Shown one piece after another: positions 1 through 6,425 of a stretch of DNA of 6,425 nt. Both the position numbers and the translations under genes were made by a program. The notes below the pieces were generated by a model, which did no database searches, had not been told where the DNA came from, and saw only the letters and a list, made by a program, of their open reading frames with translations. Source of the DNA: a virus. Its lineage: Duplodnaviria; Heunggongvirae; Uroviricota; Caudoviricetes. The stretch lies in the IMG/VR virus record IMGVR_UViG_2713896904_000003, positions 1-6,425 of that record, one strand, 5' to 3'. Positions within the stretch are counted from its first letter, which is position 1; each line of letters begins with the position of its first letter.

Positions 1-521
1 GTGACAGACGGCACAACAGGCTTCGGTAATCTCAGTGCCTTACGGGCAGCACTTTCCGGTAAGGCATCCGCCAGGTCATTACGAATCAGCCACCAGCACA
101 GTTCCGGCATTGTCACAACGTGACTATCATCAAAACCGAGATCCCGACGCACAACAGACAACACCCAGCGGGCACAGTTATCCGTTGCCATTGATTCCAG
201 CCGTTCCGTGAACTGATCGCGCAGCTGGTTATCGCAGTGCCAGCACAGACGGATTGCGCCCGGAGCGTGTCGCATTGTGGTCATGTTCTCGCTGTGCCAG
301 TCGGAATGAGGCCACTGGCAGCCTTTTTCACGAAGTAACCAGCTTTCAAGACATTCCACGCCACCAGCACGACGGATCACTGCCTCATTGCGGAACACGG
401 CCCGAACGGCAGGATCATCCGCCAGCGGTTGTGATGCCGCCGGAACGGCACCACTGGCGAAAGATGAATAACGTTCTGGCTCAGGCTCCAGCAGGACACG
501 CCCCTGCATAAACAGGGGCAT
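1..521 (-). CDS. DUF968-like prophage nin-region protein, 3' end beyond window; start uncertain (ATG at 521, 509 or 557)
   Basis: Minus-strand frame is open from 623 to position 1 with no stop; my translation from ATG 521 gives MPLFMQGRVLLEPEPERYSS...RLCWHCDNQL...ELCWWLIRNDL. Absent from the ORF track, presumably because it has no stop in the window. Cys/His/Trp-rich pattern and position after a KilA-N gene recall the DUF968/YdfU family; family name is from memory. No strong SD at any candidate start. Confidence 0.55.
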   Translation of the reverse strand, partial: MPLFMQGRVLLEPEPERYSSFASGAVPAASQPLADDPAVRAVFRNEAVIRRAGGVECLESWLLREKGCQWPHSDWHSENMTTMRHAPGAIRLCWHCDNQLRDQFTERLESMATDNCARWVLSVVRRDLGFDDSHVVTMPELCWWLIRNDLADALPESAARKALRLPKPVVPSV

Positions 522-600
522 CAACTCTGAACCTGGCCTGAACAATACGATCCCCATACGCGGGGCAATTTCAGGGGTCAGTAGTGCTCTCACGGTCACC

Positions 601-1428
601 TCAATGAACGGTATCGAGCAGCTTTAACAGCTCAGGGAATCGGGATTCGAAGAAATGCGGCTGCGTCTCGCGCGGATTTGCGGGACTGGTGATGTTCTTG
701 CCGAACATGCAGCCTTTCGCCGTCAGCGACCAGAATTTTTTGATGTTGTTAATCGCAGTGCGGCTGTATCGTTCACGTTGTTCAACGATCCCCAGCTTCG
801 CCATCTGGTGATATGCCTGATTAGCTGTCAGGCGGATACCATACTGCTTCAGCAGTGCACTCAGTGACAGCGTGGGGCGGCTTGAGCCATCAGGCGCGTC
901 AGCAGAGCGCGGTGCCAGATTCGGTAAGCCAACAGCTTCCTGGAGTTTCTGACAGGCACCAAGCACTGATGAGTTAGACAGATTTAACTCCCGGCGCATA
1001 AAGTCCAGCAGAATCACGCCAGCCTGCATCTTGTCAGCAGCCTGCCCGGATAATTTTTCCGGTGTGCTGGTTACCATGTCGAAAGTACGGATCACCTTCA
1101 GATGGAATGACGGGCTGATCCACATTGCATAGGCATACACCAGTTCCTTACAGACATATGTTCCGCCATTCCGCCCTTCTATTTTACTGACAGGTTTACT
1201 ACCCAAATTTTGGGTAGTTTCATTGAATGAACCGACACCCAGATTTTGGGTATCGATCAATTCCTGAACCAGCTCAGTAATCTGTTGGCTAGAAAGAAAC
1301 TTTCCCGGCTCCTTGGTTCTGGCATTTGCACCAGATGCTACTGCTGCGCGATGCAGATCGTTCAGGCTGTAACGCCCATAAGCATCACGACGAACTTCAA
1401 TACCATCAATGACCATCAGATTATTCAT
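601..1428 (-). CDS. KilA-N domain protein (275 aa) with uncharacterised C-terminal half
   Basis: N-terminus MNNLMVIDGIEVRRDAYGRYSLNDLHRAA... with ...YVCKELVYAYAMWISPSFHLKVIRTF is a typical KilA-N pattern. I place the start at ATG 1428 (AGAGGAGAAA SD 9 nt upstream) rather than the track's 1461, which would overlap the RusA 3' end. Confidence 0.75.
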   Translation of the reverse strand: MNNLMVIDGIEVRRDAYGRYSLNDLHRAAVASGANARTKEPGKFLSSQQITELVQELIDTQNLGVGSFNETTQNLGSKPVSKIEGRNGGTYVCKELVYAYAMWISPSFHLKVIRTFDMVTSTPEKLSGQAADKMQAGVILLDFMRRELNLSNSSVLGACQKLQEAVGLPNLAPRSADAPDGSSRPTLSLSALLKQYGIRLTANQAYHQMAKLGIVEQRERYSRTAINNIKKFWSLTAKGCMFGKNITSPANPRETQPHFFESRFPELLKLLDTVH

Positions 1429-1447
1429 ACTTCGTTTCTCCTCTTGA

Positions 1448-1837
1448 TCAGGCAGCTGCACCCGCCGTTTTCTCGTACTTACTGATAGTGATCTCGACCT
1501 TCCCTTCCGGGATAACCGGTCCCCATTCCACCAGCATTCTTTTCACCTGACTGTCGTCTTCCCACACCCCCGCGTGGGTCAGGGCGTCAAACAGCGCCTT
1601 GTTATAGTTGTCCAGATCGCGGATCCTGTTATCCGGAGGAAACAACACGATCTCCACTGAAGCAGGTGCCGACGTTGGTTTCGGCAGACGACGTAACTGT
1701 TCAACTATTGCTGCGCACGCCGCGCTCTGAAATTTTCGCCCCGCCGCGCTTATCAGGCTCTTACCTGCAAACGCCCCTTTGTTGGGGTGTCGCCAGTACG
1801 TGTTCACGCTGGGCGGAAAAGGCAGGATAAGCTTCAT
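1448..1837 (-). CDS. rusA: RusA-type Holliday junction resolvase (crossover junction endodeoxyribonuclease)
   Basis: 129 aa; PFPPSVNTYWRH near the N-terminus, catalytic-type acidic motifs RDLDNYNKALFDAL and WEDDSQV; clear resemblance to E. coli RusA. ATG at 1837-1835 overlaps the upstream stop as ATGA. Confidence 0.9.
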   Translation of the reverse strand: MKLILPFPPSVNTYWRHPNKGAFAGKSLISAAGRKFQSAACAAIVEQLRRLPKPTSAPASVEIVLFPPDNRIRDLDNYNKALFDALTHAGVWEDDSQVKRMLVEWGPVIPEGKVEITISKYEKTAGAAA

Positions 1838-2160
1838 ACTTTCAAGCCCCTCTCATGTAACCAGTGAGTTGCACGCAGCCTGGCGTTTTCCTCACCGGCA
1901 AGCAGTGCGCGGATAATCCCGACCGTCTCGCTGTCGTCGTCCTTCACTGCGGTATGAAGCGTTATCCCCCGGGCCACGCCACGCTTTATTGTGATGACGC
2001 CTTTTTTCTCCAGTGCGCGAAGATGCTCCACCGCTGCATTCACCGAACGGTATCCCAGCATGGTTGCCACCTCCTGATTGGTTGGCGGGAAGCCACGTTC
2101 TTTCTGGTAAGAAATCAGCATATCCAGCACCTGCTGCTGGCATTGAGTTAACGTCGTCAT
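1834..2160 (-). CDS. LexA N-terminal DNA-binding (winged-helix) domain protein lacking the S24 peptidase domain (108 aa)
   Basis: MTTLTQCQQQVLDMLISYQKERGFPPTNQEVATMLGYRSVNAAVEHLRALEKKGVITIKRGVARGITL aligns by eye with the LexA N-terminal domain ([58 protein letters not shown]...). Start at ATG 2160 is preceded by GTGGGGG and forms a TAATG overlap with the upstream stop; the track's start at 2193 is an in-frame alternative. Confidence 0.7.
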   Translation of the reverse strand: MTTLTQCQQQVLDMLISYQKERGFPPTNQEVATMLGYRSVNAAVEHLRALEKKGVITIKRGVARGITLHTAVKDDDSETVGIIRALLAGEENARLRATHWLHERGLKV

Positions 2161-2639
2161 TAAGCCCCCACGTAATTGCCTGGCAGATACCACTCTTCAC
2201 CCGATGCCACGCACCTTTTACTTTTGCGTACACACCGCTCACGGCGCGCCAGAAAATTGTTTCGTTCTGACTGGGAGTGGCTTTCACGGAATGCCTCCAT
2301 CCACACCGTTGCAGCACGACGAAATAAACCTCTTGACTCCAGATCTTCTGCCTGCTGAATCAGGCGCAAAATCACCCGCTGATCATTAGTGCCGACGTAG
2401 CTTTTACTGGCCACACTCATATGCTTCAGCACCGGCTCAGGTGGCAACACAGCCTTGCGAGAAAAATGCCGGTGTGTTTTGCCTTCACTGCGATAAGCGA
2501 CACGTCTGCACTGGCGTAACTTACTGGTCGTATTCAGTACACGGGGACGTGGAAAGTATGCAAACGCGTTCGCAATATCACCGGTCGTACATCCAGGATT
2601 GCTTTCAATGAATTTTTGAATCTCACTCATCAGGCTCAT
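2160..2639 (-). CDS. PerC-like transcriptional regulator with an N-terminal winged-helix-like extension (159 aa)
   Basis: C-terminal RLIQQAEDLESRGLFRRAATVWMEAFRESHSQSERNNFLARRERC matches the PerC-family pattern as I recall it (AE-LE-G-aromatic-RRAA-W). N-terminal MSEIQKFIESNPGCTTGDIANAF resembles a wHTH. Start at ATG 2639 with GGGGGTG SD; the track's longer ORF to 2717 is an upstream extension inside the O-like gene. Confidence 0.55.
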   Translation of the reverse strand: MSLMSEIQKFIESNPGCTTGDIANAFAYFPRPRVLNTTSKLRQCRRVAYRSEGKTHRHFSRKAVLPPEPVLKHMSVASKSYVGTNDQRVILRLIQQAEDLESRGLFRRAATVWMEAFRESHSQSERNNFLARRERCVRKSKRCVASGEEWYLPGNYVGA

Positions 2640-2641
2640 GA

Positions 2642-3448
2642 TCACCCCCTGAATCCTGCCGGGATCTGGCTGTAGTCCACATTGTTGTAACTGGCTTTGA
2701 AGTACGGGTCTTCGCATCTGGCCGCCGATACCGCAGGAACTTCCCAGGATTCTTCGAAATGACGATCCGGACCAAAGAACGTGACAGCCTGTTTCACAAA
2801 TTGTGTGCCGCTGTTACCCATCGCAGATACCCAGCCCGCGTAGCGTTTCACACCTTCCAGCATGGTTTCGGGGTTTACCCCCTCGTTCAAACGGGCTTTC
2901 CAGGCTTTGAAGGCCGCTGATTTTGAATTGCCACCAGCACGTTTGGGATATGCCAGCCATGCCTGCTCAAACTCCGGAGAGTATTCCGGTCGGTTTGAAC
3001 GAACTCGCACAGACTCATCAGCAGATGCACCAACAGCTATTGGTTCATTGACTGGTTCAAAAGAGTGACTGGTTCTGGGTGAATCTCCTGCACTACCCCC
3101 TGGTGCAACTCCTGCACTACCTGGTGAATTTGCTGCACCAGATAGTGAATTATTTGCACTACCCCCTAGTGAATCTCCTGCACCATCAAGATGAAGAAGA
3201 TAGATATTACTTGAGTTACCTTTTTCACCTTTCCTGGTGACTTTTTTTACCAGCCCGGACTCACAGAGGGCCGCAATATGATTCATCACAGAACGTTTGC
3301 TAATCTCGCACTGATCAGCGATATGCTGATAGCTGGGCCAGCACTCGCCCTGATCGCTGGCATTATCAGCCAGCTTAATCAGAACCAGTTTTCGCAATGG
3401 ATTTCCCACTCGAATTTTCATCGCTTTAACCATCAGCTCCATACTCAT
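2642..3448 (-). CDS. Lambda O-like replication initiator: N-terminal HTH, low-complexity linker encoded by iterons, C-terminal DnaT-like domain
   Basis: N-terminus KIRVGNPLRKLVLIKLADNASDQGECWPSYQHIADQCEISKRSVMNHIAALCESGLV is a replication-initiator-type HTH. The middle GGSANNSLSGAANSPGSAGVAPGGSAGDSP is encoded by direct DNA repeats. C-terminus EFEQAWLAYPKRAGGNSKSAAFKAWKARL. GGAGGT SD 5 nt before ATG 3448; ATGA overlap with the upstream gene. Confidence 0.75.
   Translation of the reverse strand: MSMELMVKAMKIRVGNPLRKLVLIKLADNASDQGECWPSYQHIADQCEISKRSVMNHIAALCESGLVKKVTRKGEKGNSSNIYLLHLDGAGDSLGGSANNSLSGAANSPGSAGVAPGGSAGDSPRTSHSFEPVNEPIAVGASADESVRVRSNRPEYSPEFEQAWLAYPKRAGGNSKSAAFKAWKARLNEGVNPETMLEGVKRYAGWVSAMGNSGTQFVKQAVTFFGPDRHFEESWEVPAVSAARCEDPYFKASYNNVDYSQIPAGFRG
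3079..3190. repeat. Five iteron-like direct repeats (putative origin of replication inside the initiator gene), flanked by an AT-rich tract at about 3188-3250
   Basis: Units start at 3079, 3103, 3124, 3145 and 3169 with 21-24 bp spacing: GTGAATCTCCTGCACTACCCCCTG / GTGCAACTCCTGCACTACCTG / GTGAATTTGCTGCACCAGATA / GTGAATTATTTGCACTACCCCCTA / GTGAATCTCCTGCACCATCAAG. Adjacent AT-rich stretch aagatgaagaagatagatattacttgagttacctttttcacc. Confidence 0.65.
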
Positions 3449-3681
3449 GCAGCACCTCCGAGATGCTTCATGTTTTTTCCGGAGCGAAAGGCTATAAGCG
3501 GCATACTGACGCGGTAATTACGGCCCAGCGGTTCACAAATCACTTTCTGACATTCACGGTCAACCAGGCTAACACGTAGAACATGCCCTGCAGGCGTGGT
3601 GTACCACTGCCCAACTGTAGGAATTGATGTTTTTTTACGCTGAAGTAAACGGCGAATATTGAGGCTCAACGGATTAAGCAT
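3445..3681 (-). CDS. Hypothetical small protein (78 aa), translationally coupled between the 278 aa gene and the O-like initiator
   Basis: Strong SD GGAGGG 7 nt before ATG 3681; its start overlaps the upstream stop and its stop overlaps the O-like ATG (ATGA). Basic N-terminus (NIRRLLQRKKTS). No family recognised. Confidence 0.55.
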   Translation of the reverse strand: MLNPLSLNIRRLLQRKKTSIPTVGQWYTTPAGHVLRVSLVDRECQKVICEPLGRNYRVSMPLIAFRSGKNMKHLGGAA

Positions 3682-4510
3682 GACGATGCCCTCCGCTGAT
3701 ATTCAGGAGACGGTGAATATGAAAATTAGCCTTATCCACCAAACGGATACGTTCAGCCTGCAAGTTAAGAAGGGTTTCTACCAGAACCTGATGCGCCTGC
3801 GGATCCGAAAGAGTTACCTTGCGCAGAGCACGTAGTGCAGTTGTTACATAACTGAGTTTATGTAAGTCTTCATCATTCAGACGAGTGAGGGCTGGGACAG
3901 TAGCCATGATGGCAGCCTCCTTGATCGGTGAAATACTTCCACCACCGGAAACGCCAATTTCGCTGGTGGTGAACTGAACGGGGTTGGCGTAACCGGTGAT
4001 CAAGGAAACCGGCGCATCTTTCGATGCCCCCGCCCAGCCCACCATAACTTTGATGTGAGCAAATGCGGACGATAAAAAAGACGCTGGCGCGTCATATATC
4101 GCCTTGATCAATTCCAGGACGCCAATCCCGGCACCCGCTTTATAAGGTGCCTGAACAGTGTAACGTCCCGGAATGGCAGAATCAATGTGCTGGTGGTCCT
4201 TCACACTCAACAAAATCACGCCTGAATTTCCACAAAGGACTAAAGCACTCATGCGGGTAGTCTTTGCGAAGATAGATAACGCGCTGTGTTTCTGGCTCCC
4301 AACGAATAACATGAACATAAAGTCCTCTTCCGTCACGAAACCAGCGGTTAAGTTCCTGCACAACTCGCCCCCCACAGTCAGGTAAAGTTCTCTGTGGTTA
4401 CTTACAGCCAGGTGATTTGGTAATCTGCATTCATGCCGTAACAACAGGTGTTCAGCGACGCTGACCACCAGCTGTTGCGACAAACGGTTATTTGCCGTTA
4501 AACTGTTCAT
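3674..4510 (-). CDS. Hypothetical protein (278 aa), possible Rossmann-like alpha/beta core; function unknown
   Basis: Long uninterrupted ORF; ATG 4510 overlaps the CII-like stop as ATGA. Alternating hydrophobic strands and Gly-rich loops (LVLCGNSGVILLSV, YKAGAGIGVLELIKAIYD, VSLITGYANP, EIGVSGGGSISPIKEAA) suggest a nucleotide-binding-type fold. No Walker A, macro, SIR2 or nucleotidyltransferase signature that I can confirm. Confidence 0.65.
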   Translation of the reverse strand: MNSLTANNRLSQQLVVSVAEHLLLRHECRLPNHLAVSNHRELYLTVGGELCRNLTAGFVTEEDFMFMLFVGSQKHSALSIFAKTTRMSALVLCGNSGVILLSVKDHQHIDSAIPGRYTVQAPYKAGAGIGVLELIKAIYDAPASFLSSAFAHIKVMVGWAGASKDAPVSLITGYANPVQFTTSEIGVSGGGSISPIKEAAIMATVPALTRLNDEDLHKLSYVTTALRALRKVTLSDPQAHQVLVETLLNLQAERIRLVDKANFHIHRLLNISGGHRHA

Positions 4511-5070
4511 GCGTTAGTTTCTCCACAGACACAAAACGCCACGACGCCCGGAGCTGCACACTCGCGGGCGTCACTCTTTTCTGGAGCGCAAAAGATTTTG
4601 TAGACCAGTGCTGCATGCTCCTGGAGCTTCGAAATTGACAGATACAACTCATCATTAATTGCTGTCTGCTCGTGTGGCTCCACTACCCCATCTTCGATTG
4701 CCGAACGAATCTGCTTTGAGTAACTCCCGATCTGTTCGATGACTTCCAGCAGGCGCTGGTTGATATCGGCGTTCTCTACTTCCTCAATTTCAGGAAGCGA
4801 TACAAACACCCCACCAGCAGACTGTGCGACAGCATCCGCAATGTAGTGAGTGCCAGCCGCGCGCTGTAAAATCATTGCCCATCCCAGCGGGAAAATCTGA
4901 TCGCCATCTGCACGAAGGCGGTTGAATAAAGCGTTCTCTGTTACATCCAGCCACTCAGCAGCTTCAGCGTAACCCCCCGGCAACGCCGCGATAGTTTTTC
5001 TGACAGCTTTCACGTACCACTCAGGCTGTTTTTCTACTTTCCAGTGATGCTTACCCACGGTTAGCCTCAT
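4507..5070 (-). CDS. CII-like early regulatory protein (phage regulatory protein CII/CP76-like); alternative GTG start at 5058
   Basis: Sits directly after the cro-like gene. HTH-like segment GGYAEAAEWLDVTENALFNRLR followed by a helical C-terminal region; architecture resembles CP76-family CII proteins as I recall them. ATG 5070 has a weak SD; GTG 5058 is preceded by GAGG. Confidence 0.5.
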   Translation of the reverse strand: MRLTVGKHHWKVEKQPEWYVKAVRKTIAALPGGYAEAAEWLDVTENALFNRLRADGDQIFPLGWAMILQRAAGTHYIADAVAQSAGGVFVSLPEIEEVENADINQRLLEVIEQIGSYSKQIRSAIEDGVVEPHEQTAINDELYLSISKLQEHAALVYKIFCAPEKSDARECAAPGVVAFCVCGETNA

Positions 5071-5101
5071 CGTTCTGTGGTTAAAAATTGAAGGTGTTCT
5101 G

Positions 5102-5302
5102 TTAATCTTTCGGATAGATATCCGGTCTTAAGTCAGATTTCGTAATTGCACCTGACGTGCATTGCTCAAGTTTTTTAGCCAGCACAAAACTGGCTTTTTT
5201 ATAACCATTGAAAACCAGCCGTAAGTAGCCTGGTGTTGAGCCAACTTTGCCAGCCAACTCGGCCTGCTGTTCTTTGGTTAAAGAGTCCCAATACGCTTTC
5301 AT
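5102..5302 (-). CDS. Cro-like small HTH regulator (66 aa)
   Basis: MKAYWDSLTKEQQAELAGKVGSTPGYLRLVFNGYKKASFVLAKKLEQCTSGAITKSDLRPDIYPKD; GGAGGT SD 9 nt before ATG 5302; divergent from the cI-like gene. The track's 167 aa ORF is an in-frame upstream extension that would run through the operator region and the cI start. Confidence 0.7.
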   Translation of the reverse strand: MKAYWDSLTKEQQAELAGKVGSTPGYLRLVFNGYKKASFVLAKKLEQCTSGAITKSDLRPDIYPKD

Positions 5303-5392
5303 ACAATATGTACCTCCGGTATACACATTACATGATTGAGATGAACCTTCAAGATACTTGTACCTTAACGGTACAAGGGTTTTAATTTCGTT
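5303..5392. promoter_or_regulatory. Divergent OR-like operator/promoter region between the cro-like and cI-like genes
   Basis: Perfect 21 bp palindrome CTTGTACCTTAACGGTACAAG (5357-5377) and imperfect dyad ATGTACC-tcc-GGTATACA (5308-5325) share the half-site TGTACC/GGTACA. Candidate PR on the minus strand: -35 TTGAAG (plus 5347-5352), 16 bp spacer, -10 TAATGT (plus 5325-5330). Candidate PRM on the plus strand: -35 TTGTAC (5358-5363), 17 bp spacer, -10 TTTAAT (5381-5386), which would start the cI mRNA at or near ATG 5393. Confidence 0.5.
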
Positions 5393-6067
5393 ATGAAAAC
5401 AGTCCATGACATCCGGCGGTCTAACGCCAGAAAACTGAGAGATGGTGTTGGCGGGAATTCTTCCTTTGCCACCATGATTGATCGCGAGCCAACCCAGACC
5501 AGCAGGTTTATGGGAGATGGTGCAACTAAAAATATCGGTGACAGCATGGCACGGCACATCGAAAAATGTTTCGACCTGCCTGTCGGATGGCTTGATCAAG
5601 AACACCAGACAACGAACATCACAAAAAAACCTGATGTTTCAATCACTAACAAACAAATAACGTTAGTCCCTGTCATATCATGGGTACAGGCCGGAGCATG
5701 GAAAGAAGTTGGCTATTCTGAGGTTGATTTGAGCACAGCAGAAACTTATCCCTGCCCTGTACCCTGTGGCGAAATGACTTATATCTTGCGGGTGATTGGT
5801 GATTCAATGATTGATGAATACCGCCCGGGAGATATGATTTTTGTTGATCCTGAAGTACCTGCCTGCCACGGTGACGACGTTATTGCATTGATGCACGATA
5901 CAGGTGAAACCACCTTTAAAAGGTTGATAGAAGACGGAACACAACGTTATCTCAAAGCATTAAACCCAAACTGGCCAGAGCCTTACATTAAGATCAACGG
6001 TAATTGTTCCATAATTGGTACTGTGATTTTCTCAGGAAAACCAAGGAGATACCATATTAAAGCCTAA
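5393..6067 (+). CDS. CI-like prophage repressor: N-terminal HTH plus C-terminal S24 (LexA-like) autopeptidase domain
   Basis: C-terminal region ILRVIGDSMIDEYRPGDMIFVDPE...TFKRLIEDGTQRYLKALNPNWPEPYIKINGNCSIIGTVIFS parallels lambda CI (GNSM...[40 protein letters not shown]). Ala-Gly in VQAGAW matches lambda's VQAGMF cleavage site; Ser in GDSM and Lys in FKRL form the dyad. Confidence 0.85.
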   Translation: MKTVHDIRRSNARKLRDGVGGNSSFATMIDREPTQTSRFMGDGATKNIGDSMARHIEKCFDLPVGWLDQEHQTTNITKKPDVSITNKQITLVPVISWVQAGAWKEVGYSEVDLSTAETYPCPVPCGEMTYILRVIGDSMIDEYRPGDMIFVDPEVPACHGDDVIALMHDTGETTFKRLIEDGTQRYLKALNPNWPEPYIKINGNCSIIGTVIFSGKPRRYHIKA

Positions 6068-6079
6068 TCAATATTTATG

Positions 6080-6103
6080 AACCTGCTTCGGCAGGTTTTT
6101 TTA
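6080..6103 (+). terminator. Rho-independent terminator downstream of the cI-like gene
   Basis: AACCTGC-TTCG-GCAGGTT stem-loop (7 bp stem) followed directly by a run of seven T. Confidence 0.6.
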
Positions 6104-6106
6104 TAC

Positions 6107-6140
6107 TTGACAATGTACCCTTGAGATACATAATGTACCC
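6107..6140 (+). promoter_or_regulatory. PL-like promoter with duplicated operator-like motif
   Basis: TTGACA (6107-6112), 16 bp spacer, CATAAT (6129-6134). Direct repeat AATGTACCC at 6112-6120 and 6132-6140 carries the same TGTACC core as the OR-region dyads. Confidence 0.45.
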
Positions 6141-6243
6141 AGATGAAACAGCGAACAGGCAGGATGCCCACGAAGTAGCCGCCCGGGGCATATGAAGACC
6201 GGGATGATTCGTTAGCAACAAAAAAGCGCCGTACCGGACACTT

Positions 6244-6256
6244 CGCTCTTTAACAA
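6244..6256 (+). promoter_or_regulatory. boxA-like element (possible nut-type antitermination site) in the leader of the leftward transcript
   Basis: CGCTCTTTAACAA matches the rrn boxA consensus (TGCTCTTTAACAA) and the CGCTCTT core of lambda nutL/nutR boxA as I recall them. A possible 5 bp stem hairpin CAAGT-aattgata-ACTTG follows at 6271-6288, though its loop is larger than a canonical boxB. Confidence 0.4.
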
Positions 6257-6301
6257 TCTGATCCCCATCAACAAGTAATTGATAACTTGAGGAAGTGTGA
6301 A

Positions 6302-6391
6302 ATGCACAAAACAGAACCAAAAATCGTCGCGCCAGGCTACACTGAACCGCCCCGGGAATCCTGGAGACTAAACTTCCTGAGAAAGAGGTAA
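6302..6391 (+). pseudogene. Gene start truncated by IS insertion; only about 13 native codons (MHKTEPKIVAPGY) remain
   Basis: GAGGAAG SD 6 nt before ATG 6302, about 170 nt downstream of the PL-like promoter. The reading frame runs into the putative IS end at about 6343 and stops at 6389-6391 inside IS-derived sequence. Confidence 0.35.
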
Positions 6392-6425
6392 ACAGGATGA
6401 CTAAAAATACTCGTTTTTCCCCCGA
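6343..6425 (+). mobile_element. Left end of an IS3-family insertion sequence (IS629/IS1203-like), continuing beyond the window
   Basis: TGAACCGCCCCGGGAATCCTGGAGACTAAAC... followed by AGAGGTAAACAGG ATG ACT AAA AAT ACT CGT TTT TCC CCC matches, from memory, the IS629-type left inverted repeat and the orfA start MTKNTRFSPE. Exact boundary is uncertain by a few bp. Confidence 0.55.
6396..6425 (+). CDS. IS3-family transposase OrfA, 5' fragment (MTKNTRFSP...)
   Basis: ATG 6396 with AGAGG SD; the first nine codons match the recalled OrfA N-terminus of IS629-like elements; runs off the window end. Confidence 0.5.

Follow-up and report, generated by a model that had tools for sequence, protein, structure and literature searches.

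The window, i.e. the whole stretch of 6425 nt that was analysed, is the immunity, replication and early accessory region of a widespread lambdoid (pro)phage of the SfV/mEp460/cdtI/ST64B type of Enterobacteriaceae. On the minus strand, the gene for the replication initiator (positions 2642–3448; 268 aa; PF13730, 1.7e-11; phrog_270, 2.8e-87) is followed by a gene of the YfdN family (2160–2639; 159 aa, hereafter p159), a gene for a protein consisting of a LexA-type DNA-binding domain without the S24 peptidase domain (1834–2160; 108 aa, hereafter p108), rusA, encoding a Holliday-junction resolvase (1448–1837; PF05866, 6e-15), and, next in the operon, one for a KilA-N domain protein (601–1461; PF04383, 7e-21; phrog_129, 7e-115). 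Between the stop codon of the initiator gene and the start of p159 there are 2 nt and no overlap (TGAtcATG), the p159 stop and the p108 start have a single base in common (GCTTAATGACG), and the p108 stop overlaps the rusA start (ATGA), i.e. the latter two genes are translationally coupled. The TAATG overlap joining p159 and p108 that had been noted in a preliminary description of this DNA is thus real, and the coordinates given there are exact. Both genes are real, show purifying selection (dN/dS 0.17–0.28 for p159 and 0.07–0.13 for p108) and encode a DNA-binding winged helix each.

The preliminary description took the 108 aa protein for a LexA N-terminal domain devoid of its peptidase, and the profile searches agree: LexA_DNA_bind (PF01726) matches aa 1–65 over the full model at 69 bits (cut-off 23.7), phrog_362 at 4e-59, and LexA entries of the PDB are found by phmmer at 6.5e-16. 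The Peptidase_S24 profile had no match in p108, while the cI protein of the window scores 92.8 bits with it, and the full-length LexA model TIGR00498 reached 70.5 bits, below its cut-off of 110.95. The predicted structure also superposes on the LexA N-terminal domain, with Foldseek fitting 67 residues to DNA-bound E. coli LexA (3jso) at 1.0 Å and 51 % identity. The LexA-type winged helix comprises aa 1–70 (nt 1951–2160, minus strand) and is followed by a conserved two-helix tail at aa 75–103 (nt 1852–1938, minus strand). Over residues 1–70, p108 shares 50 % identity and the fold with E. coli LexA, and the homology extends through the linker up to the cleavage-site region, where A88-G89 of p108 is aligned with A84-G85 of LexA (LLAG versus VAAG), G89 being K or N in homologs. 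In contrast to LexA, there is no S24 domain and no Ser119/Lys156, and the helical tail takes the place of the dimerization and catalytic domain. The protein may be regarded as a LexA DNA-binding domain that was probably captured from an enterobacterial lexA, ends just after the cleavage-site region and would have gained a small helical tail, the predicted helices of which probably serve dimerization. RecA-stimulated self-cleavage could then not inactivate it.

As to its DNA-reading surface, the recognition helix of p108 reads SVNAAVEH (SPNAAEEH in LexA), so that of the five LexA contact residues, which read CTGT, Ser39, Asn41, Ala42 and Glu45 are kept and Glu44 is replaced by Val, a substitution present in at least 90 % of the p108 family; the wing residues R64-G65-I66 are retained. 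Since the recognition helices of the phage homologs also diverge, the specificity of p108 for SOS boxes is uncertain. A known counterpart by domain content is gp6 of GIL01, a tectivirus of Bacillus thuringiensis. This truncated LexA homologue is a phage-timed DNA-binding regulator which recognizes its own palindromic operator and activates the late promoter. Both gp6 and p108 are early gene products of temperate phages, and each has the DNA-binding domain of LexA but not its catalytic domain. However, GIL01 differs in phage type and host, gp6 has neither the two-helix tail nor the closeness to host LexA (50 % identity) seen in p108, and lambdoid phages of the window type use a Q antiterminator for their late genes, where GIL01 uses gp6. 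AriS of Listeria was rejected as a further analogue, being an AntA/KilAC protein with no sequence relationship to p108.

For the 159 aa protein, the postulated combination of a winged helix-turn-helix-like N-terminus and a PerC-like C-terminus was likewise recovered. The PerC profile (PF06069) matches aa 96–143 at 34.3 bits, above its cut-off of 22.6 (model positions 6–53 of 90), and the AlphaFold model shows an N-terminal winged helix (aa 1–62; nt 2454–2639, minus strand) with helices at 3–13, 19–25 and 31–43 and strands at 47–52 and 55–60, a linker (aa 63–86) predicted to be disordered at 64–80, and a PerC-type module whose three helices span aa 87–143 (nt 2211–2381, minus strand); the short C-terminus carries the conserved motif WYLxGNYVG. 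A sequence search of the PDB with p159 gave no meaningful match. The same two-domain architecture is found in YfdN of the E. coli K-12 prophage CPS-53 (PF06069; PHROG 1324), described as the sole PerC homologue of K-12, and is kept in the family down to about 30 % identity. In the PGAP annotation, close relatives of p159 carry the label ‘yfdN: PerC family transcriptional regulator’. Like p159, which follows its initiator gene, yfdN comes after an O-like gene, yfdO. The allele in the window is a rarer one, with 94 % identity to one E. coli cluster and 65–70 % to the common allele.

The PerC module of p159 is also homologous to PerC of EPEC and to the prophage-encoded PchA/B/C and PchE of EHEC. 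These are single-domain proteins of approximately 90–104 aa without a recognizable DNA-binding domain, in contrast to p159 with its additional winged helix and linker. PchE (39 % identity over 46 residues) was rejected as an ortholog because it is a 90 aa PerC-only protein of a P4-like element, where its neighbours are ssb and primase genes. Pch proteins displace H-NS and thereby relieve silencing, but activation of LEE1/ler or relief from H-NS has been described for group-1 Pch and PerC only, with PchD and PchE of groups 2 and 3 having little or no effect on ler. Therefore, of the suggested connection between p159 and the activation of host virulence loci, the PerC module itself stands, while the step from this module to virulence genes is weak.

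Comparison of 160 related viral loci revealed the gene order initiator, p159, (Dam), (p108), rusA, KilA-N, with the genes in brackets being variable. Of the 80 loci in the p108 set, 48 have a Dam gene directly upstream of p108, and p108 is absent from 25 of the 74 loci of the p159 set that reach rusA. When present, p159 always comes directly after the initiator gene. This holds for at least four alleles of the initiator, and even for Klebsiella, where the identity is down to 28 %. The exact arrangement of the window is found in Ayreon, a phage isolated on K-12. On the contig of L020/L088, the match to the window is confined to positions 1352–2715 (98.5 %). Around half of the complete E. coli genomes carry the module, as do many Stx2-converting phages, where it matches the ‘Eru6’ replication type, about whose replication proteins its authors state that nothing is known; assignment to Eru1–3 was rejected, since all of these carry helicases. 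Both p159 and p108 are already annotated (as members of the yfdN/PerC and LexA families, respectively) and are common, individually optional phage accessory genes; PADLOC related neither of them to defence systems.

The absence of an ATPase or helicase loader from the operon, as noted in the preliminary description, was confirmed for the entire window. The sole match in a six-frame scan for Walker A motifs, AYRSEGKT, lies inside p159 and was rejected as a chance occurrence, most homologs reading AHRCEGDT with Asp in place of the lysine. Searches of Pfam, PHROG and NCBIfam gave no loader match for p159 or p108, and the whole genome of the plaque-forming phage mEp460 contains no annotated helicase or loader. 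The missing loader is a trait of the whole replicon type, i.e. of SfV, mEp460, Ayreon and the Stx phages of the Eru6 type, including phages that form plaques.

Such a replicon would presumably rely on its initiator to bring in DnaB/DnaC or primosome factors of the host; this protein comprises an HTH_36 origin-binding N-terminus, a low-complexity linker and a C-terminal domain. Its residues 144–247 match phrog_1701 (3.5e-33), the PHROGs matched by this domain bearing the annotation DnaD-like loader or primosomal protein; a sequence search of the PDB with the C-terminal domain gave no meaningful match. The protein ends in a tail of 24 conserved residues (nt 2645–2716, minus strand; CEDPYFKASYNNVDYSQIPAGFRG in the window), the consensus of which, REDPYFKASYxNVDYSQIPAGFRG, is common to initiator alleles that are otherwise only 20–29 % identical in the alignment. 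Synonymous differences in the tail-coding DNA indicate that selection acts on the peptide. The tail is also present in L013 and cdtI, and as IPRGFRG in the Klebsiella phage Kp4866-6. The C-terminal domain and this invariant tail would be the best candidates for the recruitment of host factors. In addition, phased direct repeats of two families, D1 and D2, with a spacing of 24/42/66 nt occupy positions 3079–3188, within the stretch of the initiator gene that encodes the linker; by analogy with the lambda origin inside gene O, they are candidate origin iterons.

Taken together, we consider it likely that p159 and p108 are accessory DNA-binding regulators of the delayed-early phase, neither of which loads a helicase, and that the replicon, having no loader of its own, uses host factors. 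Their position between the initiator and rusA, KilA-N, DUF968 and Q genes would be the equivalent of the lambda nin region. They would be accessory genes of the rightward delayed-early operon that are independent of one another and dispensable one by one, probably transcribed together with their neighbours and coupled to them in translation, and they are most likely delayed-early regulators. Specifically, p159 appears to join a sequence-specific winged helix to the part of Pch that relieves H-NS silencing; it is probably a Pch-like anti-silencer and would most likely be targeted to AT-rich genes of the phage or the host, relieving their silencing or activating them. After induction, p108 most likely binds CTGT-type palindromes, whether SOS-like boxes, operators of its own or both of these, and would repress or activate at a time set by the phage, as GIL01 gp6 does. 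Action at SOS-type boxes is plausible, given the four of five contact residues kept and the precedent of gp6.

A related and possible, though distinctly less probable, explanation is that p108 is an uncleavable LexA mimic, which after induction would re-occupy genuine SOS boxes of host and phage (e.g. those of the phage dinI gene) once host LexA has been cleaved, and so damp the SOS response independently of RecA. The consensus SOS box is TACTGTATATATATACAGTA, and candidate phage SOS-type boxes are CTGTAAGTAACCACAG, the boxes of the dinI promoter and CTGTAAAAATAAACAG. The conserved contact and wing residues and the close fit to DNA-bound LexA point in this direction, as does the genome of mEp460, which contains five perfect CTGT-N8-ACAG boxes, two of them at the dinI promoter, against 0.64 expected. 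Furthermore, a box inside the Ash-family gene tracks p108, being present in 34 of 36 p108-positive and 2 of 13 p108-negative loci; however, this correlation, to which there are exceptions in both directions, is confounded by lineage (E. coli versus Salmonella). The window itself is not significantly enriched, with one perfect box and 18 of 200 shuffled sequences reaching the observed count. Expression of lambda pO is under LexA control. A consensus scan at the box at 4392–4407 for an oop/pO-like antisense promoter found neither promoter nor terminator. SOS boxes in a prophage are moreover expected targets of host LexA with or without p108, the Val at position 44 and the diverged recognition helices speak against this reading, and gp6, the characterized analogue, has come to recognize a site of its own. 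Without dimerization, the isolated N-terminal domain of LexA is a weak DNA binder. Going one step further, p108 could be a RecA-proof LexA mimic, produced only after prophage induction and made dimeric by its tail, which re-occupies SOS-type boxes of host and phage, and, separately, the initiator tail (...DYSQIPAGFRG) may recruit a host replication factor, but this compound proposal is more doubtful still. If p108 were a LexA mimic, the phage would shut down the host SOS response again during its own replication, along with colicins, rival prophages under SOS control and the dinI gene of the phage itself.

Returning to the likely role of p159 as a regulator, its fixed place after the initiator stop, irrespective of the initiator allele and even in Klebsiella, could also indicate a replication-linked accessory factor that acts with the initiator rather than a general transcription regulator, for example by modulating transcription or chromatin at the origin or by excluding the host or a rival replicon. 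In a filamentation screen, a UTI89 fragment extending from Ash via yfdN2 to Dam was scored, but the responsible gene was not resolved; overexpression screens otherwise name yfdN only non-specifically. Such a role is unlikely, considering that cdtI and L013 have lost p159 but kept an intact initiator, that p159 is absent from mEp390, and that conservation of position is typical of lambdoid mosaic modules.

Less probable again is that p108 is not a transcription factor but works with the RusA resolvase or regulates it, e.g. by targeting RusA to DNA or restraining it there. It is true that rusA follows p108 immediately, with the ATGA overlap, in all 80 related loci as well as in mEp390 and Kp4866-6. 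Nevertheless, these 80 loci are near-identical relatives, so that the linkage is largely inherited, and the two genes do come apart: rusA occurs without p108 in ST64B-type phages (the 25 of 74 loci mentioned above), and genes encoding only a LexA DNA-binding domain lie away from rusA in EPP-1, ST846phi9.1 and yong2.

Finally, lambda P and the DnaC- or DnaB-type partners of lambdoid and Eru-type Stx phages occupy the same position immediately after the initiator, and the preliminary description had accordingly placed p159 and p108 in the slot of the loader. However, the two genes occur independently and are not obligately linked to each other or to the initiator: mEp390 has initiator, p108 (47 % identity) and rusA without p159, ST64B has p159, a methyltransferase gene and rusA without p108, cdtI, by its genome sequence the plainest case of a phage that shares this initiator but has no p159, has kept the window-type initiator with p159 deleted, as has L013, and in Stx2a_WGPS2 p159 is interrupted by an IS. 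Initiators with the same tail thus occur without p159 in mEp390, cdtI and L013 and without p108 in the ST64B type. A functional replacement of the P/DnaC-type loader by p159 and p108, e.g. as adaptors between initiator and host DnaB, is consequently very improbable, for although they lie where lambda has P, in a window that like mEp460 is devoid of an ATPase or loader, with p159, when present, following every initiator allele seen, and p108 giving very weak, non-significant matches to DnaD_N and an O-like PHROG, each gene is missing from or disrupted in relatives that keep the initiator, a Dam gene commonly lies between them, neither shows sequence, motif or fold similarity to lambda P or the DnaC/DnaB-type partners or a conserved Walker motif, and p108 shares 50 % identity with a transcription-factor domain, the DNA-reading residues of which it keeps.

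The outcome mainly confirms the existing annotation and removes the tempting, unsupported idea of a loader replacement. If p108 disturbs SOS regulation, or p159 H-NS silencing, these common accessory genes could influence prophage induction and the release of Shiga toxin, and could also affect the cross-talk of co-resident prophages.

The interval 1834-2639, which the preliminary description placed where a helicase loader is expected, is occupied exactly by two genes, encoding p159, a 159-aa protein of the YfdN family (2160-2639), and p108, a 108-aa protein resembling the DNA-binding domain of LexA (1834-2160), and the TAATG junction between them is real. The genes that bear on the finding are all on the minus strand and make up a single rightward early operon, which diverges from the plus-strand gene (5393-6067) of a cI-type repressor carrying an S24 peptidase domain. 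The operon comprises a Cro/YdaS-like gene (5102-5302), a CII-like gene (4507-5070), an Ash-family region (3674-4510), a 78-aa gene (3445-3681), the O-like replication initiator gene (2642-3448), p159, p108, rusA (1448-1837) and a KilA-N protein gene (601-1461). The initiator stop is separated from the p159 start by a 2 nt spacer without overlap, while p108 and rusA overlap by ATGA; both p159 and p108 are under purifying selection. Two RNA genes at the Rfam gathering level, isrK (4074-4150, minus strand, 64 bits; a stem resembling a terminator lies within it, 4093-4080) and a C4 antisense RNA (3962-4049, minus strand, 82 bits), are found inside the long Ash ORF, and this 278-aa ORF is therefore probably over-called. 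Their arrangement (3962-4150) is like that of the Gifsy-1 isrK-orf45-anrP and P1 immI switches and, given its position, early transcription must cross the element before reaching the initiator, p159 and p108.

Of 5426 complete E. coli genomes, 2767 match the 2.1-kb segment running from rusA to the initiator, as do 73 phage records, among them mEp460, SfV, SfII, SfIV, cdtI, Ayreon and 2H10 as well as many Stx2a, Stx2c and Stx2k converting phages. PGAP names the p159 type ‘PerC family transcriptional regulator (yfdN)’ and the p108 type ‘LexA family transcriptional regulator’, the latter being labelled ‘LexA DNA binding domain protein’ by other annotators. Since p159 and p108 are near-identical to these widely annotated genes, their identity counts as already known. 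The p159 allele of the window shares 94 % identity with one E. coli cluster but only 65-70 % with the common phage allele, while the adjoining p108 matches the same phages at 96-98 %. This contrast in the sequences points to mosaic recombination whose breakpoints coincide with gene boundaries.

By position, the two genes do occupy the loader slot, i.e. the place after the initiator where lambdoid phages carry P or a DnaC-type loader; a loader function, however, is argued against by the fact that each of them is missing from relatives. The order in 160 related viral loci was initiator, p159, optionally Dam or another methyltransferase, optionally p108, rusA and KilA-N. As these loci are the best 80 matches per query and closely related, the counts stand for arrangements rather than independent events: directly upstream of p108 were Dam in 48 of the 80 loci of the p108 set, p159 in 30 and a contig end in 2, and among the 74 loci of the p159 set that reach rusA (a further 6 were truncated) p108 was present in 49 and absent from 25. 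In mEp390, the initiator is followed by a p108 homolog and rusA without p159; ST64B has p159, a methyltransferase and rusA without p108; cdtI carries the window-type initiator and then a 26-codon remnant of p159; another related locus (L013) has a different initiator allele and no p159; and p159 of Stx2a_WGPS2 is interrupted by an IS. LexA-DBD-only genes also occur elsewhere among the accessory early genes of EPP-1, ST846phi9.1 and yong2. The Klebsiella phage Kp4866-6 retains the same order, with p159 at 28 % identity and two methyltransferase genes between p159 and p108.

Methyltransferases are frequent cargo in the gap that separates p159 from p108, which is a hotspot for them; many relatives have a Dam-type N6-adenine methyltransferase there, such as at 5258-5911 of the mEp460 locus L001. 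The cargo is a longer methyltransferase in ST64B (4983-5876) and Dam plus a 656-aa C5-cytosine methyltransferase in Kp4866-6 (5417-8333); there is no methyltransferase between the two genes in the window.

The absence of a Walker-type ATPase was borne out as well. The only Walker-A-like string in the six frames of the window, AYRSEGKT (p159 aa 48-55, 2475-2498), is not conserved and was rejected as a P-loop, i.e. it lies in the wing of a winged helix, reads AHRCEGDT in most homologs and is a chance match. Lacking a loader is a property of the replicon type: no helicase or loader is annotated in the whole genome of the plaque-forming mEp460, and the exact arrangement of the window is found in Ayreon, a pond water phage isolated on K-12. 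The module is also present in Stx2a_WGPS2, the named representative of the Stx-phage replication type ‘Eru6’; according to the authors who described the Eru phages, nothing is known of their replication proteins.

For the C-terminal half of the 268-aa initiator, Pfam and the PDB gave no match, but PHROGs did, with the annotation DnaD-like loader or primosomal protein. Six initiator alleles, otherwise 20-29 % identical, end in the nearly invariant 24 residues REDPYFKASYxNVDYSQIPAGFRG (last 24 codons, 2645-2716, minus strand), the mEp390 initiator included; the variant IPRGFRG is present in Kp4866-6. The coding DNA of this tail shows synonymous differences between alleles, pointing to selection on the peptide and not merely a recombination junction, and the tail may be a motif that docks a host replication factor. 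Phased direct repeats (GTGAAT.., CTCCTGCACTACC; spacing 24/42/66 nt) at 3079-3188, where the gene codes for the low-complexity linker, look like origin iterons, similar to those inside lambda gene O. YfdR, encoded by the same phage family, has been shown to bind DnaA and to affect the DnaA-DnaB interaction. The loader function may lie with the initiator rather than with p159 or p108.

That p108 is a LexA N-terminal domain without the peptidase was confirmed: LexA_DNA_bind matched with 69 bits over the entire model, E. coli LexA (PDB) was matched at 6.5e-16, no S24 domain was found in p108, and p108 fails the full-length LexA model. The superposition on LexA that had been proposed gave 1.0 A over 67 residues at 51 % identity between the predicted model and DNA-bound LexA (3jso). 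Of the five residues with published DNA contacts in E. coli LexA (Ser39, Asn41, Ala42, Glu44 and Glu45), p108 keeps four, together with the wing residues R64-G65-I66, but Val takes the place of Glu44 in at least 90 % of the p108 family. Homology extends through the linker to the Ala84-Gly85 self-cleavage site (VAAG in LexA, LLAG in p108; aa 86-89, window 1894-1905), although the Gly is not conserved in p108 homologs and the catalytic domain is absent. The end of the homology at this site suggests that the p108 gene derives from a lexA copy cut short just beyond the cleavage region. The conserved two-helix tail (LLxG...AR..A..WL...G), also present in mEp390 and ST846phi9.1, would supply dimerisation.

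An experimental precedent is gp6 of the temperate phage GIL01, a truncated LexA homologue which recognises a palindrome of its own and switches on the late promoter. p108 as a competitor at SOS boxes is a reasonable hypothesis with precedent in kind. In the mEp460 genome (L006), where 0.64 perfect CTGT-N8-ACAG boxes would be expected, there are five (23257, 23285, 31972, 33200 and 41023), two of them at the dinI promoter of the phage; another lies where a DNA methyltransferase gene of the late region begins. SOS boxes are not enriched in the window, where one perfect SOS-type box, CTGTGGTTACTTACAG, lies at 4392-4407, around 100 nt into the Ash-family ORF. This box tracks p108 (34/36 p108-positive versus 2/13 p108-negative loci), an association confounded by lineage and with exceptions. 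Recognition helices vary between the phage p108 homologs.

For p159, the proposed fusion of a wHTH and a PerC domain also held: PerC scored 34.3 bits at aa 96-143 (curated Pfam threshold 22.6), PHROG 1324 was matched along the full length, and in the AlphaFold model (pLDDT 76.6) residues 3-60 form a canonical winged helix, 64-80 a disordered linker and 87-143 three helices. A sub-threshold match to the ANR regulators (NCBIfam) is compatible with a protein-interaction hairpin. The wHTH-PerC architecture defines a small family, with 95 representatives among 1.84 billion in an exhaustive search, and is kept down to around 30 % identity; YfdN has been described as the sole PerC homologue of K-12. 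The characterised PchE, which has 90 aa, consists of PerC alone and is encoded in a P4-like element, was rejected as an ortholog, its 39 % identity to p159 being confined to the PerC module.

The suggested link to the activation of virulence loci is not supported for p159, because activation of ler is limited to group-1 Pch proteins. In overexpression screens, yfdN comes up only in a non-specific way. Pch proteins, in which no DNA-binding domain can be recognised, activate transcription by removing H-NS from silenced, AT-rich DNA; in p159, the PerC module is joined to a winged helix. The simplest and most likely reading is that p159 would act as a targeted anti-silencer or activator, made alongside the replication genes after induction.

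Follow-up and report, generated by a model that had tools for sequence, protein, structure and literature searches.

In the early-right operon of the window (the whole stretch of 6,425 nucleotides analysed here), the DNA that separates the DUF4222 gene from the replication genes is most probably, with a likelihood that we put at about 80%, an RNA 'immunity' cassette of the P4/P1 type. On the minus strand, the elements follow in the order IsrK (with the sites a1 and b1 and a terminator), C4 (with b' and a'), the sites a2 and b2, an SD sequence, the gene of a 77-residue protein (p77), the gene of a 78-residue protein (p78), and the replication initiator gene. The presence of IsrK, C4, and their targets within a single 278-aa ORF points to an RNA switch of a known kind that immediately precedes the replication genes of the prophage. 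The element that carries the cassette is a lambdoid, SfV-like prophage having a protein CI/Cro switch, and orf36–orf39 of the Shigella phage SfV show 99% identity to the window.

Genes within and around the 278-aa ORF

The two ORFs that the initial annotation had described as an unassigned insert were recovered at 3674..4510 (minus strand; 278 aa, corresponding to SfV orf37, annotated 'immunity region') and at 3445..3681 (minus strand; 78 aa, corresponding to SfV orf38), together with the 8-nt overlap between them (3674-3681). The ATGA overlaps described at the two ends were also found, at 4510/4507 between the 278-aa ORF and the upstream neighbour ymfL (4507..5070, minus strand), and at 3448/3445 between the 78-aa ORF and the first gene downstream of the switch (2642..3448, minus strand). 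The assignment of these flanking genes to a YmfL/CII-like regulator (PF06892, NF041471) and an HTH_36/DnaD-type replication initiator, respectively, was confirmed as well.

The 278-aa ORF itself is a composite frame and not a single globular protein, spanning a YmfM-like start, the DUF4222 gene, a candidate promoter, IsrK, C4, the a2/b2 sites, and the p77 gene. The YmfM-like N-terminal segment (4362..4510, minus strand) begins with the ATG at 4510 that shares its ATGA with the ymfL stop, and aligned by blastp with e14 YmfM at 32% over 99 aa, with an E-value that derives from a six-sequence database only. The pN/pS value of the homologous segment in 12 other loci was 0.33, as compared with 1.16 in the other frames, and that in the window's own lineage was 0.52. 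The adjoining DUF4222 gene (4182..4361, minus strand), encoding 59 aa from a GTG start, is read in a frame different from that of the 278-aa ORF; it matched PF13973 with 51.1 bits (cut-off, 27) and is called by PGAP in a 99.6% identical E. coli prophage. Among 18 sequences, pN/pS was 0.26 in the DUF4222 frame and 1.44 and 1.45 in the other two, the value of 1.44 belonging to the 278-aa frame, whose amino-acid sequence is unconstrained over this overlap. The same DNA thus shows purifying selection in the DUF4222 frame and none in the 278-aa frame.

In the simplest layout among relatives, found in e14 and 17 other enterobacterial loci, ymfL is followed by ymfM/DUF4222 and then by the initiator. 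Compared with this layout, the window does contain an extra module between the cII-like gene and the initiator, as had been claimed, and this module is interchangeable; however, it is not the proposed pair of 278-aa and 78-aa products but an RNA cassette with p77 as its cargo, with DUF4222 lying upstream and p78 downstream together with the initiator. For instance, mEp460 and Stx2a phages have a Rha antirepressor in the same slot. VT2-Sakai, VT2phi_272, and a Klebsiella phage carry the same cassette elsewhere in their genomes, and the IsrK-C4 tandem was also found in P4, in Citrobacter, and at 7 loci of related phages.

The p78 protein is the product of a real gene and consists of an N-terminal helix and an SH3/Tudor-like small β-barrel. 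Its translation is coupled to that of the replication gene, and it accompanies the initiator whatever the cargo, which points to an accessory role in replication; p78 should be grouped with the replication gene and not with the cassette. A motif in p78 looked like one in DUF4222 by eye (blastp E, 0.12), but profile-profile comparison did not support a diverged DUF4222 (hhalign probability, 1%).

IsrK, C4, and their target sites

The IsrK-like sRNA, equivalent to P4 seqA, was located at 4074..4150 (minus strand) with the Rfam model RF01394 for the Hfq-binding sRNA IsrK (64.2 bits; gathering score, 50), and it has the two 5' hairpins of that family. Its intrinsic terminator, identified by a terminator scan, comprises a stem at 4093-4080 followed by U6, and it contains two target sites for C4 on the minus strand, a1 (4125-4119) and b1 (4110-4102). 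When applied to these upstream sites, the Rfam c4-a1b1 model gave 21.4 bits, below its threshold of 46.7. A candidate isrK promoter is seen at 4157..4185 (minus strand), composed of a -35 element TTGATT (4185-4180) that overlaps the DUF4222 stop codon, a 17-nt spacer, and a -10 element TACACT (4162-4157), with a predicted +1 near 4150. With 8 of 12 consensus matches, it falls under the threshold of the promoter scan and was not called; standalone modules have stronger promoters of the TTGACT/TATATT type at the equivalent position.

Downstream of IsrK lies the C4/CI-type antisense RNA (3962..4049, minus strand), in which b' forms a loop (4005-3997) and a' is single-stranded (3990-3984). It matched RF01695 over the full length (1-87) with 82.3 bits (gathering score, 45; E, 1.2e-15), and its calculated MFE is -45.4 kcal/mol. 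A long closing stem encloses two hairpins, and pairing reaches 98-100% in helices 4-6, where 10 pairs differ on both sides among the 9 modules. The downstream targets occupy 3916..3957 (minus strand), where a2 (3957-3951) and b2 (3926-3916) are separated by a conserved GGUGGUGG (3946-3939) and b2 covers the SD sequence AAGGAGG (3922-3916) of the p77 gene.

The pairing between C4 and both sets of targets was analysed across the modules. For the upstream sites, a1-a' and b1-b' were 98.6% paired, and 14 of the 16 pairs were compensatory. For the downstream sites, the corresponding values were 97.8% for a'-a2 (5/5 pairs compensatory) and 84% for b'-b2 (7/11 compensatory), and the b'-b2 duplex over the SD sequence, at -15.2 kcal/mol, was better than 500 of 500 shuffles. 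When the intramolecular stems, a'-a2, and b'-b2 were taken together for the 9 modules, they were 92% paired and 25 pairs were compensatory, while none of 500 shuffles was as good and slid controls reached 39-48%. These results show that both target sets complement the C4 loops and that loops and targets co-vary across nine phages of differing specificities. As expected of the C4 family, the RNA would be excised by RNase P from a longer transcript and would act by translation block or termination.

The same region accounts for the protein-family matches of the 278-aa product, which the initial annotation could not place in any known family. In fact, Pfam Phage_ASH (PF10554) matched residues 117-210 with 67.9 bits (cut-off, 26), and PHROG 3960 and 821 also matched, the former ('transcriptional regulator') with 367 bits. 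These scores, the PGAP name 'ash family protein', and the open frame would all suit a functional regulator or antirepressor protein, either the 278-aa ORF or a 176- to 181-aa 'ash family' version of it, in which Ash is a protein domain. We nevertheless consider such a protein highly improbable, because the Phage_ASH match, according to the Rfam positions, coincides with two structured RNAs, IsrK and C4, and with the a2/b2 targets; in P4, the same model matches an ORF over the CI RNA; and an intrinsic terminator lies inside the supposed gene. Moreover, the frame is broken or shifted in the VT2phi_272, VT2-Sakai, and Klebsiella modules, all with intact RNAs, and the purifying selection on the amino-acid sequence that would be expected of a folded domain was not seen from isrK to the cargo ATG, where pN/pS was 0.98 in the Ash frame and 0.88 and 0.89 in the other two.

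A Rossmann-like single protein, as had been suggested from Gly-rich loops, is not borne out either. The segments GAGIG and GVSGGGSIS, and likewise the Gly-rich stretch MVGWAGAS, are translations of the IsrK hairpins, the C4 closing stem, and the a2/GGUGGUGG segment, and the DUF4222 gene lies inside the ORF in another frame. Searches of Pfam and NCBIfam with the 278-aa product gave no match to a nucleotide-binding family, and NCBIfam gave no match for the 278-, 181-, 77-, 78-, or 59-aa products.

These findings bear on the annotation of related genomes. More than 500 complete E. coli genomes, as well as many Stx, SfV, and P4-like elements, contain ORFs of 180-380 aa that are named 'Ash family protein', 'immunity region', 'transcriptional regulator', or 'antirepressor' and that overlie two RNA genes along with a promoter and a terminator. 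Such annotation either overlooks or merges the small genes that these ORFs contain (DUF4222, p77). PF10554 has also served as the marker for epsilon in a published scheme for detecting P4 satellites, whereas what it detects in P4 is the CI RNA locus, not epsilon.

Cargo, proposed switch, and the open frame

The p77 gene (3674..3907, minus strand), in frame with the long ORF, is a real gene encoding a 77-aa helical-hairpin protein, the cassette cargo. Its ATG is preceded by a strong SD sequence 8 nt upstream, its pN/pS is 0.27, and each of its homologues (45-48% identity) comes after a C4 translation. An exhaustive HMMER search yielded 12 hits only, including three informative distant homologues, and a structure model with a pLDDT of 83 gave no informative match in a fold search. 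In IMG/VR modules, the cargo after C4 is a Rha, Bro-N, ORF6N, or AntA antirepressor, a small protein, or p77.

Since the first gene after C4/CI encodes a small host-directed protein in both P1 (icd) and P4 (the 65-aa ORF), and since e14 YmfM, at a neighbouring position, is an SOS-inducible inhibitor of division, p77 and p78 might be thought to form a module for host takeover, toxicity, or defence/anti-defence that stands behind the RNA switch by happenstance. The narrow, accessory-like distribution of p77 would fit such a module. However, we judge it unlikely, as p77 does not resemble Icd (the p77 alignment gave an hhalign probability of 0.08% against P1 Icd, by which homology was rejected), the fold searches gave no informative match, and p78 keeps with the initiator. 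The profile searches (Pfam, NCBIfam, PHROG) and fold searches gave no evidence of a defence function or an enzyme in the insert.

The RNA cassette that we favour can be cast as a switch whose steps are drawn from P1 c4-icd-ant, P4 seqA-CI-seqC, and Gifsy-1 isrK-orf45-anrP (PMC4825925). In the lysogen, a weak constitutive promoter would produce IsrK and some read-through transcript, from which C4 would be cut out and would pair with a2/b2. This pairing would stop the translation of p77, and the lost coupling, combined with polarity or termination, would leave p78 and the replication genes silent from the isrK promoter. Titration of C4 by IsrK or by excess a1/b1 sites would then turn the genes on. 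Presumably, p77 is the gated cargo, in a slot held elsewhere by antirepressors (Rha, Ant) or small proteins of the Kil/Icd type, and p78 serves the replication module as a small accessory protein. By analogy with P4, C4 control would reach the replication gene.

The 278 codons without a stop are not a matter of chance. Among 38 unique modules of the 88-nt type in the IMG/VR survey, all 38 had no stop in the long frame from isrK through the spacer and C4 to the cargo ATG, as did 12 of 12 clusters below 85% identity and 8 of 8 below 80%, and the other two frames were open in 8-38%; these counts are not independent, because the modules share ancestry. Indels between modules come in multiples of three, the cargo ATG shares the frame of the long ORF, and a conserved start codon occurs 17-19 codons upstream of the isrK +1 in five of six upstream contexts. 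A purely non-coding reading does not account for both the stop-free frame and a conserved start upstream of the promoter, and ribosome passage may be the trait that is maintained by selection on the long frame.

It is conceivable, and we offer it tentatively, that the long frame is translated on purpose as an ORF through which ribosomes pass, a reading that complements the RNA switch and is not exclusive of it. On early-right transcripts, ribosomes would begin translation either at the ATG coupled to ymfL (4510) or at the conserved GTG (4204-4202) and cross the IsrK terminator and C4, so that the RNAs would be unable to fold on that transcript; an N-terminally extended p77 would be made, p78 and the replication gene would be kept coupled, and C4 control would be bypassed in lytic growth. 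In addition to the stop-free frame, the indel lengths, and the upstream start, the ATGA overlaps at both ends speak for such translation, as does the finding that orf45 translation is needed for antirepressor translation in Gifsy-1 (PMC4825925). On the other hand, the SD sequences before the conserved start are weak, the short-C4 variants (VT2-Sakai and Klebsiella types) have stops in the frame, the shared ancestry of the modules weakens the counts, and pN/pS is about 1, indicating that no peptide function is selected in the long frame. In a further and more doubtful extension, the RNA switch would be conditional: transcripts from its own promoter would be controlled by C4, and those from the early promoter would be translated through, melting the terminator and C4. 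The Ash family of Pfam and PGAP would in that case represent an RNA locus that is translated, not a family of proteins, and the 278-aa ORF would be the footprint of the bypass, its frame being stop-free from the upstream start into the cargo.

An RNA immunity switch lying upstream of replication, in a prophage that already has CI/Cro, suggests that replication is secured by a second lock that relies on RNA and whose specificity can be exchanged. If the signal of the open frame is real, translation would give a phage the means to overrule its own antisense RNA.

Comparison with known systems

The ymfL-ymfM-oweE locus of e14 in E. coli K-12 shares with the window the same ymfL, an ATGA-coupled YmfM-like start, and DUF4222 in the other frame, but is without the IsrK/C4 cassette. 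In e14, the YmfM frame ends some 10 nt short of the initiator ATG, and it is DUF4222 that overlaps the initiator start, whereas the frame in the window does not stop where YmfM stops.

In P4, the immunity factor is the CI RNA, not a protein. The P4 order (seqA, CI RNA, seqC, 65-aa ORF, epsilon, orf151, orf106, alpha) resembles that of the window in that an IsrK-like RNA is followed by a C4-like RNA, and an identical junction AGGAGGCTGCCATCATGGCTAC leads into the small ORF, which is in frame with an AUG at the 5' end of the C4/CI RNA and overlaps the next gene (epsilon in P4) by 8 nt. In both, replication genes lie downstream, ending in P4 with the alpha primase, and Phage_ASH maps over the RNA. 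The spacer from IsrK to C4 is, however, about 107 nt in P4 and 24 nt here, and the cassette here lies within a lambdoid prophage operon that also has an upstream promoter. Furthermore, p77, p78, and the HTH_36/DnaD initiator show no relationship to epsilon, alpha, or the 65-aa ORF of P4; comparison of p77 and p78 with the 65-aa ORF, epsilon, orf151, and orf106 of P4 gave no hits.

The immI region of P1 is annotated in the same order, namely promoter, a1, b1, c4, a2, b2, icd, the overlapping ant1, and kilA-repL. In P1/P7, as in the window, b2 lies beside the ribosome-binding site of a small ORF (the 73-aa icd in P1; 77 aa here) that overlaps the next gene and precedes lytic replication genes, and in P1/P7 heteroimmunity the specificity loops co-vary with their targets. 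Unlike in P1/P7, a1 and b1 are here part of an sRNA with its own terminator, p77 has no homology to Icd, and there is no Ant in the window, though relatives carry Rha or Ant.

The isrK-orf45-anrP-isrJ locus of Gifsy-1 in Salmonella likewise has IsrK with a terminator, a C4-like RNA downstream, and a gated downstream gene. There, the IsrK terminator is partly read through, the C4-like RNA STnc1160 downstream of IsrK holds the AUG of a short translated frame, and it is from this AUG inside the C4-like RNA that orf45 must be translated for the antirepressor to be made (PMC4825925). The cargo is the antirepressor AnrP in Gifsy-1 and a 77-aa protein in the window, where the frame equivalent to orf45 runs into the cargo and extends upstream through IsrK, and where the cassette is placed upstream of replication genes.

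The 278-aa ORF and its surroundings

Read on its minus strand, the window shows the early-right region of a lambdoid prophage of the SfV type, and its stretch 3300–4700, spanning the locus, is 99.1% identical to orf36–orf39 of Shigella phage SfV and 99.6% identical to an E. coli Ec1120 prophage. Of 5426 complete E. coli genomes, 3044 contain DNA related to this stretch, and 521 of these have at least 80% of it. As the initial annotation had described, ORFs of 278 aa (3674..4510(−)) and 78 aa (3445..3681(−)) lie between a YmfL/CII-like regulator and an HTH_36/DnaD-type initiator, stitched into the operon by ATGA at 4510/4507 and 3448/3445 and to each other by an 8-nt overlap (3674–3681); its notion of an inserted, exchangeable module was likewise right. 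Elsewhere in the window (1834–2717), as in Ec1120, the dam methylase gene that SfV carries between the PerC-like and LexA-DNA-binding-domain genes is absent, and the 119-aa LexA-like protein is the DNA-binding domain alone, without the peptidase domain.

The reading of the 278-aa ORF as one protein proved wrong. It is a composite, because IsrK and C4 RNAs detected by Rfam and a 59-aa DUF4222 gene in another frame lie inside it, its first ~100 residues resemble e14 YmfM, and downstream of C4 a strong Shine-Dalgarno sequence (AAGGAGG), followed after 8 nt by an ATG at 3907, opens a 77-aa ORF (p77) in the long-ORF frame. The IsrK sRNA (RF01394; 4150–4074(−)), whose 3′ end is an intrinsic terminator by terminator scan, scored 64.2 bits against a gathering score of 50, and the C4 antisense RNA (RF01695; 4049–3962(−)) 82.3 bits against 45. 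The sole Pfam match of the ORF, Phage_ASH (PF10554) at residues 117–210 (3881–4162), coincides exactly with the two RNAs and the C4 target sites. The Gly-rich loops taken for a protein feature are translated RNA, GAGIG being the IsrK hairpins and MVGWAGASKDAPVSLITGYANPVQFTT the C4 RNA translated from its 5′-end AUG.

In phage P4, PF10554 matches residues 22–85 of the legacy ORF 'cI gene product (AA 1–137)', over the CI RNA, which explains the label 'immunity region' on SfV orf37; P4 epsilon belongs to another family, PF25738 (L151, 8168–8584 for the 'cI protein' ORF and 7888–8175 for epsilon). Therefore, the PF10554 marker, listed as the epsilon profile in a study of P4-like satellites (bioRxiv 10.1101/2021.03.30.437493), probably detects the RNA immunity locus adjoining epsilon.

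RNA pairings and the stop-free frame

Nine modules (IsrK, C4, target sites and cargo gene) were aligned from the IsrK 5′ end through the cargo ATG. The intramolecular stems, together with the pairings of the C4 loops a′ and b′ with their targets a2 and b2 between C4 and the cargo, were paired in 92% of cells (39–48% in slid controls) with both-side changes in 25 pairs, and none of 500 shuffles equalled this. Pairing of the same loops with a1 and b1 in IsrK reached 98.6%, 14 of 16 pairs being compensatory. The loops vary among phages, a′ being ACGCCAA in the window versus UUUCCAC in mEp460 and b′ CCUUGAUCA versus CUUUGGUGA, with matching targets in each, a hallmark of exchangeable specificity such as that between P1 and P7. 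The b′–b2 duplex over the p77 Shine-Dalgarno sequence in the window (−15.2 kcal/mol) beat 500 of 500 shuffles. Between a2 and b2, a GGUGGUG segment (3939–3946; GGUGGUGG) is unchanged in almost all of the nine modules; being a repeat of the C4 closing stem's 5′ arm, it could pair alternatively with the 3′ arm (CACCACC, 3965–3971), and this structure may be the counterpart of the Gifsy-1 A/B structures.

The long frame crossing the RNAs ('Ash' frame) has a pN/pS of ~1, yet no module of this type interrupts it. When IMG/VR was scanned for the pattern without regard to frame, 38 unique modules had an 88-nt C4, and in all 38 the frame was free of stops both over the 35 codons of IsrK plus spacer and over the 46 codons spanning C4 up to the cargo ATG. 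It was likewise stop-free in every cluster at the thresholds of below 85% (12/12) and below 80% identity (8/8), and the other two frames were open in just 8–38%, counts that overstate independence in that the modules share ancestry. Inter-module indels are multiples of three, the cargo ATG is in frame, and a start codon (GTG at 4204–4202 in the window, ATG elsewhere) lies 17–19 codons upstream of the IsrK 5′ end, upstream of the −35 box, in five of six upstream contexts. Short-C4 variants have stops in the frame. Tentatively, at perhaps one chance in three, ribosome transit and not the peptide is selected, early-operon transcripts being translated straight through the switch; doubtful as it is, this would be the simplest reading of an open frame with pN/pS ~1.

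Protein-coding genes in and around the cassette

The DUF4222 gene (4361–4182; NCBI pipeline annotation), whose product matches PF13973 with 51.1 bits, was compared between the window, e14 and another 16 enterobacterial loci retrieved with the DUF4222 protein. Over the same nucleotides, pN/pS was 0.26 in its frame versus 1.44 for the 278-aa frame and 1.45 for the remaining one; therefore, selection acts on the DUF4222 frame. Most relatives have ymfL, a YmfM-like ORF of 108–112 aa overlapping DUF4222, and then the initiator; in 12 loci the N-terminal 56 codons of this ORF outside the overlap are under selection (0.33 versus 1.16 and 1.17), the segment giving an equivocal 0.52 in the window's own lineage. 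In e14 of E. coli K-12 (L003 3323–3681; window counterpart 4182–4510), the annotated division inhibitor gene ymfM overlaps a conserved 59-aa DUF4222 ORF with a TTG start in another frame (L003 3502–3681), and the common DNA shows purifying selection in the DUF4222 frame only (0.26 versus 1.44). Since the published pBAD-ymfM clone holds 53 of the 59 DUF4222 codons and that paper did not separate the frames, its filamentation could come from either product. The last ~10 DUF4222 codons (4180–4210) read ECEGPPAH versus EITDDHEH in cassette-free relatives; because this divergent tail falls where cassette homology ends on the left, a stretch that includes the −35 box and the conserved long-frame start, the 3′ end of DUF4222 was apparently replaced by the cassette.

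Downstream, p77 and p78 are two real small proteins. Apart from three homologues (45–48% identity) that an exhaustive search brought in, p77 (3674..3907(−); pN/pS 0.27) has just near-identical relatives, in SfV, 2H10, Ayreon and Stx2c phages. Because a C4 translation precedes each of the three, p77 is a dedicated cassette cargo. Its predicted model is a helical hairpin (pLDDT 83) for which fold search gave no informative match; an Icd-like assignment was rejected on comparison with P1 Icd. In mEp460, Stx2a phages and others, a Rha antirepressor begins at the ATG equivalent to 3907, and depositors placed the antirepressor start of VT2phi_272, VT2-Sakai and a Klebsiella phage at exactly this cargo ATG. 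The cargo of 93 IMG/VR modules is mostly antirepressors (Rha, Bro-N, ORF6N or AntA type), the remainder being small proteins, with p77 in nine modules.

Two or three C4 cassettes also stand in tandem on IMG/VR contigs (L052 4679–5390, L053 3667–4375, L073 9740–11104), 656 nt apart with a short Rha-like ORF (121-aa) after each; these are RNA-switch arrays, possibly of differing specificities. In three other IMG/VR sequences (L055, L050, L066), the first ORF after C4 is a 75–77-aa cargo type (MANRKQ...); given its faint, sub-threshold similarity to the P4 epsilon 'Derepression' family (22.3 bits against a cut-off of 27), epsilon-like antirepressors may be gated directly in some cassettes.

p78 (41 homologues; pN/pS 0.21 for the core) adjoins the initiator whichever cargo is present, and its first ~20 residues vary with the cargo. 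Its predicted model combines an N-terminal helix with a small SH3/Tudor-like barrel (pLDDT 76.5), fold search giving generic matches only. Three or more forms of the N-terminus (3620–3681) occur (MLNPL.LNI..., MIRNIFKRF..., MIRRIVYFL...), seemingly set by which cargo lies upstream, and the core is nearly invariant from GQWYTTP on; hence, the recombination joint would seem to fall within the gene.

Proposed operation of the switch and comparison with P1, P4 and Gifsy-1

The locus is an RNA switch of a well-known kind; new here are the small cargo and the placement ahead of lambdoid replication genes. Its parts, their order, pairings and co-variation, and the frames under selection are observed directly, and its operation may be drawn by analogy with P1, P4 and Gifsy-1. 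Lysogen transcripts starting at a weak candidate promoter (4185–4157) would stop at the IsrK terminator or run through; C4, processed out of the read-through transcript, would mask the p77 ribosome-binding site, and with coupling lost, p78 and the initiator would remain off. C4 would be titrated by IsrK or by extra a1/b1 sites.

The order in the window matches the annotated one of P1, where promoter, a1, b1, c4, a2 and b2 precede icd (73 aa), ant1, which overlaps icd, and then kilA-repL. In P4, Rfam finds isrK (seqA) and then C4 (CI), as in the window, with an identical junction, AGGAGGCTGCCATCATGGCTAC, beyond which lie a 65-aa ORF, epsilon (with an 8-nt overlap onto that ORF), orf151, orf106 and the alpha primase. 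The homologue with an experimental study is Gifsy-1 isrK-orf45-anrP, where read-through of the IsrK terminator yields an inactive mRNA, short IsrK activates that mRNA in trans, and an AUG inside the C4-like RNA starts translation coupled to the antirepressor gene; its authors likened IsrK to P4 seqA and the downstream RNA to CI (PMC4825925). Gifsy-1 orf45 fits the ribosome-transit reading of the long frame.

Follow-up and report, generated by a model that had tools for sequence, protein, structure and literature searches.

The 6,425-bp stretch analysed here (the window) corresponds to a lambdoid prophage's early-right region, with minus-strand transcription. The main genes are the following:

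5393-6067, plus strand: cI-like S24 repressor
4507-5070, minus strand: cII/CP76-like gene
3674-4510, minus strand: Ash-domain antirepressor region
3445-3681, minus strand: small ORF
2642-3448, minus strand: initiator gene, encoding a 268-residue helix-turn-helix protein (from the ORF list)

The window also encodes RusA and proteins of the PerC-like, LexA-DBD and KilA-N kinds. Within its 6,425 bp, no gene for a helicase or loader (P-like, DnaC-like or DnaB-like) was found.

The initiator gene shares 95-97% nucleotide identity with SfV orf39 and with genes of mEp460, cdtI and Stx2c/Stx2a_WGPS2, relatives annotated as 'replication protein' or 'replication protein O', and its product is identical to WP_059259756.1 of Escherichia albertii. 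The protein matched Pfam HTH_36 (PF13730; E = 1.7e-11, 44.1 bits against a cutoff of 25) and PHROG 270, 'replication initiation protein' (E = 2.8e-87, residues 3-267), with a sub-threshold match to DnaD_N. By these profile matches, it is a member of the HTH_36/PHROG 270 family. AlphaFold2 predicted a winged helix-turn-helix domain at residues 1-85, a linker at residues ~88-153 (disordered in the prediction over residues 91-153) and a helical C-terminal domain at residues ~155-268. The two domains are encoded as follows:

3194-3448, minus strand: winged-helix DNA-binding domain (AlphaFold2 and the helix/iteron correspondence in 155 loci)
2645-3001, minus strand: C-terminal domain (PHROG matches and domain swaps among relatives)

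The N-terminal model comprises helices at residues 17-29, 40-47 and 51-64 and strands at 67-73 and 79-85 (pLDDT 77-91), with ISKRSVMNH (residues ~48-56) as the recognition helix and residues 67-85 as the wing. A Foldseek search with this model returned only generic winged helix-turn-helix folds (E ~0.01-0.1), the DnaD-N structure 2v79 among them, and a sequence search of the PDB with the initiator gave nothing beyond spurious low-complexity matches. The C-terminal model is uncertain (pLDDT 62-77), but PHROG matches over residues 138-268 carried the descriptions 'replication protein', 'DnaD-like helicase loader' and 'primosomal protein'. Among relatives, the type of C-terminal domain switches along with the gene that follows the initiator gene: a lambda-P-like protein in Shewanella, a DnaC/IstB-like protein with or without DnaB in Pseudomonas and Marinobacter, and DnaB in Kosakonia. 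The C-terminal domain is a swappable module, and its presumed role is to recruit a helicase or helicase loader. The window's version would contact DnaC/DnaB-type machinery; with no such machinery encoded nearby by the phage, its likely partner is the host DnaB-DnaC.

Inside the initiator gene, at 3079-3183, the imperfect palindrome GTGMA-N5-TKCAC, 15 bp long or 19 bp including its flanks, occurs five times, with start-to-start spacings of 24, 21, 21 and 24 bp. On the plus strand the copies read GTGAATCTCCTGCAC (3079-3093), GTGCAACTCCTGCAC (3103-3117), GTGAATTTGCTGCAC (3124-3138), GTGAATTATTTGCAC (3145-3159) and again GTGAATCTCCTGCAC (3169-3183). In gene order, as located by motif search, they are as follows, with the zone of abnormal codon usage that spans them listed last:

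3167-3185, minus strand: iteron 1 (core 3169-3183)
3143-3161, minus strand: iteron 2 (core 3145-3159)
3122-3140, minus strand: iteron 3 (core 3124-3138)
3101-3119, minus strand: iteron 4 (core 3103-3117), a perfect dyad, GTGCA-N5-TGCAC
3077-3095, minus strand: iteron 5 (core 3079-3093), directly adjoining the junction element described below
2999-3223, minus strand: zone of abnormal codon usage, codons 76-150 (GC3 scan)

An earlier note on this DNA had pointed to five direct repeats of 21-24 bp within an initiator gene, encoding a Gly/Ser/Ala linker. The repeats are there at that spacing and, in one shared reading frame, encode residues 89-124 (GAGDSLGGSANNSLSGAANSPGSAGVAPGGSAGDSP), a Gly/Ser/Ala-rich part of the segment predicted to be disordered. 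The consensus given in the note was right except for its gap, as the copies fit GTGAA-N5-TGCAC (equivalent to GTGAAT-N4-TGCAC) and not GTGAAT-N5. Each iteron is an imperfect dyad, with a distance of 10 bp between the centres of GTGMA and its complement TKCAC. The motif matched exactly only five times on both strands of the window, every time in the array. With up to one mismatch there were seven matches against 1.05 expected, a number reached in none of 200 shuffles. GC3 falls to 0.07-0.27 over codons 76-150, compared with 0.5-0.67 in the flanks, and 2999-3223 is probably the full extent of the DNA-level (origin) constraint. DnaA boxes were not enriched in the window (11 matches to TTWTNCACA with up to one mismatch against 12.2 expected); none was exact, and one single-mismatch match falls at 3221-3229. 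Rfam gave no match at the initiator locus. In 2600-3700, we found no sigma-70-like promoter in or near the array, and the two terminator-like hairpins found equal the number expected by chance.

To see how the array is conserved, we compared homologous loci, 80 from bacterial contigs sampled at one genome per species and 120 from viral contigs; the comparison covered ~155 distinct related loci. In 44 genomic loci, GTGMA-N5-TKCAC occurred three to seven times inside the homologous gene (199 copies in all). These loci come from many gammaproteobacterial genera, including Kosakonia, Pluralibacter, Enterobacter, Lelliottia, Pseudomonas, Vreelandella, Zymobacter, Marinobacter, Marinomonas, Shewanella, Parashewanella and Aeromonas. 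Among the genomic loci listed, each copy of the motif lay inside the gene and none elsewhere in ~6.5 kb. Likewise, 58 distinct viral loci carried three to seven iterons, most often five, with three stray matches in 594 kb. The 199 copies extend to a 19-bp dyad, T-R-GTGMA-N5-TKCAC-Y-A, and 145 of 155 neighbour spacings in the 44 genomic loci were 21-24 bp. Related initiator genes contain the repeats, and their number varies: near-identical orthologues of 242-302 residues have from one to ~10, and phage cdtI has eight by virtue of an insertion of exactly 66 bp.

Family members with a different recognition helix carry different dyad repeats at the same place. Five helix classes pair with five iteron types:

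helix x[KR]R[ST][VA][MIV]x: iteron GTGMA-N5-TKCAC
helix SKRS[VA]MR: iteron GTGAC-N5-GTCAC
helix xRSTVKx: iteron GGGGC-N7-GCCCC
helix DRSTVR[KR]: iteron TGTAGGC...AGCAC / GCCTACA
helix CS[KR][ST]AV[RK]x: iteron [AG]TGCC...GGCA

The correspondence is one-to-one across 155 distinct origin regions, with no cross-class exceptions and five regions unclassified, and a single N-to-R change in the helix accompanies the change from GTGCA to GTGAC. This is the pattern known for lambdoid O proteins (lambda, P22 and L). The repeats are thus very probably the cognate sites of the gene's own N-terminal domain; the covariation is the strongest available evidence that this domain binds the iterons, and dimeric binding would agree with the dyad symmetry and the one-turn distance between half-sites.

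We conclude that the array is probably the iteron part of the phage replication origin, embedded in the initiator gene. A lambda-like origin is well supported because the repeats are DNA elements whose half-sites track the recognition helix. The proposal in the earlier note of an ori-lambda-like array in an 'O-like' gene is accordingly borne out by the comparative evidence and by the lambda geometry, but 'O-like' holds by analogy only. We infer binding, unwinding, helicase recruitment and origin activity to proceed broadly as follows. N-terminal domain dimers would bind each 19-bp dyad, T-R-GTGMA-N5-TKCAC-Y-A, in which one helical turn separates the half-sites; the distance from one site to the next is about two turns (21-24 bp). 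An O-some-like nucleoprotein structure of five bound dimers would then put stress on the DNA beside it, which would open at one flank. The candidate is the invariant, unstructured junction on the C-terminal-coding side, which always accompanies the iterons; the very AT-rich tract of this lineage, on the N-terminal-coding side, may melt too. The C-terminal domain would then recruit a DnaB-type helicase, likely via host DnaB-DnaC, while transcription of the early-right operon would cross the site, as at ori-lambda. Searchable literature and annotated records contain no report of binding or origin activity for this initiator family (the Pf-5 paper deals with another element), and we know of no phage in the sampled tblastn tables with an experimentally mapped origin.

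Directly beside the last iteron, on the C-terminal-coding side, lies the junction element:

3040-3078, minus strand: junction element CCAGAACCAGTCACTCTTTTGAACCAGTCAATGAACC (gene strand), invariant, 38 bp, encoding PRTSHSFEPVNEP

At its core the decamer GAAYCAGTCA occurs twice at a distance of 17 bp (3066-3075 and 3049-3058), and part of a third copy lies at 3037-3046. The decamers are the most conserved parts of the junction and the spacer between them is the most variable. The element was found in 79 of 81 loci, in 77 of them with at most three mismatches in 26 nt, in hosts spanning 40-64% GC, and it occurs with all five specificity classes and every type of C-terminal domain. In all 79 junction-bearing loci, the last iteron ends 1-2 nt before the AGAACC of the junction. 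Wherever the upstream gene was readable in the 120 viral contigs, the junction was confined to this initiator gene family. Its codons are frozen (Arg AGA in 73/73, Ser AGT in 77/77 and Ser TCT in 71/71 loci), with a codon entropy of 0.19 bits compared with 1.28 bits at invariant residues of the N-terminal domain (p = 1e-5). Family-wide, GC3 in the junction is 0.24-0.30 irrespective of host GC, and, whether host GC is low, intermediate or high, local GC reaches its minimum (0.39-0.45) in the element. In the window it is only moderately AT-rich (58% A+T; 16th-27th percentile of instability). With its two decamers, the junction resembles a sequence-specific site more than it does a classical unwinding element. 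By eye, no convincing match to IHF or Fis consensus sites was seen in it, and searchable full-text literature holds no relevant mention of its sequence or peptide.

These features suggest, tentatively, that the junction is an origin-core element common to all specificity classes, at which a conserved factor opens the DNA or loads the helicase; we regard this as plausible, at somewhat less than an even chance. Candidates for the factor are a host protein and the initiator's own invariant N-terminal 48 residues. The junction is a testable candidate for the least understood step in lambda-type initiation, namely where and how the duplex opens.

On the other flank of the array, the window has a more strongly AT-rich tract:

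3185-3249, no strand assigned: AT-rich tract on the N-terminal-coding side, encoding VKKVTRKGEKGNSSNIYLLHLD, the wing of the winged-helix domain

The earlier note had placed an AT-rich tract on this side and taken the arrangement to be the reverse of lambda. The tract is real (GC 0.33-0.35 compared with 0.50 window-wide) and is the strongest at this locus, but it is lineage-specific, and an invariant low-GC junction sits on the C-terminal-coding side. Opening at 3185-3249, with the junction conserved for some other reason, would fit the tract's place directly against iteron 1 and its physical properties: it contains the window's second least stable 40-mer and 60-mer by nearest-neighbour energy, and its 40-mers are less stable than those of the junction (about -44 compared with -52.5 kcal/mol). 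GC3 is also depressed in the tract, if only over the proximal ~40 bp (about 3185-3223), and family-wide GC3 is slightly lower in the DNA for the wing than in the rest of the N-terminal domain (0.67 compared with 0.77 in GC-rich hosts, p = 4e-10). Across relatives, however, the sequence of the tract is not conserved, and its instability percentile is 0.08-0.45 in enteric relatives, compared with 0.05-0.085 for the junction in the same relatives; in GC-rich hosts the medians are 0.046 and 0.013, respectively. Much of the AT content, moreover, reflects codons for Lys, Asn, Ile and Tyr in a wing that is structured. Because the tract is inconsistent among relatives and encodes this structured, Lys/Asn-rich wing, a reversed polarity is unproven. 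We consider it less likely than a lambda-like polarity, and opening on the N-terminal-coding side rather doubtful overall.

It is somewhat less probable still, and in our view unlikely, that the junction is conserved for a reason unrelated to opening, as a host-factor motif (RTSHSFEPV), a recombination joint or an RNA frameshift signal. The element does lie exactly at the boundary where N- and C-terminal modules are exchanged, its encoded peptide is conserved, and a -1 shift at CUC UUU UGA would end translation. Yet constraint on the peptide cannot account for six-fold degenerate codons that do not vary across more than 70 loci, in hosts of 40-64% GC, and a passive recombination joint would drift synonymously. 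No part of the junction varies more than the U-run, with Phe encoded in just 27 of 77 loci, and programmed -1 frameshifting at CUC-UUU-UGA was rejected for this reason. An RNA or DNA hairpin was rejected as well, as no single-strand structure was detected in the junction (z = -0.13 and +0.73).

The iterons might be bound by the initiator for autoregulation or copy control (titration or handcuffing), the true origin being at another place in the phage genome. Iterons of plasmids have control functions too, and no classical, strongly AT-rich unwinding element is conserved beside the array. Against this, the geometry of the array and its position between the N- and C-terminal domains mirror ori-lambda, and the array is always accompanied by the invariant junction. 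In addition, the N-terminal domain, iterons and junction move as a unit while the C-terminal domain is exchanged together with its loader or helicase partner, as expected for a cassette of an origin and its binding protein. A purely regulatory array is therefore improbable.

The least probable reading by far, and one that we reject on reading frames and peptide diversity, is that of a slippage-prone, low-complexity coding repeat that forms a flexible Gly/Ser/Ala linker without DNA function: the window copies do share one frame, giving a peptide repeat [GS]-A-x-x-S-[LP]-x, in a segment predicted to be disordered, and copy number varies as slippage would allow, but in relatives the same DNA motif is also translated as VQEIH, from a second frame and with spacings of 22 and 23 bp, third codon positions stay constant whereas the spacer varies at first and second positions, and the motif switches with the recognition helix. 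The 199 copies fall into two reading frames (167 and 32) and encode 83 distinct hexapeptides, for example GSAxxSP and VQEIHQ, whereas each counted copy is defined by ten specified bases, with strong conservation of the flanks next to it. Spacings of 23, 22, 21 and 24 bp in Pseudomonas and Aeromonas cause one iteron to be read as VQEIHQ and not GSAxxSP. Variants within the half-sites alter the encoded residue (GCA/GAA gives Ala/Glu and TCA/GCA gives Ser/Ala), and GC3 in the array is 0.24-0.34 family-wide, irrespective of host GC. Given the two frames, the 83 hexapeptides, the variable copy number and the drop in GC3, the comparison indicates that the repeats are constrained as DNA and that the encoded peptide is a passenger of that constraint.

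The cassette of initiator and putative origin ranks among the commonest replication modules of prophages in Escherichia, Shigella and Salmonella, and one 90% cluster alone contains 2,852 sequences. It is widespread also in Klebsiella, Pseudomonas, Vibrio, Shewanella and Aeromonas. The family may offer a natural recognition code, from helix residue to half-site base, for winged-helix initiators of its kind, and its five natural helix/iteron pairs should make specificity swaps straightforward. Locating the putative origin also gives a defined fragment for tests and for marker-frequency analysis of induction. The cassette includes that of the Eru6 Shiga-toxin phages, in which toxin output depends on phage replication.

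In gene content, the window module matches the Eru6 replication type of Shiga-toxin phages. The type phage, Stx2a_WGPS2 (AP012537, 8904-9722), has an initiator gene with 95.6% nucleotide identity to that of the window and the same gene order: cI, cro, cII, Rha/Ash antirepressor, small ORF and HTH protein. Fagerlund et al. 2022 (PMC8951638) classified Eru regions by gene content alone; according to that paper nothing is known of the replication of Eru phages, and it mentions no origin and uses the word 'iteron' zero times.

Plasmid iteron origins (RK2, R6K, pPS10, F and P1) resemble the window in having repeated sites for a winged-helix initiator beside an opening region, and DUE repeats with sequence specificity beyond AT-richness are known in plasmids (PMC4081077). 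Plasmid iterons, however, are usually intergenic, directly repeated monomer sites accompanied by DnaA boxes, whereas those of the window are dyads inside a coding sequence, where DnaA boxes are not enriched. Another parallel is L17 of phiP27, which has the same C-terminal domain as the window's initiator (74% identity) and likewise an N-terminal winged-helix domain followed by in-gene repeats. L17 differs in its N-terminal domain and repeats (TGAMCCKTCAGAWTCTGA, five copies), lacks the junction element and is followed by its own dnaC-like and helicase genes, of which the window has none.

The nearest known arrangement is that of ori-lambda and its counterparts in 434, 21, 82, phi80, P22 (gene 18) and L (gene 18). 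As in the window, these origins consist of ~19-bp dyads at roughly two-turn spacing, inside the initiator gene between an origin-binding N-terminal domain and a partner-binding C-terminal domain, and they are read in whatever frame results; the N-terminal domain and iterons form a specificity cassette, and iteron number varies between relatives. In lambda, four 18-bp dyad iterons occupy codons 117-144 of the 299 in O, in three reading frames and at spacings of 20, 24 and 23 bp, and an AT-rich region of 45 bp follows them on the C-terminal side (PMC7466680). The window array occupies codons 89-124 of 268, between the winged helix-turn-helix domain (residues 1-85) and the C-terminal domain (residue 155 onward). 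The two systems differ in iteron sequence, in the absence of a P-like gene after the window's initiator and in the side on which the strongest AT-rich tract lies; where lambda has a 40-bp A-run-rich tract after the last iteron, the window has an invariant, sequence-specific 38-bp element with two decamer repeats. Homology to lambda O was rejected, as the initiator had no match to Pfam PF04492 (Phage_rep_O) at E <= 0.01 and BLASTP against lambda O gave only a trivial alignment (8/22 matches, E = 0.022). Taken together, these comparisons suggest that the locus follows the logic of lambda in an unrelated protein family, with the addition of an invariant, sequence-specific element.

Just past the junction, the invariant 38-bp element on the C-terminal-coding side of the last iteron, the initiator gene carries a short repeat that varies in number among otherwise near-identical phages and that repeats the junction decamer.

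3037-3075, minus strand: 12-bp unit GAACCAGTCAAW, encoding the peptide EPVK/EPVN, found at the same place in three comparison loci (L001, L002 and L004)

Among 95%-identical phages the copy number of this unit ranges from 1 to 3, with the window having one copy fewer than SfV, cdtI and mEp460. Over the roughly 15 codons past the junction (PIAVGASADESVRVR; 2999-3040, minus strand), GC3 is still very low at 0.13, and a single GTGCA half-site is located near 3026-3030, within this low-GC3 stretch. On the other side of the iteron array, the antisense strand of the AT-rich tract holds a weak hairpin that resembles a terminator and has a T-run after it (3225-3240, plus strand). The number of terminator-like sites in the region agrees with that expected by chance.

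The exact protein encoded by 2645-3448 (minus strand) is recorded in Escherichia albertii (WP_059259756.1), which makes it probable that the window comes from a prophage of this species. The initiator's 90% cluster has a RusA protein as its representative. The apparent reason is that the two families are bridged by chimeric calls in which HTH_36 and RusA are fused (for example, proteins P0049-P0052). The gene that overlaps the 3′ end of the initiator was listed as follows.

2160-2717, minus strand: PerC-like ORF, overlapping the initiator by 76 nt

Its PHROG matches begin only at amino acids 23-27; a later start is therefore probable, and the true start is probably the ATG directly after the initiator stop codon. 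An Rfam search of the window returned two gathering-level matches to small RNAs, both contained within the 278-aa 'Ash' ORF (3674-4510).

3962-4049, minus strand: C4 antisense RNA (RF01695, 82 bits)
4074-4150, minus strand: isrK Hfq-binding RNA (RF01394, 64 bits)

These matches suggest a c4/isrK-controlled antirepressor unit of the P1/P7 type and an over-called N-terminal part of the Ash ORF.

A repeat array inside an initiator gene is also found in phiP27 (locus L206), in which gene L17 contains five in-gene copies of TGAMCCKTCAGAWTCTGA (2341-2460). Downstream of L17 lie dnaC-like and helicase genes. The winged-helix initiator of L17 differs from that of the window and is fused to a C-terminal domain common to both. 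The L17 array is probably another in-gene origin.

What the first reader, a model, noticed from the sequence alone, without database searches (positions are those of the whole stretch)
6107..6425. Leftward early gene at the N position interrupted by an IS629-like element
Downstream of cI the expected leftward early unit is present (terminator, promoter, boxA-like CGCTCTTTAACAA, SD and ATG at 6302), but the reading frame continues for only about 13 codons before sequence I recognise as an IS3-family left end. The surviving N-terminus (MHKTEPKIVAPGY) is not arginine-rich like lambda N, so the original gene is unclear. The insertion probably inactivates the PL operon (recombination/exclusion functions or an antiterminator) and makes the prophage defective or altered in induction.
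Basis: partly seen in the sequence, partly recalled or inferred. Interest (0 to 1): 0.45.

Follow-up and report, generated by a model that had tools for sequence, protein, structure and literature searches.

The report
IS629 insertion in a prophage gene
A common jumping gene (IS629) has landed, by ordinary transposition, in codon 14 of a small accessory gene of unknown function that sits just downstream of the repressor gene in an Escherichia albertii prophage; this is a routine kind of prophage decay.

Summary
Window 6343-6425 is the left end of IS629: position 1 of an annotated IS629 aligns to 6343, with 82/83 identity. The window is a complete draft contig (BBVR01000080.1, Escherichia albertii). 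It ends inside the IS only because the assembly broke at a repeat.

I found the other junction on a second contig of the same assembly (BBVR01000138.1). It holds the last 56 nt of IS629, then CAC, then the rest of the gene. Removing the IS and one CAC copy rebuilds the empty site 1097/1097 against an IS-free E. albertii relative. This is therefore a simple transposition with a 3-bp target duplication.

The interrupted gene is not an N analogue. It is a 68-aa YdfC-family protein (41% identical to K-12 YdfC of the Qin dicBF operon; phrog_1744; function unknown). The gene is optional among phages that share this repressor and promoter. In this lineage it already carried a +1 frameshift in an A-run.

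The cI terminator, an operator-covered pL promoter, an rrn/P22-type boxA and the Shine-Dalgarno/ATG are all present. No boxB and no N protein were found. Loss of the gene is shown. Polarity on downstream genes and prophage defectiveness are only inferred. Verdict: ordinary, low interest.

The parts
5393..6067 (+). cI-type repressor gene (ymfK/LexA-like, Peptidase_S24). It defines the immunity module immediately upstream of the finding.
   Evidence: Pfam PF00717 and phrog_4. The exact protein is WP_059259761.1, 'LexA family protein [Escherichia albertii]'.
6079..6105 (+). Intrinsic terminator of cI: 8-bp stem, 4-nt loop and a T-run.
   Evidence: SfV annotates the same site as a putative rho-independent terminator.
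6107..6134 (+). pL-type promoter: TTGACA, 16-nt spacer, CATAAT.
   Evidence: 11 of 12 consensus positions, the best site in the region. It is conserved in 83 related loci.
6114..6150 (.). Two operator sites (TGTACC-N5-GRTACA) at 6114-6130 and 6134-6150, overlapping the promoter spacer, the -10 hexamer and the transcription start region.
   Evidence: the motif also occurs at 5309-5325 and 5359-5375 between cI and cro. Six hits were found against 0.04 expected, and none of 200 shuffles reached that number.
6182..6203 (+). Small leader hairpin (6182-6187 pairs with 6198-6203) with compensatory changes among relatives. Its function is unknown.
   Evidence: 96% of cells paired, 3 of 6 pairs changed on both sides, covariation score exceeded by 0 of 500 shuffles. 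G.U pairs make it valid only on the + strand RNA.
6217..6244 (-). Intrinsic terminator on the minus strand: stem 6244..6223 followed by a T-run. It probably stops the convergent ECs1072-family gene transcript before it reaches pL and cI.
   Evidence: The stem contains G.U wobbles that would be A-C mismatches on the + strand, and a U-tract follows only on the minus strand (variants).
6244..6256 (+). boxA, CGCTCTTTAACAA. It carries the rrn-type CUUUA form and shares 13 nt (GCTCTTTAACAAT) with the rrn boxA-spacer.
   Evidence: Exact 12-mer match. The sequence can be compared with the rrn and lambda boxA sequences in PMC2724277. It is present in 33 of 83 loci with the same cI, and a mosaic breakpoint lies directly 3' of it.
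6289..6293 (+). Shine-Dalgarno sequence GAGGA, 9 nt upstream of the ATG.
   Evidence: Read directly from the sequence.
6302..6342 (+). Remaining 5' part (13 2/3 codons, MHKTEPKIVAPGY) of a YdfC-family gene (phrog_1744). The intact product is 68 aa.
   Evidence: Identical to uninterrupted alleles in E. coli C4 and E. albertii PTRS01000107.1. phrog_1744 at 1.2e-33. 41% identity to K-12 YdfC, E 5e-19. pN/pS 0.20.
6340..6342 (.). Target-site duplication CAC, left copy. The right copy is on contig BBVR01000138.1.
   Evidence: Only a 3-bp duplication rebuilds the empty site (1097/1097 identical to L086).
6343..6425 (+). Left end of IS629: inverted repeat about 6343-6367, orfA ATG at 6397. The transposase reads in the same direction as pL.
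   Evidence: The IS629 mobile_element annotated in LC567824 starts exactly at the base aligned to 6343, with 82/83 identity. Identity is 83/83 to a 1310-bp copy in E. coli FDAARGOS_1302. IRL and IRR match at 23 of 25 positions.
6302..6391 (+). Fusion ORF of 29 aa (MHKTEPKIVAPGYTEPPRESWRLNFLRKR). It stops 5 nt upstream of the IS629 orfA start.
   Evidence: Read directly from the sequence.

Best explanation
This is a simple, complete transposition of IS629 (IS3 family) into codon 14 of the first ORF of the repressor-controlled leftward (pL) operon. The host element is an SfIV/SfV/e14-type lambdoid prophage of Escherichia albertii.

Shown:
- Both IS ends are present in the same assembly and flank a 3-bp duplication of CAC. 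Removing the IS restores the empty site exactly.
- The hit gene encodes a 68-aa YdfC-family protein. Its conserved N-terminal motif (EPxIxAPGYxxEEIxEW) is cut after GY, leaving a 29-aa fusion peptide, so the allele is null.
- The allele already had an A8 (instead of A7) frameshift. It shares this with its IS-free sister strain.

Inferred:
- The insertion was close to neutral for the prophage. The gene is an optional cassette and was already altered.
- Any effect on downstream pL genes (in relatives: yfdP/Q/R homologues, and xis/int in SfV and SfIV) would come from Rho-dependent polarity across 1.3 kb of IS. It would not come from an intrinsic terminator.
- Because the transposase is co-oriented with pL, and the fusion ORF ends 5 nt before orfA, prophage derepression would drive transcription into the transposase gene and possibly couple translation into it.

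The window ends 83 nt into the IS only because the short-read assembly broke at a multicopy repeat.
For: - Left junction: the window is identical to uninterrupted alleles up to 6342 and to IS629 from 6343.
- Window identity: it is contig BBVR01000080.1 of GCA_001514825.1, and the organism is E. albertii.
- Right junction: found on BBVR01000138.1 of the same assembly. It holds 56 nt identical to the annotated IS629 right end, then CAC, then the rest of the gene.
- Empty-site reconstruction: 1097/1097 identical with a 3-bp duplication. With 2 or 4 bp there are about 460 mismatches.
- Literature: IS629 makes 3-4-bp duplications, and 62% of its copies in O157 lie in prophages (PMC3271280).
- Gene identity: phrog_1744; YdfC homology; purifying selection, pN/pS 0.20.
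- Optional cassette: present in 19 of 83 loci with the same cI.
- A8 frameshift: present in both E. albertii strains.
- No sense-strand terminator above chance was found in a 1310-bp IS629 copy.
Against: - The internal 1171 nt of this IS copy are not linked to either junction in the draft assembly. An internally deleted or otherwise altered copy cannot be excluded.
- The A8 run could be a shared homopolymer sequencing error, although it occurs in two independent assemblies.
- No expression or induction data exist, so neutrality and polarity are both untested.
Confidence: 0.9

Rival explanations
1. The IS knocks out an N-like antiterminator, or otherwise silences the whole PL operon, so that the prophage is defective or altered in induction.
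For: - The gene is topologically at the N position, and a boxA lies in its leader.
- An IS in the first gene of an operon is classically polar (established knowledge).
- In another phage, the position of an IS629 does change induction behaviour (PMC10810198).
Against: - The protein has no arginine-rich motif and is a YdfC homologue.
- No boxB-like G+C-rich hairpin follows boxA. The fold shows only a weak A+T-rich stem, and sequences diverge right after boxA in relatives.
- Phages with the same cI/pL lack the gene altogether, including the sequenced phage SfV.
- The allele was already frameshifted.
- No intrinsic terminator was found in the IS.
Confidence: 0.12
2. The join is an artefact or a rearrangement. 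The phage-IS junction would be an assembly chimera, or the IS would mark an IS-mediated deletion or inversion rather than a simple insertion.
For: - The window ends inside a multicopy repeat at a contig end.
- The junction was not found in any other collection.
Against: The complementary junction exists on a second contig of the same assembly. It carries a perfect 3-bp direct repeat, and the empty site reconstructs exactly at 1097/1097. A chimera or a deletion would not produce a matching target-site duplication.
Confidence: 0.03
3. The insertion is selected rather than neutral. Under this reading the YdfC-like gene, or expression from pL, is costly to the lysogen, so disruptions of it are repeatedly favoured.
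For: Many independent disruptions of this 207-bp gene exist in public data:
- IS1 at four or more different positions.
- IS629 in the opposite orientation at codon 30.
- Another element whose junction lies within about 2 nt of the same CAC.
- Several A-run frameshifts.

Against: - Intact alleles greatly outnumber disrupted ones. Intact clusters are seen on 247, 108, 55 and 39 contigs, against 3-13 for the disrupted ones.
- The gene is under purifying selection.
- The region is A+T-rich and carries a homopolymer run, so mutational bias alone may explain the pattern.
- IS629 prefers prophages in general.
Confidence: 0.1

Closest known systems
IS629 (IS3 family; isoforms IS1203 and IS3411) insertions in lambdoid prophages of E. 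coli O157:H7 and Shigella
   Same: - Terminal sequence: 82/83 identity on the left and 56/56 on the right to an annotated IS629.
- TG...CA ends, with inverted repeats matching at 23 of 25 positions.
- A 3-bp target duplication.
- orfA starts at IS position 55.
- The target is a prophage gene, as for 62% of copies in O157 (PMC3271280).
   Different: - The host is Escherichia albertii.
- This particular insertion site is not present in 5,426 complete E. coli genomes, the GTDB representative genomes, IMG/VR or the JGI metagenomes.
- The interior of this copy was not seen.
YdfC of the Qin cryptic prophage (dicA / ydfA-ydfB-ydfC-dicF-dicB operon, E. coli K-12)
   Same: - 41% identity over 66 of 68 residues (E 5e-19).
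- Same size.
- Same conserved N-terminal motif followed by a helical, coiled-coil-like tail.
- Same kind of location: promoter-proximal in the repressor-controlled early-left operon.
- Function unknown in both (PMC5069750, PMC10448788).
   Different: - Here it is the first gene after pL, not the third.
- No ydfA, ydfB, dicF or dicB accompany it in relatives.
- A convergent ECs1072-family gene follows it.
Lambda / P22 / phage 21 nutL-N antitermination unit
   Same: The order cI, pL/OL, boxA, first gene is the same, and the boxA sequence is of the strong CUUUA type.
   Different: - No arginine-rich N protein.
- No boxB hairpin 3' of boxA.
- No boxA on the rightward side of the window.
- The boxA module is absent from many phages that share this cI/pL.
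rrn-type (Nus factor, N-independent) boxA antitermination, also used upstream of CRISPR arrays
   Same: - The 13-nt sequence GCTCTTTAACAAT is identical to the rrn boxA-spacer (PMC2724277).
- The boxA lies at the 5' end of a transcript that in relatives must cross several hundred untranslated or antisense nucleotides.
   Different: - No evidence of NusB/NusE binding or of function.
- The hairpin just upstream of boxA is a minus-strand terminator, not an rrn-type boxB.
- No boxC was examined.
Shigella phages SfIV and SfV, phage cdtI, the E. coli e14 (ymfK-ymfT-ymfL) prophage family
   Same: - cI, its terminator and pL are 94-95% identical.
- SfIV carries the same leader and an intact but unannotated copy of the small gene.
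- The gene order of the rightward operon is the same.
   Different: - SfV and cdtI-type phages have other cassettes downstream of pL.
- The window's prophage lacks the dam gene that is present in SfV and in E. coli C4.

Membership tests
IS629 (IS3 family) | Terminal sequence identity to reference IS629 at both ends. | tested here: met
   Left end: 82/83 to the element annotated 'IS3 family IS629' in LC567824, starting exactly at its first base, and 83/83 to a 1310-bp E. coli copy. Right end: 56/56.
IS629 (IS3 family) | Imperfect terminal inverted repeats with 5'-TG...CA-3' ends. | tested here: met
   IRL (window 6343-6367) against the reverse complement of IRR (BBVR01000138.1): the first 14 positions are all identical, and 23 of the first 25 match.
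IS629 (IS3 family) | A 3-4-bp target-site duplication. | tested here: met
   CAC lies on both sides. Only a 3-bp duplication rebuilds the empty site, at 1097/1097. The 3-4 bp range is given in PMC3271280. Other copies seen here have ACT and CTGG.
IS629 (IS3 family) | About 1310 bp with orfA and orfB joined by a programmed -1 frameshift. | not testable with these tools
   Only the first 10 codons of orfA (from 6397) and the last 56 nt of the element are linked to the junctions. The interior is collapsed in the draft assembly.
Lambda-type N/nut antitermination | An arginine-rich-motif N protein encoded by the first pL gene. | tested here: not met
   The intact product is acidic and helical, has no arginine-rich motif, and is homologous to YdfC.
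Lambda-type N/nut antitermination | boxA in the leader. | tested here: met
   CGCTCTTTAACAA at 6244-6256. Reference sequences are in PMC2724277.
Lambda-type N/nut antitermination | A boxB stem-loop a few nucleotides 3' of boxA. | tested here: not met
   The fold of 6141-6310 shows only a weak A+T-rich 5-bp stem downstream of boxA, and the leader as a whole folds no better than shuffles (z 0.32). Relatives diverge immediately after boxA.
YdfC family (phrog_1744) | Sequence homology over the full length. | tested here: met
   phrog_1744 at 1.2e-33, covering positions 1-67 of 68. K-12 YdfC at 41% identity, E 5e-19. Family alignment with invariant E5, P6, A10, W21 and K25. Applies to the intact allele; the window keeps only residues 1-13.
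YdfC family (phrog_1744) | Location in a repressor-controlled early operon of a lambdoid prophage. | tested here: met
   Directly downstream of cI/pL here and in 19 related loci. In K-12 it lies downstream of dicA/dicBp.
rrn-type boxA (NusB/NusE/SuhB) antitermination | [quoted passage not shown] | tested here: met
   The core is 12/12. Only the first base varies among 10 leader variants, apart from one with AAAAA in place of AACAA.
rrn-type boxA (NusB/NusE/SuhB) antitermination | Nus-factor-dependent resistance to Rho termination. | not testable with these tools
   This needs reporter assays in nusB, nusE or suhB mutants. The only computational hint is weak: 7 of 8 boxA-bearing cassette types have a large convergent ORF within 1.2 kb, but so do some cassette types without boxA.

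The most novel reading that the evidence does not exclude
The pL leader of this N-less SfIV/e14-type phage group may be a self-sufficient antitermination module. It would combine an rrn-consensus boxA, and possibly the covarying hairpin at 6182-6203, to load host Nus factors without any phage N protein. That would make pL transcription Rho-resistant, so that it could cross the antisense-oriented accessory genes that follow. As a by-product it could also read through the co-oriented IS629, so the insertion would be non-polar and transposase expression would be tied to prophage induction.
Probability: 0.25. Interest if true: 0.5.

Novelty: new member of a known kind. Interest (0 to 1): 0.15.

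Why it matters
It matters little in itself. IS629 and other IS elements disrupting accessory prophage genes is the well-documented way in which prophages of E. coli, Shigella and their relatives decay and diversify.

Three points are useful:
- The case shows how a contig that ends in an IS can still be resolved. The partner junction was found in the same draft assembly, which gave the target-site duplication and the exact empty site.
- It identifies the gene at the 'N position' of this phage group as a YdfC homologue. That links a widespread unannotated ORF, also missed in the SfIV annotation, to the K-12 Qin dicBF operon.
- It flags a conserved boxA-containing leader in phages that have no N. 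That would be worth a simple reporter test.

Tried and rejected
Searches that found nothing:
- Exact left-junction searches found nothing in GTDB genomes, JGI metagenomes or IMG/VR.
- No place in 5,426 complete E. coli genomes covered the junction.
- A gapped right-junction pattern in GTDB genomes and a synthetic right-junction query against E. coli genomes also found nothing. The host turned out to be E. albertii, and the draft assembly is not in those collections.
- Looking up the 34-aa fusion peptide found no record.
- P0042, a 47-aa N-terminally shortened product, was an alternative start call on an intact gene and not the junction.
It worked only after a homology search and a cluster listing.
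- Rfam found no family in 6107-6342 at E up to 1.
- For the small protein, Pfam, NCBIfam and PDB sequence searches gave nothing meaningful, only coiled-coil noise.
- The search for related loci with the family alignment failed for lack of a conserved stretch.
- Literature searches for the assembly prefix, for boxA in SfV, for SfIV immunity and for IS629 in E. albertii gave nothing specific.

Ideas considered and dropped:
- The hairpin just upstream of boxA is not an rrn-like boxB. It pairs properly only on the minus strand and is followed by a U-tract only there, so it is a terminator for convergent transcription.
- The idea that boxA co-occurs with convergent downstream genes showed only a trend.
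- I did not run structure prediction. A 68-aa helical protein from a narrow family would not give an interpretable fold match.

Full report
**What is in the sequence**

The window is the early/immunity region of a lambdoid prophage, with the rightward operon on the minus strand.
- The minus strand carries cro-like ymfT, cII-like ymfL, an Ash-family gene, a replication initiator, PerC, a LexA-like regulator, RusA, KilA-N and DUF968.
- A cI-type S24 repressor lies at 5393-6067 on the plus strand.

- An intrinsic terminator lies at 6079-6098 followed by a T-run.
- A near-consensus sigma-70 promoter has TTGACA at 6107-6112, a 16-nt spacer and CATAAT ending at 6134, matching 11 of 12 positions.
- CGCTCTTTAACAA lies at 6244-6256.
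- GAGGA lies at 6289-6293 and the ATG at 6302.

The promoter is overlapped by two copies of TGTACC-N5-GRTACA, at 6114-6130 and 6134-6150. The same motif occurs twice between cI and cro. That is six hits against 0.04 expected, and none of 200 shuffles reached it. This is therefore a repressor-controlled pL.

**The IS**

From 6343 the sequence is the left end of IS629.
- In the Stx2 phage record LC567824, the feature annotated 'insertion sequence: IS3 family IS629' begins exactly at the base that aligns with 6343. Identity is 82/83.
- A 1310-bp copy in E. coli FDAARGOS_1302 is 83/83 identical.
- Up to 6342 the window is identical to uninterrupted alleles.
- The phage reading frame runs on into the IS for 16 codons and stops at TAA 6389-6391, 5 nt before the IS629 orfA ATG at 6397.
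- The product is a 29-aa peptide, MHKTEPKIVAPGYTEPPRESWRLNFLRKR.

**Where the window comes from, and the other junction**

The junction is absent from four collections: 5,426 complete E. coli genomes, the GTDB representative genomes, IMG/VR and the JGI metagenomes.
- An exact-protein look-up of the repressor found it on only two contigs. One is BBVR01000080.1 of GCA_001514825.1, which is 6425 bp long and identical to the window.
- The window is therefore a whole draft contig. It stops 83 nt into the IS because the assembler could not cross a multicopy repeat.
- The organism is Escherichia albertii.
- The other contig, PTRS01000107.1 from a second E. albertii assembly, matches window 408-6342 with no mismatch. 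It continues without an IS and so serves as the empty site.

I then traced the neighbouring ECs1072-family protein through its cluster. This led to a 714-bp contig of the same assembly as the window, BBVR01000138.1.
- Read on its reverse strand, it begins with the last 56 nt of IS629. These are identical to the annotated reference.
- They are followed by CAC and then AGATGAGGAAATTT..., the rest of the interrupted gene.
- Joining window ...6342 to this contig, after removing the IS bases and one CAC, reproduces the empty site at 1097 of 1097 positions. Assuming a 2-bp or 4-bp duplication gives about 460 mismatches.

The event is therefore a simple transposition with a 3-bp target-site duplication. 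That is the size range reported for IS629 (PMC3271280). An assembly chimera or an IS-mediated deletion is excluded. The interior of the element cannot be linked to the junctions in this assembly.

**What gene was hit**

The uninterrupted allele encodes 68 aa: MHKTEPKIVAPGYTDEEIYEWMTKKLAAINQLREVQSYRQETIDSLKKLDQEITSLSQESTLDIVHTN.
- It matches phrog_1744, of unknown function, at 1.2e-33. It has no Pfam or NCBIfam family.
- It is a real gene. Nine DNA alleles show mostly third-position variation, with pN/pS 0.20.
- An exhaustive HMMER search found only about 35 representatives, all small proteins.
- Aligned family members share an N-terminal motif, EPxIxAPGYxxEEIxEW, followed by a helical tail.
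- One branch of this family is annotated YdfC in phage records. The protein is 41% identical (E 5e-19) to K-12 YdfC.
- K-12 YdfC is the third gene of the dicA-controlled ydfA-ydfB-ydfC-dicF-dicB operon of the Qin cryptic prophage. Its function is unknown (PMC5069750). DicA and DicC there play the roles of CI and Cro (PMC10448788).

The gene is thus at the N position topologically, but it is not an N analogue. The IS cuts it inside the conserved motif, so the allele is null.

**How much the loss matters**

Two observations argue that the gene itself is dispensable.
- Among 83 loci with an essentially identical repressor and pL (L001, L002, the SfIV and SfV records, and 80 IMG/VR contigs), only 19 carry this gene, all intact at 68 aa. 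The others have at least half a dozen unrelated cassettes at this position. These include SfV orf33 in the sequenced phage SfV.
- Both E. albertii strains, with and without the IS, carry eight A's where other alleles have seven. This shifts the frame at about codon 48 and gives an 80-aa product. The most economical order of events is frameshift first and IS second.

The remaining possible consequence is polarity.
- In relatives the genes downstream are a convergent ECs1072-family gene, then yfdP/yfdQ/yfdR homologues, and in SfV and SfIV xis and int.
- A full-length IS629 copy has no sense-strand intrinsic terminator above chance expectation. Polarity would therefore have to be Rho-dependent.
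- Whether it occurs was not tested, and 'defective prophage' cannot be concluded from 7 kb of sequence.

**The leader**

The boxA is of the strong type. It has lambda's first base and the rrn-type CUUUA, and it shares 13 nt with the rrn boxA-spacer (PMC2724277).
- It is part of a roughly 55-nt module present in 33 of the 83 loci. A mosaic breakpoint lies directly 3' of it.
- The same leader and gene also occur behind a different repressor.
- There is no boxB-like hairpin after it, no N protein, and no boxA on the rightward side of the window.
- The hairpin immediately upstream of boxA (6223-6244) is not an rrn-style boxB. Its stem needs G.U pairs that exist only in the minus-strand RNA, and the U-tract follows only there. 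It is an intrinsic terminator for convergent transcription.
- Further upstream, a small hairpin (6182-6187 pairing with 6198-6203) shows real compensatory change. It is 96% paired, three of six pairs changed on both sides, no shuffle in 500 reached the covariation score, and the slid controls were much lower. Its role is unknown.
- Thermodynamically the leader as a whole is unremarkable (z 0.32).
- An N-independent, Nus-factor-based antitermination role for this boxA is possible but untested. The only computational hint, co-occurrence with convergent downstream genes, is a weak trend.

**Verdict**

It is wrong or unsupported about what was lost and what follows from the loss. This is an ordinary instance of a well-known process, since IS629 preferentially sits in prophages (PMC3271280). 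Here it hit an accessory gene that was probably already damaged.

Noticed in passing
window 3962-4150, minus strand: Two Rfam hits above their gathering scores lie inside the long 'Ash family' ORF (3674-4510). They are C4 antisense RNA (4049..3962, 82.3 bits) and isrK Hfq-binding RNA (4150..4074, 64.2 bits). There is also a weak c4-a1b1 target hit at 4163..4111. This suggests a P1/P7-type C4 RNA / antirepressor-like module between the cII-like gene and the replication gene. It also suggests that the 278-aa ORF is over-extended at its 5' end; relatives annotate DUF4222 plus a 192-aa Ash protein instead.
   Followed up: no
window 6217-6244, minus strand: There is an intrinsic terminator on the strand opposite to pL, directly abutting boxA. 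Its stem has G.U pairs valid only in the minus-strand RNA and is followed by a U-tract. It probably ends the convergent ECs1072-family gene transcript before that transcript runs into pL and cI.
   Followed up: partly
window 6182-6203, plus strand: A small hairpin in the pL leader is present in all 'type A' leaders, whatever gene follows. It shows compensatory changes (CCTGG/CCAGG, CCCGG/CCGGG, CCGGT/ACCGG) and is followed by the invariant sequence GATGATTCGTT. Its function is unknown, and there is no Rfam match.
   Followed up: partly
BBVR01000138.1 (L093 574-581, minus-strand reading) and L086 6045-6052: Both E. albertii strains have eight A's where other alleles of the ydfC-like gene have seven. 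This gives a +1 frameshift and an 80-aa product. The gene was probably already altered before the IS629 arrived.
   Followed up: partly
proteins P0033, P0037, P0041, P0047, P0048, P0051 and others; loci L090, L091: The same 207-bp gene is disrupted independently many times in public assemblies. IS1 ends are fused at four or more different codons. An IS629-type end is inserted in the opposite orientation at codon 30 (L091). Another element's junction lies within about 2 nt of the same CAC site (L090). There are also several frameshifts at the A-run. Intact alleles are still far more common.
   Followed up: partly
L004 5910-6116 (phage SfIV, KC814930): An intact 68-aa copy of the ydfC-like gene is present in phage SfIV but is not annotated in the GenBank record.
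   Followed up: no
window 6257-6261 and equivalent positions in L002, L015, L024, L049 etc.: A recombination (mosaic) breakpoint lies directly after boxA plus TCTGG. At least seven unrelated downstream cassettes are joined to the same leader at this point. A second breakpoint lies after GATTCGTT (window 6205-6212).
   Followed up: partly
window about 2160-2193, compared with L001 2419-3072: The window's prophage lacks the phage N-6-adenine methyltransferase (dam) gene that lies between the LexA-like regulator and PerC in E. coli C4 and in SfV. In this it resembles SfIV.
   Followed up: no
L002 6623-7932 and L074 (about 555 nt after the cI terminator): Two other prophages with the same cI also have IS629-type ends within about 600 bp downstream of cI, at different positions. 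In L002 the full 1310-bp copy has a 3-bp duplication (ACT). L002 also has a second IS3-family copy on the other side of the immunity region.
   Followed up: no
cluster 2: The 90%-identity cluster that contains the window's repressor has a 486-aa cardiolipin synthase as its representative and 7,922 members. This looks like a clustering artefact of the protein collection, not biology.
   Followed up: no
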